Shown here piece by piece: positions 1 to 64,000 of a stretch of DNA of 64,000 bases. The first letter of the stretch is position 1. Every line of letters starts with the position of its first letter. Made by a program: the position numbers and the translations under genes. This stretch comes from Promethearchaeota archaeon (GTDB lineage Archaea > Asgardarchaeota > Lokiarchaeia > Sigyniarchaeales > SOKP01), in the NCBI GenBank assembly GCA_030599585.1, contig JAUVNS010000004.1:64001-128000 (forward strand), in the 5' to 3' direction. The notes below the pieces were generated by a model. The model worked only from the letters and a program-made list of their open reading frames with translations. It was not told the origin of the DNA and searched no databases.

Positions 1-84
1 TGAGTAGCACACATACAATATATTAATTCTTTTTTTTTTTTTTAAGACTAACTGAGAAGTAAGAACAAAAAAATAATTATAAAA

Positions 85-321
85 TTACTCAATCATCTTT
101 AGAAAATCAAGCTCATTGATAAAAGTTACACCAAGATTTCGGGCTCTATTAAACTTATCAGAGCTTGCATTTGGATTATTTGTAACTAAATACCACAAAT
201 CGTTAGATATTTCGTCCCTAATGAGTCCTCCTTTTTCAAGGACCCTTTTTTTTGCTTCGTCTCTATTAATTTCTTTTAGATCTTTTGAAAAATAAAATTT
301 AATTAAAGATAAATCAGCGAT
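85..321 (-). CDS. Stand-alone BRCT-domain protein (LigA/RFC1 C-terminal type), non-AUG start
   Basis: Not in the ORF track. Manual translation (78 aa): IADLSLIKFYFSKDLKEINRDEAKKRVLEKGGLIRDEISNDLWYLVTNNPNASSDKFNRARNLGVTFINELDFLKMIE, which matches the LigA BRCT pattern (RDEAK..GG..YLV..SK..A..LGV..E..FL). AGGTGA lies 6 nt before ATC at 321, and an in-frame TGA lies at 328-330. Confidence 0.8.
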   Translation of the reverse strand: MADLSLIKFYFSKDLKEINRDEAKKRVLEKGGLIRDEISNDLWYLVTNNPNASSDKFNRARNLGVTFINELDFLKMIE

Positions 322-460
322 AATTAATCACCTTTCTGAATTAATATTAATAAATGTAATTTTGATATGTTAAGTAAAACGTGTATATATTAAAAGACGA
401 AGACTATAAAAAATTCTAAATTTTTAAAATAAGGTGTAAGAAGATTTTGAGATTAAATAC

Positions 461-901
461 CTATTCCGCCAGATAGCAGACTACTAACCCATCAATGTTC
501 TTGGTTGCTCTAATCTTGATTTTCCTTGGAGGTTTTTGGATTCCTCTTGACCAGATCTTCTCGTTAACTTCTTGCGAAATGACTAAAGATTCGGGTTTAA
601 AATGTCTCTCCATAAATTCTCTAAGATATCTAACTGCTTTTTTAGCCCGTTTATTCCTTGGACCATTCCGTGCTTTAGCTAATGGTATTACATATATCCT
701 TTCATCTATGATTTCTTCTTCTGGGGGTTTTTCTCCTTCTATTTCTTCTAATCCCTCAAGTTCCTCTTCAAAAACTTCGCTAACTTCCTCTCCTTCAGAT
801 ACTTCATCTAAACTGAATTCGTCGATTTCTTCAATTTCCTCTTCCGCTAATTCTTCTTCTAAATCGTCTAAACTGATTTCTTTTGATTTTTTTTTTGCCA
901 T
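461..901 (-). CDS. rpl31e: 50S ribosomal protein L31e with long acidic N-terminal extension
   Basis: ERIYVIPL..RAKKAVRYLREF..VNEKIWSRGIQKPPRKIKIR is the L31e signature; the gene lies in the S19e-PDCD5-L39e-L31e cluster. Confidence 0.95.
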   Translation of the reverse strand: MAKKKSKEISLDDLEEELAEEEIEEIDEFSLDEVSEGEEVSEVFEEELEGLEEIEGEKPPEEEIIDERIYVIPLAKARNGPRNKRAKKAVRYLREFMERHFKPESLVISQEVNEKIWSRGIQKPPRKIKIRATKNIDGLVVCYLAE

Positions 902-903
902 GC

Positions 904-1065
904 TTAATCTCTCTTTAATCTAGTATTTCGCCATTCTCTTCTAGAGTTAGGACTTGATCTAACTTTTCCCCCAGTCCTCCGAACAACCCAATTTGGAACT
1001 GAACGACTCTGTTTCATACTCTTAGCTCTTCGTAATTTTGAAGGTAAATCTTTATTGCGTGCCAT
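904..1065 (-). CDS. rpl39e: 50S ribosomal protein L39e
   Basis: Manual translation (53 aa): MARNKDLPSKLRRAKSMKQSRSVPNWVVRRTGGKVRSSPNSRREWRNTRLKRD; expected position in the cluster. Confidence 0.95.
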   Translation of the reverse strand: MARNKDLPSKLRRAKSMKQSRSVPNWVVRRTGGKVRSSPNSRREWRNTRLKRD

Positions 1066-1082
1066 TTTCTTAATCTCAAGTT

Positions 1083-1421
1083 TTATTTTTTAATATTAAA
1101 TTCTTTTTTGCTACCTGCTGTAATTTTTTCTAAAATTTTTTTAAACTCTTTATCAGGTAACGGTGTAGCTCCACGCAGTTTTCCCGATTGGAATAACTGT
1201 ATTAATTGTAATTCAATCTGCTCAGCAAATTGTGGTTTAACTATTCTAATGTTTTCTAATCGCTGACGTCCTTCTTGACTTAATACTTTTCGCATAATTT
1301 GGTATTTTTGGTTGGTATACTGCTGTTGTTGTTGTGATGCTACTTGTTGTTGAATTGCCTGCTGTTGCAATTGTTCTAATTTCCTCTTCCTAATAGCTTC
1401 TAATTCTTCCTCGTCGCTCAA
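1083..1421 (-). CDS. PDCD5-like DNA-binding protein
   Basis: ELEAIRKRKLEQLQ..VLSQEGRQRLENIRIVKPQFAEQIELQLIQL; conserved position between S19e and L39e. Confidence 0.92.
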   Translation of the reverse strand: MSDEEELEAIRKRKLEQLQQQAIQQQVASQQQQQYTNQKYQIMRKVLSQEGRQRLENIRIVKPQFAEQIELQLIQLFQSGKLRGATPLPDKEFKKILEKITAGSKKEFNIKK

Positions 1422-1453
1422 AGTTAAACTCCAAGAAGTATTGTTTGTTAAAG

Positions 1454-1876
1454 TTACTTTCTTAAAATTCCATAGGCGGTTCTTTCTAGAAGGCTAGTTC
1501 CTTCTGGTGTAACTATTTTACCCGCCCTGTCTTGCTTCATTATTAAATTAGCTTTCTCTAACTGCTGCAATGCTACTCGTATGATCTTTCCGCTCCCTTT
1601 AGCGCTGTGGTGTCGACCTGGACCTTTTCTATTTTTTCCTCCGTAGTATTTTCTGAGTTTATTTACCCCAACCGGACCAAATTTCTTTATCTTTCTTAAA
1701 AGTGAGGCACACCTAATATACCAGAAATTCTCGTGATCGATAGGAGCTAATTCCTTAAAAAATGCAGTCTTCCAAAATTCGGATCCCTCGGGTGGGCTAA
1801 TTTCGGGAAATTCTCTTAATTTTTCTGCTAAGATTTTAATAAGCTTCTCTGGTTCAACGATATATATGCTAATTAT
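1454..1876 (-). CDS. rps19e: 30S ribosomal protein S19e (non-AUG start, ATA 1876 or ATT 1873)
   Basis: Absent from the ORF track. Translation: IISIYIVEPEKLIKILAEKL..KELAP..FWYIRCASLLRKI..GPVGVNKLRKYYGG..KGSGKIIRVALQQLEKA..TPEG. No in-frame ATG/GTG/TTG occurs before the upstream TAA; GGTG motif just upstream. Confidence 0.93.
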   Translation of the reverse strand: MISIYIVEPEKLIKILAEKLREFPEISPPEGSEFWKTAFFKELAPIDHENFWYIRCASLLRKIKKFGPVGVNKLRKYYGGKNRKGPGRHHSAKGSGKIIRVALQQLEKANLIMKQDRAGKIVTPEGTSLLERTAYGILRK

Positions 1877-1964
1877 ATTACACCAAGAATTTTAATATTA
1901 TATGATACATTTAAAAAGATTAAGTAGATTAAAAATTTTATGGTAAAAGTGGTATTTTAGGGCA

Positions 1965-2237
1965 ATGAGTCATCAAAACGAGTTTAAAAAAGTATTATTA
2001 TCATCACCACACGCTACATTAGGAAAGAAGGGAATTACAGAAGAATTTATATTACATGTGCAGCATTTACTCAAGAAATATAAAATAATCAAAATTAAGA
2101 TGTTAAAATCAATCGCAACAAAAACTAATATCCAAAGTATTGCTGAACAAATATCAAACTCCACAAATTCTAACCTATTGGATGTCAGAGGAAAAACAAT
2201 TATCATCTCGAAGAAAAAATTCAACAAAGGGAATTAA
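1965..2237 (+). CDS. YhbY/CRM-family RNA-binding protein
   Basis: LGKKGITEEFI..IIKIKML..DVRGKTIII CRM pattern; usual neighbour of S19e and Rpp21. Confidence 0.85.
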   Translation: MSHQNEFKKVLLSSPHATLGKKGITEEFILHVQHLLKKYKIIKIKMLKSIATKTNIQSIAEQISNSTNSNLLDVRGKTIIISKKKFNKGN

Positions 2238-2258
2238 ATATAATGTGAAGTATCCACA

Positions 2259-2591
2259 ATGGTGAAAAATAAAAGGAGAAACAAGAATATCGTCAAACAA
2301 ATAGCAGATACTCGGATGCAATATTTATTTCAAAAAGCACATGAAATATTCCCACAAAATAAAGAATTAGCTAATAGATATGTGTATTTAGCGAGACGAT
2401 ATGCACAAAGAGCAAAGATTCAAATTCCTTCGATATGGAAAAAAAGAATTTGTCACAAATGTAAGAAATTTCTTTACCCAGGTATTAATAACAGGACCAG
2501 AATTCATTCAAAGGGTAAAGGTTCTCATGTATCTTCAACATGTTTGGATTGTAATCATGTAACTCGATATTTTATTAAGATCAAGTCATAA
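2259..2591 (+). CDS. rnp4: Ribonuclease P protein component 4 (Rpp21)
   Basis: IADTRMQYLF..LANRYVYLA..KRICHKC..TCLDC..RY zinc-ribbon pattern. Confidence 0.93.
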   Translation: MVKNKRRNKNIVKQIADTRMQYLFQKAHEIFPQNKELANRYVYLARRYAQRAKIQIPSIWKKRICHKCKKFLYPGINNRTRIHSKGKGSHVSSTCLDCNHVTRYFIKIKS

Positions 2592-2624
2592 ATGAAATAA
2601 AAATTAGAATCACATCAATATAAA

Positions 2625-3299
2625 ATGCCTTTAACAATAATTTTTGTGGAATGCGGATTAGAACTCATCCCATCAACTATTAAGAATCATCCTGCCATTC
2701 AAAAAAATTTAAAGAAGGATTCTTACCCTTCTAAACTCCTTGATAACGCAATTCACCATTCCGCTATGGTTAGGCTAGATGCTGCTGAACAAAGAGGCCG
2801 CCCCGATATTACTCACGCTTGCCTTCTTAATGCCTTAGGGTCAACCGCTAATAAAAGTGGTAACCTAAAAATATATCTTCATACATTCGAAAATAAAATA
2901 TTCGAAATAAACCCAGCTATAAAAATCGCCAGAAATTATAATAGATTTAAAGGCTTAATGGCAAAATTATTGATGGAAAATGAAATAAGAATTAAAAACC
3001 TCGTATTAATTTCAGAATTTAAAGGTACCTTAAGAGAGTTAATAAACACCATTGATAATAAGGAAGTCATGCTCCTCTCTAATAAAGGAGAACTAGCAAA
3101 AAACCCCCTCTTATTATTTAATAAGGATTTATCTAAAGATTTAGTAGTTATTATTGGTTGTTTTCAAAAAGGTTTTTTTACGGATGAAATTTTGGAACTA
3201 AGCAATAGACTGGTATCAATTTCTCATTATTCGCTAGATGCGTGGGTTGTTTTGAGTAGAGTTATAACTCTCTATGAAATTGCTAACGATATTTTATGA
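2625..3299 (+). CDS. nep1: 16S rRNA pseudouridine N1-methyltransferase Nep1 (SPOUT)
   Basis: RGRPDITHACLL, RNYNRFKGLM, IIGCFQKG motifs. Confidence 0.93.
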   Translation: MPLTIIFVECGLELIPSTIKNHPAIQKNLKKDSYPSKLLDNAIHHSAMVRLDAAEQRGRPDITHACLLNALGSTANKSGNLKIYLHTFENKIFEINPAIKIARNYNRFKGLMAKLLMENEIRIKNLVLISEFKGTLRELINTIDNKEVMLLSNKGELAKNPLLLFNKDLSKDLVVIIGCFQKGFFTDEILELSNRLVSISHYSLDAWVVLSRVITLYEIANDIL

Positions 3300-3406
3300 C
3301 GATAGGTATCAGAAAGTTTTTTTTAAATCTTTAATAATTACATTTAACATATTTATATTCATTTCCACCTGAAAAAAAATATTAAATACCTTTCTTGTTC
3401 TGCATC

Positions 3407-3478
3407 GCGCTTTTGGTATAGTGGTTAGAATATCAGGTTTCCAACCTGACGACCCGGGTTCAATTCCCGGAAGGCGCA
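3407..3478 (+). tRNA. tRNA-Gly(TCC)
   Basis: Acceptor GCGCTTT/AAGGCGC; anticodon arm TCAGG-TTTCCAA-CCTGA; T arm CCGGG-TTCAATT-CCCGG. Confidence 0.95.
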
Positions 3479-3658
3479 TTTATTTATTAAATCTTAAAGG
3501 ATTAAAGAGAATCCTTGAAATTAATTTAAGTTTGAATTATGATAACTTTTCTTCTTAAGGGGGTCTTAGATAATGTCTTCCCAAAGACTAATTAAATCTC
3601 CTTCAGTATAGCAATCAAATATGATAAAGTTATTTAAAAAAGCTGTGGTATTATTTTT

Positions 3659-4732
3659 ATGCCGATATTGAACAAACGATTGTTAAGACCAGATGTAAAG
3701 AAACTCCATCAAAGGAGTCAAAAAATAGTTACGAAAGGAGCACTCGAAATTGCGGAAAAGGAAGGAGTCGACATTATAAAAATACTTTCAATAATTGCGA
3801 ACGGAAATAAGCGATTCTACGAGATACTCGAAACTGGAGAAGGTAAAACAGAGGATCTTTACGATCTTATAAATAGAGACCAAATGAGGCAGTTAGCAAA
3901 GATTTTTCGAGGTGCAATGGAATATAAAGGGAAAATTCTACAAGAACAGCATCCGTTGTCTCCAGATGTAAAAATTGAATCTGTTGATGCCGGAGGAGTG
4001 CCTGCAGAGTGGCAAATCTCTGAGGGTGTTGACGAAAATAAAATCTTATTGTATTTCCACGGAGGAGGACATGTGTTAGGATCTCCAATGTCCAGCCGAC
4101 CTTATACAGTTGAGATTGGAAAAGCTGCGCGTGTAAGAATATTGAGCGTAGATTATGCTCTTGCCCCTGAACATCCATTCCCTGAGGGTCCAAACGATTG
4201 CTTTACATCTTATAAATGGCTTCTTTCGAATGGATGTAAACCTGAAAATATCATTATCGGTGGAGCTTCTGCGGGCGGAAACATGACTCTTGCAACTCTT
4301 ATTAAAATTAAAGAGGATGGTATTACTATGCCCAGAGGTGCTATAGTTCTCTCTCCCGGTATTGATTATACGACAAACAGTAAAACAATTCTAGAGAATG
4401 CCCCTACAGATTGTGTTATGGCAGATGTGGGCGTTTTTTGGTGGATTCCCGCATATTTAAACGGAGAAGATCCTAATAATCCTCTCGCATGCCCAATCTT
4501 TGCTGACTTTACCGGTTTCCCTTCAATTTTAGCGCAAGTAAGCACAAGTGAGATGGTCTACGATCATTCTACTCGATTAGTGGAACTCGCGAAAGCTGCC
4601 GGTGTTAATGCCATCCTACAAGAATGGGATGATATGCCCCACGTCTGGCAAAATTACGGTCTTTACGACCTTCCTGAAGCAAAAGAAGCTATAGATAAAA
4701 TTGGTCAATTTATAAAAGATCTGTTTGATTAA
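3659..4732 (+). CDS. Alpha/beta hydrolase, HSL-family esterase/lipase
   Basis: HGGG oxyanion motif, DYALAPEHPFP, GASAGG nucleophile elbow, MPHVW. Confidence 0.9.
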   Translation: MPILNKRLLRPDVKKLHQRSQKIVTKGALEIAEKEGVDIIKILSIIANGNKRFYEILETGEGKTEDLYDLINRDQMRQLAKIFRGAMEYKGKILQEQHPLSPDVKIESVDAGGVPAEWQISEGVDENKILLYFHGGGHVLGSPMSSRPYTVEIGKAARVRILSVDYALAPEHPFPEGPNDCFTSYKWLLSNGCKPENIIIGGASAGGNMTLATLIKIKEDGITMPRGAIVLSPGIDYTTNSKTILENAPTDCVMADVGVFWWIPAYLNGEDPNNPLACPIFADFTGFPSILAQVSTSEMVYDHSTRLVELAKAAGVNAILQEWDDMPHVWQNYGLYDLPEAKEAIDKIGQFIKDLFD

Positions 4733-4866
4733 TCAAAATGAGGACATATGTAAGTTTGATCATTAAAAATAAAGGTTTCAAAAGGCATTGAAACTCTAAT
4801 TCTCAAATCTACTCTTAGAAATAGAAATGATTTCACATCTTAAATAGTTGAGATTAATTTTTATAC

Positions 4867-6975
4867 TCACGAATCTTTCTTGTCAGAGTTAAACACCAAA
4901 CTCTTTATTGTAACAGGAAAAGCCTTACGATTTTTAGTTTGAAAGGGTGCCCCTATATCAATCCAATCTCCTGCTTCTAATTCCAATTCATCTAAGCAAA
5001 AGAGGTTATTTTTTATAGCCGTATTCTTCTTAAGGGTTAATCCAAGCATTTTTCCGCCATCCCCTCGCAAGATAACCAGAATTAATTTATTATTGGCAAT
5101 GGAATTAGGTAATGCAATCTCTATGATTTTTGCTAGGGCAACAATACTAGATCCAATTAAAATATCCTTAAAGTATAATGCGAATATATCTTCTCCCTCA
5201 ATCAGGCTAAAATTCTTTAGGGAGCGTGAAATTATATCTTTAAACTCATTCATTCTGTCTTCATTGTATAAATCCTTGCTATCTATATTTATTGGCACGA
5301 CAGGTACATTTTCCAGAGGGAGTTCTACTGATTCGTCATAATAACAGGTGGATCCCGAAACTGAAAGAGAAAATGACCCTGCTCCAATAACAGTTGCCCG
5401 AATTTTGTTTTCTGGTTCGATTAATGGCAAATTGTTTTCTTCAATGAGGTGTTTTATTTCTTCTGCAAGATACCTACCTATATCATTATAGGGGTTTGAA
5501 GTTTCATTAGATTCTTTATCCATACCTATATCATAAATCATCTCAGCAACTCCTCCAGAAAATGAATAACTATCAATTGGGACTAAAATTTTGATATCGT
5601 CCGTCATCATAAGTAATTTAGCAATCTTACTTGTAGCAGGTCCTCTCATAACTTCAAACAGCGCTTTTGCATATTCTTTTGTTATTTTTAGAACATCCTC
5701 CTCAAAAATGATATCTCCTAGAGAATAACTCATTTTTAGTTCTTTCATAATCCATTCTGTGGGTTCATCTATCCTCCAGATTTTTAAATCTTTATCGATT
5801 CCTAATAATCTCCCCCCAACATTGATACACGAAGTGCTTAGAACATCCCCTTTTGAAGCAATAGCAATGTTACTTGTACCTCCCCCTAAATCAATATTCA
5901 TTAAATTTTTCTGAGTCCTTTTTGATTGTTCAACAATTCCACTTCCCATAATTCCGAGCGTTGATTCAAAATTTGGACCTGCAGAGGCGCTGACAAATTT
6001 TCCTGATTCTGATGATAATCTTTTCACAATTTCCGCAGCGTTTTCCTTCTTTGCTGTTTCTCCAGTAACAATAACTGCTCCCGTATCTACCATTTCAGGT
6101 GTGATCTCCGCCCGTTCATATTCTTTCTTGCAGAATTCTATAACTTTTTCAATGTCTATATTAAATCTGTCAATTAGTGGAGTAAAAATAATATTTCCCT
6201 CATAGAGAATCTCTCGATTAACGAGCATAAATCGATTTGACATATTGAAAAAGCTGGTTTCCCTTTTTAAACTAAGGCGTGAAAAAATTAGATGGGAGGT
6301 TGACGATCCAATATCTATGCCGACACTTAAGATATTAAGATATTCTGCATCAGTTTCAGCAGAGTCTGAATGACCCATTAATACTTCTGCCGGATATATC
6401 TTAATTTCTTCTAATTCTGTTTCATCTTTGTTTTCTTCCTCAATTTTAACTATTTTAATTACCATTTCCTTATCGTGATGTTTTGGTAATTCTACCTTTT
6501 CATCAGAATTATCAATTTTTTCCTTCATTTCAGGTGGAATTTCAAAACTCTCATTACAGACCGTACAAAAATATCGAAGTTCAAATGATTTATTACTCCC
6601 AGGTAAAACTGGTCCACTTCTATTTTTCTTAGCTTTTTTATCATTAATCTGTCTTCTTATTCGATCTAAAGTGGCTTTAAAAGTACCACCAATCAATGCA
6701 TTACAAATTTCATCAAATTCTTTTCCGGGCTTTAAAATCGTATTTAAAGCAGGTTTTACCATCATAATTAGTCTGTAATATTGGGAAAGTTCTGTAATAT
6801 CTTCTTTTGCATGTTCTTTAAGGAGTCGATCAAGTTCTTGGATGAATTTATCCACTACTTCCTCTGAATCTTGTCGACCGTTTTTCTCAAGGAGAAACGC
6901 TACAAAAAACTTTAGACCGTTTTTCTGAGATTCGATATTAATTTCAATATTCGCGATTCTTTCATTGATGTCCAT
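4867..6975 (-). CDS. eutA: EutA-like ATP-dependent B12-enzyme reactivase with ~210 aa N-terminal extension
   Basis: LSVGIDIGSSTSHLIFSRL, GAVIVTGETAKKENA, NIDLGGGTSN, IRATVIGAG, GDWIDIGAP, PVTIKSLVF are EutA motifs. Confidence 0.85.
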   Translation of the reverse strand: MDINERIANIEINIESQKNGLKFFVAFLLEKNGRQDSEEVVDKFIQELDRLLKEHAKEDITELSQYYRLIMMVKPALNTILKPGKEFDEICNALIGGTFKATLDRIRRQINDKKAKKNRSGPVLPGSNKSFELRYFCTVCNESFEIPPEMKEKIDNSDEKVELPKHHDKEMVIKIVKIEEENKDETELEEIKIYPAEVLMGHSDSAETDAEYLNILSVGIDIGSSTSHLIFSRLSLKRETSFFNMSNRFMLVNREILYEGNIIFTPLIDRFNIDIEKVIEFCKKEYERAEITPEMVDTGAVIVTGETAKKENAAEIVKRLSSESGKFVSASAGPNFESTLGIMGSGIVEQSKRTQKNLMNIDLGGGTSNIAIASKGDVLSTSCINVGGRLLGIDKDLKIWRIDEPTEWIMKELKMSYSLGDIIFEEDVLKITKEYAKALFEVMRGPATSKIAKLLMMTDDIKILVPIDSYSFSGGVAEMIYDIGMDKESNETSNPYNDIGRYLAEEIKHLIEENNLPLIEPENKIRATVIGAGSFSLSVSGSTCYYDESVELPLENVPVVPINIDSKDLYNEDRMNEFKDIISRSLKNFSLIEGEDIFALYFKDILIGSSIVALAKIIEIALPNSIANNKLILVILRGDGGKMLGLTLKKNTAIKNNLFCLDELELEAGDWIDIGAPFQTKNRKAFPVTIKSLVFNSDKKDS

Positions 6976-7093
6976 TTTTATGCATCTAGTTAAGTTTTAT
7001 TTCGATTTATATTAGATAAATTCAAAATTTCTATCTAAATTCATAATATTTTTTAGTTGTATTTTATTTATATAATTATGGTTTATGTATTTT

Positions 7094-7145
7094 AAGATAC
7101 AATAACATACCAAGAACTTAAATAGGAAGATACAATAATATACCA
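7094..7145 (+). promoter_or_regulatory. Two 19-bp direct repeats flanking a TATA-like box (candidate operator)
   Basis: AAGATACAATAACATACCA (7094-7112) and AAGATACAATAATATACCA (7127-7145): 1 mismatch, 33-bp period, with GAACTTAAATAG between them. Confidence 0.6.
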
Positions 7146-7151
7146 TATACT

Positions 7152-7517
7152 ATGACAATCGAATTAAAACAACGAAGAACACTCCAAGAGCGCGTTGAAG
7201 CCATCTTTAATTTCATTGATTTACAAAAGGGAGTCTTTCCTAAAAGTCGTCTTAAAGAAATCGGACTTAACCCTCATACAGCAGGAAAATGGCTGAAATT
7301 AATTGATTTCATACAAAATCAACCAAAAATTCGAATAATTCAAACAGAGCATAATACTCTCGTAGAAAAAGTAGAGGGAAAGTATCAAGCTCTTATGAGA
7401 AAGATGATCATAGACGAAACACTTCCATTTGAACAAAGGCTCCAACATGTGACAGATTACTTAAAATCTTTATACGCTCGTGAACGAGTTACTAAATTAA
7501 AAAGTGCAAATCATTAG
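7152..7517 (+). CDS. Hypothetical protein, probable winged-HTH DNA-binding protein
   Basis: FPKSRLKEIGLNPHTAGKWLKLI resembles an HTH followed by a beta wing; divergent from the eutA-like gene. Confidence 0.6.
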   Translation: MTIELKQRRTLQERVEAIFNFIDLQKGVFPKSRLKEIGLNPHTAGKWLKLIDFIQNQPKIRIIQTEHNTLVEKVEGKYQALMRKMIIDETLPFEQRLQHVTDYLKSLYARERVTKLKSANH

Positions 7518-7522
7518 TTATG

Positions 7523-7558
7523 TCACGAAGAAACTTCGTGAAACGATGATTTCACGAA
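7523..7558. repeat. Overlapping inverted repeats (TCACGAA/TTCGTGA x3)
   Basis: TCACGAAG-aaa-CTTCGTGA and TTCGTGAAA-cgatga-TTTCACGAA share the middle arm. Confidence 0.6.
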
Positions 7559-7969
7559 TAATCAATATTTTTCTCGTTTATTTAAGAGCATGAGCTCGAA
7601 AATATTTTGAACTTTAAAATTTACACTATTTTATGAAAAAAATCTTATAAATCCTCTTCTTAAACGTATAGATAACCGATATCCTTTTTTTTCTCAGATT
7701 TTATTAAAAATATCTCGATTTTTTAATAAAAAATAATAACAGACGTTTAAGAATATTATAATTGGGCTATGATTTATAATCAAGTTATGGTATATCTCTT
7801 ATGGGAAAAAGCGCCCATTTTTCTGCATTCTTTTTCCATTTTTTAATCACTTAAATAATAATAATAAAAATAATAACGGGTGTTTTTTCTCATTTTTCCT
7901 TCTAATTAAATTGCTTACCGAAGAAACAACTAATCTTAAATTTATTCTTGTATTATTGAGCTTTACTGA

Positions 7970-9133
7970 TTGGATTGCCATAATATGACTAGCAATTTTA
8001 AAATCATAAATAAAGAATTTAAGACGGCGCTAAATAAGCTAAAATATCCCGATTCTTGGTTCTGGTGTCGATATACCATAAATCCTTACTCTGGATGTGC
8101 TCATACTTGCATTTATTGTGACGCTAGAAGCCAAAAGTATTACTTAAATCAAGATTTTGAACGCGAAGTAATTGTTAAAACTAACATGGATAAAATACTG
8201 GACAAAAGAATAAAAAACTCGCGAACATTACTTCCAGACGTTATAGGTCCTGGTGGAGTTTGCGACGCATACCAGCCAATAGAATTAGAAGTAGAAAATA
8301 CTTTAAAAATTCTAAAAATAATTGAAAAACATAGATTCCCGGTAAACATTGCAACAAAATCAAATTTGATAACTAGAGATATCGATATTTTAAGTAGAAT
8401 TGCGAATGATACTTGGTGTACGGTTGGTTTTTCTATTACTACGATGAATGAAGAATTAGCTACTTTTTTAGAACCTCATTCTTCATCCCCTAAAGAGCGA
8501 CTTGAAGCTCTAAAACAGATCAAACAAAAAGCCCCCAATATCCAAGTTGGAACCTATTTCATGCCAATAATCCCCTTTTTAGAAGATAACGACGAAAATT
8601 TAGTTGCTGTAATTAAAAAATCAAAAGAAGCCGGAGCCGATTTTATCATATTTGCTCCCGGATTAACTCTTCGAGATGATCAAGCTGATTTTTTCATTAA
8701 GAAATTAAGGGAAAGTAAATACAATCACATTGTTAACCCGTTGTTGAATTTATATAAGGGCCAGATGGGTCCTCCCAAGGGTTATGTTCAAAAGATGCAT
8801 CAAAAATTATTGGCACTATGTCAGAAATATGATATTGCTGTAAGAGAAAAGAGATGGATTCCAAACGATTATAGGAAATGGAATTATAAAATCTCAGAAT
8901 TATTGCTGGTAAAAGATTATATGAATAAATTAACATCGGGAAAATCAAATAAATCGTTTTATTGGGCAGGGTTAACTCTCAACAACTTGGAGGAATCAAT
9001 TATTAGTGTTTATAAAAGAGGAGAGTTAGCTACACTTAAGAATTTCAATTCTGAAGTAATAAAATTTGTAGAACCCTATTTAAAGAGAAGTAAAGAAATG
9101 AATGAAAAAACAGGAATGGATAAATTCATATGA
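7970..9133 (+). CDS. Radical SAM protein, SplB/Rv2578c-like (likely start ATG 7985)
   Basis: INPYSGCAHTCIYCDAR (CxxxCxxC), DAYQPIE, IATKS, MPIIPFLED. Confidence 0.88.
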   Translation: MDCHNMTSNFKIINKEFKTALNKLKYPDSWFWCRYTINPYSGCAHTCIYCDARSQKYYLNQDFEREVIVKTNMDKILDKRIKNSRTLLPDVIGPGGVCDAYQPIELEVENTLKILKIIEKHRFPVNIATKSNLITRDIDILSRIANDTWCTVGFSITTMNEELATFLEPHSSSPKERLEALKQIKQKAPNIQVGTYFMPIIPFLEDNDENLVAVIKKSKEAGADFIIFAPGLTLRDDQADFFIKKLRESKYNHIVNPLLNLYKGQMGPPKGYVQKMHQKLLALCQKYDIAVREKRWIPNDYRKWNYKISELLLVKDYMNKLTSGKSNKSFYWAGLTLNNLEESIISVYKRGELATLKNFNSEVIKFVEPYLKRSKEMNEKTGMDKFI

Positions 9134-9873
9134 TAGATTCGATCGTAAAAGAAATTTCAAGTTTACTCTTAGAAAACACTCCTCAGCAATCTGAAGATCA
9201 AAAGGATAGAATGTATAGAATCCTAAACCCAGACATTTCTGATTACATTATTTATGGCGTTCGAATGCCCGAAATAGAAAGGATTGTTAAGTCCGTTCAC
9301 GCAAAATTTAACTCAAGTTATGATGATGCTGTTGGAGTGTTTAGAAAACTAACAAGAATTAATGTTGAGGAACTTAAATTTGCCGGATTTTTCTTCCTAA
9401 ATCGGTTCAAGAAACATTTTAGTGAAGGAACTGTTGATTTGATTAGAAAAGAGTACGCAGAGCATTGTCACACTTGGAGTCACTGCGATTCAACTTGCGT
9501 AAGACTTTTAGGTCCGTTTTTAGGAAAAAAAGGAAACGAAGCTTTAGCAAAAAAAACAATAGATGATTGGTCTAATTCGAATAAACTTTGGATAAAACGA
9601 GCCTCTATGGTCATTTTACTTAAAATTACAATGATGAGAAAAGATTTTGACGAGGATTACGTCTTTGAACTAGTGGAAAAAATGTTGGCGTATTCTGATG
9701 CAAATTATATCGAAAAAGGAATAGGATGGCTCTTAAAAACATGCTCAAAATATAAGCCCGAAGTAATTTTTAATTATTTATCGAAGAATAAAAAAAATCT
9801 GTCTAGGTTAATCCTCAGATACGCCAGCGAAAAATTACCTAAAGAAAAGAGAGCAAAACTTCTTAGTAAATGA
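9130..9873 (+). CDS. AlkD-like DNA alkylation repair protein
   Basis: YGVRMP, TWSHCD, W..S..LWIKRAS, YIEKGIGWLLK; overlaps the radical SAM stop by ATGA. Confidence 0.85.
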   Translation: MIDSIVKEISSLLLENTPQQSEDQKDRMYRILNPDISDYIIYGVRMPEIERIVKSVHAKFNSSYDDAVGVFRKLTRINVEELKFAGFFFLNRFKKHFSEGTVDLIRKEYAEHCHTWSHCDSTCVRLLGPFLGKKGNEALAKKTIDDWSNSNKLWIKRASMVILLKITMMRKDFDEDYVFELVEKMLAYSDANYIEKGIGWLLKTCSKYKPEVIFNYLSKNKKNLSRLILRYASEKLPKEKRAKLLSK

Positions 9874-9893
9874 AGATAATCCAATTCGAAACT

Positions 9894-10655
9894 TTAATCT
9901 CTTACAAGACCTTTTTTAATTTCATTAATCAGGAACTCAACCATTTTTTCGATATAGATTTTCCCGTGTTCTTTGCTTGCTTTAGTCGGATCTCCAAGAA
10001 CGCCAATATCAGTTAAGGAGGGCATTCCTTTCTCAAAAAGCATTTCGATTTCTTCCTTTCCTAAAATTCCAAGATATCCTGGTTGGAATCTTTCTTTTTT
10101 CACAAGATTTTCGGCGAGGAACAAAACTTCAGATGTCTCTACTTCACCAGCATGACCTCCCGCTTCTTCTACTGTTATATTTAAACCTGCTGCGATTTTA
10201 TCCTGTACATCCATAAATCTCATCAAATCTGTAAATGCTAAAATCTTTATATCAGGATATTTTACTTGCGCCTGCTCAACAGTTTCTTTTATGGGATTAA
10301 AATTTCCTCCATGCGTAGGGATAAAAATGATGTTTTGAAAGCCGTGTTTTTGAAGACTCTCTATATAATCGTTAATAATCGCCTTTAAAGTAGATTTTTT
10401 TAACGATATTGTCCCCGAGAACGGCAAATGATGTTCTGAGCACCCCACACTAATAGTTCGTGCTTGTAAGGCATTCTTTAGGTTTTGAGCGATTAAATTT
10501 ACCATGACATCTGCGATTAAAGCGTCCGTCTGAGTTGGCAAGTGAGGTCCATGCTGTTCCGTAGAGCCTACTCCAATTATGACCGTTTTGAAACCATCTT
10601 GAATTGCTTTCTTAATATCAACCCAATTCATTTCTTCCATTCGAAGTGTTTTCAT
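9894..10655 (-). CDS. Creatininase/MftE-family amidohydrolase
   Basis: GSTEQHGPHLP..D, SEHH..GTISL, HGGN, HAGEVETS, GVLGDP. Confidence 0.9.
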   Translation of the reverse strand: MKTLRMEEMNWVDIKKAIQDGFKTVIIGVGSTEQHGPHLPTQTDALIADVMVNLIAQNLKNALQARTISVGCSEHHLPFSGTISLKKSTLKAIINDYIESLQKHGFQNIIFIPTHGGNFNPIKETVEQAQVKYPDIKILAFTDLMRFMDVQDKIAAGLNITVEEAGGHAGEVETSEVLFLAENLVKKERFQPGYLGILGKEEIEMLFEKGMPSLTDIGVLGDPTKASKEHGKIYIEKMVEFLINEIKKGLVRD

Positions 10656-10735
10656 TCTTCTTCCTTCATTTAGATACTTCTATTTTTTGAATTGCTTATG
10701 TGAGTTCTCGAATATATATAGAATTTACTTCAGTG

Positions 10736-10765
10736 CTTGATCGAAAACTAAAAAGATTTTCATGA
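10736..10765. repeat. 30-bp duplicated element, copy 1 (probable minus-strand BRE/TATA promoter)
   Basis: CTTGATCGAAAACTAAAAAGATTTTCATGA; 2 mismatches to 11387-11416. Confidence 0.6.
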
Positions 10766-10880
10766 GTTATGATTTAATTCATTTTTTCATATTATCGAGT
10801 TTTATTTATTTTTAAATAGAAAGGTAAATTCAGAGTCCCTTTCATATGAAAATTCCATTAAAAATTAAAAAATAAAATTA

Positions 10881-11255
10881 TTAGGCTTCAATTTTTTCTT
10901 CCAGTCCTTGGGAAAAAGAATACACACCTATATCAATACTTTTTACTGCTTCTAGAAGCTCTGGTGAGGGGTCACCGTAGATATTAACGTGATCTATTGG
11001 AAAATCAATATATGCTTTTTCTAGAGTTTCTCTTAAGTTTGCCATATGCTCGAGCACAGCTTCTGAGTTCTTATATTCCTGACGAACTTCACACTCTGTT
11101 TTGTCACTACTAATATAAACGTCATACTTAATTGTTCCCGTATCTCTTTCCTTGCTCAGTCGTATAGTCTCGACTGCGAGTTCCTTGAATTCTTCTAGTT
11201 TTCCCTTCGGTATTTTCATAATCGCACTAATTTCTATATTGTTATTATTTTTCAT
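10881..11255 (-). CDS. ABM-family (putative quinol monooxygenase) protein
   Basis: KIPKGKLEEFKELA..DTGTIKYD..EY.NSEAVLEH..IYGDPSPEL pattern. Confidence 0.8.
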   Translation of the reverse strand: MKNNNNIEISAIMKIPKGKLEEFKELAVETIRLSKERDTGTIKYDVYISSDKTECEVRQEYKNSEAVLEHMANLRETLEKAYIDFPIDHVNIYGDPSPELLEAVKSIDIGVYSFSQGLEEKIEA

Positions 11256-11386
11256 GATAAAACCTTCCTTTTTATCATCTCAAAAAAAATAGACAATATA
11301 TAGATACAGATAATAATTCGAACTAAATTTGCAGAATTTTATTGCAAAATGAAAGAGTCTGATGAGATATGTTAATAACTTATAGA

Positions 11387-11416
11387 CTTGATCTAAAACT
11401 AAAAAGATTTTTATGA
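11387..11416. repeat. 30-bp duplicated element, copy 2
   Basis: CTTGATCTAAAACTAAAAAGATTTTTATGA upstream of the ABM gene. Confidence 0.6.
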
Positions 11417-11493
11417 CATTCTATACTTTGATTTCTATCTTAATTAGGATAAAAAGAGTATTATTAATTCCAAGTTAAGAGCAGCATTACTTT

Positions 11494-11597
11494 GCCAAGG
11501 TGGCGTAGCCCGGAACGAGTTGAAACGTCTCAACAGTGGGTAAGAACGCACTAGACTGAAGATCTAGGTATCGAGGGTTCAAATCCCTCTCTTGGCA
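11494..11597 (+). tRNA. tRNA-Phe(GAA) with 30-nt D-loop intron (11514-11543)
   Basis: Acceptor GCCAAGG/TCTTGGC; D stem GCGT/ACGC; anticodon arm CTAGA-CTGAAGA-TCTAG; T arm GAGGG-TTCAAAT-CCCTC. The insertion forms a BHB (helix GCCC/GGGT, bulges GGA and AAG). Confidence 0.9.
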
Positions 11598-11717
11598 TTT
11601 TTTTTCACTTGATAAACTCCTCCCTAAATTTGAATTTTTGCCTTCTCTTATCTTGATTAATAAATTCTTTAAATTCATAATTATTATCATCAATAAATTC
11701 ATATAGGAGATAATTTA

Positions 11718-12854
11718 ATGAAGTGTCTTGTTTTAGGAGCAGGTCTTGTTGGGAGCACTATCGCCCTTGATTTAGCAAAGGATCGAGATATGGACGTAAC
11801 AGTTGCTGATGTCAACCAGTCTTCCTTAGATAAATTGAAACAACAGCAAATTAACGTGATACACGCTGATTTATCTAACTCACAAACTTTGAAGAGCATG
11901 GTAATGGACTTTGATATTATTGTTGGGGCATTACCGGGTTTCATGGGTTTTAAAACGCTTAAATCTATTATAGAAACCGGTAAAAATGTTGTAGATATCG
12001 CATTTTTTCCTGAAGATGCTTTTAAACTTGATAAACTCGCTAAAGAAAATAATGTAACCGCAATAGTGGACTGTGGGGTTGCTCCTGGATTAAGTAGTAT
12101 CATACTAGGCCATCTCTATAATTCCTTAGAGAAAATCGATTCTTACATTTGCTATGTTGGAGGTCTTCCAGTAATAAGAGAGTGGCCTCTTGAATACAAG
12201 ACTCTTTTTTCACCCATTGACATGATCGAAGATTATACAACGCCAGCAAGATTTGTTGTAAAAGGTAATCTTGTTATCCGACCAGCATTATCTGATCCTG
12301 AAATAATAGATTTCCCTGGAATTGGTTCTCTTGAAGCGTTCAATATGGATGGATTAAGAACCTTGACAAAGACATTCCCTGACATTCCTAACAAGATAGA
12401 GAAAACATTACGTTACCCTGACCATATAGAAAAGATGAAACTACTAATGGATCTAGGTTTTTTTTCCCACGAAACCATTGAAGTCAAGGGGGTAAAAATC
12501 AAGCCCATAGATCTCACCACGAAATTGATACTTCCAAAGTGGAAATTCAAGGAAGGTGAAGAAGATCTCACTGTAATGCAAATAATCATTAAAGGAGAGA
12601 AACTAGGTAGGAAAGTTACTTACTGTTATGATATGCTTGACCGTTATGATAAAAACTCAAAAACACTATCCATGGCCCGTACTACAGGTTATACATGTTC
12701 CATAGTTACCCGTCTCGTCGCTAAGGGTGTTTATAATAGGAAAGGGATATCTCCACCGGAGTATATAGGACAAAATAGCACATGTTACAATACACTCCTG
12801 AAAGAACTGGAGAAGAGAGATGTTACTATCACAGAAACCATAGAAGAGCAGTAA
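11718..12854 (+). CDS. Saccharopine dehydrogenase-family oxidoreductase (lysine 6-dehydrogenase-like)
   Basis: VLGAGLVG, DCGVAPGLS, YVGGLP, EKTLRYP, MARTTGY. Confidence 0.9.
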   Translation: MKCLVLGAGLVGSTIALDLAKDRDMDVTVADVNQSSLDKLKQQQINVIHADLSNSQTLKSMVMDFDIIVGALPGFMGFKTLKSIIETGKNVVDIAFFPEDAFKLDKLAKENNVTAIVDCGVAPGLSSIILGHLYNSLEKIDSYICYVGGLPVIREWPLEYKTLFSPIDMIEDYTTPARFVVKGNLVIRPALSDPEIIDFPGIGSLEAFNMDGLRTLTKTFPDIPNKIEKTLRYPDHIEKMKLLMDLGFFSHETIEVKGVKIKPIDLTTKLILPKWKFKEGEEDLTVMQIIIKGEKLGRKVTYCYDMLDRYDKNSKTLSMARTTGYTCSIVTRLVAKGVYNRKGISPPEYIGQNSTCYNTLLKELEKRDVTITETIEEQ

Positions 12855-12890
12855 AACAACGAAATATTCTGTCTTTTTTTATATACTTTT

Positions 12891-13448
12891 TTAAGACCTT
12901 AATTTAAGTTTTAGTCTTCTCTTATCCTTACTGATAAATTCTTTAAATTCAGAATTATTATCGTCAATGAATTCCCAAAACTCGTTATAAACATCTTTTA
13001 GACTTCTTTTGCTCTCGAGTTTCTTACTTTCTTGTAATTTTTGCTCCAATTCATTCTTCTTCTTCTTATTCACTGTAGGTCGAAATTTAACGTAATTCCC
13101 TTCTAAAATTAAGTGATCAAAGAGTTCGTCCTCACTTCCACTTAAAAGTTGTATATCAGCTTGTTGTTTTTGGTCTTTCTTATTTTCAAATTCAAAATCG
13201 ACTTTTTGATATCCGCGAATAGCAAAGTTTTTATCAAGAAAAGCTTGAAAGTGATGGTCGCATACTAATCCTTTTGGCAAAGAGATAGTAGTTAAGTGTC
13301 GAGATTTGCTAATCACTGATTTAGGAAATTTCATAACTTTCCTTGCTTTGCATATAGGACATTCAATTTTGACGTCAGAATATTCGTTGAGCTCGCCAAT
13401 TTGAGTAGTAAGGTTTTGTTCTAAAATAGCCATAGTTACAACACCCAC
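12891..13448 (-). CDS. Hypothetical protein with zinc-ribbon-like N-terminal domain
   Basis: CPIC..CDHHFQAFLDKNFAIRGYQ; likely start at the MAILEQ ATG. Confidence 0.7.
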   Translation of the reverse strand: MGVVTMAILEQNLTTQIGELNEYSDVKIECPICKARKVMKFPKSVISKSRHLTTISLPKGLVCDHHFQAFLDKNFAIRGYQKVDFEFENKKDQKQQADIQLLSGSEDELFDHLILEGNYVKFRPTVNKKKKNELEQKLQESKKLESKRSLKDVYNEFWEFIDDNNSEFKEFISKDKRRLKLKLRS

Positions 13449-13549
13449 ATAATTGTTAAAAACTAAGCATAAAAACTCCTATAATAATTTATTAATATAC
13501 GGTAGGCACAGAAACATACACGAGCCGTAAAAAAGAGGGGGTGTTACAA

Positions 13550-14101
13550 TTATTTTGGATCAAATTTCTGATTTAAGTTTTCTGCTCCTAATTCGAAGTT
13601 AAATTCAAGAGTAGGAATAATTTCCGATTTAAACTTGAATGTGTGCTTTCCTTCTGAAAATTTTTCTAAACCGTCTTCATCAATTTTAATTAAAATGCTT
13701 ATAGTATCTCCTAAAGCTATCATTCTTCCAGCAAGCTTTCCGCTCAATAAATCATCAACAGTATATTCCTCAGCCTTGAGATAAAATCTGAAGTGTCCTT
13801 TAAGTTTTTCTACATCGAAATCTTTCTTCGAAACATTTATAGGAAACTCGTCGAGATACATCTTTCCATAATCTGAAAGTTCAAAATTATTGATATCGAA
13901 ATTTTTCGTGCTGAATCCACCGAGTTCAATATGCTTAGGAATGAAGATCGGCATAATCACGTTTAACACTTTAATAAGAAGAGAATCTGCTTTTCCGTCA
14001 TTATTCGTGTCGACGGTATAAATGGATTTCTTTGGTGGAAATATTTTTTTAAAGAGTACTTTGAGAGCTGAAATATCGAAAGACATAATTATTATTACCA
14101 A
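13550..14101 (-). CDS. Hypothetical protein
   Basis: 183-aa ORF with normal composition; contains a DTNNDGKAD loop. Confidence 0.65.
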   Translation of the reverse strand: MVIIIMSFDISALKVLFKKIFPPKKSIYTVDTNNDGKADSLLIKVLNVIMPIFIPKHIELGGFSTKNFDINNFELSDYGKMYLDEFPINVSKKDFDVEKLKGHFRFYLKAEEYTVDDLLSGKLAGRMIALGDTISILIKIDEDGLEKFSEGKHTFKFKSEIIPTLEFNFELGAENLNQKFDPK

Positions 14102-14165
14102 TAAAATGATAATTTTTTATCTTTGTGTTAAATAATTATTATTTAATTAAAAAGTTATGATATGA

Positions 14166-15215
14166 TTAAGGTATTGTAATGATTTTCACGCACTTTCTTT
14201 CTTTCATTAAGTTAAAACCAGTTGAGATTAATTTCTCTAAAGGAATGACTTTAGTAATGAGTTTATCAACTTCTATTGCCTTATTAGCAATGAGTTCAAT
14301 TGCATCTAAGAAATCTTCGGCATAGCCTATATACGACCCTAAGATTTGTCTTTGATATCTCACAATGTCATTTGGTTTTATTTTTGCTTCTGCACGATAA
14401 TCCTGTCCAAAACAAATAAGTCGAGCACCTGGTGCCCAAAATTTAGTTGCCATTTCAAACGTCTTAGAAATCCCAACAGCATCAATTATAACATCTGCTC
14501 CCTCGTTATTAGTTACTTTCATGATTTGTTTCTGCACATTCGTAGTATCTGGATTAATTAATATGTCCGCTCCTAATTCTAGTGCTTTTTGACCGCGCCA
14601 TTCGTCAATTTCTATGCTGATCAATCTTTTGATTGGGTGCTTTCTTATAACCGATTCTATAATTAATCCCATAGGACCGGCTCCAATTATGGCCACATTA
14701 TCGGATTCCTTGACATTTGCGATGTTATGGCAGTGAACTGCACAAGAAAGGGGTTCTATTAAAGAAGCAGCAACTAGGTCTATTTTTTCAGGCAGCTTAA
14801 AGAGTGAACTCCTCGGTAATACGCAGAATTTTGCAAACCCTCCGTTTTGAAAGATACCAAATGTTGTTCCTAGAGCCATATATTCGCATAAGTTTGACAG
14901 TCCTCTCCTGCAATTAATACAGTATCCACACTTTTCATTTGGATCTACGACAACTTTATCACCAATTTCTAAATCTTTGATACTCTCTCCAATTTCTCTG
15001 ATTATTCCTGAAAACTCATGCCCTAAAATCGTATTATCATTAGCAGGGTGTCCTCCCTCCATGATTTTTAAATCGGTACCACATATTCCACAAGCTTTTA
15101 TTTCCACTAAAACTTGATTGCTTTTAGTAATCTTAGGTAGATCCGCTTCTTCTAAATTAATATCTCCACCTAGTTCATTACCTTTGTGAAATACTGCTGC
15201 CAACATTTTTTCCAT
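14166..15215 (-). CDS. Zinc-dependent alcohol/polyol dehydrogenase (MDR family)
   Basis: CGICGTD, GHEFSG, CGYCINCRRGLSNLC, GAGPMG. Confidence 0.92.
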   Translation of the reverse strand: MEKMLAAVFHKGNELGGDINLEEADLPKITKSNQVLVEIKACGICGTDLKIMEGGHPANDNTILGHEFSGIIREIGESIKDLEIGDKVVVDPNEKCGYCINCRRGLSNLCEYMALGTTFGIFQNGGFAKFCVLPRSSLFKLPEKIDLVAASLIEPLSCAVHCHNIANVKESDNVAIIGAGPMGLIIESVIRKHPIKRLISIEIDEWRGQKALELGADILINPDTTNVQKQIMKVTNNEGADVIIDAVGISKTFEMATKFWAPGARLICFGQDYRAEAKIKPNDIVRYQRQILGSYIGYAEDFLDAIELIANKAIEVDKLITKVIPLEKLISTGFNLMKERKCVKIITIP

Positions 15216-15381
15216 AGTAAGACCCTCAATTATTCAATAGATTATTTATTACAATTAATTATAATCAACTATAATCTCATCGCTAAATAATTTTCTTACT
15301 TTAATTCATAGATTGCTTACTTTATTTTATAGATTGTAAAAATGAGATAAAAAAAAAAAAATGTTTATTTTTATGAGTTAA

Positions 15382-15876
15382 TTACAATTTTGCTCCACAA
15401 TAAGCACAATACACTGCGGTTCCATCACGTTTTACAGAGGTTCCACAGTTAGAACAATAATTTCCTTTCTCTTGAGATGGCGCTTGGTTGGAAGTCGTAA
15501 CTTCTATGTGCTTCGCCTCGCCAGTTTTAGTAGAAAATTTACCTCTCAATTCTCCCCTTGCCTTGAGATCTAATACTATTGCTCGAGCATCTTTAGTTGT
15601 TATCCCTGTGTTAGTAGCGATTTGTTCAATCGAAGCTGTAGGATTTTCTTCAAATTCGAGCTTAACAACATTTCTTAACTTGCCTCTGCTTGTTAGCTTA
15701 TAAATTTGGCTCGATATTATTGATAATCCTATTGCAATCAAAATAAATCCAAACCACCACCAAATGTGAAACATATTCTCAAGGAGATTATTAAATCCCC
15801 AATATAGAAACATACCGGCTATGATGAGAGAACAGATGCTAAAGCCGTCCGAATATTGGTTTGATTCATATTTCAT
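15382..15876 (-). CDS. Membrane protein with wHTH-like segment and C-terminal zinc ribbon
   Basis: Two N-terminal hydrophobic helices; SIEQIATNTGI; YCSNCG..YCAYCG. Confidence 0.75.
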   Translation of the reverse strand: MKYESNQYSDGFSICSLIIAGMFLYWGFNNLLENMFHIWWWFGFILIAIGLSIISSQIYKLTSRGKLRNVVKLEFEENPTASIEQIATNTGITTKDARAIVLDLKARGELRGKFSTKTGEAKHIEVTTSNQAPSQEKGNYCSNCGTSVKRDGTAVYCAYCGAKL

Positions 15877-16066
15877 GATTTATCAAATTTACATTTATAA
15901 TATTTTATAATTTTATACAAATAATTCTTACAATAACAAAATGGATGCAATATATATGAGTCAAAGAGACCAATATTTAATTTATCCTTCTAAAATAAAA
16001 ATAAACGTTAATTTTAGAAGGGGTTTATTGGATAAGGTTTAAAATGAAAGCGCAAAAATTTGCGTC

Positions 16067-16423
16067 TTAAGGGGGATTTACTGACTGATTTATTATTTTA
16101 AATACATCTCTTACTTCGACTTGGTCCTCTGTTAAAAGGATAACCAAATGTTCAAGTATTTTTATTGAAAGGATATAATAGTTATCAGAATGAGTTATAT
16201 TAAAATCTGGACTGTGGAGTCCTATACTTTCGGCAGTTTCTTCTGCTAATTCATAAAGCTGAGATATGTTAAGCGAGATAGAGGCTTTATTAAACTCGTC
16301 CTCATTTATATATGATTTCATAATGACTCCATTCAAAGAAGAAATCAAGATGAAGTAAACTGACGGTCCTAAATCACTTACCAAATTGTTTAGAATCGTG
16401 TCCAAATCTATTGTCAGCGTCAT
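16067..16423 (-). CDS. Roadblock/LC7-like protein
   Basis: 118 aa; helix, ILISSLNGVIM, long helix, three strands and a terminal helix, matching roadblock topology. Confidence 0.65.
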   Translation of the reverse strand: MTLTIDLDTILNNLVSDLGPSVYFILISSLNGVIMKSYINEDEFNKASISLNISQLYELAEETAESIGLHSPDFNITHSDNYYILSIKILEHLVILLTEDQVEVRDVFKIINQSVNPP

Positions 16424-16524
16424 CTAATTATTTTATAAATTTGAATTATAAATATGTTTGGGTAAGATTAATTAAGAGTGCTAGTATCTCGTATTGTTTT
16501 TTTTTATATCTTAAGATGAGCTGA

Positions 16525-17322
16525 CTATAAGAAGTATTTATCAACTACCAACTTGAAGCAATGAAACTGGTTTAGATCTCCGTTAAAATTTTTTACACTT
16601 TCCTTGAATTGATCTAAAAACTCCTCTGCAATCAGATCCGTATATCGCTCAAAATTATCAGTTTTCAGCGAACTATCAACAAGATAAGCAAAAATTATGT
16701 CCTCTTTAACAGATATGATAAATTGCTGGGCTCCAAAATTGATCGCCTGAAGTGTATCTCCAGAATTTTTTGCGATAATTTCGTTTGAAAACATTAAAAT
16801 AGCTGAAAGAAAACCCCCAATTTGAATGTGATTTTCTGATATTGATGTTTTATCGTCTCTAATTTTGGTAAATAATGTGTGTCCCGATGTGCTAACTACA
16901 AAAAGAGCAGACAACCCTTCAAAATTTGGAATTATTTTATTGCACATATTATTAATCCAAGATAAAGGGGCATTAGAACAATACATTTGGGCTAAAATTT
17001 TTGAAGTTGAACACATGGAATCGTAATCTGTGAGAGTATCCTTTTCAATGAGATAGAAAATTGCAATACTTTCCGTGTCAAGAGAATAGAAATGAATGGA
17101 AACAGTGAAAATTCCAAGAAGATCAATTATTTTTCCCTCTTTCTTTTCTAAAATATCGGAGCGATAAAGCTTTAATAGATCATTCATAAGAGAACGGCTA
17201 ATTCCTTTATTGTATATTAAATTAGAATTTCTTTCAGTTATCGATACTATTCCAACACCCAATATATCCATTGCGGTTGGACTGTCCAATAATTCCTGAT
17301 GACCTTTCTCTAATACAATCAT
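16525..17322 (-). CDS. Longin-domain protein (C-terminal longin, degenerate N-terminal domain)
   Basis: LFVVSTSGHTLF..IGGFLSAILMFSNEI..F...F..NFNGDLNQF, the Asgard longin pattern. Confidence 0.75.
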   Translation of the reverse strand: MIVLEKGHQELLDSPTAMDILGVGIVSITERNSNLIYNKGISRSLMNDLLKLYRSDILEKKEGKIIDLLGIFTVSIHFYSLDTESIAIFYLIEKDTLTDYDSMCSTSKILAQMYCSNAPLSWINNMCNKIIPNFEGLSALFVVSTSGHTLFTKIRDDKTSISENHIQIGGFLSAILMFSNEIIAKNSGDTLQAINFGAQQFIISVKEDIIFAYLVDSSLKTDNFERYTDLIAEEFLDQFKESVKNFNGDLNQFHCFKLVVDKYFL

Positions 17323-17765
17323 TTTTTTATTTTTTTGTGGTCAAAATTTTTTTTATTTGAACTAAAAAATAAAGTTAACCATAATATTTGAGGTAAAAAT
17401 CCTATTTAAATGTTTGTGTTTTGTTATAAAAAAATTCAAACAAAAAAGATAGATAATTTCCAAATAATAAGTTTATACCCTACTAAGAATTGATTCTTCT
17501 TATTTTAATCTTTTATTTCAAGAAATATTTTTTTGCATAACAAATAAAAATTTTTACACCCAAACAAATATTAATTTTGTTATCAAATTTTTAAGTTGGT
17601 TTTTTAAAGATATTTATTTAAATTATGACTTTGGGTCAATGGAAATTTCCCCCTAACATTCAAGTCCATCTATTGGTATACATCGAAATATTATATAAAA
17701 ATATTAACTAATAATAATAATAGTAATAATAAACCGTAAATGTTTTCAGAATACTCAAACTCGGC

Positions 17766-18215
17766 ATGATTGACTCAAATACAATTTTAATGATACTGAA
17801 TTCCCTGGAATCGCCAAGGACTTCCTTTAAGGCTACGCTAGATAAATTTATTAAGGAAGCAATCAAAATCGCCAATGTATCCGAGGATTTTAAAGACGAA
17901 TTAGAATTATATGATGACATTATTTACCATCTCTACATTTATGATATAGATTATAACATCTGGATTAAGAAAAAAGGAACCTCCTTATCGTTTAATAACT
18001 CATTCTATGAAGAAAACTCAGAAAATATCGATATTCTTCATTGCATTCTTACAAGAAGTATTATGAGGAAAATTTTAATCCGAAAAATGCAGGCATCTGA
18101 TGCGTATATGAGAGGGCTGATTGAGATCAACGGTAATCTATCTGACGCCGTCCACGCAAGAAATTTATGGAAAACCTTTCTCGCTTGTATGGATTACTTG
18201 GCCGAAAAAAAGTAG
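17766..18215 (+). CDS. SCP2 sterol/lipid-binding domain protein
   Basis: C-terminal ASDAYMRGLIEINGNLSDA SCP2 motif. Confidence 0.75.
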   Translation: MIDSNTILMILNSLESPRTSFKATLDKFIKEAIKIANVSEDFKDELELYDDIIYHLYIYDIDYNIWIKKKGTSLSFNNSFYEENSENIDILHCILTRSIMRKILIRKMQASDAYMRGLIEINGNLSDAVHARNLWKTFLACMDYLAEKK

Positions 18216-18304
18216 TAAAAATTCTATCTTCCCCTTTAGAGTTTTAGTAAAATTATTTAGAAACATATAATTAATTATCTTAGACACGATTTTATCATTT
18301 TTAA

Positions 18305-18379
18305 GGGCCTATAATCTAGCCTGGATAGGGTACCCGCCTTCGGAGCGGGATTTCGCAGGTTCGAATCCTGCTAGGCTCA
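18305..18379 (+). tRNA. tRNA-Arg(TCG)
   Basis: Acceptor GGGCCTA/TAGGCTC; anticodon arm CCCGC-CTTCGGA-GCGGG; T arm GCAGG-TTCGAAT-CCTGC. Confidence 0.93.
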
Positions 18380-18469
18380 CTTTTAAATAGTGTCATTATC
18401 TTATCATTAATCTGTACAAATTTGGATAAGCTCTTAAATTGAAAGAACAATATCATTACGGTTTAAAAA

Positions 18470-19279
18470 ATGGAATGGAAATCTGATTATATTACTTACG
18501 CTGAAAACAAAATTCATTACTTTCATGGTAATGAAAATGGAAATAAAAACCCAATAATTCTCTTACATGGAGCAATGGATAATGGCTTATGCTGGTCTCC
18601 TGTGGCTCAGAAATTATCTGAAAACTATCACGTCATCATGCCCGATGCAAGAGGTCATGGTTTAACGGAAATTATCGATAATTCCTTATCGATTGATTTG
18701 ATGGCGAAGGATACTGCAATGGTAATTCAGAACCTTAAATTAGACTCCCCCCAGATAATGGGGCATTCGATGGGAGCTCAAATGACGATATTAGTCGCCT
18801 CGAAATACCCCGAATTGGTGAGTAGAATTGTATTAGAAGATCCTGCTATTAGGCTCAAAAATATTCCAAAAATAAGAAAGAGATTATTTAAATTTATAGC
18901 AAAAATAGTTGTCTCTATTTTACTTAAAGGTTCATACGAAAAATTAATAGAGAAAGGTCGCAAACGGAATCCCAAGTGGTCTGACGAGGAATTACAGCCA
19001 TGGGCGGAGTCTAAAATACTCTTTAGAGAAAATAATCCAAAAATGCTTCTGGGAATTCTTGATAATTCTCCTGATTGGAAAGACGTCATTTCAAAAATCT
19101 CGTGTCCTATTCTTTTGATTACTTCAGATAAAGGGATGACTTCAGATGAAACGGCAGGAGGTATAGTAGAATTAAGTAAAGATTGTAAATGGATCAAAAT
19201 TGAGGGCGCAGGTCATAATATCCGTCGCGAGCAGTATGAGCGATTCATGCAAGAAATTCAAGACTTTTTCGTTGCATAA
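18470..19279 (+). CDS. Alpha/beta hydrolase
   Basis: LLHG, PDARGHG, GHSMGA, GAGH. Confidence 0.9.
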   Translation: MEWKSDYITYAENKIHYFHGNENGNKNPIILLHGAMDNGLCWSPVAQKLSENYHVIMPDARGHGLTEIIDNSLSIDLMAKDTAMVIQNLKLDSPQIMGHSMGAQMTILVASKYPELVSRIVLEDPAIRLKNIPKIRKRLFKFIAKIVVSILLKGSYEKLIEKGRKRNPKWSDEELQPWAESKILFRENNPKMLLGILDNSPDWKDVISKISCPILLITSDKGMTSDETAGGIVELSKDCKWIKIEGAGHNIRREQYERFMQEIQDFFVA

Positions 19280-19310
19280 CTAGTTTTTGAATAAGTCGTC
19301 AAAAAACTGT

Positions 19311-19748
19311 TCACTTAGAACCGTTTCTTTTTCTTAAATATTTTTCAAAAATGCGAAAAAGTTTTATATATCTTAGACCTTGGGAGAGAGAGCCTTCAAC
19401 CTTAATTTTTCCCTTCATAAAAGCGTCTGTACCGCTTACATCTTCTCTAAAAATTTTTATGATTAAATCCTTAGTAAGATTGATCTTAAATAACGCTTGA
19501 GGATTGACTCCTTTTTCGTAGTAAAGTCTGCCGTCTGATACTTCTAACCAATAATTAAAATCTGCATCAGTTACATATGTTTGGTAAATATCATCGTAAC
19601 CTAATAATTCTTCCTTAAGTTCTTCAGTGTTATTCATGATTTTTACGACTCCCTTAATGATTTTATCTAACGCATATTCAAATTTAACACCATTGCTCTC
19701 CAAATTTTCCAAAATCGAAATAATAGGGTTATGATTCGACATTAACAC
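19311..19748 (-). CDS. SCP2 sterol/lipid-binding domain protein
   Basis: TDAFMKGKIKVEGSL SCP2 motif; ELKEEL shared with neighbouring paralogs. Confidence 0.82.
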   Translation of the reverse strand: MLMSNHNPIISILENLESNGVKFEYALDKIIKGVVKIMNNTEELKEELLGYDDIYQTYVTDADFNYWLEVSDGRLYYEKGVNPQALFKINLTKDLIIKIFREDVSGTDAFMKGKIKVEGSLSQGLRYIKLFRIFEKYLRKRNGSK

Positions 19749-19922
19749 AAACGAGTTGCTGTTTACCTCTACTATAAGGCCTTATTCCTATAATCTAAAA
19801 GTAATAGGACAGCTATTTATTTGTTTTTATTCAGAAAAAAGGGGACAACAATAATAAGACAGGACTTTAATTATCTTGAAAAACTACTGCGATAATAAAA
19901 AAAGGGCGAAAAATCAAAATTA

Positions 19923-20492
19923 TCAATCCTTCTTGAATCTAACATAAAAGATTCCATCGATTGGGTCTTTTTCTACTACACTAAACCCATTAGAGGTGCC
20001 TAATTTTGCGTAGTATGCTAGATCTTGCTCTTTAATCCATTTTGTAGCGTATCCCGTTGATATATTTGTATCTCTAATCTTGACTTCAAGCATAAGACCA
20101 TAAAACTCTTTTTCATCCTTATCTCGCTTTGGAATTGGGAAATCCCAAACTACGAATTGTCCACCCTTTTTTAATACTCGGTGTATCTCTTGAAAAATTA
20201 TTTGGTGGTTTTCGAGGGGAATATACATTAATGTGAAAAAAGCAGTTACCGTATCAAAGGTCCCGTCTAAAAACTTCAATTCTTTTGCATCCATAATTAT
20301 TTTTAAATAGTCTCCAGGGGGTGCTTCCTTGAGTTCGGATTCGCGACGATCGATAGCAACTACGCTTTCACCTTTTAATAGTCCGATAATTCCTTCTCCT
20401 CCACCTCCAATATCTAAAATTCTTCCCGATAATTCAACATCAGTCAGATCAATATATTGCGGATCAATGAATTTAATATCCTCTTCAGTCAT
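19923..20492 (-). CDS. Class I SAM-dependent methyltransferase
   Basis: ILDIGGGGEG, FDTVTAFF, RVLKKGG. Confidence 0.88.
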   Translation of the reverse strand: MTEEDIKFIDPQYIDLTDVELSGRILDIGGGGEGIIGLLKGESVVAIDRRESELKEAPPGDYLKIIMDAKELKFLDGTFDTVTAFFTLMYIPLENHQIIFQEIHRVLKKGGQFVVWDFPIPKRDKDEKEFYGLMLEVKIRDTNISTGYATKWIKEQDLAYYAKLGTSNGFSVVEKDPIDGIFYVRFKKD

Positions 20493-20640
20493 ACCATATT
20501 CAATCTTTCAAACTTTTAATAATTTTATGCGAAAACAACGAGGTAAAAATGCCCTCCCTATTAATTAAATAAAATTTTTAAATCTGGTATCACTTTTTTT
20601 GTTATAGTAATATAGATTCAATCTGTTTTCTATTAAATAA

Positions 20641-20717
20641 GCCCATATAGTGTAGTACGGTTAGCATTAGGGACTGTCACTCCTTCGACCCGGGTTCAAC
20701 TCCCGGTGTGGGCGCCA
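20641..20717 (+). tRNA. tRNA-Asp(GTC), CCA encoded
   Basis: Acceptor GCCCATA/TGTGGGC; anticodon loop CTGTCAC; T arm CCGGG-TTCAACT-CCCGG; ends GCCA. Confidence 0.95.
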
Positions 20718-20950
20718 TTTTTTAACCTTTAATATCAATTATGTAAAACCTGCACTTTTTATTATTGTCGAAAAACTGACAAAATTATTCAAATCGAAGC
20801 CAGAATCGCCAAAGGCTAATAAAAATTTTATGATGTTTGTAGAGAAAACGATTAAAGGTTTTTATATCAAAATATCTTATCTATATTCATAATTTAATTT
20901 AATACTGAATCAAAAAAAGAAATTAAAATTTAAAAAGAGGTTTAACAATA

Positions 20951-21385
20951 ATGGTTGATAAAGCATTATTAAAAGAAATTAAAGCAGCAATGGATGCTGG
21001 CGCTGCCGCGTCTGATGTGAAAGACACTCTAAAGGTTTACGAGCTCTTCAAGCAAGTAGCTGAAGAGAACGAAGACTTAAAAGAGGAATTAGAAGACATG
21101 GATATCACCATCCAGATGAATATAACTGACGCCGATGCTAAGTTTTGGTTAAAAGCTCACGACGGTACTTTGGAATTTGGTGAGGGAGATGTTGAAAATC
21201 CATCGTTTACATTCTCTGCCACGAAAGAAATCGGTGCTGGAATGTTATTTGGCGAAGTTGACGCCACTAGCGCTTATATGGCCGGTGACATCACTGTAGA
21301 AGGTAATTTACAAGACGCTATGGCATTTCAGGAGATTATTGAACTTGCCTTAGAAGCTCTTGAAGATATGTTTGAAGAACTATAA
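20951..21385 (+). CDS. SCP2 sterol/lipid-binding domain protein (tandem paralog 1)
   Basis: GEVDATSAYMAGDITVEGNLQDAMAF. Confidence 0.9.
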   Translation: MVDKALLKEIKAAMDAGAAASDVKDTLKVYELFKQVAEENEDLKEELEDMDITIQMNITDADAKFWLKAHDGTLEFGEGDVENPSFTFSATKEIGAGMLFGEVDATSAYMAGDITVEGNLQDAMAFQEIIELALEALEDMFEEL

Positions 21386-21677
21386 AAATCCAACATTTCC
21401 TTCAATCTTATACCAAAATCTACTTTTTCTTTTATATTTTTTTTTTTTTTCCTACTATGTGTTAACTTAAAATTGGCAAATTTACCCTTTGAAATGCGAC
21501 AAATTTTGTAAACTAATTCTGTGCTAAACTGCTATACATTCGGATTTCGCACTATAAATAATAAGAGAAATAAAACCTTTTTATATAGTAAAGAGTTATA
21601 CATTATAGTATTTGTTTAATCGATCAAAATCATAAATAAAATACTAAACCAAAAAAGTAAAAAAAAGGTTAAAAATC

Positions 21678-22112
21678 ATGGTTGATGAAGCATTAATAAA
21701 AGAAATGAAAGGAAAATTTGACGCCGGAGCAGCTGCCTCGGACGTAATGGATTCGTTAAAAGTATTCGAGTTATTCAAACAGATTGCTGTAGAGAACGAA
21801 GACTTGAAGGAAGAGTTAGAAGACATGGATATTACGATCCAAATGTTAATTACGGACGAAGATAAAAAGTTTTGGTTAAAGGCAAAAGAAGGTACTCTAG
21901 AATACGGCGAAGGTGACGTAGAAAATCCATCGTTCACATTCTCCGCTACAAAAGAAGTAGGTTCTGGTATGTTATTCGGCGAAGTTGACGCAACTAGCGC
22001 TTACATGGCTGGTGACATTACCGTTGAAGGTAATCTTCAAGATGCAATGGCCTTTCAAGAGATTATTGAATTAGCTTTAGAAGCGTACGAAGATTTAGCT
22101 GAAGATTTATAA
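21678..22112 (+). CDS. SCP2 sterol/lipid-binding domain protein (tandem paralog 2)
   Basis: Same motif; about 121/144 residues identical to paralog 1 by manual count. Confidence 0.9.
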   Translation: MVDEALIKEMKGKFDAGAAASDVMDSLKVFELFKQIAVENEDLKEELEDMDITIQMLITDEDKKFWLKAKEGTLEYGEGDVENPSFTFSATKEVGSGMLFGEVDATSAYMAGDITVEGNLQDAMAFQEIIELALEAYEDLAEDL

Positions 22113-22193
22113 AAAGGCTATAATCTAATCACTATAAAACCTTACGCGAAATCATTATCTATTTTTTTTTATATTTTAATTCTTTTAATAAAT

Positions 22194-23456
22194 TTAATTT
22201 CTATTCTCTCTAGCTTCAACTTTAAAGATTTTATCATTTTTTTTTACCGGTTTATCGACTAGAATACCCATTGTTAATCGGTCGTTTTTTGTTTTTACTC
22301 GAGGTGTTTCTGTTAAGTGTTTTTTTTGCTTTATTTGTAATGAGGTAATTTTTTGTCGCAAATATGTATCCGTATGCGTGCCAATTATGAATATTTCATC
22401 ATCTAATTTTAAGCTTCCTTTTGTTAACAAGATTTTCGCTGCTTTTTTATCGGGAAAGTAAGAGAGTACTTTTCCAATTTCCACTTTTTTAAAATCGGAA
22501 ATGTTACCGTCATGTTCTCTTTGAATTTCGCTGCCCTTAGGTAGCCCAAAGTAAAAACCTGTTGAAAATCCTCGGTTATAAACTTTATTTAAACGTTTTA
22601 ACCATTCAATGACTTTCTCTTGTGTAAAAGTCTTCTCGTAGTAAGCATCAATCGCTTCTTTATAGCACGAAGTCGTTTCTTCTACGTATATTGGGTCCCG
22701 CATTCGACCTTCGATTTTAAAAGCGTCAATACCGGCTTCAATTAATTGAGGGATATATTTTATCATGCATAAGTCTTTGGCATTAATGAAAAAAGCGCCA
22801 TCGTAGAGGAATTCGTTTGATTGGTCGTCGATTACTCGCCACCTTCTCCTACATGGCTGAACGCATCTACCTCTATTAGCTGAATATTCTTGAGATTCAC
22901 AAACTTCAGCCGAAAAGTAACATCGGCCTGAAATAGACGTACATTGTGCTCCATGAACAAATATTTCAATTTCAGCCTTGTGAATTTTACTTTTTATATC
23001 TTTGATTTGATTCAAGGATAACTCTCTAGCAAGAATTAGCCGTTCCGCTCCTAAATTTTCGTAAAATTGGGCTGTTCGAGAGTTTGAAATATTTGCTTGA
23101 GTTGAGATGTGGAAAGATAATCCCTTTTCTTTAATCAACTCAATTACTCCAATGTCGTGAACAATGATAGCATCTACATTTGCTTTAGCGGCAGTATCTA
23201 AGACTTTGTCAAGAAGGTCAAATTCGTTTTCATACATGACTACATTCGTGGTCATGTAAGCTTTAATCTTGTTTTGGTGACATTTTTTCACTATGTTTTC
23301 TAAATCTTCGAGTCTGAAATTATCGCTAAACATTCTCATGTTAAAGGCTTCAACACCGAAATAAACTGCGTCAGCTTTACCCTGAACTGCGTTTAATGAT
23401 TTGGCATTCTTGAGTGGTGCCATTAGTTCTACTTTTTTTTGTTTGATTTCTAGCAT
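22194..23456 (-). CDS. U32 peptidase-family Fe-S protein (TrhP/RlhA-like RNA hydroxylation family)
   Basis: ELMAP, ADAVYFG, HISTQ, ILAREL, HGAQCTSISGRC..ANRGRCVQPCR, KIEGR. Confidence 0.9.
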   Translation of the reverse strand: MLEIKQKKVELMAPLKNAKSLNAVQGKADAVYFGVEAFNMRMFSDNFRLEDLENIVKKCHQNKIKAYMTTNVVMYENEFDLLDKVLDTAAKANVDAIIVHDIGVIELIKEKGLSFHISTQANISNSRTAQFYENLGAERLILARELSLNQIKDIKSKIHKAEIEIFVHGAQCTSISGRCYFSAEVCESQEYSANRGRCVQPCRRRWRVIDDQSNEFLYDGAFFINAKDLCMIKYIPQLIEAGIDAFKIEGRMRDPIYVEETTSCYKEAIDAYYEKTFTQEKVIEWLKRLNKVYNRGFSTGFYFGLPKGSEIQREHDGNISDFKKVEIGKVLSYFPDKKAAKILLTKGSLKLDDEIFIIGTHTDTYLRQKITSLQIKQKKHLTETPRVKTKNDRLTMGILVDKPVKKNDKIFKVEARENRN

Positions 23457-23564
23457 TTTATTGTTATGAACAGTTACAATATACTAATTGAAATTAGAAT
23501 TAAATTAATTTACACTCTATAAAAATAAATGATAAAAAGAATAAAAAAAAATTGCTTGTATTTA

Positions 23565-25283
23565 TTAAAGAACGGTAAACCATAGATAGAAGAGGAAAGC
23601 GCCGATTATAAAGAACAGTACTGCTGAAATGTAAGTCATGTGCTTTGAATAATTACGGAAGCTTTTACCAGATTCTGTCCAAATTTTATCTACTTGAAAG
23701 TATGGGTTTGGACCTCGTCTGTACCACCCTTGAATTCTTACTTTTTGTCCTACTAATTGATCTGCTCTCCTGAGTGCCCACCAGAAATCCATAAGCCTAA
23801 ACCCAAATCGGTAATCGATGTACATTAAGCCAGTATTGTCTTGAAAGTATAAGTCTTCCGACAACCAATATCCTGCTATACCTTTCCCTACGATTACACC
23901 TTCAATAATGGATGGTTTGGGACGTACTGGAGATACATTTATTGTAGTAATTAATTCTACGACGTTGTTAGGCTCAAATCCGCTCCGGTACATAAAAGAT
24001 GTTCTACCAATAACACCAATTCCCATAACGAAAAATCCGATAGCCCACAGAAGGATTATGTTATTTATTGTAGTTAAAGTTCCAATGGGCAAAAAACCTA
24101 AAAATCCGAATATCCATACAGCTGAAAAGGCGATTAATATTACAAATACTATGGTCGGCAATTTGCTTACGAAAAGATCGGTTATAAATTCACCCGCCAT
24201 TGATTTGCCTTCCTGATATTCTTTGATTTTTCTTGCTTCGGAGAAATCGTATTCAATAGGAACTCCATATGTTGCACATTGTTCGTTTAATCGTTGAATT
24301 CTTTTTGCAGGTAATGGAAGTGTGCTGAAAGTTTGGAAGTATTTCGCCCATGGATTAAAGAGATCCCATCCTGCTGCTGCTTCAACTGCGTATTTTGATA
24401 ATTTACCGTTGCTATCCATAGTTTGGACAGCTAAATCTCTAGCCTTCTTTGGATCAAAAATCCCTAAACCTCGTAGTCCTCTCATACTAGATTTTTGTTT
24501 CTCCTTAATTTCAGCTTCAGTGCCGCTTGCGAGCAGACCGTAAGCGATTTTGATGAGCGCAGTTGATAAATAATTTGGATTTTCGGTTAATTCCGCGGCA
24601 TGTTGATCAGCGAAATATTCACGAATTCGACTCACGACCAGTGATATTAAGTAGCCGATGTAATAAGATATGTAAGAAACTACAGCTACAACAATTAAAG
24701 CTATAGCAATATAACTTCCTGCGTCGTCGTCTTTAGAGCGTCTAAAACCTGAAAAACGTACAGCATAGAAAGACCACCTTGCTATCGTTAACAATATTAA
24801 AGGAATTGCAAATACTACCGTCATTAAAATGAAATCATTATGTACGATGTGACCTAACTCGTGAGCTACCACTGCTCTTTGCTCGTTCTCGTCTAAGTAA
24901 TGAAAGATGCCATCCGTAATTACTATTTTTGCGGTATTCTTAGACCACCCATATGAAAAAGTTTGAGGGTTAAAGTCGTGAATTATTCCCATTCTTGGGG
25001 GTTTAATTTCCCTGATTGCCACAACCTTGTCTACTGCGTCAGCTAAATGAGGGTATTTATATGTGAAATCCTCATACTCCATCCATTCGATTCTATACAT
25101 CCAATTAATAAATACAGGACCCATACCATATTGAAATAAAACTATTAGAATCGTTAAAGCAATCATTATTAACAATCCAAAAAGATTGCCTGGTAAAAAC
25201 CAAACTCCGATAGTAAAAACTACTGCATAGATAAGTGCAAATAGAAACATTATTGCAAGGGTAGATGCTAATTTTAATCCCAT
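23565..25283 (-). CDS. HtpX-like M48 zinc metalloprotease with C-terminal membrane/OB-like extension
   Basis: AHELGH, SRIREYFAD; the usual STHP reads STLP. Confidence 0.85.
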   Translation of the reverse strand: MGLKLASTLAIMFLFALIYAVVFTIGVWFLPGNLFGLLIMIALTILIVLFQYGMGPVFINWMYRIEWMEYEDFTYKYPHLADAVDKVVAIREIKPPRMGIIHDFNPQTFSYGWSKNTAKIVITDGIFHYLDENEQRAVVAHELGHIVHNDFILMTVVFAIPLILLTIARWSFYAVRFSGFRRSKDDDAGSYIAIALIVVAVVSYISYYIGYLISLVVSRIREYFADQHAAELTENPNYLSTALIKIAYGLLASGTEAEIKEKQKSSMRGLRGLGIFDPKKARDLAVQTMDSNGKLSKYAVEAAAGWDLFNPWAKYFQTFSTLPLPAKRIQRLNEQCATYGVPIEYDFSEARKIKEYQEGKSMAGEFITDLFVSKLPTIVFVILIAFSAVWIFGFLGFLPIGTLTTINNIILLWAIGFFVMGIGVIGRTSFMYRSGFEPNNVVELITTINVSPVRPKPSIIEGVIVGKGIAGYWLSEDLYFQDNTGLMYIDYRFGFRLMDFWWALRRADQLVGQKVRIQGWYRRGPNPYFQVDKIWTESGKSFRNYSKHMTYISAVLFFIIGAFLFYLWFTVL

Positions 25284-25487
25284 TTTTAATCTCTCAATGT
25301 TTAGTTAATATTTTTAAAATTTTTGATAGGTTTTCTAATTGTTAAATTACATGCAGTTCTTAATAAATAATTTTATCTATTAGAATTTGAAAGTGCTGCA
25401 TTTTTGGACAGATTTCGAAAAGAATAAAATAGATTATTTTATTGTTACTTCAACTAAATTTTCAATTATCGTTTAGGTGGTTCTACT

Positions 25488-26123
25488 ATAGATGCTAAGC
25501 TGAAGCTTTTATGCGAAGCAACCGACAATCTTATAAAACAACAGTTTTATCAGAGCGGTAACGATGTTATCGTAGGGAGAACGCCAGAAATTTCAATCAA
25601 AATAAAGAACTCGGGTCAAATTATTAAGAAATATGAGAATATATTTAACGAAAACCTTCATTATTTCTTAGAGGGTCAATACATGGATTTTTTTAAGCCT
25701 TTTATGAAAATAAAAGGAATAGATGAGAATCACATACGCGAAATATATCAAGACATTCAAATTAAACTGGCGGCAATGCATGGTACCGAATTTGATGTTG
25801 TACTTATGTATACCATCGTCGTTAGTTCATTGACAACAAGTATCCGAGAGATTCAGTTTAATTATTCACTCCAAGATATTATTGTGAGAGCGAAGAAACA
25901 TTCTGCTAACTTGAGTAAAAAACAAATTCAGGGCGAATTAGAAAAACTTTTTATGCGTAATAATAAAAATGTGTCGATATTGTACAACTTATCCTATATT
26001 GATGCTTTAGCAGAGTCATTTAACTATTTAAAAACAGCTCGTATCTGTAAAATTCAAAAGAGTAAATATATTAACCGTATTGTGGATATAATAGTGAAAT
26101 CAAACGATAAAATCTCTAAATAG
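25488..26123 (+). CDS. Hypothetical protein (likely ATA start, 65 codons upstream of the track's ATG)
   Basis: Frame is open from ATA 25488 (IDAKLKLLCEATDNLIKQQFYQSG..), with AGGTGG 7 nt upstream. Confidence 0.65.
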   Translation: MDAKLKLLCEATDNLIKQQFYQSGNDVIVGRTPEISIKIKNSGQIIKKYENIFNENLHYFLEGQYMDFFKPFMKIKGIDENHIREIYQDIQIKLAAMHGTEFDVVLMYTIVVSSLTTSIREIQFNYSLQDIIVRAKKHSANLSKKQIQGELEKLFMRNNKNVSILYNLSYIDALAESFNYLKTARICKIQKSKYINRIVDIIVKSNDKISK

Positions 26124-26138
26124 AATAGGTGTCAATAT

Positions 26139-26993
26139 ATTCTAATTACGGAATTCCATCAATTTTATAAAAAGAAAGGATTAAACCAAGAAGTCGTAAA
26201 AACGTTTCAATCTTTTATTTTTGCATATTTCAAGCAATCCGGACGAGACTTTCCTTTTAGGAAAGACATTACTCCTTATAATGTGCTTGTTTCAGAAATG
26301 ATGCTGCAACAAACTCAAACTAATAGGGTCAGCGAAAAATTCCAAGAATTCATTAAGAAATTTCCTGATTTTAAGACACTGGATAATGCGCCTCTTAACG
26401 AAATTCTCCAACTTTGGCAAGGGTTAGGCTATAATCGTAGAGCTGTCGCTCTCAAAAAGATAGCTGAAAAGGTAGTGAACGAATTTGATTGTATATTACC
26501 TGCTGATGTTGAAATATTGAAATCGTTTCCTCAAATTGGTCATAATACAGCCTCTTCAATAGTTGCTTTTGCGTTTAATTTACCTACCTTTTTTATTGAG
26601 GTAAATATCAGACGCGTTTATATTTATTTCTTTTTTCCTGGTAAATCTTTAATTAATGACAAAGATATCATGCCACTTGTACGAAAAACACTAGAACTTT
26701 CTAATGTGCGTAATTGGTATTATGCTCTTATGGATTACGGAGTTATGCTAAAAAAAACACATCCCGAATTGAACAAAAGGAGCGCCCATTATCGAAAACA
26801 GTCAAAGTTTAAAGGATCGAACAGGGAATTAAGGGGTAAGATTTTAAAGCTCATAATCGAAAGAAAACTTTTAACCGAAGCTGAGATTCTTAAGTATTTG
26901 CGTAGTGAACCTAAAAAAGTAGGATTAATATTAAATCAATTAACACAAGAAGGTTTCATTAATCGTAATGAGGATGGATATTTCATAGCTTAA
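26139..26993 (+). CDS. mutY: MutY-like A/G-specific adenine glycosylase, cluster-less (ATT start)
   Basis: The in-frame upstream region GRDFPFRKDITPYN joins VLVSEMMLQQT; WQGLGYNRRA, HhH, ALMDYG. ATT 26139 follows AGGTG. Confidence 0.85.
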   Translation: MLITEFHQFYKKKGLNQEVVKTFQSFIFAYFKQSGRDFPFRKDITPYNVLVSEMMLQQTQTNRVSEKFQEFIKKFPDFKTLDNAPLNEILQLWQGLGYNRRAVALKKIAEKVVNEFDCILPADVEILKSFPQIGHNTASSIVAFAFNLPTFFIEVNIRRVYIYFFFPGKSLINDKDIMPLVRKTLELSNVRNWYYALMDYGVMLKKTHPELNKRSAHYRKQSKFKGSNRELRGKILKLIIERKLLTEAEILKYLRSEPKKVGLILNQLTQEGFINRNEDGYFIA

Positions 26994-28276
26994 TTCATTT
27001 TCTTTAAGTATTTAGAAATTTCCTTTGCGAGTTTTTCTTGTTTCTTCCATTCACCATAAGCTAGGCCTTGTGAACTTAATTTTGAAATTGTTTTTATTAT
27101 TTTCTCGTCAACATCTTTAACATCTTCGTAGGCAAATTTTGTAAGTGGCAAAGGCATGAATGTGTGGGAATGAATTTTTGCTCCCAAGTCCGATATTTTA
27201 TACATAAAATCTATAGTAAGATCGATATCTTCTTCTGTTTCATTTGGTAGGTTGAAAATAAAATCTACATTTGGGGTAAGTCCTGCTTCTAATGTTAATT
27301 TAACTGCATTATAGACATCATTAGTGGAGTGACCTCTGTTGCATGAATTTAATACCTTTTGACTTCCAGATTGGGCTCCTAATACGATATTATCGTTGGA
27401 GGCATATTTTAGTACTAATCCTAACGATTCTTTTGTTACATGCTCGGGACGAACTTCTGACGGGAAGGATCCAAGGTAAATCTTTCCTTTCGGTTTTATT
27501 ATATTTGTTATTTCGATCAGCAAATTTTCTAAAAGAGGTAATTTAAGTGATTTCCCATCAGGTGAGCCGTAAGAAAACGCATTTGGAGTTATAAATCTAA
27601 TATCTGTTTTACCGTAAGTTTTCATGAAACTAACTGCACTACAAATTGATTTGATACTTCTATGTCTGGGGCGCGTCCCTAAAAGATAAGGCGTTTGACA
27701 AAAATAGCAAGCAAAAGGACATCCTCTCGTTATTTCAATAGCTCCAAATTTTACATTTTTGATCGGAAGAGGAGGATACTTATCCAGATCGATCCATCTT
27801 CTCTTTTTTGATGTAATTAAAATTTTATCTTTATTAAAATAAGCGATACCCCTAATTGCATCAAAATTTTTATTATTTTTAACATTACAAAGAATCTCAA
27901 TTAATGTTTCTTCTCCTTCCCCTACTACAACTATATCAAATCCCATTTTAAGAGTTCCTTTTGGATCCCCAGTTGGATGTGGCCCTCCTGCAATAAATAA
28001 AACTCTTTCTTTATATTTAGCTCGTAATAGTTGAAGTAAATCATTAATTTCCCATAATTGTGTTGTGAAAAAGGAGATGCCTAACACTACTTTTTGGTGA
28101 TTTTCACAAATTCTTTCCAATTCTTTATCCAGATTCTCAGAACCCCTAACAAAGTATAGCTTAACATCTTCCAATTCTTCCACTGTTTCTAATGCTCCTA
28201 TTAAAGCATTGAAACTGTAAATATTTTTTTTTTGATAAAAGACAACAAATGCTATTTTTTTACTCAAAGCTAACAC
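26990..28276 (-). CDS. B12-binding domain / radical SAM protein
   Basis: AGGPHPTG, GEGEETL, IEITRGCPFACYFCQTP, GSFPSEVRPE. Confidence 0.9.
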   Translation of the reverse strand: MLALSKKIAFVVFYQKKNIYSFNALIGALETVEELEDVKLYFVRGSENLDKELERICENHQKVVLGISFFTTQLWEINDLLQLLRAKYKERVLFIAGGPHPTGDPKGTLKMGFDIVVVGEGEETLIEILCNVKNNKNFDAIRGIAYFNKDKILITSKKRRWIDLDKYPPLPIKNVKFGAIEITRGCPFACYFCQTPYLLGTRPRHRSIKSICSAVSFMKTYGKTDIRFITPNAFSYGSPDGKSLKLPLLENLLIEITNIIKPKGKIYLGSFPSEVRPEHVTKESLGLVLKYASNDNIVLGAQSGSQKVLNSCNRGHSTNDVYNAVKLTLEAGLTPNVDFIFNLPNETEEDIDLTIDFMYKISDLGAKIHSHTFMPLPLTKFAYEDVKDVDEKIIKTISKLSSQGLAYGEWKKQEKLAKEISKYLKKMN

Positions 28277-28378
28277 ATAATAATATGATACTTGATTTTA
28301 TATTTAGAATAAAGAATCTATCATAAAATAAAATTATATTACATAACCAGACTAATAAAAATTAAAAGTGAGTACAAT

Positions 28379-28828
28379 ATGCTTTTTGTAGATATATTTG
28401 CTACAGATCCATCCATGGTTGGGATTGCGTGGTTCGATTTTTATTCAATCGGACACCTCTGCTTTGGAATTGGTGTGTTCCTTTTTTTTAGCTTGTTTTA
28501 TACTATCCCTAAACACAAGGGTAAAACACCCATATTTTCTCTACTCTTTGTTTTCATCTTAACTTTGGGGATTTTAATCCTATGGGAAGTTTTAGAACAT
28601 TTCTTATTTATGGATCTCGGTTGGAAGTTCGAAGGTCGCGCCGATAGTTGGCAAAATATTACAACCGATCTAATAATAGGGACTTTTGGTGGTATAGTAT
28701 CGTGGATCTTTTGCCATGAAGTCTTTGTAAAGGACAAAAATATTTGGTCTTACTACATTTTCGGTATTTTAGGATTTACAGTGTGGCTTGTCGTGTTTAT
28801 GATACTACGCGCTCTTATAATAACATAA
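28379..28828 (+). CDS. Membrane protein, hypothetical
   Basis: Four hydrophobic helices; D.YSIGH, WEVLE and NITTD polar motifs. Confidence 0.7.
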   Translation: MLFVDIFATDPSMVGIAWFDFYSIGHLCFGIGVFLFFSLFYTIPKHKGKTPIFSLLFVFILTLGILILWEVLEHFLFMDLGWKFEGRADSWQNITTDLIIGTFGGIVSWIFCHEVFVKDKNIWSYYIFGILGFTVWLVVFMILRALIIT

Positions 28829-28877
28829 TAAACCTAAACCTATTTTTTTATATTTTATTTCTTTTTTTATTATAATA

Positions 28878-29660
28878 ATGGTATTCGAAAAAGATAAAAC
28901 ATTAAATCATGATATTTATATCGAATATTGTCAAGGCTCTATCCCTCTCATCATTTCAGTACCTCACGGTGGTTCTCTCATGATTGAAGAAATTCCTGAC
29001 AGAGTTGAAGGGATTCACGGAGTGGATAGAAATACGGTGAACATAGCTTGTTCTTTAAGAAAAAAAATTAGTAAACTTTTCAGTCTAAATCAAGAGAATA
29101 CGAAGGTTCCATCTTACATTATTTCTAAAGTACATAGAATTAAAATTGATTTTAATAGGAAAGAATCCAAAGCGTTTAATAAAGGATCAACTACGGCTAA
29201 AATATTATATCATTCCTACCATAAAACATTATTAAACTTAATCTCCTACAATTTAGACAAGTTTAACAGGTCATTATTAGTAGATATTCATGGGTTTGAA
29301 AAAAAAAAGAGACCTATTGGATTAAGAGATGTAGAACTAGTTTTAGGGACAAGCAATTTTAAATCAATGTTTTCGCCTGTTTTACCAAAAAAAGACTGGG
29401 GTAATAATCTTCGTGGGAATATTATAAAGAAGTTTAATGAATTAAACATCGCAATCGCACCTGGCCATCCCAGAAGGAGAGAATATGTTTTAACGGGAGG
29501 ATATACCATTACCAATTATGGAGCAAGGCAAATAAAAAATAGTCAAACAATTCAGATAGAGTTTTCAGATAAAATTCGCCTTGAAGACGATATTTTGAAA
29601 GAAACGGTATTAGATGTTTTGGCTCAACTACTCTACAATGAATGTACCATTGCAAAATAA
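28878..29660 (+). CDS. N-formylglutamate amidohydrolase-family protein
   Basis: ISVPHGG, IDFNR, LVDIHG, GGYT, IQIEF. Confidence 0.8.
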   Translation: MVFEKDKTLNHDIYIEYCQGSIPLIISVPHGGSLMIEEIPDRVEGIHGVDRNTVNIACSLRKKISKLFSLNQENTKVPSYIISKVHRIKIDFNRKESKAFNKGSTTAKILYHSYHKTLLNLISYNLDKFNRSLLVDIHGFEKKKRPIGLRDVELVLGTSNFKSMFSPVLPKKDWGNNLRGNIIKKFNELNIAIAPGHPRRREYVLTGGYTITNYGARQIKNSQTIQIEFSDKIRLEDDILKETVLDVLAQLLYNECTIAK

Positions 29661-29803
29661 GCGATATTAATAAAAAAAAATCCCAATCAATTCCTTGAAA
29701 TAATTATTTTTTCCAAACTAAAAACAGTATTTTGATGAATTATAAATAATAAAACTCTTTCTAGGTTATATAAAAATTAACTCCATCATTTTGGCTTATT
29801 TTT

Positions 29804-30139
29804 ATGAGTGATGATAAGATTGACATTAGCGATTTAGAATCGTTTATCAACGGTTTAAAAACGTCTCTAGATATGCTTGATGGAGCGGATCCATCTCAAT
29901 CAAAAGGTTTTCAAGCTTCCTTAGCTAAAACGATCTCTGCTTTAAGGATAAAAAGAACTGAAAAATTTGAACCATTACCTAAAATTTTGGGTAATGTAAC
30001 TAAAGAAGATATAAAGAATTACTTGTTAAAGGAATTAGAACAACTAACAGACTATTTAGATAATCAAAAATATCCTAAGGGTAAATTTGCTTTAGTGAAA
30101 AAAATCGTTCACTTAAGAGCTGAAATAAATCGAATGTAA
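29804..30139 (+). CDS. Hypothetical protein
   Basis: 111-aa helical ORF with its own upstream AT-rich region. Confidence 0.65.
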   Translation: MSDDKIDISDLESFINGLKTSLDMLDGADPSQSKGFQASLAKTISALRIKRTEKFEPLPKILGNVTKEDIKNYLLKELEQLTDYLDNQKYPKGKFALVKKIVHLRAEINRM

Positions 30140-30174
30140 AATTTCTTCATTTTTCATTGTAATTTACAATAGAG

Positions 30175-30939
30175 GTGATTTATATTTTAATAGATGTTCA
30201 TTGTCATGCTAATCTTTTCTTAACAATAGATAAAGTTATTGAAGACGCTAAAAAAGTTGGTGTTGAGAAAATTATTGCTGTAGCAATGAGTTCCATAAGC
30301 CAAGAGAGAGTTTTAGGATTAGCCAGTCAATATAATGAGGTTTTTGCCTCATTAGGAATCCATCCTGAAGAAGTCAAAATGAACGAGAAAATAGAACAAC
30401 AATTAGATTCAATAATTGACTTAATTAAACAAAATAAACAAAATATATGTGCGATTGGTGAGATTGGTCTAGATCATCACTTCGTTAAAGATAAAGAGCT
30501 ATATCCTCTTCAAGAGACTATTTTTAACAAAATGCTATTGCTTGCTCAAGATTTGGAACTCCCAGTTAATCTCCACACAAAAGGTGCTGAAAAGATAGTT
30601 TTTGATACCTTACTCTCTTATAAAATCCCCAATGTCAATATTCATTGGTATTCAGGACCCGAGAATTTTTTAAAACTTGGCATGGATAGAGGATATTATT
30701 TCTCAATTACACCAGCAATTAGTTATTCACCAGTCGTGAAGAAAGTCGTTTTAAATGTTGATAAAGAACATCTTCTTTTGGAAAGCGATGGTCCAGTAAA
30801 ATATTCCGGAAAAATTGGTGTTCCGGCAATGGTTAAAAATGTATTAAATTCTATTTCAATGCTAAAAGAAATTAATGCAGTTGAATTAGAAAAACAAATT
30901 GAAGAAAATACGAGAAAGATTTTTCCTAAAATTTTCTAA
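30175..30939 (+). CDS. tatD: TatD-family nuclease (true start probably ATT 30184)
   Basis: LIDVHCH, GIHP, AIGEIGLD, LHT, IHWY, LLESDGP. The annotated GTG lies inside the GAGGTGA SD motif. Confidence 0.92.
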   Translation: MIYILIDVHCHANLFLTIDKVIEDAKKVGVEKIIAVAMSSISQERVLGLASQYNEVFASLGIHPEEVKMNEKIEQQLDSIIDLIKQNKQNICAIGEIGLDHHFVKDKELYPLQETIFNKMLLLAQDLELPVNLHTKGAEKIVFDTLLSYKIPNVNIHWYSGPENFLKLGMDRGYYFSITPAISYSPVVKKVVLNVDKEHLLLESDGPVKYSGKIGVPAMVKNVLNSISMLKEINAVELEKQIEENTRKIFPKIF

Positions 30940-31049
30940 ATTTAACACTTATATTTGCGTTGTTATTGATTTAAATAACGATTAATTAGACTTTTATAAC
31001 AAAGAATCATTATTCAGATCAATATATAATAAAAAAAGAAGTGAAATGG

Positions 31050-33398
31050 ATGAGTAAAAAAGGTGCAAGAATAAAAATCGATGAATATAAAGGACCTTTT
31101 GGTTCAATTAAAGGCTTTGAATTAACTACTGGGAATATTAGCTTAGGAGACGAAACAGAATGGGAACCAATGGGACCAACCCCAAAACCTCATATTCCCA
31201 CGTTGCGAGACTGGTTCTTTAAACTCATGGATAGATATCCTCCATACTACATGCCTATTTGCGACATGTGTTGTCTTTGTACGTATGGGAAGTGTAATCT
31301 TTCGAAGGGTAGAACGGGTGCTTGCGGAATTAACATGGAAACGCAACAAGCAAGGATAGTAGAAATTGCTTGTTGTATAGGTGCTTCATGTCATTCTGCA
31401 CACGGAGATCACTTACTTCACTGGCTTAAAGAGAAATACGGTAATATTCCAATAAATTTTGGTAATAATATTGCTGTAGAAATGCCACATACCCGACTTG
31501 TTGTAGGAATGAAGCCAGAAACCCTTGAAGATTTAGAAACGGCAATGGAATGGGTTCAATATACAATCACTCATTTACTAGCCTCAGGGCACACAGGACA
31601 AGAATCGTCTTATCTAGATTACGAGGCAAAAAGTTTCCTAGCAGGATTAGCAGATTCAGTAGGGATGGAGATATCAGACGCCGTTCAAATTGCTGCGTAT
31701 GGATTTCCTGCGGGAGAAGCAGACGTACCTATAGTTGAATTAGGTATGGGGACCATGGACACCGAAAATAAAGCAACGATATTAATGATAGGACATAATG
31801 TTGCGCCTGGAATAGAATTAGTAGATTACATCAGAGAAAAAGGAATTGAAGAAAAACTTGATATTGGAGCGATTTGTTGTACTGCTCACGATTTAACCAG
31901 GTATTATGCTGGAGCCAAAGTCATTGGATCAATGTCTAGACAAATGCACTTTATCCGCTCTGGTTTGGCAGATGTAATCATGGTCGATGAACAGTGTGTC
32001 AATCTTCGAAGTTTTGAGCAAGCCCAACTAGTAGGAGCACCATTTATTGCTACTAACGAAAAAAATATGGGGGGCTTACCAAATAGAACAAACGATCCTG
32101 CCGAAGAAATAATAGACGATTTAGTGAGTGGTAAATTTCCGGGTGTCCTTATCTTAGACCCGATTAAAGCCGGCGTAGTTGCTGCTGAAACGGCAATAAA
32201 AGTCCGCCCAATTAGAAATTCTCGAAGCGCTGTTCCCGATGAGGAAGGTTGCATCCAAATGGCCTACAACTGCAATGGATGCGGTAATTGTCAGCGTAAT
32301 TGCCCTAACGATTTACCCATTGTTGAAGGAGTTCGATTAGCGAAAGATGGTGATTTTTCATTATTAGAGAGCGTTTTTGACGATTGTTTAGATTGTGGGC
32401 GCTGTGAAGCCGATTGTATGAAAGATGTATCTCCACTAACGCTTATAATGCATGCGGGAAGAGATAAAATCAGAAATGAGAGGTTTAATGTTCGAGTAGG
32501 ACGAGGACCTATACAAGACACAGAGATTCGAAATGTTGGAGCTCCGATCGTATTAGGAGAAATACCAGGGATAATTGCGATTATTGGATGTGCAAGTTAT
32601 GGAAAAGATATACAAGAACTATATAAACTCGCTGAAGAATTCTGCATAAGAAATTACATTGTAGTAGTTTCCGGTTGTGGGGCTATGGATATCGGTTTAG
32701 TAAAGGATGAAGATGGAAATACACTTTATGATAGATTTCCTGGGGACTTTGATAGAGGATGTCTGGTTAATGTTGGTTCTTGCGTTTCAAATCCACACAT
32801 TACTGGTGCTGCGATGAAAGTAGCAAATATTTTTGCAAGACGTCCGTTACGAGGAAACTTCGAAGAAATTGCCGATTACATCTTACATAGAGTTGGAGCT
32901 GTTGGCGTTGCGTGGGGTGCTATGTCTCAAAAAGCTGCCAGCATAGCCAGTATGGCAAATGGATTGGGTGTTCCAGCCGTAGTGGGTCCACATGCAGCAG
33001 AATATCGACGGGCATATGTTGGTCGATCTGACAACGAAGATTCGTGGAAAGTATATAACGCAAGAGACGGAACTGCTGACCATGTAGTTGGACCAGGACC
33101 TGAACATTTATTAGTTACTGCTGAATCTATTGAACAAGCTATATGTTTAGTTGCAAAATTGTGTTTAAGACCTGCTGATAACTCAAAGGGTAGGATGATT
33201 AAGTTATCTCATTGGATGGATTTAGAACGAAAATATAAGGGAGTCGATTTTCCAAACGATTTAGAAAAATTCATTCGGGTAGAAGCGGATATTCCTATTA
33301 ACATGAAAGACGAAATCGTAGCATTTTTAAAAGAAAAAGGTTGGAAACCAAAGGAAATTATAGATCCAACTTTGCTCAAAAGAATGTGTCATACATAA
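31050..33398 (+). CDS. cdhA: CO dehydrogenase/acetyl-CoA synthase complex subunit alpha
   Basis: PMGPTP, CDMCCLCTYGKC, GAICCTAHD, DEQC, two extra 4Fe-4S motifs (CNGCGNC..CP, CLDCGRC), GRGPIQDTEIR, GSCVSN, QKA, LRPADNSKGRMIKL. Confidence 0.95.
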   Translation: MSKKGARIKIDEYKGPFGSIKGFELTTGNISLGDETEWEPMGPTPKPHIPTLRDWFFKLMDRYPPYYMPICDMCCLCTYGKCNLSKGRTGACGINMETQQARIVEIACCIGASCHSAHGDHLLHWLKEKYGNIPINFGNNIAVEMPHTRLVVGMKPETLEDLETAMEWVQYTITHLLASGHTGQESSYLDYEAKSFLAGLADSVGMEISDAVQIAAYGFPAGEADVPIVELGMGTMDTENKATILMIGHNVAPGIELVDYIREKGIEEKLDIGAICCTAHDLTRYYAGAKVIGSMSRQMHFIRSGLADVIMVDEQCVNLRSFEQAQLVGAPFIATNEKNMGGLPNRTNDPAEEIIDDLVSGKFPGVLILDPIKAGVVAAETAIKVRPIRNSRSAVPDEEGCIQMAYNCNGCGNCQRNCPNDLPIVEGVRLAKDGDFSLLESVFDDCLDCGRCEADCMKDVSPLTLIMHAGRDKIRNERFNVRVGRGPIQDTEIRNVGAPIVLGEIPGIIAIIGCASYGKDIQELYKLAEEFCIRNYIVVVSGCGAMDIGLVKDEDGNTLYDRFPGDFDRGCLVNVGSCVSNPHITGAAMKVANIFARRPLRGNFEEIADYILHRVGAVGVAWGAMSQKAASIASMANGLGVPAVVGPHAAEYRRAYVGRSDNEDSWKVYNARDGTADHVVGPGPEHLLVTAESIEQAICLVAKLCLRPADNSKGRMIKLSHWMDLERKYKGVDFPNDLEKFIRVEADIPINMKDEIVAFLKEKGWKPKEIIDPTLLKRMCHT

Positions 33399-33422
33399 AG
33401 AATTTTCTTTATTTTTTTATTT

Positions 33423-34424
33423 TTATTCCAATAACTCAATTACATCCTCAGGAAATTCTTCTCCTCTATTTTTCATTCTGATAAACATATCCTTAACATC
33501 AGATATCGTATTACCGTAAATATGCAAAGAATTACTAAAATCGACATAATGTCCCATCTCTAATCCAAGTTGATCGGCGACATACTTCTGAATTCGAATC
33601 ATTCCATTTACATTTGCTTCCCATGCTCTAAACAAATCTCTACTCCTCCAGGTTGTTTGCATGATTAATTTGTTGTCTTTTACTCGCATATAAATCCTCT
33701 GAAGACAAGGAGGATCAGTGTGAAAGGGATCGACAAGCGGTCGCCAAGTTATTGCTTGAGCTCTGCGTGAATATGGTTTTTCTTTTAACTTTCTAATTAT
33801 GTATTCAATTTGATCTATTTTTGGGAAATTAATTACTTCGATGGGTATTTTTTGAATTCCTACTTGGTCTGATATATTTTTTTTTAAATCGAAATCAACT
33901 AAATGCTTTAATTTCCAGCTAACAGAATCATCAGAAATTTGAACTTTGCCTGCTTTCAATAGTTTTTTGTGCTTCTTTACGAAATTATTATCAACGAATT
34001 CTAAATCGTAATTTACTTTGATAGAATCCTCCAGTGAATAAGGTGTATACTTAAATATTCTATCGTGGTATGAATATGGAAAGCTCGCTTCTGACTCCCA
34101 TAAATAATGATCGTTTGCGCCCTCCATAATTTCTTCAATGTAACCACTTTGAATGGATCCTATCAAGTAAGTGTCTGCCATACAACCAAAAACTTCGAAT
34201 GAATTTCCATATTTTGATTTGATTTTCACTACTTTATCTTTCCGAGAAATAGGATTACTCATAGGGTTTTCTATTTCTATTAATACCGTCGCATCTTTGG
34301 AGGGAGGATCTTCGTTTTTATCATATTCAGTTCTAATGTCATCTCCACAGTATAAAACTTGAGCTACGGCTGAAAGCCATGCGTCCCGAACTGTTTTTTT
34401 AGAAATAAAAATTACTTGAGCCAT
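33423..34424 (-). CDS. thyA: Thymidylate synthase, archaeal ThyA type
   Basis: YSYHDRI, SRRAQAITW, PPCLQ, RSRD..AWEAN, SLHIY. Confidence 0.85.
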   Translation of the reverse strand: MAQVIFISKKTVRDAWLSAVAQVLYCGDDIRTEYDKNEDPPSKDATVLIEIENPMSNPISRKDKVVKIKSKYGNSFEVFGCMADTYLIGSIQSGYIEEIMEGANDHYLWESEASFPYSYHDRIFKYTPYSLEDSIKVNYDLEFVDNNFVKKHKKLLKAGKVQISDDSVSWKLKHLVDFDLKKNISDQVGIQKIPIEVINFPKIDQIEYIIRKLKEKPYSRRAQAITWRPLVDPFHTDPPCLQRIYMRVKDNKLIMQTTWRSRDLFRAWEANVNGMIRIQKYVADQLGLEMGHYVDFSNSLHIYGNTISDVKDMFIRMKNRGEEFPEDVIELLE

Positions 34425-34676
34425 ATTCTAAAACCTTAAAAGATTCATTAAAAATTTTATTTTTATTCTATTAGAATCTAATTGTTAAAACCTTAACAAG
34501 GTTGATTTTAATACATTATGTAAACCCATTATTCACCCCCAATTAAATTGAAGGGTGTTAATTGAGTGTATCTAATTAGATATTCAATTTTTTATATATA
34601 ATTACCAACAATATTTAATATTGGTAATTTCTTAGTCTTAATAGTAGTTCTTGAAAATACTAGTAGTTGATATAAA

Positions 34677-34970
34677 GTGATATCCATAAAGTTTAGGTTT
34701 GAACCGCCTTTTAACGAAATTACGAAAGGAACAAATCAAATCATTAAATTCGACCAGGAATTAACAGTAATGGAATTGTTATCATTTTTTAAAGAGCATT
34801 TTGGTGAAAAATTCTATGAATTACTCTGGGATAAAAAAAAGAAGAATATATTTAGTTCTTTCCTATCAATAATCATTAATGGTAGAAGTTTTAGGGATGA
34901 GCATTTTCTAGAGAAGACTTTAAAAGATGGAGACGACATTGCTTTTTTATATCTTTATTTTGGGGGATAA
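34677..34970 (+). CDS. MoaD/ThiS/SAMP-Urm1-like ubiquitin-fold protein
   Basis: IIINGR..LKDGDDIAFL and a C-terminal GG. Confidence 0.88.
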   Translation: MISIKFRFEPPFNEITKGTNQIIKFDQELTVMELLSFFKEHFGEKFYELLWDKKKKNIFSSFLSIIINGRSFRDEHFLEKTLKDGDDIAFLYLYFGG

Positions 34971-34983
34971 TCTTTAGAATAAA

Positions 34984-36015
34984 TTATAATAATAAGATTA
35001 ACCACATACCAAAACCAGTTAAAATCGGATTTAATATATTGTCCGAAATATGGTTTGCAAAGAAATCAACTAATAAGAATAAGATTGTTGATACTGTAGC
35101 CATAAGTAAGATTTTTACAAAACTCACAGGCATCCAAATGTGATATAGGTTCATTATTAATAAAACAATTAAAAATGAAGACACACCACCAGTTATAAAT
35201 CCCTCAATAGTTTTATTGGAATTTTTTTTTAGGCTATGAGATCCATATTTTTTACCTATTAGGCAGGCGGCGGCATCCGCCCCAGTAGTTATTAACGCTA
35301 CTGACGCTAGAATCGGAAATGGGGCAAAAATGAAGGGTATTAATGATAAAACCAGAGGTGTGGACGCTACAAAAGTATTGAGCTCCTCAGGTCTTATCGA
35401 TAAAAACCAGCGCTTAGCCCAATTTGGAAGCATATAGAATTTATTTAGACGGGTAAGATCAGCAACCTGAAACATTATAACAAACCCAAATCCAATAGTA
35501 AGTATTAACCAATGGGAAAAACTATAATTGTCTAAATTTAATTGACTTAAAATGCCTAAATTTTCAAGAATGGTTCCCAACGACCAAAAAAAAAGAATAA
35601 TAAATGTAGTAAATAAATGTAGAAATTTCCTCCCGAATTCGCTCTTAAAATCGTCAACCCATCTATCAGTCACTTTCACACGATAATTGTTATAATCCCT
35701 TTCTGCCATAATTTCAGGGTTTTTTTTAGAAATAATTCCATTATAAAGTAAAGTGGTAATCCATATACTCATTTCAATCAAAAAAAATAAAGAAGTTAAA
35801 AACCATAAAAAATTTAATGATTCTAATGGCAAATATGGTGAGTGATACTGAAGCATAAAAGGAAACAATAATCCTGCTGCTAAAAATAATATGGCTATCA
35901 ATATCTCGTTTAATAATAAGTGGTTCTTGATCTTCTCAGCTCTATTTTTTATTACGTAAATGAATGTTAAAACGGAGTAACCAATGAAAATCAAAGAAGT
36001 TGGCAAATAATTCAT
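34984..36015 (-). CDS. CTP-dependent polyprenol/diacylglycerol kinase family membrane protein
   Basis: EFGRKFLH, RPEE, ADAAACLIGKKYG, KTIEG, SDNILNP. Confidence 0.8.
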   Translation of the reverse strand: MNYLPTSLIFIGYSVLTFIYVIKNRAEKIKNHLLLNEILIAILFLAAGLLFPFMLQYHSPYLPLESLNFLWFLTSLFFLIEMSIWITTLLYNGIISKKNPEIMAERDYNNYRVKVTDRWVDDFKSEFGRKFLHLFTTFIILFFWSLGTILENLGILSQLNLDNYSFSHWLILTIGFGFVIMFQVADLTRLNKFYMLPNWAKRWFLSIRPEELNTFVASTPLVLSLIPFIFAPFPILASVALITTGADAAACLIGKKYGSHSLKKNSNKTIEGFITGGVSSFLIVLLIMNLYHIWMPVSFVKILLMATVSTILFLLVDFFANHISDNILNPILTGFGMWLILLL

Positions 36016-36062
36016 TTTTAATCATATAAAGTGAGTAATTTTTAAAAATCTATTATTTCTAA

Positions 36063-37169
36063 TTAAATCCACGTTAAAATAATTGTATAATAATCAAAAT
36101 TAAATAAATACCTTATAAACAAAAAGATAAGGCTGCTACCAAGCGGGATCAATAAATTATCAGATACATTGAAAGGTTTATTTGTAAGAACATCAAAAAT
36201 AAAGAAGGCAAAAGTAAAAATAAAAGCCCAATAAATACCAATAAACAACGTACATAGAATAAAACACGCAATTATTCCAGCTATTGCTCCCTGCCAAGAT
36301 TTATCGTTATTCCATTTAATTTTATTTTGTCCGTATCTTATTCCCACTTGGCTTGTTGCTAAATCAGCAAGAGAACTCATCCCTAAAATTGTTAAAAATA
36401 CCATCGGTGGCGTAATTAAAGCAGCAACCATTTGACCGATAGCAAAAAAGAGATACGTACCGTAACTTCTTTTTTCTTCCCCGCACAGTATAATATTGCA
36501 GAGAAAATTAAAGGGGAATCCAAGGCTCTTAGTTTTTCTTGTAAACTCATTTGCTAACATAATCAAACAAAACCCATAGAAAAAGAAAAATAGGAGATAA
36601 TAGAACCAACCTAACGAAAATAAAACCGTACTAATACTATTTGGTACTGTCATTATTGTTAAAAACAACAGAACCATGTTATTCTCCTCTGGAATCATCC
36701 CACTAATTGAACCTGTTAGGTCCTTCACAATAATTACTCCTAAATACCAAACTAAAAATAAACCAAGAAAAGTAAGAACATGAGGGATTTTCCGATAAGT
36801 GTCCGATCTTAATTTACTTCTCTTGTTTTGTTTTTCTTCTAATAAGCTCCAAAACTTCGATAAGTCCTTGTTTTTAAAAATTTTTTTGAATGAAAATAGC
36901 ATAAAGGATGAGATCAAGATTATCGCTCCTATTATAAGTAAAGGTAGTCCAAAAGAAAGAGTAAAAATTGGAATCGTAGTGAGATATAGCGTTGCATCTT
37001 GAAACATTAACAATACCACAATTATGATAATTAGAAAAGTTAAAAATAAAGCGCCAAACCCTAAAAAATTGTTAAGCACTTCTTTTTTATATGAAAAATG
37101 CATATAACTAAATAATACGATGAAATAAGAAATTATCATTAATAGAAACCAATAGAAAAACTCTGTCAT
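36063..37169 (-). CDS. CTP-dependent polyprenol/diacylglycerol kinase family membrane protein (paralog)
   Basis: DTYRKIPH, ADLATSQVGIRYG, KSWQG, SDNLLIP. Confidence 0.8.
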   Translation of the reverse strand: MTEFFYWFLLMIISYFIVLFSYMHFSYKKEVLNNFLGFGALFLTFLIIIIVVLLMFQDATLYLTTIPIFTLSFGLPLLIIGAIILISSFMLFSFKKIFKNKDLSKFWSLLEEKQNKRSKLRSDTYRKIPHVLTFLGLFLVWYLGVIIVKDLTGSISGMIPEENNMVLLFLTIMTVPNSISTVLFSLGWFYYLLFFFFYGFCLIMLANEFTRKTKSLGFPFNFLCNIILCGEEKRSYGTYLFFAIGQMVAALITPPMVFLTILGMSSLADLATSQVGIRYGQNKIKWNNDKSWQGAIAGIIACFILCTLFIGIYWAFIFTFAFFIFDVLTNKPFNVSDNLLIPLGSSLIFLFIRYLFNFDYYTIILTWI

Positions 37170-37253
37170 GTGTAGTTCAAACTTGATAAATTAATTTAAT
37201 ATATTAATGATTGTGGTTTCATTCTTTAAATAAACTATTTTACAATTATAATT

Positions 37254-37856
37254 ATGAAGAAAATCATATTAGCATCAAAATCTATTGATCGCTCAAAGAT
37301 ACTTAATAGGCTCAATATTTCTTTTGAAATTCTCAACACAAACATTAACGAGAGCGATTACAAAGATCAATATCCTGACCCAATCGATTTGGTAAAGGAA
37401 TTAGCCAGGGTTAAAGCATTGAAAGCAAAAGAGTTATTAAAAAGCGAAGAGATAGGAACAATTATCATAGCTGCTGATACAATCGTGGAGCTTAATGGTA
37501 AAATTATTGGAAAAGCCCAAAATGAAAAAAAAGCATTCCAAATAATAAAATCTCTGGCTAATCGCTCTCATAACCTCATAACAGGTATAGCTTTAACAAG
37601 TATAGATGATCCTAAAATTATAGTTGATTACGATATTACCGTTGTTACCTTGACGGAGTTATCTGACGATGATATCCGGAACTATATTAAAAGTGAAGAA
37701 TGGAAAGGTAGAGCTGGTGCTTATTCTATTAGGGATAGAGCTAGTTTATTTATTAAAGAAATTCGAGGGTCTCCTTCAAACGTAATAGGGTTGCCGATGC
37801 ATAAGATTTTTAAAATTCTAAAAAGTGAATTTAATTTGAATTTGTTTGAGAATTAA
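37254..37856 (+). CDS. maf: Maf-family nucleotide pyrophosphatase
   Basis: IILASKS..R, AADTIV..IIGK, GRAGAY, SNVIGLP. Confidence 0.93.
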   Translation: MKKIILASKSIDRSKILNRLNISFEILNTNINESDYKDQYPDPIDLVKELARVKALKAKELLKSEEIGTIIIAADTIVELNGKIIGKAQNEKKAFQIIKSLANRSHNLITGIALTSIDDPKIIVDYDITVVTLTELSDDDIRNYIKSEEWKGRAGAYSIRDRASLFIKEIRGSPSNVIGLPMHKIFKILKSEFNLNLFEN

Positions 37857-37888
37857 ATTTGATAATAATAATTAAGAAGCTTGAATTT

Positions 37889-38059
37889 CTATGTTTCTAA
37901 ATCTACTTTCCAAATTTTCAAATTTTCATAAAAGTTCAACATTTTTTCAAGCCTGCTAACCATTTGTTCATAGTAACCGTGATCCGCGTGTTGATTTTTA
38001 GCCAGATTTCGAGCTAAAGTTATATTATCTTTATATCTTAGTATTTTATCCTCAATCAC
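37889..38059 (-). CDS. Small hypothetical helical protein (56 aa)
   Basis: Below the track cutoff: MIEDKILRYKDNITLARNLAKNQHADHGYYEQMVSRLEKMLNFYENLKIWKVDLET; fills an otherwise empty gap. Confidence 0.55.
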   Translation of the reverse strand: MIEDKILRYKDNITLARNLAKNQHADHGYYEQMVSRLEKMLNFYENLKIWKVDLET

Positions 38060-38242
38060 ATAGTTTTTTGTAATCCTTTGGAATTAATAATAAAGAAATA
38101 TCTGGATGATACCTCTGAAATTCTGAACTTAATGAGATAAGAATTAAAATAAAATCACTTATGAAAAATGTCTTAAATGCTTTTATAGGTTAGTTTCTTA
38201 ATACAATTAACAAAACTAAATTACTTAATAAAGTGTGTAAAC

Positions 38243-38581
38243 ATGGGTAAACATCATTACAAAAACGAACAAATAATGAAATTATTGACGATACTTGGAG
38301 GACTAGTGGGAATCGCTACTATGATTCTTGGATTAGCGGGAATTGCTGATATTGGATTCGTCAATCCCCTTTTAGGATTAAATGCCGTTCTCAATTTTAT
38401 TGTCGGCATAGTTATTTCGGTTTTAACACTTTTAACTGGATTAAAACCTAATGCTCCACTTCCTTTTCACTGGTTGGTTCTTTTTATCCTGGGGATATTA
38501 CTGATTGTTTTTGGAGCGGGAATCTGGGCTTGTGTGCTAGTAATTATCGCTGCGTTAATAGGTTTAATAGAAGATTTATAA
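38243..38581 (+). CDS. Small membrane protein
   Basis: Three to four Gly-rich hydrophobic helices; T-tract downstream. Confidence 0.75.
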   Translation: MGKHHYKNEQIMKLLTILGGLVGIATMILGLAGIADIGFVNPLLGLNAVLNFIVGIVISVLTLLTGLKPNAPLPFHWLVLFILGILLIVFGAGIWACVLVIIAALIGLIEDL

Positions 38582-38629
38582 AAATATTTATAGTTAAAAA
38601 ACTATTTTTTTCTTTTTATTATTTTCAGA

Positions 38630-39508
38630 CTAAGAAGTTACATTATTAAGGAAATATGAAACGATTTCTTCCGCCAAATTAATATCAGATACTTTTTGAA
38701 GTGCAGTGAATCCTGGAATCGAGTTCACTTCTAAAACTATCAGACCTCTTTCACTTTCTACAATATCTACTCCCGCAATTTCAGTTTTTGTTATTTTAGC
38801 TGCTTTAATTGCCAAATTTTTTATCTCTTTTGTAAGCTCTATTGGCTCCATTGTTGCTCCGGAATGTATATTCGTTTTCCAATTATCACTTACTCGGTAC
38901 ATACCCGCTATAGCTTTATTGCCTAAAACTAAAACTCTAATATCTCGATTAGAATGTTCGATAAACTCTTGAAGGTAAAAAATGTGATTTAGTTGGGCTA
39001 ATGTATAGAAAATATTTTCTGCAAAACCCTTATCATTTATTCTTGTAATTCCTACTCCTTTAGAACCATATAACGGTTTAAGTACAATATCTCTACCAAG
39101 CTCTTCAAAGGAGCCTAAGGCATCATTGGGGTTTTCACATATTATTGTTTTTGGAGTAGGGATGCTATGTCGATCTAAGTAAATTGATGTTAAAAACTTA
39201 TCACTAGCTATTTCTAGTGATTCTCGAGAGTTTATTAACTTAAGACCATATTCCTCCATCGCGTTTAGTAGATCAAGTCGAAAAAAGATCTTCTGAGTAG
39301 CAGCAGCTCCAAAACCTCTTACAAGAGCGCCATATGGTTCAAGTTTTTCAAATTGTTCTTTAAATTGCTTATTATCTATTTTAACTTTTACATTCGATGG
39401 AATAAAATATTTTACTTCATATCCTCGTTTTTTAAATACTTCAGATAAGATTTGAACTTCAGGATCCCTAGGATTAGGAGTTATTATCATAGAACGCATA
39501 TCATTCAC
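38630..39508 (-). CDS. RimK-family ATP-grasp glutamate ligase (MptN/CofF-like)
   Basis: SDKFLT, VLKPLYGSKG, YLQEFI, DIRVLV, WKTNIHSG, AGVDI, EVNSIPG. Confidence 0.9.
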   Translation of the reverse strand: MNDMRSMIITPNPRDPEVQILSEVFKKRGYEVKYFIPSNVKVKIDNKQFKEQFEKLEPYGALVRGFGAAATQKIFFRLDLLNAMEEYGLKLINSRESLEIASDKFLTSIYLDRHSIPTPKTIICENPNDALGSFEELGRDIVLKPLYGSKGVGITRINDKGFAENIFYTLAQLNHIFYLQEFIEHSNRDIRVLVLGNKAIAGMYRVSDNWKTNIHSGATMEPIELTKEIKNLAIKAAKITKTEIAGVDIVESERGLIVLEVNSIPGFTALQKVSDINLAEEIVSYFLNNVTS

Positions 39509-39584
39509 TCATACGAAAATTACATAATTCAACTGACACTTAATAAATAAATTTAAGTTCTTAAATATATATATGTAGAATTAA

Positions 39585-40184
39585 ATGGATTCTAATAATA
39601 AGGAAAACGAAACGGAGAAATTAACGCGCATTCTTTCAGTCGTTCAGAATCTTTACTACAAAAAAAAAGAGCAACTGGAAGATTTAGAGCTAGAGATTTC
39701 TGATCTGCAATCAGTTATAAACCAATTAAACCCCATAGTATCAAATAAATCGTTTTCTAGCGCAGATGAATTATATTCAAAGAACCAATCTTTAGAAAAA
39801 CCCCCGATAGACGACTATTTCAAAGAAGAAATTTCAGAAGAAACATTTAAAGGGACTAACATAAAAAGAAAAATTTTCGCAAATCAAAACCAGAAAGAAG
39901 AAAATTTATTGTGCGTACTTAATCTCTACGATTTTAAAAGAGTAGAAATTAAATTCATTGATCCTGAAAATAGAGCTATTCAGGAAACATCAGAAAGGTT
40001 TATTAATGTTTTTCTTAAAGGAGCTTTAATCCGAATAAAAGAAAATAATCCTAATTTAAGTATAAGTTATCGTTTCAAGAACACTGATAAAATCGAATAT
40101 ATTACTATTTCTAATTTAAGCTCTATCGAAGATTACGATCTAATAACCGAAAAAATACGAGAATTATTAGCTCGTGAAATGTAA
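39585..40184 (+). CDS. Hypothetical protein with N-terminal coiled coil
   Basis: Heptad-like KKEQLEDLELEISDLQSVINQL. Confidence 0.7.
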   Translation: MDSNNKENETEKLTRILSVVQNLYYKKKEQLEDLELEISDLQSVINQLNPIVSNKSFSSADELYSKNQSLEKPPIDDYFKEEISEETFKGTNIKRKIFANQNQKEENLLCVLNLYDFKRVEIKFIDPENRAIQETSERFINVFLKGALIRIKENNPNLSISYRFKNTDKIEYITISNLSSIEDYDLITEKIRELLAREM

Positions 40185-40324
40185 TCAACCAGCAAACTGC
40201 GGATTAGATAAAGTTTGAATAGTATGTGTTATATAAAGATATTATATTGATTCATTAAAATACAAAGAATTAATTATACAAATTTTCATATTTTTTTTAA
40301 TTACTAATTTGGAGCGTAAAAACA

Positions 40325-41140
40325 ATGGCTAAGAAAAAAAAATTTTTAATGATGCCCGTAATTCATTCAAAATTTAACGACAAAGACTTGGAAGATTCAC
40401 TCATCACTACATCGCGAAATCTTTTAACAAAAAAAAAGGGAATCGCCCCTTCCTTCATCTTTCTCTCTGGAAGTTTTTTCGATGTAAAAGGGTTTGTTTA
40501 CACGGGACTTCGAGCGTGGAAAGGGGCAGCAAAACCTTCAGCTAGCGACGAGGGTAGAAGGCCCTTACTAGAAGCTACATTTGCATCGTTATCCGTCTAT
40601 CTCAGCTCTTTACTTGCATTGCAATCAGATTTTTATTTCGCGTACGACGAAATAAAAGAGATATTATTAGAAAAAAAAAGAGAAGATCTATGGGCAATCG
40701 TTTCAGAAAAACTTCCATTTATTTCATTGCCACCTAAAGAGATGTATGGAAGCCAAGTGTCTCCAATATCTCCTTATTTCGTGATCGAACAAGATGATGA
40801 ACTCGTACTAGGGGAAATTTATCCTTCGGCATACTTAACAAAAGTCATCTCTTCGATTAAAACGAGATTTTTTGTGTTCTTTCAATATTTAGGTTATTCC
40901 GCTTTCGGATTTTTCGATTCTTTACCTGAACGCACAAAGTTTGGATTTGAAGAAAAAGCGAGAGAATTTGAAGGAGAACCAACCTCAGAAAATCTTCAAA
41001 AATACGCAAAAAATGCTAAAAACTTAAAAGAAGTACTGATCGCACTCATTGAAGCTCATAACAACGCATATCTCGGACAATACCTAATTGAAGATTATGA
41101 ACTATTATTAAATAAATTACTAGAATCGGAGGAGCTCTAA
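40325..41140 (+). CDS. Hypothetical protein coupled to a small GTPase gene
   Basis: 271-aa ORF ending 1 nt before the GTPase ATG. Confidence 0.7.
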   Translation: MAKKKKFLMMPVIHSKFNDKDLEDSLITTSRNLLTKKKGIAPSFIFLSGSFFDVKGFVYTGLRAWKGAAKPSASDEGRRPLLEATFASLSVYLSSLLALQSDFYFAYDEIKEILLEKKREDLWAIVSEKLPFISLPPKEMYGSQVSPISPYFVIEQDDELVLGEIYPSAYLTKVISSIKTRFFVFFQYLGYSAFGFFDSLPERTKFGFEEKAREFEGEPTSENLQKYAKNAKNLKEVLIALIEAHNNAYLGQYLIEDYELLLNKLLESEEL

Positions 41141-41141
41141 A

Positions 41142-41774
41142 ATGGTGAATATTGGATTACTTGGCGATATTAGCGCTGGTAAAACTAGTATTCTTCGCCT
41201 ATTTGTAAGATACTTAAAAGTTGGAGACATAGAACAAGTAAAAGGGGGGGAAAAATGCGTTACGATAAAAGTGGATTTTTCTGGAGAGGCAACAGTCCCC
41301 GGAGGCGATAAGGAAGATCGCTTAAACCAAAAAGAAACTAAAACAATCCATCCTAATCGAGTGGTATTTAGAGAAGTCAAATCCGGAAGAGCCCATACAA
41401 TCTTCGCACCTGGTGGAGATCGAGCTAGAAGCGTTATTCGAATGGGAATTATAACGATATCCCGAATCGCAACCCAGATAGTAGCGGTTTTTTCATGCGA
41501 TAGACCTCTGAAAACCCAATTTGAGTTTTTTAGGGATGTGAGGTTCTTTCCAGACAATATTAGCGTTTGTATAAATAAGGTTGACCTACTTAAGGGCGAT
41601 CTAAAGGATGAAATAGAGAAATTGGAAGCAGAAATTAAAGATTTTTTCAAGCAGAGAAAAATTACGATCGTAGAGACATTTGTAACATGTGCTGAAAAAA
41701 TGGAAGGGTTCGAGGATGTCCAGATTTACAACGATCGAGTCGCAGAGATGCTCCTAAAAATAACTACTCAATAA
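41142..41774 (+). CDS. Ras-superfamily small GTPase with atypical G3
   Basis: G1 GDISAGKT; G3 region FAPGG (no DxxG); G4 NKVD; G5 TCA. Confidence 0.8.
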   Translation: MVNIGLLGDISAGKTSILRLFVRYLKVGDIEQVKGGEKCVTIKVDFSGEATVPGGDKEDRLNQKETKTIHPNRVVFREVKSGRAHTIFAPGGDRARSVIRMGIITISRIATQIVAVFSCDRPLKTQFEFFRDVRFFPDNISVCINKVDLLKGDLKDEIEKLEAEIKDFFKQRKITIVETFVTCAEKMEGFEDVQIYNDRVAEMLLKITTQ

Positions 41775-41793
41775 CCAATTAATCTTATATCTC

Positions 41794-42309
41794 TTATTCT
41801 TTTAATTTTAAAGCTAACCTTACAAAAAGTTTTTGCAAGTCAAGTTTGTAACCAATAAGAGGAGTTAATCTGATATTAGTAGTTTTTTTATCTAGCTCTA
41901 AAAACCCTTCTTTTTCTAATATTTTTATATCATCTTTGACATCCTTTTTATTTCTCAACGCTCTAATCTCCTGAATTGAGGTATGTCCCGAATTTTTAAG
42001 GCAAGAAGTTAAAACACATAATAGTGTAGCTGATAAACTCGGTCTACCTTCAAAAGGATTAGCAGAAATTAATTCCGTTAGTTCATTATCATAATTTATA
42101 AACCAATGTGAATTTAACGAGTTGAAGATTATTTGAAGTCCCAATGGCTCGAGATATTTAGATAATCCCGTTAATAAATCTTGGAAGTAAATTGATTTGT
42201 TCTTATTCTTAACATTTAATGACTTCAAAATCTCTTTTTTGGTTGCCCCTATATGATGGATGCTTTTTTTTCTACTTAACATATACATTAAAACCGATAT
42301 TTCGTTCAT
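41794..42309 (-). CDS. KITE (ScpB/Nse3-like) tandem winged-helix protein
   Basis: 171 aa with two WH-like halves (LSKYLEPLGLQI..HWFI; DIKILEKEGFLE..IRLTP); last gene of the smc run. Confidence 0.65.
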   Translation of the reverse strand: MNEISVLMYMLSRKKSIHHIGATKKEILKSLNVKNKNKSIYFQDLLTGLSKYLEPLGLQIIFNSLNSHWFINYDNELTELISANPFEGRPSLSATLLCVLTSCLKNSGHTSIQEIRALRNKKDVKDDIKILEKEGFLELDKKTTNIRLTPLIGYKLDLQKLFVRLALKLKE

Positions 42310-42322
42310 TTATTAAATAACC

Positions 42323-42976
42323 TCATATGTATAGCGTATTTGTATCTTTTTGATATTTTATTTTGCCTAACTGGAGTAGATGTAAAAGGTATACGAATTG
42401 TTCATAAATCTCTATTTGATCCAACTCGTTATCGAACACATCTTCAAAAAAGCAAGGAAGTTTTTTTTTAATTTTGTCATAAAAAGCGCTAATCTTTTCC
42501 GTATATTTATACTTTGGAACTTCTAGTAAAAATTGATCGTTAGTTTCCTCTCTAGTCAAGTGTTCAATTGTAAAATGCGTTATCCTTTCTTTGATATAAC
42601 GATTAGAAGCGTAATCTAGAAATTTCAAAGAAATTGGTTCGAAATGAAATGTTTCTCTCCAACACCCGCGAAATATGTCGGATATTTGGTCCTCGTTGGG
42701 GTGAGTTTTCAAAAAATCTTCAAACTTCTTTTCTATATCTAACGAACTTAGCAAATTCTTTAACTCTTCAAATTTATCGTTGAGCAATTCAACTGCACTT
42801 TTAAAGCTTTGCGAATAATTTTCGATATTGTATATGCTAATTGAGTTCTTAATTTCGCTAAAAATAGGATTAAGTTGTAACTCTAATAAATTAATCTTAC
42901 CTGAGAGGACATCATCTTTTATAAGCGCTATCCTTTTATTGATTTTTTCTGATAAATCTAATTCCTCCACTTTCAC
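42323..42976 (-). CDS. Kleisin (ScpA/Nse4-like)
   Basis: GKINLLELQL..SAVELLNDK N-terminal motif; FEDVF..FVYLLHLLQLGKI C-terminal WH; overlaps the smc stop (GTGA). Confidence 0.72.
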   Translation of the reverse strand: MKVEELDLSEKINKRIALIKDDVLSGKINLLELQLNPIFSEIKNSISIYNIENYSQSFKSAVELLNDKFEELKNLLSSLDIEKKFEDFLKTHPNEDQISDIFRGCWRETFHFEPISLKFLDYASNRYIKERITHFTIEHLTREETNDQFLLEVPKYKYTEKISAFYDKIKKKLPCFFEDVFDNELDQIEIYEQFVYLLHLLQLGKIKYQKDTNTLYI

Positions 42977-45900
42977 CCTTCCTTAACGATTTTAGGATTA
43001 AAAATAGTCGACACTTCATTTTTTCCTACTCTAGCAACTCCAATTAACTTGTCTGCAAGAAGATAAAGAGCGTTTGATGATTTTGGTAAGAATAGTAGCA
43101 TTTGAATAGAATTATTCTCAAGAGTTGATTTTATCATGGTATACGAAGCTTCCGAATTCCTATCATCCAAAAACATCCCAGCTTCGTCAAGCATTACAAT
43201 AGGTGAGCTTTTAATCTCTAAAAGGGATAAAATTAACCCAATAGATATCATGGAAATCTGACCTCCGCTTAAAGCCTTGCATGATTTTAACTGATCCTTA
43301 GAGATTGCAGCTTTAATCTCTATTCCTAAATCTTCAAATTTCCCTATTAACTCAAGCGTACAATAAGCTTTAATATCCGTAGACTTAAATTTATCATTGA
43401 TTCTCGAATTTAGTTTTTTTAAAACTAGATGGAATTTGTCGAAATAAGTGTCTTCCAATTTATTTTCAGTTTTAATCGCCGATTTTATATCTATTTCTAT
43501 CTCTCTCTGATTTTTTGTAATTTCTTTTAAACCCTTTAGAATTTGTTCTTTTTCGACCAAGATACTATCATCTATATCGAAATATTTCAAGAGCTCTTTG
43601 TCGATGTTCAATAAATCTCGATTTATCTCTTGAATAGGTCGAAGTGATATTACTTCTTCTTCAATTAACGGACCAATTTCAGATATGACTCGCTTTAAGT
43701 CATCTTCTTTGACCCCTAATTCGCGTGAAATTGAAGTCTGCTTAAAAATCTCTTGTTCTAACCTTAAATTTAGTTGAATATAAGAAGAATCAATTTCTTT
43801 CTTTTCATTCAGGGTTATTTTTTTCTTTTCTTTTAACTCTGAGATGACATTGTTGACATTTAATAATTCTTCTTCAAGGTTTTCCAAGGCTGTATAAATT
43901 CTAAAAGCTTTTTTATCTGACTTTTCGAACGCGTCTTTTTTTGAATTATAATTATCTTCAGATGACTTTAAATCGCTGCTTTGGTAATTAATTTCCTCAC
44001 TGATCTCTTTTAGAGATTCGAGGTTTTCATTAAATTTTTCTTCCCATTTTTTTAATTCGTTGTTGTAATTATTTAGTTCACCGGGAATTTCCTTTATTCT
44101 TTTGTTCCATTCAAAGAATTCGGGGTCTTTCTGAGACTCTAAATCGTTGAGTTTTTGGGACACTTCGTTTAGGTTGTCATCAAACTCTTTATTACGCTGT
44201 TCTAAAGAGTAAATCAAGTTATAATGATGATTCTTCTTAGTAGTTAACCTTTCTTTTTGTTTAAAATTGAATAGAAGATCGGTAAAAGATTCTTTTTTTC
44301 TGAGGATTTCGTTTTGGTTCTTATCAAGTTTAGTTAGGTCTACTTTTAATTCTAAAATTTTGCTGTTTAACGATTTGATTTCTTTCTCCAAGAAATTTGA
44401 TTGCTCTTTCTGCGTTCCTGCGCTCAACAAGCCTTTTAACCTTTTTACATGAGGACTTTCGTAGACATATTTATAAGATATAATTTGTTTCCCTTGTAAT
44501 GTCACACATTTTCCCTTAAAACTACTGGTTCTGTAAATTTCTTTAGCGGACTGGTAGTCATCAACTACAATGCAATTTTTGATTATCGAATAAATAACCT
44601 TTTGGACATCGGAGTCTCCATTAATAATTTCAACCAGTTCGACTAAATACCCGATTACACCATTCGCAGCGATTTTTGGAAATGCTGTAATGTTGCTTTT
44701 TTTTGGAATATAAATGTTACAATATGCGTTATATTTCTTTTTTAGCCGCTCCATTAAATTTAATGTATCCCAATCACTCGTAATAAAGCTATTTAGTAAT
44801 CTTTCTCCAAAAACAGATTCAATTGCGTAGCTTAACTTATCATCATATTTTAGGTATTCAATTATAGGGCCCTTAACTCGATCTGATAATTCTCGTTTAC
44901 TAATTTCTTCTTTGAGAATGTTAATATTAGGCGAGAGTACAATTTTTCGTTCTCTTAACGCAGTTTGTATTCGTTTAAATTCTCTTATTTTTTTAGACTT
45001 ATCATATTCTATTCTTTCAATTTCAGCTTCAAATTTTAGTAGCTCTACTGTCACTTTTTTAAGATTTATGTCTAACTGTTTTAGTAGATCCTCTGAAGGG
45101 TTTTCTAAAAACCATTTGTTTTTAGATAACTTGTGGTCGATATCCTTCAAACTCTGAAAAATGTCGTTAATATCTTTTTTAATATCTTCAACATTATTTT
45201 CGTTTTCTTGAATGGTTCTTAGAATAACTTCCCTCTGCTGCGATAATTTGTTGTACTTCTCTAAAAAAGCTTCATTCTCTTTAATTTTCCTTATTAAATC
45301 ACTCTGTTCCTTGATAATACCATCGATTTCGTTTTTAATAAAATCTTTTTTTTTTTTAATTACATCGATTTTCTCGTCAACATTCTTTTTCTGATTTCGA
45401 ATATTCTCTAAGTTTTTCTTTTTTTCTGCTATGGTTTCTGCTAGTTTATCCAAGTCACTCATAGCATTAATTTTCTCTTTTTGCCAAGCACTAATTTCAT
45501 TTATAAATTCCTGTTTCTTATACCCTAATACACCTAACTTTTCTGAAAAAATGCTAATCTTGTTATCAATATCAAGAATAGTTTTCTCTTTTTCATTGAT
45601 TTTATTTTGATATTCATCAACTTCTTTTCTGTTAATGTCAATTTGGTTTTCGATTTCATTAAGCTTGACTTCTAATTCTTCAATTTCTTTTTGTAGTTCT
45701 CCTTTATTTGCCCAAAGTAACTCATCTGTGTATTTTTTTCTAATATCTAATAATTTATTTTTCTCGGTCAATCGTTTTAATTGTGGTGTCAACAGATCCA
45801 AGTTAATATTTAGAGCATTTTTTCTTGAAATTAACGATTGAAATTCAGCGTTTAATGCCAATACGCCTTTTTTTTGTTGGAGGATTTCATCTCTAAGTCC

Positions 45901-46464
45901 TTTTAATCCAATTCCCTCTTCTAGAAATGAGCAAAGTTCTATTGGTTTTAAATTTTTTATAGCATCAATTTTTCCTTGGCTTACGAACGCAAACTGATTA
46001 TCAGGATTGATATCTAGCTTGGAGACTAGTTTTTGAACTTCAGTTACGTGAGCTTTCTTGAATTCTTTGTCCTTATCAAGTTGTAATTCAAAAAAAGGGG
46101 ATTTCCCTTTTACTACAGTTCTTCGAATTTTAATAATCTCGGTGTGATGTTGAATGTGAAGCTCTACCATAGCGTGTGCTTGGTCGTTTCTTATAAAATC
46201 AGACCATTTTTTATATCTTTCATCTCTTTCGTTACTCCCTAAAGCAAATTTAATAGCTTGAAAAATTGAAGTCTTACCGCTCCAATTCGGACCAATTATT
46301 AAAACAAAACGAGGAATACCTTTATTTTTTTCAGTTGAAAAATTTACTTCATCCCTTTGGAAAGATAAAAAATTCTCTAATATAACCTTGCGTATATAGG
46401 TACCAGTCTCGATTAGTGATTTATCTTGGGTGTCAGTAGTGTTTTTCTTACTGGAAGAAGCCGT
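42973..46464 (-). CDS. smc: SMC ATPase, Smc5/6-like (1163 aa, probable ACG start)
   Basis: The frame extends 98 codons past the track start and contains YIRKVILENFLSF and Walker A GPNWSGKT. Q-loop INPDNQFAFVSQGKI; hinge VKGPIIEYL..AIESVFG..LNSFI; LSGGQ; LDEAGMFLD. Confidence 0.9.
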   Translation of the reverse strand, partial: TASSSKKNTTDTQDKSLIETGTYIRKVILENFLSFQRDEVNFSTEKNKGIPRFVLIIGPNWSGKTSIFQAIKFALGSNERDERYKKWSDFIRNDQAHAMVELHIQHHTEIIKIRRTVVKGKSPFFELQLDKDKEFKKAHVTEVQKLVSKLDINPDNQFAFVSQGKIDAIKNLKPIELCSFLEEGIGLKGLRDEILQQKKGVLALNAEFQSLISRKNALNINLDLLTPQLKRLTEKNKLLDIRKKYTDELLWANKGELQKEIEELEVKLNEIENQIDINRKEVDEYQNKINEKEKTILDIDNKISIFSEKLGVLGYKKQEFINEISAWQKEKINAMSDLDKLAETIAEKKKNLENIRNQKKNVDEKIDVIKKKKDFIKNEIDGIIKEQSDLIRKIKENEAFLEKYNKLSQQREVILRTIQENENNVEDIKKDINDIFQSLKDIDHKLSKNKWFLENPSEDLLKQLDINLKKVTVELLKFEAEIERIEYDKSKKIREFKRIQTALRERKIVLSPNINILKEEISKRELSDRVKGPIIEYLKYDDKLSYAIESVFGERLLNSFITSDWDTLNLMERLKKKYNAYCNIYIPKKSNITAFPKIAANGVIGYLVELVEIINGDSDVQKVIYSIIKNCIVVDDYQSAKEIYRTSSFKGKCVTLQGKQIISYKYVYESPHVKRLKGLLSAGTQKEQSNFLEKEIKSLNSKILELKVDLTKLDKNQNEILRKKESFTDLLFNFKQKERLTTKKNHHYNLIYSLEQRNKEFDDNLNEVSQKLNDLESQKDPEFFEWNKRIKEIPGELNNYNNELKKWEEKFNENLESLKEISEEINYQSSDLKSSEDNYNSKKDAFEKSDKKAFRIYTALENLEEELLNVNNVISELKEKKKITLNEKKEIDSSYIQLNLRLEQEIFKQTSISRELGVKEDDLKRVISEIGPLIEEEVISLRPIQEINRDLLNIDKELLKYFDIDDSILVEKEQILKGLKEITKNQREIEIDIKSAIKTENKLEDTYFDKFHLVLKKLNSRINDKFKSTDIKAYCTLELIGKFEDLGIEIKAAISKDQLKSCKALSGGQISMISIGLILSLLEIKSSPIVMLDEAGMFLDDRNSEASYTMIKSTLENNSIQMLLFLPKSSNALYLLADKLIGVARVGKNEVSTIFNPKIVKEG

Positions 46465-46484
46465 CTTTTATCTCACCTACTTAC

Positions 46485-47768
46485 TTAATACTTTCCAAAC
46501 GCTCTCTTTAAATTATCGATACGTTTCTTTGCTTTTTCTAAATTGATTTGAGCCATCTTTGGACTATCGTTTAGAATAAACGCATATTTTGCCATTATTT
46601 TTCTCTCAATTTCTTCTAAATGCTCGTTCTTGTTTAATTTATCAATTATCAGCACAAGCTCGCTGTAATTTTTTGATACTGCGTTTTCGTACAACTGATT
46701 TAACATAAAATCTGTGAATCTTTCCTCTTTAATTTCATTCCTTAAATTTTGAGCGTAAACATTTCTATTTTCTGCATTTCTTCCATACATAGAATTTTTG
46801 TTAGAAAATTCATCGCTTTTGAAGAACTCTGAATCTTTTATATTTTGTTTCGTTTCTGGAGTAGTAGGAATATACTCTCCTGATTCAATCAAATTAATCA
46901 AGCCATCGGTAATTTCATTACTCGACTCATTTAATTCAGAATTGAGAAAATGTTTAAATATCCCTATTCTTAATAGTTGAATTAAGTCTTTTACCTCCCA
47001 AGTTTCTGTGTAATCTACTAATGTCTTGATATCAAACACAATTTTCGGATTTTTTTCAGAAAAAGCTCTAAATATCGTTTCTCTTTCCGCCTTATCTAAA
47101 ATTGGAACTTTGATAAAAAAATCAAACACATCAAAAATCAATTGCGAACTTTCTTTGATTTCCTTCATTGTATTATTTATCCAGATTAATATCAATCCAT
47201 CTTTTACAAAATTTGCCCTATTCTTATAGGATACCATAAAAAGTTCTAACAAATTTTTCCCATTTAAGTTAAGGCTGGAAAATTTCTGTTGGTCTAAAAC
47301 TAATAATCCTTTTATTTTAGATTGTTCAGGATCGTGTTCATTTGATTGAGGTTTTTCGTTGTTTTTTGTTTCATTTTCTCTATTCTTCACCGTTCGTTTT
47401 ATTACATCCTCTAAAATGTCAATTAGATTAGAAATAAAGACGTCAGGAGCCTTGACGATTTCCTCACGATTCAATTCAAAGAAATTTAAATAGTAATTTT
47501 TAGATATTAATTTTAAATAATCTACGATATCAGTTCCAGGATTTACTTTTATCAATATCGCACCTTTAGGGTGAATAAACTTATCATAACTCTGAACAAC
47601 TGATTCCTCGTCATTTGTTAAAACAATTTTCAGATAATTTATAATATCGTTATACTTATCTCGATAAAAAATCTCCTCTCTATCAATTTCAATTTCATTT
47701 GGTGTAATTACCCGATAGTACTTAGAGAATTCTATATCGTTATCTATATCTTCCATAGAGAAGTTCAT
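46485..47768 (-). CDS. Degenerate (probably ATPase-dead) AAA+ fold protein
   Basis: PKGAILIKVNPGTDIV (cf. PKGILLYGPPGTGKT), FDFFIKVPILDKAERETIF, DIKTLVDYTETWEVKDL (cf. lid motif LAxxTEGFSGADI). Confidence 0.65.
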   Translation of the reverse strand: MNFSMEDIDNDIEFSKYYRVITPNEIEIDREEIFYRDKYNDIINYLKIVLTNDEESVVQSYDKFIHPKGAILIKVNPGTDIVDYLKLISKNYYLNFFELNREEIVKAPDVFISNLIDILEDVIKRTVKNRENETKNNEKPQSNEHDPEQSKIKGLLVLDQQKFSSLNLNGKNLLELFMVSYKNRANFVKDGLILIWINNTMKEIKESSQLIFDVFDFFIKVPILDKAERETIFRAFSEKNPKIVFDIKTLVDYTETWEVKDLIQLLRIGIFKHFLNSELNESSNEITDGLINLIESGEYIPTTPETKQNIKDSEFFKSDEFSNKNSMYGRNAENRNVYAQNLRNEIKEERFTDFMLNQLYENAVSKNYSELVLIIDKLNKNEHLEEIERKIMAKYAFILNDSPKMAQINLEKAKKRIDNLKRAFGKY

Positions 47769-47865
47769 CTAACTGTTATTTATTTTTTTTTAACATTATT
47801 TCCATGTCAATTCTCACATATATATTTAGCGTTTGATAATCTGCCGACAAAAACTCATACATTTA

Positions 47866-47902
47866 AATATCATAATTTAGAATATCATAATTTAGAATAT
47901 CA
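47866..47902. repeat. 15-bp tandem repeat (AATATCATAATTTAG x2.5)
   Basis: Perfect tandem copies upstream of the AAA-like gene. Confidence 0.8.
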
Positions 47903-48009
47903 ACATCTTAATTAAGTTCAACAAGAAAGTGTTAATAAAATAAAGAGAGATAAATAATTTACAATAATATTGAGTATTAATAAAAAAAAGAGTAGAAATT
48001 AAAAATATT

Positions 48010-48267
48010 TTATTTTTTTCCGCCAGTACCATGCATACAGAAAAATCCGCCTTCTAGTTCGTACTTTGGAAATAATCCACAACCAAAGCAACTACAACCA
48101 TAATCCTTAACTTCGGACATTGGTTTTTCAGTTTTTCCACGGGAACAAAACAATGCATGTGGCTCAAATTCGTTTAATTTATTAGGTTTGAACGATGGAC
48201 AAGGACCACAGAATTTACGACATTCACTCATACTTTCCTCGTCATCGGGAACCGGTTTTGGAGTCAT
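48010..48267 (-). CDS. DUF2769-like Cys-rich small protein
   Basis: C..CGPCPSF..LFCSRGK..GCSCFGC..Y.L..FFC..G. Confidence 0.78.
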   Translation of the reverse strand: MTPKPVPDDEESMSECRKFCGPCPSFKPNKLNEFEPHALFCSRGKTEKPMSEVKDYGCSCFGCGLFPKYELEGGFFCMHGTGGKK

Positions 48268-48431
48268 ATTACTTAAACCTATATTTAGATGTGTTTTTAA
48301 TATTTATTAAAATTCTAATTACTATCGAAATGTCCTTTTTAGCTATTAAATTTAATATTTATAGATTATTAATTTTTAGGCGTATTGATACTTCCTTGAT
48401 GTATTCAACACAAAAAATGGTTAGAATTAAT

Positions 48432-48824
48432 TCATTCTAAAGCTAAATTTTGATTAAAAGTTGTTAAGTTATTCTTCAATTCTTCTTTAAATAGGTGGTA
48501 GAAGGTGAATTTCTGCTTTTTATATCCTTGAATTAACCCCACAGCAACTAACTTTCTTAAATGATGAGATATTGTTGATTGTGATTTATTCAATATCGTT
48601 TCTAACTCACAAACGCACCTATCTTGCTTTTTCAAGGCATTAATAATGATTAGTCGCTCTTTTGATGCAATTGCAGATGTAAATCTTTCAATAGCGTCTA
48701 AATTCTTATTCTCTTCCAACATTTTGCCCAATTTTAGTAACTTATCGAAATCAGGGTTTGAATCTGAACAATCTTTACAGTCACATAACATCTTTTTAAT
48801 TTCTTGAGCTCTTTTTTGTTTCAT
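48432..48824 (-). CDS. arsR: ArsR/SmtB-family repressor with As(III)-type alpha3 site
   Basis: RLIII..L, CVCELE, SQSTISHHLRKL..GLI; extra N-terminal CDCKDC. Confidence 0.92.
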   Translation of the reverse strand: MKQKRAQEIKKMLCDCKDCSDSNPDFDKLLKLGKMLEENKNLDAIERFTSAIASKERLIIINALKKQDRCVCELETILNKSQSTISHHLRKLVAVGLIQGYKKQKFTFYHLFKEELKNNLTTFNQNLALE

Positions 48825-49037
48825 AAGGTGCCAATTTTAAAAATATCTCTTGTATATATAGAATGAATAAATCGATAAATATAAATTTATAGGATTTGAA
48901 GCTCCATATTCACTCAAATCGATAACCTTAAATTTAACGTAGAATATTATATCTCAAGTTTCATCAACAAATAACATGAATTTTATAACTAAAATCAAAA
49001 AGGAATATAGAGTTAAAAAAGATAATTCAAAACCAGA

Positions 49038-50159
49038 TTGATGCTTATGGTTGAAGATGGTATTGAAAGTGAAGCAATAAATAATTTAGATAAATCAGAA
49101 GAAGCAAAACAAAAATCAAGAAAGATTAATTATTTCGAAAAGCTTCTTCCGATTTGGGTGGTACTATGTATCATCATTGGTATACTTCTCTCCCAATTTA
49201 TACCCGAATTAAGTCAAGCAATAAATTCTTTGCAAATTGGAGGTATTTCTATACCAATTGGAATTTGTTTGTTTTTAATGATGTACCCTGCGATGTTAAA
49301 TCTACAAGCATCAGAATTAAAAAAACTACGCAAAAACCCAAAACCTATAGTATTAACATTAATTTCTAATTGGCTCATTGCTCCTTTTGTGGGTTTGGCG
49401 ATGATTAATATATTTCTACCTGGTACAACCGAAGATATACAACAATTAAAAGTTGCGATAATTTTACTCTCAAGTTCGCCTTGTACAGCTATGGTGTTAG
49501 TGTGGGGATGGATGGCAAAAGGTAATCAAGAACAAAATGTAGTTAATACAAGCTTAAATACGATTACTATAATCTTTTTGTACGTAGGAATGGTTTCTTT
49601 ATTAACTAGCATTCAAAATATTCTCACGCCTGGGATTGTTGTTGATCCATGGTTGTTGTTAATCTCTTTAGTATTCTTCATTGGTATTCCGTTGTTATTA
49701 GGAATTGTAAGCAAGAGATTAATTATCACTTCGAAAGGATTATCGTGGTTTAATGATAGCTATAAACCATTTGTAGGAAAAATTTCAATTGTTGCTTTAT
49801 TGACAACTTTAGTGGTTTTGTTTTCCCTAAATGGCGATGTTCTTATAAATAATCCTGATTTGCTGCTACTAATCTCAATTCCACTCTTAGTAGGTTTTGT
49901 AATAGTGGTTGCTTACAACGTTTTTATTACTAAGATTTTTAAAATGAAGTATAAAGAAGCGATTATAACAATAATTATCGGCTCATCTAGTCACTTTGAA
50001 ATTGCTATCGCAACAGCCGTCGCAATGTATGGCGTTGGGTCCATAGCGGCTTTAGGAACTACAATGGGTTTATTTTGGGAAGTACCTGTTATGCTAGCAA
50101 TGGTATATCTTGGAAAATTCCTTGGGAAACGAGGATTTTGGAAATCTAATTCAAATTAA
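49038..50159 (+). CDS. acr3: Acr3-family arsenite efflux transporter
   Basis: LFLMMYPAM, NWLIAPF, PCTAMVLVW, SSHFEIAIA, EVPVML. Confidence 0.93.
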   Translation: MMLMVEDGIESEAINNLDKSEEAKQKSRKINYFEKLLPIWVVLCIIIGILLSQFIPELSQAINSLQIGGISIPIGICLFLMMYPAMLNLQASELKKLRKNPKPIVLTLISNWLIAPFVGLAMINIFLPGTTEDIQQLKVAIILLSSSPCTAMVLVWGWMAKGNQEQNVVNTSLNTITIIFLYVGMVSLLTSIQNILTPGIVVDPWLLLISLVFFIGIPLLLGIVSKRLIITSKGLSWFNDSYKPFVGKISIVALLTTLVVLFSLNGDVLINNPDLLLLISIPLLVGFVIVVAYNVFITKIFKMKYKEAIITIIIGSSSHFEIAIATAVAMYGVGSIAALGTTMGLFWEVPVMLAMVYLGKFLGKRGFWKSNSN

Positions 50160-50196
50160 CAAAAACATATTAAAAAACTAAATAGGATTGATAATA

Positions 50197-51864
50197 ATGG
50201 CAGTAGTGTATATGCGTAAACTCGAACAAGAACCAGATAGCTACGATTCTAAATTCACAGCACTTACAAAGGGAGTAAATTTAAGCGTTAGAGAATGGAT
50301 ACTTAATAAAACTGGTAATTCTCAATCAATTCTGGAGGTTGGATGTGGGACTGGAAGCCTCGCCTCTAAAATGGCGTTAAAAGGAAATGATGTTACTGCG
50401 ATAGATATAAATTTTCAAATGATAAATCACGCAATGCAGAATTTTCCTCCAGATTTAAAGGAAGGAACGCTCTTATACCAAACTGGATCATTTTCCAACA
50501 TGCCTGTAGAAGAAAGGTCTCAAGATTTAGTCATTAGTACGTTTATGCTTTCAGAACTTCGACCTTTTGAACAACAAATCTTCCTTAGAAATGTTTGGAA
50601 AGTATTAAAACCAAATGGAAGATTATTAATCGCAGCAGAATTTATTCCAGATGGTTTTTGGAAGCTAATCTTTAAAATAAAAAGATGGAGATATAAAAAG
50701 AAACTTAGGCGTCTTAAATTAAGGAGCACTTTTCTGCTAAAATGGTTCTTTAGATATATCGAACCAATTGGATTCAAAATCAAAGCAAAAGAAGACTGGA
50801 AACACGGAACAATTCAAGCTCTCGAACTGATAAAACATGACGATATAGAAATTAATGAACCAGGATATTATCAACCTAGCCCAAAACGATTCAAAGGGAT
50901 AATATCGCAGCTAAGAATATATCGTTGCATTTACACAGGCCAAATTGATCTCGTTCCAATCGATCCTGGTATTTACAAATCTGGTAATCCTACTGAATCT
51001 TCTCCTATAATAGTGACAGCTAATTATGAATTCACCTACATCAAAGTAATGAGAGATCTTAAAGGTATTGATGCATGGGTATTATGTGTTGATTCTAACG
51101 GAATTAATGTGTGGTGTGCTGCGAGAGGAAATGATTTTGGAAATAATCAACTAATCGAGGCTGTTGAAGCTACTGGTATTGAAAGATTAACTAATAAAAA
51201 AACATTAATTCTCCCACAATTATCTGCAGGAGGAGTAGCCACTCCAGAATTGCAGAAAAAATCTAATGATTTTTCTTTTAGAGTTGTTTATGGACCTGTT
51301 TGGTCTAAAGATTTACCCGAATATCTTGAAAAACGCCCTGCTCGAAAACCCGATAGAATGAAGCTTGCTAAATTCACTCTAAAACATCGATTTCGTGGTT
51401 TTATCACGCACACAACATTTCTATTAAGAAAGATTTTCATGTTACCTCTCATAAGTTTATTCGTTGTGTTTCTTATCCTTAACTCTCTTAATATAACGGC
51501 TAAATTATGGTGGGTTGGTGAATTATTACTCTGGATAGTTACAGCAAATTTCATCATAACTTTTACATATCCGATTGCAAATTTCACTCGTCGGTTTATT
51601 ATTAAGGGAATTTTCTTTGGGACTTTGAATGTTTTTATTTTGGGAATGTTCTCTTATTTATTTCATAATTCGATATTTTTCACACTTATGAACATTAGTT
51701 TTTTCTTTTGGATTTCATTTTTTTCAACAATGTCGTTAAGTGGGTATACAATGGCTACTAGCCCTAGTGAAATACAAGAAGAGTATCCCATTTTTAGTAT
51801 TTTAAATAAAGTTTTATTAACCATAAGTTTGATTTCATTAGTGATTGGAATCGTTTTTCTCTAA
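50197..51864 (+). CDS. Fusion: class I SAM methyltransferase + HgcA-like corrinoid domain + C-terminal TM bundle
   Basis: N-terminal ILEVGCGTG..IDIN..VLKPNGRL. Then PGIY..GNP..SPIIVTANYEFT..AWVLCVDSNGINVWCAARG..LILPQLSAGGV..VVYGPV..DLPEYL, followed by about 5 hydrophobic helices. Confidence 0.88.
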   Translation: MAVVYMRKLEQEPDSYDSKFTALTKGVNLSVREWILNKTGNSQSILEVGCGTGSLASKMALKGNDVTAIDINFQMINHAMQNFPPDLKEGTLLYQTGSFSNMPVEERSQDLVISTFMLSELRPFEQQIFLRNVWKVLKPNGRLLIAAEFIPDGFWKLIFKIKRWRYKKKLRRLKLRSTFLLKWFFRYIEPIGFKIKAKEDWKHGTIQALELIKHDDIEINEPGYYQPSPKRFKGIISQLRIYRCIYTGQIDLVPIDPGIYKSGNPTESSPIIVTANYEFTYIKVMRDLKGIDAWVLCVDSNGINVWCAARGNDFGNNQLIEAVEATGIERLTNKKTLILPQLSAGGVATPELQKKSNDFSFRVVYGPVWSKDLPEYLEKRPARKPDRMKLAKFTLKHRFRGFITHTTFLLRKIFMLPLISLFVVFLILNSLNITAKLWWVGELLLWIVTANFIITFTYPIANFTRRFIIKGIFFGTLNVFILGMFSYLFHNSIFFTLMNISFFFWISFFSTMSLSGYTMATSPSEIQEEYPIFSILNKVLLTISLISLVIGIVFL

Positions 51865-51916
51865 TAAAAAATAATACAAAAATTAAAAAGAAATTGATAT
51901 TTAAGAGGTATGTATA

Positions 51917-52279
51917 ATGACTGAAGCAGAATTTAAAGCAAGTTTAAGTAAATTATCTATAAAGGATTTTAAAATATTTATAAATGAAAGCTTATGCAAC
52001 AAGTGTGGTTTATGTGCAGAAGTGTGTCCTTTTGGGCTTCCACAACAAACAGATTCCGGAAAATACGATATTAAAAATCATGAACTATGTACTGAATGTA
52101 GTGCTTGTAAGAGGAATTGCCCCGTAAATGCGATCATTATGAACGAAAAGAAGGGGTGCGGTTGTTTATGGAACGCTAGAGCAAACGCAAAAAATTCCAA
52201 ATCAGGAAATAAAGACATAAATAATTGTGGTTGTGGTCCAGAAAACGAAAGTGAAACAACTTCAAGTTGTTGCGGTTAA
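51917..52279 (+). CDS. HgcB-like 2[4Fe-4S] ferredoxin with Cys-rich tail
   Basis: CNKCGLCAEVCP, CTECSACKRNCP (cf. HgcB C(M/I)ECGAC), GCGC, terminal CGCG..SSCCG. Confidence 0.85.
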   Translation: MTEAEFKASLSKLSIKDFKIFINESLCNKCGLCAEVCPFGLPQQTDSGKYDIKNHELCTECSACKRNCPVNAIIMNEKKGCGCLWNARANAKNSKSGNKDINNCGCGPENESETTSSCCG

Positions 52280-52340
52280 AATGGTATCAAATTTTACTAT
52301 AATTTTGAACTAAAAAACATTGATTTAAAAGGTGGAAAAA

Positions 52341-52790
52341 ATGGAAAAAGAAGAAATAAAAATATCGGTTAACGAAAACCAAAATAGTCAAATAAGTTTA
52401 GAGGAATCATGCTGCGGAACGTCAAATTCTTGTTGTGGTTCATCAGATTCTTGTTGTGAGGGTTCAACTTCAAAGGAATCGCCTAATACTCAAGAAATTA
52501 ATTTGAAAGAGACAGCAAATGTAGATACGAATAAAATATCTGTAGATGTATATGTTCCTCTAAACGCTTGCGAATGCGTTTGGTCTCAATTTATGAACCT
52601 TGTATTTTCGGCACTTAGCCCTTACATGAAACACATAAGGTTTGAAACAAAAGACTTAGACTCTGACGAAGCTCGAAAACTTAATTTAAATGGAAATTGC
52701 GTTGTCGTTGATGGTACAAAGAAATACATTACTTCATTCGCATTAAAGAAAGATTTACCTGTACTTCTAAAGGAAAAAGGGCTATTATAA
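52341..52790 (+). CDS. Cys-Cys-rich ArsD/thioredoxin-like putative metallochaperone
   Basis: SCCGTSNSCCGSSDSCCEG; VDVYVPLNACEC; CVVVDG. Confidence 0.6.
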   Translation: MEKEEIKISVNENQNSQISLEESCCGTSNSCCGSSDSCCEGSTSKESPNTQEINLKETANVDTNKISVDVYVPLNACECVWSQFMNLVFSALSPYMKHIRFETKDLDSDEARKLNLNGNCVVVDGTKKYITSFALKKDLPVLLKEKGLL

Positions 52791-52833
52791 AATTAAGTTG
52801 TTTATTTTTTTCTCTATAAAAAGGTGATTTTAG

Positions 52834-53172
52834 ATTAAAAAAATTAAATTAACAATTTTTGGACCTGAAAAAGAGCTCGCAAACGGAATTGAGTACGAAG
52901 TATCTATCGAGGAAGAAGGATCGATAATTGAAGCATTGGCTGCTATAGATAGACAGCTCCTTAACAACCCCAAGCTTTCACCGTTTCCATTGTATAAAGG
53001 ACTAATTAAGAGCTATCTCCAATTAATCTGGGACCCCCAAAAAAACGCTATTTACGAAGACTGTGCAAGTAATGCCTATGGGCCGAACAAAGAGTTTATG
53101 CCTCTTCTGGATGATGTAAACTTCAACCTTTATCAGAACAGCGATATAACTCTTATAGTCCACGCCGATTGA
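52834..53172 (+). CDS. Beta-grasp (MoaD/ThiS-like) protein lacking GG, ATT start
   Basis: AGGTGA + 6 nt + ATT, directly after an in-frame TAG. Translation KKIKLTIFGPEKELANGIEYEVSIEEEGSIIEAL..NLYQNSDITLIVHAD, then TGA TGA. Confidence 0.65.
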   Translation: MKKIKLTIFGPEKELANGIEYEVSIEEEGSIIEALAAIDRQLLNNPKLSPFPLYKGLIKSYLQLIWDPQKNAIYEDCASNAYGPNKEFMPLLDDVNFNLYQNSDITLIVHAD

Positions 53173-53594
53173 TGAGCTGATAACATGAGAGAACGCTTAG
53201 ATTACGGTTCATTTAAAAGAGTAATCATGAAAAAATATGGAAAAGACCACGAAACTTTTGCTCAATACTTCATAATAAAATTAAAAAATCAAAAGCAGGG
53301 ATGATATCTTTCAATAAACTTTAGTGGAAGATTGACAACAGGATTGCCTCCTATTTGCTTTGAATTACTATTTTTTTTTAATTACATGAATAGAAAGAAT
53401 AACTCTAAATTTATACATGATTGAATTTTTAAATGATCCTTTAGGTTTCAAATACGCTATTTTCTCAAATCTCACTCAAAACATTTAAAAATTTCTAAGG
53501 AACATTAATCCCCAATTCTCTCAATTCATGAACTCAGTCGATGTGAGAAAAAAATAAAAAAAAAATTTATTTGAAAATTTATTTATTCAGGTTT

Positions 53595-55025
53595 CTAGTC
53601 GTAAAAAATTAAACCCCAATCTGGTCTTTCTATGGGTTGCATATTCACAAGTTTACCGGAAGGTTCGGCAGTAGGCCCACCATATGGATCGCTAGGATAA
53701 ATACCCACTCCGGGAACTAATATCTTTGATCCATTAAACCACTGGAGAGCAAGAGCAGTACCATATGGCCAGCCCTCTACAATGCAGTGACTGGCATCAA
53801 AGGCTGCCCATCCAGAAGATCCTTCAAGTGGATTCGCTGTTGTAATTCCTTCTAGTGCTGTTATAACCGCATCAGTATTGAGCGACTGGGACGCGTTAAA
53901 TGCATAAGCATAAGCATATATAGCGTCGTAACTACCAGTAGAAGTATAGATTGGTGAGACACCAAATTCCGCAACATAAGCATCCCAGAAATCAAGCGTT
54001 AGTGAAGTTTTATTTGTCTGAAATATTGATTCCAAACTAATTCCATATTCAACCAATCCATTAGTATCATCCCAAAAGTCGCCATCTTGCGCTAAAACAT
54101 TAATTCCGATCGGGATACAGCCGGGTTTATAAGTACCATATGAGTTCGCAAAAGTTAATCCTGCTGAACCAGAGATTATTGGGATTACTATTTGTGTATT
54201 GGAAGCATTGACAGTAGCCCAATGAGCTGCCATTTCTACCGGAGTAACATCTTGTGGAAATGCAATATCCACTCCAGTATATGTAAGATTAAAATTTGAG
54301 TTACTTGTCAGATGGTATGCCATAAGCGCTTGAAAGCCAGCAGTCCAGCTTAGATCTTCTCTCATAAACGAAAATCGGGTTACATTATGACCAGTCCCAC
54401 CATATATAAGCGGTTGAGACATTCCCGCTGCTGAACCGATTATTAATGCTATTAACTCCATTGCTAAAGCGGTTGTGTTTATCGGGTTTATTTGGAAGAA
54501 ATATTTATATGTGTCGTAATCTGAGAGAACACTTGCGCTGAAAGCTGAGGGTGCAGCACCAGTATTTATAAAGATGATCTCACTTTCCATGAATAAGCCT
54601 CGATATGCGCCTAATGCTTCGGTTCTAAATCCTCCCGTAGCGAAATGAACTTGTTTATAATTAATCAAACGTTCTACGGCAGCAACTGCTTTTGCCGGAT
54701 CGAGAATAGGATTAGCTTCGTCTGTATTTTCGTACGTAATCCCAATATAGTATGTTTTTCCTCCTATTACTATACCACCTGCTGAGTTTATCTCATATGC
54801 GGCTAACCTTGCCCCATTAAGTTGTCCTTCACCTTGTATACGCTCTGTATCACCCGAAACTCCTATTCTTATGATCTGATCTTCAGTTATATTCGTTGGA
54901 GCACCAGGAGCATCTGCAGCAGTCCATTGATATGGAGCCACAAATATCCATACAGTAACTCCAACACCAATTCCAATTACTGCGATTAGAACAATTGCTA
55001 ATATTCTTTTAGTTAAAGATTCCAT
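53595..55025 (-). CDS. Branched-chain-amino-acid-type ABC substrate-binding protein, membrane anchored
   Basis: N-terminal TM; GARLAAYEINSAGGI, GGFRTE, YDAIY; divergent from livHMGF. Confidence 0.88.
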   Translation of the reverse strand: MESLTKRILAIVLIAVIGIGVGVTVWIFVAPYQWTAADAPGAPTNITEDQIIRIGVSGDTERIQGEGQLNGARLAAYEINSAGGIVIGGKTYYIGITYENTDEANPILDPAKAVAAVERLINYKQVHFATGGFRTEALGAYRGLFMESEIIFINTGAAPSAFSASVLSDYDTYKYFFQINPINTTALAMELIALIIGSAAGMSQPLIYGGTGHNVTRFSFMREDLSWTAGFQALMAYHLTSNSNFNLTYTGVDIAFPQDVTPVEMAAHWATVNASNTQIVIPIISGSAGLTFANSYGTYKPGCIPIGINVLAQDGDFWDDTNGLVEYGISLESIFQTNKTSLTLDFWDAYVAEFGVSPIYTSTGSYDAIYAYAYAFNASQSLNTDAVITALEGITTANPLEGSSGWAAFDASHCIVEGWPYGTALALQWFNGSKILVPGVGIYPSDPYGGPTAEPSGKLVNMQPIERPDWGLIFYD

Positions 55026-55340
55026 TTTTTAATCACTTTTTTGGATAAATTTTTGTTTATATTACTGATTCAGATAAACTTTTATTTAAAGATTTAGGAT
55101 TTTTAATACAATTTAAGATTAATATGTAGAAGCCTAAACAATTTTAATGTATTCTTTAATTGAGAAATATTAAATTCTTAATTTGATGTTAGATACTCAA
55201 ACAAAAAGCTTTTTATATTATAGAAGCGAATTATTTTTATCATAATTTAGAACTTTTCTATAATTATTAGATTTGGTAAAATTTTTTAAATTTTTAAATA
55301 TTATTTGTTAAGAATTAATTAGCAAAGGTGGTTTTTTCGT

Positions 55341-56219
55341 TTGGTTGTCGAAGAAATAATAATTTATGGAGCTGTACAAGGTTCGGTATATGCCTTACTC
55401 GCGTTGGGCTACTCTTTAGTTTATGGGGTAGGCGGTATTTTAAATTTAGCTCACGGTGCTTATTACTTAATTGCATCGTATGCTTTTTATTGGACATGGC
55501 TCATAATTGCGCCAATTTTTGGAGGGATAACTGGCTTTTTTATAGGAATGGTTATAGGCTTGATTGTTGCAGCAGTAGCAGGTGTGCTTTCGTATGTTTT
55601 ACTTATTAAACCATTGAAAGAGAATGAGATTAATGTTTTAATTGGTACTTTCGCAATCGGTTTTTTTTGTGAACAGTTAGTAATCGCTTTGTACGATCCA
55701 AAAACTCATTCAATTCCCACAATTTTTAGTGAATATGTAAATATTTTTGGGAAACAAATTCAAGTACATTGGATTATAATTATTTTCGCATCTTTGATAA
55801 TCGTAACTTTAGTTACGATTTTTATAAATAAATCCAAACTTGGGAAATCTATACGAGCTGTGTCTCAAGATCCCGAAGCTGCTACGCTTATGGGTATAAA
55901 CGCTGATAGAATTCTAATGTATACTGTTACAATATCCGCATTACTTGCGGGTTTAGCCGCCGTCCTGTATGTCCCAGTCGATATAGTCGCTCCCTATAAA
56001 GGTTGGCCTATATTAACAGGTGCGATTGCCGTAGTGATTCTCGGAGGGATGGGAAGTCTCACTGGTAGTGTAGTTGGAGCATTTATTATAGGATATGCGA
56101 GAATAGCTACTAATTTTCTTATAGATCCAGTTTATTCTAGTTTAGTTCCAATATTAGTTATCCTTGTTATACTTGTAATTAGACCTCGAGGGTTATTTGG
56201 AAAAAAAGAAATCGATTAA
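55341..56219 (+). CDS. livH: HAAT ABC permease LivH
   Basis: GSVYALLALGYSLVYGV..LNLAHG, GKSIRAVSQD, VILGGMGS, RPRGLFG. Confidence 0.92.
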   Translation: MVVEEIIIYGAVQGSVYALLALGYSLVYGVGGILNLAHGAYYLIASYAFYWTWLIIAPIFGGITGFFIGMVIGLIVAAVAGVLSYVLLIKPLKENEINVLIGTFAIGFFCEQLVIALYDPKTHSIPTIFSEYVNIFGKQIQVHWIIIIFASLIIVTLVTIFINKSKLGKSIRAVSQDPEAATLMGINADRILMYTVTISALLAGLAAVLYVPVDIVAPYKGWPILTGAIAVVILGGMGSLTGSVVGAFIIGYARIATNFLIDPVYSSLVPILVILVILVIRPRGLFGKKEID

Positions 56220-56259
56220 TAAAAATGAATAAAATTACAAAGATAAGATGCATTAAAAA

Positions 56260-57303
56260 ATGTCATTAAATATTCAAAAAATCCGTAAAAAATTCAAAGG
56301 CTTCCCAACTTATTTAAAACATTGGGTTTTTACTTTTAAGGGAGGAACAACATTATTTTGCTTATTGATCCTCTTAATTTTTCCAATCATTACTCAAAAT
56401 CCTTACTTCTTAGGGATATTTGTTCTCGCAATGATATATTCTATTTTTGCAGCTAGCTGGGATTTTCTAGCAGGATTTTCAGGACAAGTTAGTTTTGGAC
56501 ATGCGATTTTCTTTGGGTTATCAGCATACGGAGTAAGTGCCACACTTGTGTTCTATAATTTTACATGGTGGGGCGCTCTTTTAGTTGGAGTATCTATAGC
56601 AGTGATTACGGGGTTTATAGTAGGGATTATATGTTTAAGACTGAAAGGACCGTATTTAGCCTTAGGAACCATGGTAATTGCTATAATGTTGATGGATTTA
56701 TTCAAAATTGGCCAGCTTAAGGATTATTTGTGGGGCGATGAAGGGATAATCAACGTTCCTCCATTATCAAGTAGTAGTACAGTAGTTTATTACACAATTT
56801 TGCTTTTTATGATAATTACCATAATAGTATTAATTCAGATTACCAAATCGAACATAGGCACGATTTTTAAATCAATTCGTGACGATGAAACTGGCGCCGA
56901 GGCTTCAGGGATCAACACTACTAAATATAAGGTTATTGCATTTATGATTAGTAGTGCATTTGCTGGGCTTGCAGGTGGTTTTTATGCTATGTACATTAGA
57001 AGCGTGGGACCTTTGATTTTTCAACCTTTGTACTCATTTTATGTGTTGATTATGGCAGCACTAGGTGGTATAGCTACGATCTCGGGGTCTGCTTTAGGAG
57101 CATTCGTATTTATTTTTCTTAGCGAAGTATTAAGAGACATGAATCAAATTGATCCAACAAATACCCTTTTAACAGCATTTTCGAACCCAGCTTTTATTTT
57201 CTCAGTATTACTTATAATTATTATTCGATTTGTCTCAGGTGGAATATTGAAACCTGCTTTAGAGCGTTTAAAAGAAGTTTGGGATATATTATTAGGAAGA
57301 TAA
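56260..57303 (+). CDS. livM: HAAT ABC permease LivM
   Basis: GQVSFGHA, LRLKGPYLA, SIRDDE..A...GIN. Confidence 0.92.
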   Translation: MSLNIQKIRKKFKGFPTYLKHWVFTFKGGTTLFCLLILLIFPIITQNPYFLGIFVLAMIYSIFAASWDFLAGFSGQVSFGHAIFFGLSAYGVSATLVFYNFTWWGALLVGVSIAVITGFIVGIICLRLKGPYLALGTMVIAIMLMDLFKIGQLKDYLWGDEGIINVPPLSSSSTVVYYTILLFMIITIIVLIQITKSNIGTIFKSIRDDETGAEASGINTTKYKVIAFMISSAFAGLAGGFYAMYIRSVGPLIFQPLYSFYVLIMAALGGIATISGSALGAFVFIFLSEVLRDMNQIDPTNTLLTAFSNPAFIFSVLLIIIIRFVSGGILKPALERLKEVWDILLGR

Positions 57304-57346
57304 ATAATTCGAAATTTAGATTATTAGTTTAGTGGTGTGTTAGAGA

Positions 57347-58090
57347 ATGGGAGTATTATTAGAAGTTAAAAATTTAACAAAAAAATATAGTGGTTTAACA
57401 GCAGTAAACGATTTTAGCTTTGAAATTCATCGTGGAGAATTCGTCGGTTTGATTGGTCCGAATGGAGCGGGAAAAACAACAATATTCAACTTAATTTCAG
57501 GATTAGTGAAACCTAGTTCGGGAACAATCAGGTTTGACGGACGTGATATCACGGGAATGAAATCATATAAGATAGTGAATCTAGGTATAGCGAGAACTTT
57601 TCAACTTGTTAGATCATTTAAATACATGACGCTTCTTGATAATATATCAGTATCCTGTCTTTCACCTCGCGGTAAAAAACTAGCAAAGCAATACGGAATA
57701 GACGAATCTGCGAGTTCAATTTTAGCAGCTGTTGGTCTTGTTGATAAAGCAAGAATACCCCCAGTTGTCCTACCTCATGGTGATTTGAGAAAATTGCAAA
57801 TTGGGAAAGCTTTAGGTACCAATCCCCAACTTTTACTATTAGACGAACCTTTTAGTGGTCTTTCTCACGAAGAACAGAAAGGTATTACAGAATTGATAAA
57901 AAGATTGCACGATGATGGGGTGACCGTTTTTATGACTGGTCATGTATTGCGTGAACTAATGCACTTAGTGCCTAGAGTAATCGCTATGCATCAAGGTAAA
58001 TATATAACAGAAGGACCTCCACAAGAGGTTGCAAACAATAAAATCGTAATGGAAGCATATTTAGGAAAAGGAAGTGAAGATCTTGCTTGA
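57347..58090 (+). CDS. livG: HAAT ABC ATPase LivG
   Basis: GPNGAGKTT, GIARTFQ, LLLDEP, EAYLG. Confidence 0.92.
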   Translation: MGVLLEVKNLTKKYSGLTAVNDFSFEIHRGEFVGLIGPNGAGKTTIFNLISGLVKPSSGTIRFDGRDITGMKSYKIVNLGIARTFQLVRSFKYMTLLDNISVSCLSPRGKKLAKQYGIDESASSILAAVGLVDKARIPPVVLPHGDLRKLQIGKALGTNPQLLLLDEPFSGLSHEEQKGITELIKRLHDDGVTVFMTGHVLRELMHLVPRVIAMHQGKYITEGPPQEVANNKIVMEAYLGKGSEDLA

Positions 58091-58787
58091 AATTAGAAAA
58101 GTTTATCATTATTATGAAAAAGCTAGAGCCCTTGAAGAAATAAACTTAACAATTGAGAAAGGAGCTCTTGATGCTGTAATTGGGCCTAACGGAGCAGGGA
58201 AATCAACGCTCCTCAGAGTCATTTCTGGGTTGGAAGAAATAGATAGAGGTAAAATTGTATTTCTAGGGGAGCGAATAGACGAGCTTAAGACTCATAAAAT
58301 TGCAAAGAAAGGAATAGCTCACTGCCCAGAGCGACGACGATTATTTTATGATATGACAGTTATGGAAAATATCCAAATGGGAGCGTATTCGTTAAAAGAT
58401 AAGAAAAAATTTAACGCCCTCTTAGCATTTATTTTTGAACTTTTCCCTCGCCTAGAGGAAAGAAAAAAACAAAGAGCAGGTACATTGAGTGGTGGAGAAC
58501 AGCAAATGTTAGCAATCGCTAGAGCGATTATAGCAAATCCAAAATTACTTCTTTTGGATGAACCTTCTTTAGGGTTAGCTCCTAAAATCAAGGATAAAAT
58601 ATTCGCTGCGATCGATTTAATTAAAAAGCAGGGGACCACGACTTTGTTAGTTGAACAAGATGCTGTGTTAGCTATGAATGTTGCTGAAAATATTCACTTA
58701 CTAGAGGAAGGAAAAATAGAAATGAGGGGAACAAAGGAAGAACTTGAGAAAGAACCTCGAATTAAAAAAGTATATTTAGGAATTTAA
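58074..58787 (+). CDS. livF: HAAT ABC ATPase LivF (start possibly TTG 58083)
   Basis: GPNGAGKST, LFPRL.ER..Q.AGTLSGGEQQMLA, DEPSLGLAP. Confidence 0.92.
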   Translation: MKILLEIRKVYHYYEKARALEEINLTIEKGALDAVIGPNGAGKSTLLRVISGLEEIDRGKIVFLGERIDELKTHKIAKKGIAHCPERRRLFYDMTVMENIQMGAYSLKDKKKFNALLAFIFELFPRLEERKKQRAGTLSGGEQQMLAIARAIIANPKLLLLDEPSLGLAPKIKDKIFAAIDLIKKQGTTTLLVEQDAVLAMNVAENIHLLEEGKIEMRGTKEELEKEPRIKKVYLGI

Positions 58788-58797
58788 GGTGATAAAA

Positions 58798-60144
58798 ATG
58801 TCGGCTTCCTTAGAACAATTATTAAGAGATGCGAGAATCGATTTAGTTTTAGCGAGAATAGAAAAAGATTCTACTGTTATTGAAGAAGTTATTAGAAATG
58901 TAGAAAACGATATACGTTCTATCCGCTTTAATTCAATATTTGTTCTCGGTGAATTAGGAGAGAAATCCGGTGAAAGGGCAGTACATAAAATTACTGAATA
59001 TATAGAAGATGACGATTGGAGTATTCGTCGAGAAGTAGCAAGATCACTTGGAAAAATTGGAAAAATGGCAAGTTCTTCAACCAACGAATTATCTAAATGT
59101 TGTTCTGACGATGAAGATTCAATTAGACTTGCAGTGGTTACCTCGCTTGGCAAAATTGGTTTTGTTTCAGAAGAAGTTTTAGAAACTCTTAAAAATGCAT
59201 TGAAAGATAAAAACGAGCAAGTACGAATTGAAGCTGCAAATGCGTTAGGTTTGTTAGGCTCCGAAGCATACGAAGTAATACCTGATTTAATGAGGAGCGT
59301 TAGCGATCCAAGCTGGGCAGTAAGAACATCTTCAGCTCGAGCTATGAGTGGTATTGGTAAAGGTACAATTAAAGCAATTCCTACTTTAGTAAATGCACTT
59401 GACGATAAAGATTGGCGTGTACGATATCATATTGTTAATACTCTTAGAGAAATTGGTGAAGAATCCATTTCTCACTTAATAAATGCGCTGGATCATAAAA
59501 ATTTCGTTGTAAGAAAAGAGGCTGTAGATGCTTTAGGAGAATTAGGAATAATAACTCCAAAAGTTATTAAAAAATTGGCTTTAATGTTAAAAGATTCGAA
59601 CGAAAATGTAAGAGGAAAAGCTGCTAGTTCTCTTCGAAACTTAGGTAAAGAAACAGTCTCAGCTTTAATTGGAGCAATTAAAATCGCCAGTACGAAGATG
59701 AAAGTGGTCATAATTTCTGCGATTGGTGGGATAGGCGAAGAGGCAAAAGAAGCCATCCCCGAATTAATACACTTGTTAAATGATAACAAAGCTACTGTTC
59801 GAGTAGAAGCGGCTAGAAATTTAGGGTTAATTGGCGTAGATTCAGAAGAAGCGCGAATAGCCCTAGAAAAATCTTTACAAGATTCAAAAACTATTGTCAG
59901 ACGAGAAGTAGCTCTTTCGCTTGGAAAAATAGGTTCTATAGCAAAGAAAGCAGTTCCATCTTTGCTAATGGCATTAGAAGATAAACAGCCGGATGTTCGT
60001 TGGAGAGCTTCAGAAGCTTTAGGAAAAATTAATGTAAATACACCAGAAGTTATATCAGCCTTAAAAAATCTAATTCATGACAAATGTGATTATGTGTGCG
60101 AATCTGCCGATTTCGCAATTGACAACATCACAGAAAATATTTAA
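58798..60144 (+). CDS. HEAT/PBS-lyase repeat protein
   Basis: About 12 repeats of L.D....VR..AA.ALG.IG. Confidence 0.9.
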   Translation: MSASLEQLLRDARIDLVLARIEKDSTVIEEVIRNVENDIRSIRFNSIFVLGELGEKSGERAVHKITEYIEDDDWSIRREVARSLGKIGKMASSSTNELSKCCSDDEDSIRLAVVTSLGKIGFVSEEVLETLKNALKDKNEQVRIEAANALGLLGSEAYEVIPDLMRSVSDPSWAVRTSSARAMSGIGKGTIKAIPTLVNALDDKDWRVRYHIVNTLREIGEESISHLINALDHKNFVVRKEAVDALGELGIITPKVIKKLALMLKDSNENVRGKAASSLRNLGKETVSALIGAIKIASTKMKVVIISAIGGIGEEAKEAIPELIHLLNDNKATVRVEAARNLGLIGVDSEEARIALEKSLQDSKTIVRREVALSLGKIGSIAKKAVPSLLMALEDKQPDVRWRASEALGKINVNTPEVISALKNLIHDKCDYVCESADFAIDNITENI

Positions 60145-60224
60145 ATTTTAACTTATTTTATTTCAGAGATATATTAAAAGAAAAAAGAAATTAACTAATA
60201 CAATCAAAAAGGACGGTTAAAATA

Positions 60225-61910
60225 ATGAGTGAAAATCCATATGCTGCCAAACCTTGGTTAGCACATTACGATGATAATGTTCCTCCACACATAGATTATC
60301 CTAATATGAATATTTACGAATTTTTGGATAATTCTGCAAAAGATTTTGGTGGTCGAACAGCGATTTGGTTTATGAAAAACAAAATTACTTATAAGAAATT
60401 TAAAGACATAGCTGACAGACTCGCAACTGCTCTCGTTGGATTAGGAGTAAAGAAAGGCGATGTGGTTGCAATAATGGTACCTAATTTCCCCCAATTTATT
60501 TTCAGCTATTATGGGATATTAAAAGCGGGAGGAATAGTTACTGCTTGTAGCGTCCTCCATACAGAACACGAATTAGCATACCAATTAAATGATTCTGGAG
60601 CAGAGGTAATTATAGTATGGGACAACCAAGTCGAAAAAATAAACAACATACGAGATAGAACCCGATTGAGGCATGTAATAATCACAAATGTATTTGATTA
60701 CACAATGATGGCACCAAGAAACCCTCCTGAAATCGCGGGAACAAAACAATTTATAAATCTCATCAATAATACGAAACCTAATCCTCCACATTTCGAAACG
60801 AATGCAAAAGAAACTATAGCATGTTTGCAATATACTGGGGGCACAACAGGACTCCCTAAAGGAGCAATGCTTACTCATTTTAACATAGTGTCAAATTGTA
60901 TAGCTACTCACAAATGGTTAGGCGCGGAAATTAAAAGAGGCAAAGATACTACTCTTACCAACCTACCATTATTCCATATTTATGGCCAAACAGTATGTAT
61001 GAATATCGTGATATACAATGGCTCAACCATTGCTTTAAATCCAGACCCGCGGGATCAAAAATCGTTATTCGAAATTATTAAAGCAACGAATCCAGCAATG
61101 TTTCCAGGAGTGCCAACGATGTATATGCGTTTATTAGAGCGGGATGATTTAGAAGATTATGCTAAAGATATGAAATCGATAAGAATATGTAACACAGGAG
61201 CAGCCCCCATGCCTCCTGAAGTTCTTAAAGAATTTGAAAAGAGAACTGGTGGTAAAATTCTTGAGGGTTATGGGCTGACAGAGACATCACCGGTAGCAAC
61301 TACAAATCCTGTAATAGGAGAACGGAAGATAGGTTCTGTTGGAATGCCAATTTCTGACACGGAACTAAAGATCGTAGATCTTGACGATTATACAAAAATT
61401 GTACCTCTTGGCGAATCGGGTGAAATTATGATCAAAGGACCTCAAGTTATGAAAGGTTATTGGAACAAGCCTGAAGCTACTGCTAATCAAATAAAGGGCG
61501 ACTGGCTTTTAACCGGAGATATCGCGATAATGGACGAAGATGGCTATTTCTTTATAGTTGATAGGAAGAAGGACATGATAAATGTTAGTGGATTTAAAGT
61601 ATACCCAAGAGAAGTTGAGGATGTATTATTTGAATACGAAGCTATTGAAAATGCTGCCGTAATTGGGCTTCCTAATCCGGATATACCCGGTAGTGAAAAA
61701 GTAAAAGCTTTCATTGTACTTAAAGATGGATTCAATGAATCTGAAGAGCTTAAAGCTGAAATAAAAGAATTTTGTAGACAAACTGTAGCTCCTTATAAAG
61801 TCCCAAAATTTATAGAATTTAGAAAAGAACTTCCTGAAACTCTCGTTGGTAAAGTCTTAAGAAAAGATCTGAAAGATATCGAAGCCCGAAAGCGAGGAGA
61901 AGAAGTCTAA
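60225..61910 (+). CDS. Long-chain fatty acid--CoA ligase
   Basis: YTGGTTGLPKG, EGYGLTE, TGD, DRKKDMI, GKVLR. Confidence 0.93.
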   Translation: MSENPYAAKPWLAHYDDNVPPHIDYPNMNIYEFLDNSAKDFGGRTAIWFMKNKITYKKFKDIADRLATALVGLGVKKGDVVAIMVPNFPQFIFSYYGILKAGGIVTACSVLHTEHELAYQLNDSGAEVIIVWDNQVEKINNIRDRTRLRHVIITNVFDYTMMAPRNPPEIAGTKQFINLINNTKPNPPHFETNAKETIACLQYTGGTTGLPKGAMLTHFNIVSNCIATHKWLGAEIKRGKDTTLTNLPLFHIYGQTVCMNIVIYNGSTIALNPDPRDQKSLFEIIKATNPAMFPGVPTMYMRLLERDDLEDYAKDMKSIRICNTGAAPMPPEVLKEFEKRTGGKILEGYGLTETSPVATTNPVIGERKIGSVGMPISDTELKIVDLDDYTKIVPLGESGEIMIKGPQVMKGYWNKPEATANQIKGDWLLTGDIAIMDEDGYFFIVDRKKDMINVSGFKVYPREVEDVLFEYEAIENAAVIGLPNPDIPGSEKVKAFIVLKDGFNESEELKAEIKEFCRQTVAPYKVPKFIEFRKELPETLVGKVLRKDLKDIEARKRGEEV

Positions 61911-62001
61911 TCTCGTTAAATTTATCTTTTTACATTTTTTTGTGTTTTTTTAACTTAATTTATTTCTAAATCAAATCTTTATTTGCGCTTATAAAAAGAT
62001 T

Positions 62002-62589
62002 ATGCACACTAACGAGATGCTATCGGAAGTTAGAACTTTTGCATACAATAATTCTGAGAAAAATGACATACACGGTTTTATGCATGTCGAGCGAGTACTA
62101 AAATTAAGTTCAGAAATAGGAACAGTTTTAAACGCAAATTTACCCGTAATTAAAATTGCCGCTTTACTTCATGATGTGGGGAGATTTCTCAAAAAAAATG
62201 ATGAAGTGAGAAATCACGCTGAAATATCAGCTGATATCGCTGAAAATTTTATAATGAAAAACAACTTTAACATTGCCATCGAAGATGTTGAAAATATTCT
62301 CCATAGCATTCGAGCTCATTCATTTTCTAATGATTTGGAACCTAAAACTCTCGAAGCTAAAATTCTCTCCGACGCAGATAAATTGGATGCGCTAGGAGCA
62401 ATAGGTTTATACCGAATTATTGGGTTTACAATATTGAGGAATGGGGGTTTAGACGATGTAATTGAACATCTTGAGAATAAGATTTTGAAACTTAAAAATC
62501 GACTTTATTTGGATATTTCTACAGAAATTGCTAATTCTCGTGAAAAATTAATAATTAAATTCTATAATGAAATAAAAGAACAAAAATAG
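62002..62589 (+). CDS. HD-domain phosphohydrolase
   Basis: HGFMHVERV, LLHDVG, DADKLDALGA. Confidence 0.9.
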   Translation: MHTNEMLSEVRTFAYNNSEKNDIHGFMHVERVLKLSSEIGTVLNANLPVIKIAALLHDVGRFLKKNDEVRNHAEISADIAENFIMKNNFNIAIEDVENILHSIRAHSFSNDLEPKTLEAKILSDADKLDALGAIGLYRIIGFTILRNGGLDDVIEHLENKILKLKNRLYLDISTEIANSREKLIIKFYNEIKEQK

Positions 62590-62750
62590 AAATCTAAATT
62601 TAGGATATCTTTAGAATCATATTCAATAGAATAGTGAATCACCAATGATCATTCATTGTGACAAAGAAATAAAATCAAGCTTATAAATAATTAGAGTGCA
62701 ATAAATACAACATACGGGTTTTTTTGAACAATATTATATAGGTGAATGAA

Positions 62751-62906
62751 ATGAAATGTAAATGTGTAGAATTTCCATTAAAAGCATCTAAAGCCGAACC
62801 TAGAATTAATGAGTGGTTAGAAAATAATAGCAACCTAAATATTAAATTTATTAATCAAGCAGTCGTGAACGGAATAAGAAGAGTTTGTTATTATTACGAA
62901 GATTAA
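62751..62906 (+). CDS. Small hypothetical protein (51 aa, Cse60-like pattern)
   Basis: GGTGA + 5 nt + ATG; MKCKCVEFPLKASKAEPRINEWLENNSNLNIKFINQAVVNGIRRVCYYYED. Confidence 0.7.
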   Translation: MKCKCVEFPLKASKAEPRINEWLENNSNLNIKFINQAVVNGIRRVCYYYED

Positions 62907-62968
62907 GATTAATCTTTAATTTTTTTTTTTAAAAAAACATCTCTCAGTATTAATCAAAACCCCCCGTC

Positions 62969-64000
62969 TTATTTTAGGTATTTCCCTGTAACTGATTTCG
63001 TATTCGCAATTATTTCTTGAGGTGTACCCGTAGCAATGATTTCTCCTCCCTTAGGTCCTCCTTCAGGTCCTAATTCGATAATGAAATCTACGTAGGATAA
63101 AATTTCTGGATCGTGTTCTATAATGACGACGCTGTTTCCTTCTCGAACTAGTTGATCTAAAAGATCCATTAATTTAATAGCATCATAAAAGGATAAACCA
63201 ACTGTAGGTTCATCTAAAATGTATAACGATTTTGTTTTTCTAGCTCTTCCAAGTTCTTTAGCAAGTTTTACTCGTTGCGCCTCTCCGCCACTCAATGTTG
63301 GAGAAGGCTGTCCTAATGTTATATATCCCATTCCAATATCTTCAAGTATCTGTAAAATATTTGATATGCTCGCATCGGATGCAAATAACTTCGCCGCTTC
63401 TGAAACAGTCAAATTTAATACATCTGAGATTGAACAATTTTTATATTTTACTTCCAATATTTCTGGCCTATATCTAAGCCCATGGCATTCCTTACAGACG
63501 ATGTTAAAACTACTCAAAAACGAAATTTTTAGATCTTGTTCACCGGTACCTTTACATGAGAGACATCTTCCTTTATCAGAATTATAAGAAAAGTGACCTG
63601 CTGTATATTTGCGTTTTTTCGATTCAGCCAGTTTTGCAAATTTATTTCTAATTTTATCCCAAATTCCGATATATGACGCGGGTGTAGATGTTTTAACCCT
63701 TGAAATTGGTTTTTGACTGACAACTATAACTTCATCTAGAAATTCCCAACCACTGATCATTCCAGAATATTCTAGAAGTTCATCACCATTTTCTTCTTCA
63801 CCATTATCATTATTTTTATTTGTGGCTTTAACTGCGCCTCGCTTGAAAAAAGGTTGCAATAGAGGGACTAAAGTATCCAAAATCAGAGAGCTTTTTCCGG
63901 AACCAGATACCCCCGCAACTCCTACCATCATGCCTAAAGGGATTTTGATTTCAATATTCTTTAAATTATTAGTCTTTGCATTCTTAATAGTTAGAAAATT
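62969..64000 (-). CDS. uvrA: UvrA-family excinuclease ATPase, C-terminal part (5' end outside the window)
   Basis: The frame runs to the window edge (NAKTNNLKNIEIKIPLG); GVSGSGKS, zinc finger CxxC..CxxC, LSGGEAQRVKLA, LDEPT. Confidence 0.9.
   Translation of the reverse strand, partial: NFLTIKNAKTNNLKNIEIKIPLGMMVGVAGVSGSGKSSLILDTLVPLLQPFFKRGAVKATNKNNDNGEEENGDELLEYSGMISGWEFLDEVIVVSQKPISRVKTSTPASYIGIWDKIRNKFAKLAESKKRKYTAGHFSYNSDKGRCLSCKGTGEQDLKISFLSSFNIVCKECHGLRYRPEILEVKYKNCSISDVLNLTVSEAAKLFASDASISNILQILEDIGMGYITLGQPSPTLSGGEAQRVKLAKELGRARKTKSLYILDEPTVGLSFYDAIKLMDLLDQLVREGNSVVIIEHDPEILSYVDFIIELGPEGGPKGGEIIATGTPQEIIANTKSVTGKYLK

Follow-up and report, generated by a model that had tools for sequence, protein, structure and literature searches.

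Whether a methyltransferase joined to an HgcA-like corrinoid protein serves metalloid chemistry, mercury methylation, or something else is the question raised by an arsenic resistance locus in a Lokiarchaeia (Asgard) genome. The window, 64,000 nucleotides of one contig of this genome, holds at positions 48010-52790 six genes that the original prediction had read as a single pathway for corrinoid-dependent methylation and export of a metal or metalloid. All six were borne out as real ORFs, and an ORF check and profile searches found them as described. To these genes we add an operator-like palindrome and a seventh conserved ORF (Table 1), with intergenic gaps of 28, 52, and 52 bp along the + strand of the original cassette.

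Table 1. Coordinates of the cassette and of the features added to it, in window positions
Feature	Positions	Strand	Evidence
DUF2769-family small Cys-rich protein, accessory gene	48010..48267	-	PF10967, E 3e-10
ArsR/SmtB metalloregulator	48432..48824	-	NF033788, 65.7 bits vs cut-off 55
Putative ArsR operator	48914..48937	.	imperfect palindrome TCAAAT-N12-ATTTGA
Acr3 arsenite/antimonite efflux transporter	49038..50159	+	TIGR00832, 274.8 vs 282.8; PF01758
Fusion, N-terminal CpaM-type class I SAM methyltransferase domain	50197..50823	+	NF043040, 141.5 bits
Fusion, HgcA-like corrinoid domain and C-terminal membrane helix bundle	50935..51864	+	NF043039, 184.5/285
HgcB-like 2x[4Fe-4S] ferredoxin	51917..52279	+	NF040864 best match, 47/99 bits
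Thioredoxin-fold CxC protein, 152 aa, Cys-rich	52332..52790	+	predicted fold
Conserved ORF of ~112 aa, no family	52834..53172	+	homologue 63% over 109 aa

In the fusion, a methyltransferase domain (residues 6-212) precedes the corrinoid domain and a transmembrane bundle. Its ORF (50188-51864, + strand) runs for 558 codons with no internal stop, and the true start is likely the ATG at 50197, giving a 555-aa protein that matches the homologues. Because all 120 of the 120 top homologues, at 64-93% identity, align over 95-100% of its length, the fusion is not an assembly artefact. Close orthologues are found in 110 of 161 Lokiarchaeia genomes, a few of them truncated at contig ends.

The methyltransferase domain is of the CpaM type. 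It scores 141.5 bits on NF043040 (CpaM), below the cut-off of 180, with the next-best methyltransferase model at 50; the related fusions P0133, P0142, P0143, and P0145 exceed that cut-off, and NCBI names Hodarchaeales fusions of the same type CpaM. Identity is 34% to the Methanococcoides methylutens CpaM versus 25% to the ArsM of its own genome. Class I SAM motifs, the N-terminal signature, and linkage to an HgcA-like corrinoid protein are all present; the fused domain resembles stand-alone CpaM in having motif I, Asp73, and the signature M..LE..P..YD, and the cofactor sites are intact and invariant in an alignment of 61 Lokiarchaeia fusions. An ArsM-type identity was rejected (NF008823, 33 bits against a cut-off of 263). 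ArsM shares the SAM-dependent class I fold, but its As-binding cysteines are absent from the fused domain, whose single Cys lies in motif I, and any As methylation would need the corrinoid route. That the cassette itself lacks arsM and arsC is correct, although the absence of arsM is weak evidence, as the genome encodes a full ArsM elsewhere (C21; NF008823, 344 bits against 263); it also has four LMWPc-family genes.

The corrinoid domain belongs among relatives of HgcA, as originally proposed. It scores 184.5 bits on NF043039 (cut-off 285) and 178.4 on NF040863 (cut-off 275), on which reference HgcAs score 342-446. Neither the corrinoid domain nor the ferredoxin reaches the NCBIfam cut-offs. 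The cap helix NVWCAARG (51106-51129) keeps, as an invariant Cys310, the cobalt-ligating Cys93 of Pseudodesulfovibrio mercurii ND132; the predicted model has five C-terminal membrane helices at 398-557, the bundle characteristic of canonical HgcA, and the closest fold match of the corrinoid part is the HgcAB model 9a0b_A. The high-stringency cap motif N(V/I)WC(A/S)(A/G/S)GK (PMC10087281) is absent; all 61 aligned Lokiarchaeia fusions have Arg313 and Gly314 instead. In a tree whose HgcA rows were chosen by motif among matches of the fusion query, the 18 HgcA rows lie on one side (100/100) and exclude the fusion, which also falls outside the 100/100 NF043039 clade and, unlike that family, has its ferredoxin as a separate gene. 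The Asgard fusions form a clade of their own (96/94), and a topology placing the Lokiarchaeia clade next to canonical HgcA, as its sister, is not rejected by an AU test (p 0.40). By motif and tree, the corrinoid protein is an HgcA paralogue and not a canonical HgcA. That the gene is merely a piece of CdhD/CdhE, or was fused by chance beside an ars operon, is barely credible: there is a PF03599 CdhD match, but the CdhE model was rejected (79 bits against 306), a quick tree of 146 columns sets CdhE apart on its own branch (support 100), the fusion has the cap-helix Cys that CdhE/AcsC proteins, marked by an N-terminal Fe-S domain, do not carry, the genome's real CdhE lies elsewhere (439 bits), and both fusion and linkage are conserved over hundreds of sequences.

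The ferredoxin gene begins 52 bp 3' of the fusion, and in every Asgard locus whose flank is long enough a ferredoxin comes directly after the fusion. Its cysteines comprise two CxxCxxCxxxC clusters (C27-C37 and C58-C68), C81/C83, and C118-C119. This is the layout of canonical HgcB, with two clusters, a Cys ~12 residues past the second, a C-terminal Cys, and adjacency to an hgcA-type gene, but the HgcB motif C(M/I)ECGA is replaced by CTECSAC, and the score on NF040864 is 47 bits (cut-off 99). GCGC occupies the position equivalent to Cys73, a CC pair ends the protein, and GC[G/R]C occurs in 75 of 75 Asgard ferredoxin partners. Whereas 102 of 120 HgcAB-like fusions have no thiols after the clusters, Asgard ferredoxins keep and extend those of HgcB. 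As judged from its sequence, then, this ferredoxin keeps the metal-handling cysteines of HgcB without its motif.

Two known systems resemble this arrangement. CpaM with the HgcAB-like fusion of P. furiosus and M. methylutens ("fused HgcAB", NF043039) has the same three modules in the same order, the same side of the tree, and a Cys-on corrinoid domain, with the cap-helix Lys absent in both. It differs in that here the methyltransferase is joined to HgcA and the ferredoxin is free, that its family mostly lacks tail cysteines whereas the window's ferredoxin type has 4-8, and that the window's module sits in an ars regulon, in a separate Asgard clade, and below both cut-offs. Canonical HgcA/HgcB (NF040863/NF040864; ND132) shares the Cys-on cap helix, the membrane bundle, a separate downstream ferredoxin, the Cys73-equivalent, the terminal CC, and an expected SAM donor, SAM being the methyl donor to cobalt in HgcAB (PMC11588087). 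It also shares frequent linkage to arsR, acr3, arsC, and arsM (PMC7438021). Against its cap motif, C(M/I)ECGA, and GVGC stand the window's NVWCAARG, CTECSAC, and GCGC, and canonical HgcAB needs no fused class I methyltransferase, whereas the window's protein has one and lies outside the canonical clade.

That a dedicated methyltransferase loads the corrinoid, as first suggested, is supported by permutation of the modules and by a docking model. With M for methyltransferase, A for HgcA-like, and B for ferredoxin, the orders M/AB, MA/B, and MAB were all seen, and in five of five M/AB cases checked the methyltransferase lies directly 5' of the HgcAB-like gene. The docking was done with the split M. 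methylutens counterpart of the fused gene and not with the protein encoded in the window: its stand-alone CpaM is placed against residues 82-93 of the corrinoid domain with a score of 0.63, against 0.00 for the best of three controls, using the proteins' own alignments. At least 69% of contacts are shared between runs, with partner pLDDT at least 77; of 80 solved pairs 58 reached the docking mark, as did 2 of 110 mismatched pairs. A methyl relay from SAM to cobalt within the fusion is accordingly very likely. Fusion and ferredoxin would together form a self-charging, membrane-anchored corrinoid methyltransferase, in which the ferredoxin reduces cobalt to Co(I) and the fused CpaM domain binds SAM and then methylates the cobalt. 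The methyl group would pass from Cys-ligated methyl-Co(III) to a soft metal(loid) held by the GCGC and terminal CC thiols of the ferredoxin, and a thiol-bound metal(loid) of some kind is a probable substrate.

Which substrate is meant can be approached through the operon and its regulation. ArsR carries an alpha3 CVC (DRCVCELE) and an N-terminal CxCxxC. Relative to the Cys32/Cys34/Cys37 site of R773-type ArsR, the CVC is present, the third Cys is replaced by Glu, and the N-terminal cysteines are extra; in R773 ArsR two Cys suffice. The CVC is present in nearly all ArsRs linked to the fusion, and an ArsR of this four-cysteine type could, on its residues, also sense Cd, Pb, Zn, or Hg. The putative operator overlaps a TATA-like tract. 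Across 32 intergenic regions the palindrome matches at a mean of 10.8/12 versus 8.6 in shuffles (maximum 8.9), and it is the top PWM site of the genome (30.3 versus 21.8 for the next), a site that itself helped build the PWM. It was found neither upstream of relocated arsR-less fusions nor at the source genome's arsM. Acr3, 8 bits below its cut-off, has PCTAMV (Cys149), SSHFE, and WEVP, which we take to be the conserved Acr3 Cys/Glu motifs, and its gene is the only acr3 found in the genome. arsR adjoins acr3 in 17 of 18 further acr3 loci, and the DUF2769 gene lies 3' of arsR in about 12 loci and also in one acr3 locus without the fusion.

Linkage of the fusion to arsR and acr3 proved to be conserved across two Lokiarchaeia families. 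acr3 lies within 5 kb of the fusion in 49 of the 110 fusion-bearing Lokiarchaeia genomes, spanning eight genera; the order arsR-acr3-fusion-ferredoxin recurs in the genomes taken as cultured MK-D1 and Loki-B35, and Acr3 and the fusion co-diverge (Mantel r 0.78). DNA matches listed came from sediment, marine sediment, and cold-seep metagenomes; no RNA data set was listed, which speaks neither for nor against expression. That the cassette is one fixed pathway, as had been envisaged, is nevertheless not supported, as the fusion-ferredoxin pair is a movable module, located apart from acr3 in roughly half the genomes. Where acr3 is lost and arsR kept, arsR remains with the fusion and the palindrome upstream of it. 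In eight genomes in which no full fusion was found, arsM occupies the fusion's slot after acr3; G170 has the order acr3-arsM-fusion-ferredoxin, and ArsM accompanies the fusion in the same operon in L081 and L082. A Cys-rich MarR, single-copy in the source genome, where it lies outside the cassette and precedes arsM, is found beside arsM in 13 of 26 arsM loci and 5' of the fusion in 8 of 11 arsR-less g12 loci; in related genomes ArsM and the fusion share both an operon slot and a MarR-type regulator. By description this regulator resembles MarR(ars), a MarR with conserved cysteines beside arsenic genes (10.1101/2021.08.12.456183), but differs in that its cysteines form a CxC within the HTH region plus a CC elsewhere. 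Acr3 linkage, the arsM slot swap, and the MarR swap are three kinds of neighbourhood evidence that point to the As/Sb context originally suggested, but the two swaps represent few independent events, as each comes from few lineages. At the genome level no mutual exclusion of fusion and ArsM was found: of 110 fusion-bearing genomes 37 have ArsM, and of the 51 that lack the fusion 17 do.

The last two genes follow acr3 rather than the fusion. The presumed CC-rich chaperone is predicted to be a thioredoxin-fold protein (core pLDDT >90; Z 9.8, rmsd 2.1 over 78 residues) with an invariant CxC (Cys80, Cys82) and a variable, low-confidence CC-rich N-terminal tail; it matched no Pfam family and no PDB sequence. 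The metallochaperone ArsD likewise has a thioredoxin-like fold, but with a CCxxxxC site, and is absent among the fold matches listed. Because the gene stays with arsR/acr3 after the fusion pair leaves (11 of 11 such g12 loci) and the CC tail is missing from most homologues, the idea that it delivers the ion to the fusion is left without support. The seventh ORF, overlooked originally, belongs to the arsR/acr3 operon, with a probable ATT start after an AGGTGA site; it was seen at 24 loci of the fusion and at the majority of acr3 loci.

In Lokiarchaeia, the ArsR predicted to control the only acr3 would also repress the fusion module, and this shared control would make As(III)/Sb(III) the most likely physiological substrate, though as a specific assignment it stays tentative. 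We regard a corrinoid methyltransferase of an As/Sb regulon as the best overall explanation, at a probability of roughly 0.4 on this comparative evidence. Using B12, it would replace or complement ArsM, with Acr3 exporting inorganic As(III) in parallel; export of a methylated product by Acr3, as had been supposed, is not supported. In favour of this reading, arsenite is methylated by methylcobalamin when GSH is present (PMC2801198); against it, ND132, whose canonical HgcAB is ars-linked, made no mono- or dimethylarsenicals (10.1101/2022.10.17.512643).

A somewhat unlikely alternative is that this SAM/corrinoid methyltransferase, or reductive dehalogenase-like catalyst, acts on something that is not As, Sb, or Hg, and is placed in the ars regulon as a general thiol or metal stress gene or as a passenger. 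The mobility of the pair fits this, as do the frequent flavin and FMN reductases beside it and a 2026 preprint in which Hg methylators are reported to dehalogenate halomethanes (10.64898/2026.04.26.720869). Beyond Lokiarchaeia, most members of the family also lack nearby ars genes, one lying behind TetR: no ars link was seen outside Asgard, with acr3, arsM, and arsC absent beside all 11 loci checked, and the same genes are absent beside the fusion in Asgard families f16, f19, and f31, where 8 of 14 loci have an ArsR-like gene and nothing else ars-like. Against it, two unrelated Cys-rich regulators, one linked to acr3 and the other to arsM, are each found 5' of the fusion, arsM takes its slot, and the Asgard ferredoxins have invariant thiols of the metal-binding type.

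It is improbable that the module is a genuine mercury methylase carrying its own SAM loader, under an ArsR responding to Hg or to soft metals generally. What Hg methylation requires (PMC7305189) is all present, namely the Cys of the cap helix, the membrane bundle, the Cys73-equivalent, and the terminal CC, and the AU test is compatible with a sister position to canonical HgcA. M. methylutens, with the same three modules, makes no methylmercury, but this negative may not transfer, as its protein lacks the tail cysteines. The pair fails the high-stringency hgcA and hgcB motifs (PMC10087281) and both NCBIfam cut-offs, however, the fusion lies outside the canonical group, and it is surrounded by As genes rather than mer genes. 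That the fusion module methylates Hg as a side reaction is plausible, if short of an even chance.

Quite improbable too is a non-methylating role on arsenic, in which Co(I) would reduce pentavalent (methyl)arsenicals or demethylate methylarsenicals, feeding As(III) to Acr3. The position of the fusion directly behind acr3, ArsM in the same operon, and the greater sensitivity of an ND132 hgcAB deletion to As(V), not As(III), would suit such a role, but the intact, obligately linked SAM methyltransferase points to donation from SAM, and several fusion/acr3 operons already have ArsC-like LMWPc genes.

A 2023 ISME J paper reportedly dealt with Asgard hgcA. This paper, Haft and Gwadz 2023, and Smith 2015 lay outside the scope of our literature search, which found no paper describing the fusion. 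As the fusion scores above 100 bits on the HgcA model and yet fails the motifs, it is relevant to surveys of hgcA in which Asgard archaea are scored as mercury methylators. What HgcAB and its non-methylating paralogues do natively has long been asked, and a methyl donor domain in the same chain, retained HgcB thiols, and a defined regulon allow candidate substrates to be named for direct assay. It is possible, from the comparisons made here, that Lokiarchaeia, including two cultured Asgard species, carry a corrinoid-dependent As/Sb methyltransferase, a second methylarsenical route unrelated to ArsM. If As or Sb is methylated, this would be a new route of metalloid cycling in marine and seep sediments; As/Sb chemistry would then be a native job of an HgcA-related lineage, and the recurring linkage of hgcAB to ars genes would be explained.

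All six open reading frames (ORFs) claimed by the original prediction were found where it had placed them. Family scans assigned one to DUF2769, scored the ArsR/SmtB regulator over its model cut-off, gave HgcB as the top-scoring model for the dicluster ferredoxin, and returned no family for the 152-amino-acid (aa) ORF; Acr3 fell eight bits under its cut-off, with conserved motifs retained. The nearest named homologues came from Lokiarchaeota/Promethearchaeota. The 558-codon methyltransferase-corrinoid-membrane ORF is a genuine and common fusion, with near full-length coverage in the best 120 homologues (64 to 93% identity), a close orthologue in 110 of the 161 genomes of class Lokiarchaeia, and remoter full-length forms in three further Asgard families.

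Features of the fusion locus (window coordinates)
Feature	Coordinates	Strand	Remarks
Upstream run	41142-47768		427-aa ORF; SMC-like 1065-aa coiled-coil ATPase; two ScpA/ScpB-like ORFs; small GTPase-like ORF
DUF2769	48010-48267	-	
arsR	48432-48824	-	
Palindrome	48914-48937		TCAAAT-N12-ATTTGA
acr3	49038-50159	+	
Fusion	50188-51864	+	
Ferredoxin	51917-52279	+	
CC-rich ORF	52332-52790	+	
Seventh conserved ORF	52834-53172	+	probable ATT start

The N-terminal domain of the fusion scores 141.5 bits with CpaM (NF043040), 33 with ArsM, and at most 50 with any other methyltransferase model; it retains SAM motif I and Asp73, has a single cysteine, and carries an N-terminal signature common to stand-alone CpaM. 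The remainder scores 184 bits with the HgcAB-like model (NF043039; cut-off, 285) and 178 with HgcA (NF040863; cut-off, 275). The structure model (pLDDT, 77; pTM, 0.70) ends in five helices and has the HgcAB model as its top fold match. The cap helix reads NVWCAARG, with Cys310 invariant, and unlike canonical HgcA does not match the published high-stringency hgcA motif (PMC10087281). An ordinary CdhE identity was rejected on score (79 bits against a cut-off of 306) and on a quick tree in which CdhE branches apart with support of 100, bearing out the claim that the corrinoid domain is not of CdhE type. In a separate tree, canonical HgcA sequences form one side (100/100), and the fusion belongs to an Asgard clade (support, 96/94) on the opposite side, where CpaM fusions and NF043039 proteins also fall; its placement as sister to canonical HgcA was not rejected by an AU test (p = 0.40). 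The HgcA label originally given therefore survives as a likeness and not as membership, and scores, motif, fold match, and tree position suggest a protein that works like HgcA without belonging to it. Separately, Asgard CdhE/AcsC genes (~600 aa) with a tandem second C-terminal corrinoid-binding domain were seen at eight loci (L132, L135, L138-L140, L142, L144, and L145).

The three modules are joined in several ways: separate CpaM with fused HgcAB in M. methylutens and four others (5/5 checked), fused CpaM-HgcA with a free ferredoxin in the window, Abyssubacteria, and other metagenome contigs, and triple fusions in one chain. Complex prediction for the M. methylutens pair, the split form of the fused gene, used alignments built for this analysis and seats CpaM, as a modeled binding, on the corrinoid domain with a score of 0.63, against 0.00 for the best of three controls; 58 of 80 solved pairs and 2 of 110 mismatched ones reach the mark for this score. 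Runs shared at least 69% of contacts, with partner pLDDT of at least 77. As SAM has been shown to be the methyl donor to cobalt in HgcAB (PMC11588087), a SAM-to-cobalt relay is very probably the chemistry of the fusion system.

The predicted arsR/acr3 linkage proved to be conserved in Lokiarchaeia: of the 110 genomes with the fusion, 49, a lower bound given contig breaks, have acr3 no more than 5 kb away from it, across eight genera and two families; acr3 lies elsewhere in 53 and was not found in 8. The order arsR-acr3-fusion-ferredoxin also occurs in two closed genomes, and Acr3 and the fusion co-diverge (31 loci, kin not being independent; Mantel r, 0.78). The palindrome between arsR and the operon is conserved, and at acr3-less loci it remains with arsR beside the fusion. 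Eight genomes yielded no full fusion (six belong to genus g11, two of these being 98 to 99% complete; two of the eight loci are cut by contig ends), and in all eight arsM takes the place that follows acr3 and precedes the conserved genes downstream. Other orders are acr3-arsM-fusion-ferredoxin (genome G170) and MarR-arsM-DUF166-fusion-ferredoxin (genome G145). In this genome a single-copy MarR, its CxC and CC invariant, stands directly upstream of arsM; across genomes, it flanks arsM at 13/26 arsM loci and lies ahead of the fusion at 8/11 loci of genus g12 without arsR. One of arsR, acr3, arsM, or this MarR adjoins the fusion in 43 of 52 Lokiarchaeia loci.

Both the CC-rich ORF and the seventh ORF follow acr3 in all 11 g12 acr3 loci without the fusion. 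The two ORFs belong to the ars operon, which the fusion-ferredoxin pair enters and leaves as a movable module. The CC-rich ORF was modeled with a thioredoxin fold (Z, 9.8; rmsd, 2.1; 78 residues), its invariant cysteines form a CxC, and its CC tail, modeled at low confidence, is absent from most homologues. With this tail mostly missing and the ORF attached to acr3 rather than the fusion, its proposed role as the fusion's ion chaperone found no support, nor did the idea that Acr3 exports a methylated product.

Several observations concern neighboring genes. The Cys-rich MarR (L129:5541-6020, contig C21 of this genome), whose CxC lies in the HTH region, is a candidate archaeal metalloid sensor. 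A DUF166 gene often separates arsR from acr3 or arsM from the fusion (L013:6148-6879, with 14 further loci); this genome carries one elsewhere (contig C52). ArsC-like LMWPc genes occur in Lokiarchaeia ars operons (L055:10952-11383; homologues at L057, L063, L064, L083, L084, L169, L172, L212, and L215), scoring 125 bits with TIGR02691 (cut-off, 174), in contrast to the reported lack of arsC in Asgard lineages (PMC10060404); three tandem LMWPc-family genes in this genome (C26:32731-34768) are not close to them. A second methyltransferase (~268 aa, ~30% identity to ArsM) repeatedly lies directly upstream of arsM (L183, L188, L191, L196, L200, and L201). Apparent ATT/ATA/ATC starts of conserved ORFs shortly after a GGTGA Shine-Dalgarno-like site (window 52821-52836; L050, L051, and L054), seen likewise in many arsR genes (L055-L059), cause these ORFs to be missed or truncated by standard calling. 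The run upstream of arsR, labeled by appearance, is conserved; its SMC-like ATPase may start further upstream, as homologues have 1130 to 1168 aa.

Canonical hgcAB is known to neighbor arsR, acr3, arsC, and arsM (PMC7438021) and to respond to arsenic; strain ND132, with canonical HgcAB, gave no methylarsenicals (10.1101/2022.10.17.512643). Methylcobalamin can methylate arsenite chemically (PMC2801198), making B12-based methylation feasible. Judged from gene content and context, methylation of As or Sb may be the physiological role, with a probability of roughly 40%. The arsenic link weakens outside Lokiarchaeia: in family f31, 8 of 14 loci have an ArsR-like gene upstream of the fusion but none has acr3, families f16 and f19 show no ars linkage at fusion loci, and 11 other family-member loci contain a single ArsR-family gene between them, with acr3, arsM, and arsC absent from all. 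ArsM is equally common with the fusion (37/110 genomes) and without it (17/51), and this genome has both. Action on another substrate is a somewhat unlikely but serious competitor to As/Sb methylation.

The partner ferredoxins bear on mercury. In all 75 from Asgard, GC[G/R]C occupies the position equivalent to Cys73, and the C terminus of most is CC; in ND132, Cys73 and the C-terminal CC thiols are required for Hg methylation (PMC7305189). HgcAB-like fusions, unlike these, are mostly thiol-free after the clusters (102/120 without any cysteine), and neither M. methylutens nor P. furiosus makes methylmercury. Mercury is an improbable physiological substrate of the fusion, and reductive or demethylating arsenic chemistry is slightly more doubtful still. 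A literature search, its coverage of relevant work incomplete, found no paper describing the Asgard fusion.

The fusion system is a genuine Asgard variant, widely distributed, of the catalogued pairing of CpaM with HgcAB-like proteins, from which it differs in fusion point, HgcB-type thiols, and arsenic-regulon context. Because its ferredoxins keep those thiols, the Asgard clade still looks equipped to handle a metal(loid) bound to thiols, and the failure of M. methylutens and P. furiosus to make methylmercury in culture need not extend to it.

Follow-up and report, generated by a model that had tools for sequence, protein, structure and literature searches.

Gene content of the locus

We analyzed a window of 64,000 nucleotides from a Promethearchaeota archaeon (contig JAUVNS010000004.1). 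Within it, an acr3 gene, a three-domain fusion gene, an hgcB-like gene, and a gene for a thioredoxin-fold CxC protein lie in this order, codirectional and tightly spaced (gaps of 37, 52, and 52 bp), with a divergent arsR gene on the other side of acr3 (Table 1).

Table 1. Genes, domains, and motifs of the operon (positions are those of the window)
Feature	Position	Strand	Remarks
ArsR/SmtB-family regulator, transcribed divergently from the operon	48432..48824	-	Pfam HTH_5, 60.1 bits
ACR3-family arsenite efflux permease, first operon gene	49041..50159	+	TIGR00832 acr3; Pfam SBF, 130 bits
CpaM-like SAM methyltransferase, HgcA-type corrinoid-binding domain, and five-helix transmembrane (TM) domain, fused	50197..51864	+	555 aa
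Class I (UbiE-like) SAM methyltransferase domain, divergent CpaM	50197..50841	+	Residues 1-215
SAM-binding motif I, LEVGCGTG	50332..50355	+	Residues 46-53; G49, G51, and G53 invariant (alignment A1)
Interdomain linker	50842..50898	+	About residues 216-234; no secondary structure in AF2 model; lower pLDDT, block 211-220
HgcA-type corrinoid domain	50899..51378	+	Pfam CdhD, PDB sequence matches, Foldseek
Cap-helix motif, NVWCAARG	51106..51129	+	Bases aatgtgtggtgtgctgcgagagga
TM domain, five helices	51379..51861	+	AF2: 395-430, 438-463, 467-490, 493-515, 523-554
HgcB-like 2x[4Fe-4S] ferredoxin	51917..52279	+	Pfam Fer4; NF040864 HgcB, 47 bits (cutoff, 99)
Cys-rich small protein	52332..52790	+	Variable N-terminal tail, three CC pairs; 88-aa thioredoxin-fold core

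The ArsR protein scored 65.7 bits against the NCBIfam HTH_metalloreg model (cutoff, 55) and carries a C-V-C motif (DRCVCELE) in its DNA-binding region as well as an N-terminal CDCKDC cluster. The acr3 product aligned to TIGR00832 over its full length (274.8 bits; E, 1e-81), slightly under the cutoff of 282.8, and contains a PCTAMV cysteine and an HFEIAIA glutamate, which we take to be the functional motifs of ACR3. The HgcB-like ferredoxin possesses a conserved GCGCLW motif and a C-terminal cysteine pair (…SSCCG). These tail features are kept in the ferredoxin partners of class A and class B proteins and are missing from classes C and D.

The last gene of the operon encodes a 152-aa protein for which neither Pfam nor NCBIfam gave a match. 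A C-x-C is invariant in its core (alignment A3), and its AF2 model (pLDDT, 93.9) retrieved only thioredoxins with Foldseek (TM score, 0.6 to 0.7; E from 2.6e-3). An identity as ArsD or ArsE was rejected for the same lack of a profile match and for the generic nature of the Foldseek matches (E of at least 2.6e-3). Because these matches are weak, we refer to the protein only as a thioredoxin fold with CxC.

The fusion gene is real and widely conserved

The first-pass annotation had described a single uninterrupted open reading frame, and translation of 50197-51864 indeed gave 555 aa without a stop codon. A mechanical list of open reading frames places the start at a TTG codon at 50188; since MAVVYM opens the orthologues at the same point, the ATG at 50197 is more probable. 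The proposed division into three parts was also borne out, with Pfam detecting Methyltransf_11 and CdhD and the AF2 model adding five long C-terminal helices.

CpaM (defined below) and HgcA-like genes occur as split pairs in other genomes; hence, a sequencing or assembly error that joined two neighboring genes had to be weighed. However, the same protein of ∼550 aa is found in hundreds of independent assemblies. More than 120 near-full-length fusion homologues were retrieved, and among the matches listed, all (120/120) contain both Pfam domains within a length of 541 to 578 aa; these matches were drawn from ENA, JGI, NCBI, and Logan assemblies. The first-pass annotation had asked whether reads would expose an assembly join or frameshift between the domains. 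Three other studies yielded runs whose contigs read through the linker (50842-50902), and no indel was reported within 50197-51864 among the contigs of independent runs. No individual Logan contig is long enough to cover the complete operon. In addition, the linker segment PGYY.P..K.FKG is kept within the fusion class in our alignment. An artefactual join is thus effectively refuted, and the fusion gene is real and widely conserved. No named cultured host was found among the members of the fusion cluster.

One run labelled metatranscriptomic (X20) contained pieces with 88 to 95% similarity that cover acr3 together with the 5′ half of the fusion gene. Because this run is flagged "probably DNA" and the pieces reach only this similarity, we did not use them as evidence of transcription.

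The N-terminal domain resembles the CpaM family

Residues 46 to 145 matched Pfam Methyltransf_11 at 62.4 bits (gathering threshold, 21.2). Across 55 fused proteins, D70, downstream of motif I, is invariant along with the motif glycines (alignment A1). The AF2 model exhibits Rossmann-type strands and helices in this region, and Foldseek returned class I methyltransferases (3sm3, 3l8d, 8ys9, and 4obw). By the threshold passed, the GxGxG motif, and the Rossmann fold, the domain belongs to the class I SAM methyltransferases.

The best-matching family was NF043040, the NCBIfam "corrinoid protein-associated methyltransferase" (CpaM), which NCBI ranks as a hypothetical equivalog. This profile aligned in full length (residues 3-209 on positions 2-212 of 216) at 141.5 bits, compared with 50 bits for the second-best methyltransferase family; the score lies under the family cutoff of 180, with stand-alone and triple-fused CpaMs reaching 242 to 282 bits and the bacterial fusions tested 212 to 277 bits. 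The first-pass annotation had suggested that the N terminus resembles stand-alone methyltransferases encoded beside HgcA-like proteins, and this resemblance proved real. The fusion carries the N-terminal motif M..YM.LE..P..YD common to stand-alone CpaMs, those adjoining HgcAB-like genes begin with MSYVYMKALE..P.RYD, and M6, L9, E10, P13, and Y16 are invariant in the 55 fused proteins. Judged from its sequence, the N-terminal domain is a divergent member of the CpaM family. A full-text literature search retrieved nothing relevant on CpaM or on CpaM with HgcAB-like proteins.

ArsM was considered as another identity for this domain and rejected, in agreement with the earlier reading that a single cysteine speaks against it. 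The only cysteine in residues 1 to 215 is C50, which lies within the GCGTG SAM motif, and the ArsM model NF008823 scored 33.4 bits (cutoff, 263).

The corrinoid domain lies outside the known HgcA clades

Pfam CdhD covers residues 235 to 344 (60.7 bits), and sequence matches in the PDB (2h9a_A and 4c1n_A) cover residues 241 to 379. The AF2 model of the fusion (pLDDT, 90.4; pTM, 0.87) had the HgcAB model 9a0b_A as its best Foldseek match (E, 3e-13), and a hydropathy scan of orthologues gave four to five TM peaks. The variant cap helix reported in the first-pass annotation is present, with the cysteine kept and RG in place of GK, as the bases aatgtgtggtgtgctgcgagagga encode N V W C A A R G. All 55 fusions have N304, V305, W306, C307, and A308, and the lower axial ligand of the cobalt is predicted to be Cys307.

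Against the HgcA model (NF040863), the fusion scored 178.4 bits (cutoff, 275), aligning to positions 30 to 320 of 325, compared with 436 bits for a true Asgard HgcA. Against the HgcAB-like fusion model (NF043039), it scored 184.5 bits (cutoff, 285) and aligned only to position 270 of 350, with class C and class D proteins scoring 348 to 398 bits. No fused ferredoxin (two CxxCxxCxxxC motifs) is contained in the fusion protein; the ferredoxin is a separate gene. In quick IQ-TREE searches with SH-aLRT as the only support, the fusions were placed outside the true-HgcA clade (100%) and outside the HgcAB-like clade of classes C and D (99%); the outgroup consisted of 11 CdhE/AcsC C-terminal domains, and the base of the superfamily is a polytomy. 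The fusion clade lies outside both clades, and the protein scores under all three NCBIfam cutoffs.

These relationships bear on whether the locus encodes a plain mercury methylase, with HgcA and HgcB plus one additional domain methylating Hg(II) physiologically or at least in practice. Beyond other fusions, the nearest sequences are true HgcA proteins with NVWCAAGKGT (130 to 140 bits), the HgcA profile aligns along its whole length with all TM helices included, and the HgcAB model is the top structural match. The fusion shares the conserved cap-helix cysteine and five-helix TM domain of true HgcA, its partner ferredoxin keeps the C-terminal cysteine pair, and surveys list Asgard archaea among putative methylators. 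However, NVWCAARG is absent from the high-stringency list of six motifs of confirmed methylators (Capo et al. 2022), both the HgcA and the HgcB scores (178 versus 275 and 47 versus 99) are below cutoff, and the fusions form a clade of their own. The nearby genes are those of arsenic resistance, with no mer genes detected near the fusion by Pfam or NCBIfam profiles. We therefore regard a mercury methylase as an unlikely reading.

CpaM accompanies HgcA-like proteins that lack GK

CpaM was fused to or directly upstream of the HgcA-like gene in all assessable loci without GK (69/69) and was found at none of the true-HgcA loci with GK (0/40). These counts are samples rather than censuses; in the contig scan, at least 600 stretches were covered and 80 loci were kept. 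The resulting sequence rule is simple: where GK is missing CpaM is present, and where GK is present CpaM is missing. The order methyltransferase, HgcA, HgcB was constant across the non-GK loci examined, in at least four architectures (methyltransferase-HgcA fusion with separate HgcB, methyltransferase-HgcA-HgcB triple fusion, CpaM with fused HgcAB, and three separate genes). The fused, split, or absent state changed at least three times on the tree, which is Rosetta-stone evidence that CpaM and the HgcA-like protein form a functional pair.

The first-pass annotation had concluded that the fusion directly identifies a dedicated methyl-donor enzyme for this clade. The genomic pairing on which that conclusion depends holds, but "directly identifies" goes too far, as the transfer of methyl from SAM to cobalt is deduced from the pairing. 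It had also overlooked that the CpaM/HgcA-like pairing is already cataloged in NCBIfam (NF043040/NF043039). From its sequence, the fusion is best described as a new variant of this known, uncharacterized pairing. CpaM occurs in every sampled lineage except true HgcA; the superfamily may therefore have started out with a dedicated SAM methyltransferase, which the true-HgcA branch could have shed while continuing to use SAM as the donor. We do not claim this ancestry because the superfamily base is a polytomy in the rooted tree.

The methyltransferase domain might instead serve only for repair, remethylating accidentally oxidized Co(II) with the help of the ferredoxin, while the routine methyl donor is another, such as a methyl-pterin supplied by an unlinked enzyme. 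MetH is known to be reactivated reductively by SAM together with a low-potential electron donor, the methyltransferase was always accompanied by a ferredoxin in the loci examined, and the genome encodes the Wood-Ljungdahl proteins CdhD and CdhE, so that methyl-pterin chemistry is available. However, the MetH activation domain has a fold unlike that of class I methyltransferases. A conserved second methyltransferase of the TIM-barrel MeTr, MtrH, or MtaA type, or any other conserved partner, was found in none of ∼70 neighborhoods. Moreover, with purified true HgcAB, the methyl group comes from SAM by way of a Cys-ligated methyl-Co(III), and SAM rather than methyl-THF serves as the competent donor (Zheng et al. 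2024, PMC11588087). SAM chemistry is thus established for the superfamily. The same work indicates that a dedicated methyltransferase is not chemically required, since true HgcAB has no such domain and its Co(I) nevertheless reacts with SAM. A pure repair function seems to us improbable, and it is likely that the fused domain relays methyl from SAM to the corrinoid.

Arsenic context of the operon

The arsR-acr3 context, which the first-pass annotation had missed, is the strongest clue to the substrate. Among 20 loci of the sister class A, an ArsR homologue was found in 15, acr3 immediately upstream of the fusion together with arsR in 11, and the Cys-rich protein downstream of the fusion in 10. 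The other nine loci are missing acr3, and five of them have a MarR regulator instead. In a separate locus (L110), arsR and acr3 lie ∼2.3 kb upstream, and three of seven class B loci of one family (f7) contain an ArsR-like gene directly upstream and codirectional. The association extends to true hgcAB loci sampled from several bacterial phyla, where ACR3 lies within 6 kb in 7/39 and an ArsR-like gene lies upstream in ∼11/39; in Asgard archaea, an ArsM-like gene was found upstream of one true-hgcAB locus. Links between arsenic and hgcAB have been published (McDaniel 2020, PMC7438021) and also appear in the Gionfriddo preprint.

Several observations point the other way. No arsenic context was found in the class C and class D neighborhoods examined, and orf427 and an SMC-like gene are as syntenic as arsR-acr3 within the archaeal family. 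The arsR-acr3 synteny is therefore not independent evidence, as it is largely inherited within one archaeal family. The same genome encodes a canonical ArsM elsewhere (345 bits; cutoff, 263), so arsenite could be methylated without the fusion system. In Pseudodesulfovibrio mercurii ND132, loss of hgcAB left As(III) sensitivity unchanged, and only thioarsenicals have been reported.

The methyl acceptor might be no metal or metalloid at all but an organic or membrane-bound molecule, or the protein might be a corrinoid dehalogenase, with the arsenic genes merely syntenic. Besides the missing arsenic context in classes C and D and the block-like synteny of the flanking region, this reading gains from the UbiE-like fold of CpaM, a family that acts on membrane quinones, and from the dechlorination of halomethanes by HgcAB that is reported in a 2026 preprint. 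It accounts poorly for the operon-like spacing with a divergent CVC-type ArsR, for the recurrence of ACR3, ArsR, and ArsM-like neighbors at unrelated true-hgcAB loci, and for the many vicinal thiols in the tail of the ferredoxin and in the protein encoded next. A dehalogenase, furthermore, would not need a SAM methyltransferase. We consider such an acceptor about as doubtful as mercury.

Proposed mechanism and implications

Taken together, the fusion is best explained as a member of the HgcA superfamily that acts as a self-charging corrinoid methyltransferase, a reading whose anatomy is observed and whose chemistry we infer; we put the probability of the full reading at roughly 55%. In this mechanism, the corrinoid would sit on the HgcA-type domain, held by the cap helix and axially ligated by Cys307, and the HgcB-like ferredoxin would reduce it to Co(I). 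The CpaM-like domain would bind SAM and methylate Co(I), giving CH3-Co(III) and SAH, and the flexible linker would let the two domains come together and part again, as happens in other corrinoid methyl relays. The methyl group would then be handed, at the membrane face, to a soft, thiol-bound metal or metalloid presented by the ferredoxin thiols (GCGC and C-terminal CC). HgcB requires the Cys73-like and terminal Cys-Cys features (Cooper 2020), and the partner ferredoxin here retains both. Because the ArsR-controlled operon also encodes ACR3 and the Cys-rich thioredoxin-fold protein, the most likely substrate would be arsenite or something with similar chemistry, for example, Sb(III) or Hg(II). 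The fusion thus probably uses B12 to carry SAM methyl groups to arsenic or to a toxic element like it; that arsenic itself is the native substrate is a tentative proposal, with odds somewhat short of even.

A more speculative reading still, which we would call rather unlikely, is that this gene belongs to an as yet undescribed pathway in which arsenic (metalloid) methylation depends on cobalamin, with the methyl group moving from SAM to B12 and on to As(III). If so, there would be an enzyme for the old observation that anaerobe extracts methylate arsenic with methylcobalamin, and thiophilic metalloids, not mercury, would be the native business of the whole HgcA superfamily. An ancestral CpaM lost in true HgcA would likewise explain the "unexpected" SAM dependence reported in 2024.

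These questions bear on mercury biogeochemistry through the native function of the HgcA superfamily and the source of the HgcA methyl group, which was shown to be SAM only in 2024, without a SAM-binding site being identified. The Asgard clade combines the full HgcA/HgcB body plan with a recognizable fused SAM-binding domain in an operon for sensing and exporting arsenite; it is therefore a tractable construct for testing SAM-to-cobalt transfer, and the operon provides a concrete substrate hypothesis (arsenic or antimony). Because the genes pass moderate-stringency hgcA screens, Asgard archaea, which are abundant in sediment, could be counted in surveys as mercury methylators on weak grounds.

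Comparison with known systems

The closest known system is the CpaM and HgcAB-like fusion pair (NF043040/NF043039), which corresponds to the "fused HgcAB" of Podar 2015 and Gilmour 2018, e.g., in Pyrococcus furiosus. Both comprise a SAM methyltransferase with an M..YM.LE..P..YD start, an HgcA-type corrinoid/TM protein, and a 2x[4Fe-4S] module, in the order methyltransferase-HgcA-HgcB, with an invariant NVWCA core and no GK. In the Asgard protein, however, the methyltransferase rather than the ferredoxin is fused to the corrinoid protein. Its scores are below both family cutoffs (141.5 versus 180 and 184.5 versus 285), and it falls outside the clade (99% SH-aLRT). It also differs in its fifth TM helix, its separate ferredoxin with a terminal cysteine pair, and its ars operon.

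HgcA/HgcB of P. mercurii ND132 (NF040863/NF040864) shares the cysteine-bearing cap helix, the five TM helices, the ferredoxin encoded separately and bearing a Cys73-like motif plus a C-terminal Cys-Cys, and the recurrence of ArsR-family regulators and ars genes nearby. In contrast, true HgcA has N(V/I)WC(A/S)(A/G/S)GK where the fusion has NVWCAARG, the two form separate clades with the fusion scoring under cutoff, and none of 40 true-HgcA loci has the SAM methyltransferase that is fused N-terminally here.

More distant systems resemble single parts of the fusion. CFeSP (AcsC/CdhE) has a homologous corrinoid-binding Rossmann domain (2h9a, 4c1n, and 9fzy) and, with MeTr, follows the same logic of a Co(I)/CH3-Co(III) relay with a dedicated methyltransferase partner; its donor enzyme, however, is a TIM barrel that uses methyl-tetrahydrofolate, and CFeSP has no Cys ligand, membrane domain, or class I SAM domain. 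ArsM is a class I SAM methyltransferase found in ars operons, the position that the fusion occupies here, but ArsM captures As(III) with three or four conserved cysteines for direct methylation, whereas the fusion domain has a single cysteine in its SAM motif. Finally, MetH is a corrinoid enzyme in which a fused SAM-binding module methylates cobalt with a low-potential electron donor; its SAM domain is unrelated in fold, and MetH is soluble and His-ligated and uses SAM for repair only.

Integrity and domain anatomy of the fusion

The fusion gene is a single uninterrupted frame, as the first-pass annotation had stated; it has 555 codons and joins a CpaM-like SAM methyltransferase (MT), an HgcA-type corrinoid domain, and a transmembrane (TM) domain. 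The mechanical ORF list offers an alternative upstream start (TTG at 50188); the ATG at 50197 fits the MAVVYM start common to orthologues. The best 120 database homologues, from several independent sources, are all 541 to 578 aa long and contain both Pfam domains; where named, they are labeled Lokiarchaeota/Promethearchaeota or Hermod-, Hod-, Heimdall-, or Odinarchaeota. A phylum sample of 201 genomes included 39 from the window's family, 28 of which had full-length matches (56 to 91% identity); matches in other families were 31 to 37% identical. Contigs of runs from three other studies (marine sediment, cold seep) bridge the inter-domain linker, and no indels inside the gene were reported in them. 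Thus, an assembly join or frameshift between the domains is ruled out and the fusion is confirmed.

Features of the operon, its surroundings, and two reference loci
Feature	Position	Strand	Details
SMC-like ORF	42973-46170	-	1065 aa
427-aa ORF	46485-47768	-	no Pfam match
arsR	48432-48824	-	CVC motif; divergent from remaining genes
acr3	49041-50159		274.8 bits, cut-off 282.8
Fusion gene	50197-51864	+	555 codons
Methyltransf_11, class I MT domain	residues 46-145		Pfam, 62.4 bits
CdhD-type corrinoid domain	residues 235-344		Pfam, 60.7 bits
Cap-helix motif NVWCAARG	51106-51129	+	sequence
HgcB-like ferredoxin	51917-52279		3' of fusion
Cys-rich protein	52332-52790	+	152 aa
ORF just 3' of operon	52834-53304	+
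Canonical ArsM (locus L084)	G000:C21:122553-123404		far from operon; 345 bits, cut-off 263
Asgard true hgcAB (genome G025)	L102:732-3716		hgcA 436 bits, hgcB 108 bits; no CpaM

An AlphaFold2 model built from 55 homologues was confident over the full fusion (pLDDT 90.4, pTM 0.87). Its Rossmann-type domain, up to about residue 213, is joined through an unstructured linker to an alpha/beta corrinoid domain, in which residues 305 to 310 make up a short helix; five long helices follow at residues 395 to 554. Compared by structure with the PDB library, it matched the published HgcAB model 9a0b best and generic class I SAM methyltransferases next; by sequence, CFeSP large subunits are the middle domain's only relatives of solved structure. 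The SAM motif is intact, and the cap helix, which reads exactly as first annotated, retains the conserved Cys.

For the N-terminal domain, the best NCBIfam family by far is CpaM, "corrinoid protein-associated methyltransferase" (NF043040), matched over the whole profile at 141.5 bits versus a curated cut-off of 180; the second-best methyltransferase family reached 50 bits. Stand-alone methyltransferases directly upstream of HgcAB-like genes score 242 to 282 bits on CpaM, and their HgcAB-like neighbors score 371 to 398 bits, both over the respective cut-offs. These enzymes start MSYVYMKALE..P.RYD, and the resemblance that the first-pass annotation had pointed out is real. Its argument that this is not an ArsM also holds, because the domain contains a single cysteine and reaches 33 bits on the ArsM profile; that identity was rejected. 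In PGAP annotation, some Hodarchaeales fusions of 548 aa already bear the name "CpaM." A literature search found no papers mentioning a CpaM-HgcA-type pairing or fusion.

Placement among HgcA-type proteins

The corrinoid and TM part scored below the cut-offs for both HgcAB-like proteins (184.5 versus 285 bits) and HgcA (178.4 versus 275 bits). It aligned to the entire HgcA profile, but to the HgcAB-like profile only before the ferredoxin part. In a search of 1.84 billion proteins, the nearest relatives after other fusions were true HgcAs with NVWCAAGKGT. Quick maximum likelihood searches with SH-aLRT support gave three solid groups, namely, true HgcA (100), class A (100), which is the window's own lineage, and HgcAB-like proteins together with classes C and D (99); classes A and B fell outside the true-HgcA and HgcAB-like groups. 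A tree with CdhE outgroups gave no branching order at the base. By the families' own criteria, the fusion is a member of neither the true HgcA nor the HgcAB-like fusion family. In two bacterial MT-HgcA fusions, P0147 (Ca. Abyssubacteria) and P0159 (a JGI contig), the CpaM part exceeds its cut-off (231 and 212 bits). For their HgcA part, the true-HgcA model gives 210 and 219 bits, under the 275 cut-off, and the HgcAB-like model gives less. These two fusions are the closest neighbors of true HgcA in the unrooted tree, with weak support.

The cap helix counts against a main rival reading, plain mercury methylation by the fusion system. NVWCA is invariant throughout the compared HgcA-type lineages; no CpaM-linked lineage has the GK seen next in confirmed methylators, its place being taken by RG, GG, CG, AG, TG, or EA, and the consensus protocol's six motifs do not include NVWCAARG.

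Pairing with CpaM

We surveyed 70 loci with an HgcA-like gene lacking GK. The order MT, HgcA, HgcB was constant, and the joins differed.

Architectures of CpaM-linked HgcA-like loci
Class	Arrangement	Length	Occurrence and identity to query
A	MT-HgcA, separate HgcB	546-560 aa	window and 19 sister loci
B	same plan as A	524-584 aa (loci 543-584)	other Asgard families; 27-36% (loci 31-36%)
C	MT-HgcA-HgcB triple fusion	587-652 aa
D	CpaM + HgcAB-like fusion
Fully split	CpaM + HgcA-like + HgcB

Pairing is obligate: in 69/69 assessable loci, CpaM was either fused to the HgcA-like protein or encoded immediately 5' of it, the seventieth (L082) being cut by a contig end and left out. CpaM was absent from all 40 true-HgcA (GK motif) loci among the matches listed (39 from the contig scan, 33 of them with 0.9 kb or more of sequence upstream, and one from an Asgard genome). 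A single change on the tree suffices for the presence or absence of CpaM, and the fused, split, or absent state needs at least three, with repeated refusion. Class B-type fusions also occur in Bacteria (Anaerolineae, Ca. Abyssubacteria), and split CpaM and HgcAB-like pairs in a delta-proteobacterial and a Deferribacteres MAG. The triple fusions (L057, L058, L059, L060, L061, L062, L063, and L078) exceed both the CpaM and HgcAB-like cut-offs and would be handy natural single-chain constructs for structure or assay.

Operon partners and arsenic context

From acr3 through the fusion and ferredoxin to the Cys-rich gene, all genes are co-directional, with spacings of 37, 52, and 52 bp. The partners are thiol rich. 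The ferredoxin has GCGCLW past its second cluster and a C-terminal SSCCG; the partners in classes A and B keep both features, which classes C and D lack. The 152-aa protein, conserved 3' of the ferredoxin in 10 class A loci, matched no Pfam or NCBIfam family; its variable N-terminal tail holds three S-C-C pairs, and its 88-aa core of thioredoxin fold has an invariant C-x-C in place of the CxxC of thioredoxins. The ORF just 3' of the operon continues past two adjacent TGA codons if TGA encodes Sec (…IVHAD-U-U-ADN…); homologues in nine class A loci terminate there (…HAD or …DVGC).

The same arsR and acr3 arrangement occurs in 11/20 class A loci and arsR alone in two further loci; a looser cluster count gives ArsR-family neighbors in 15. 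Five class A loci without ars genes have a MarR-family regulator upstream on the same strand, among them L032, L034, L035, and L036, a sub-lineage from which the ArsR/ACR3 pair is missing. Because the 427-aa and SMC-like ORFs are equally syntenic with the ars/hgc cluster (9 to 11 sister genomes), the class A synteny is largely inherited.

Evidence from other lineages is more independent. In L110, a separate Promethearchaeum lineage, arsR-acr3 lies ∼2.3 kb upstream of the fusion, and three family-f7 class B loci have a co-directional ArsR. Among the matches listed, ACR3 (26 to 33% identical to the window's) lies <6 kb from true hgcAB in 7/39 loci, spanning several bacterial and archaeal phyla, and an ArsR-like gene lies upstream in ∼11/39. 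Upstream of the one true hgcAB from an Asgard genome, at a distance of 0.7 kb and on the same strand, lies a gene for an ArsM-like methyltransferase (NF008823, 157 bits, under the cut-off). Our data agree with published observations of an arsenic context for hgcAB (McDaniel 2020, PMC7438021; Gionfriddo preprint). Against a simple arsenic reading, a canonical ArsM is encoded elsewhere in the same genome, and ND132 without hgcAB is no more sensitive to As(III). A non-metal methyl acceptor is a second main rival.

Proposed mechanism and relation to known systems

In HgcAB, SAM supplies the methyl group by way of a Cys-ligated methyl-Co(III), and the SAM site was not identified in that work (Zheng 2024, PMC11588087); CFeSP-type domains swing from partner to partner (Cooper 2020). 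We propose that the CpaM part of the fusion would bind SAM and methylate Co(I), that the HgcB-like ferredoxin may reduce the cofactor and present the substrate, and that the methyl acceptor would be a soft metal(loid), with arsenite the likeliest. The third main rival would confine the MT domain to a repair-only role. The earlier proposal of a dedicated methyl donor for the HgcA-like clade is partly supported: as a genomic argument it is sound and is strengthened by the 69/69 pairing, and its catalytic step is one that we infer.

The GCGCLW and SSCCG of the ferredoxin correspond to the required Cys73 and Cys94/95 features of HgcB. CpaM with an HgcA-type corrinoid protein is a catalogued, uncharacterized system, and the fusion is best described as a new architectural and phylogenetic variant of it.
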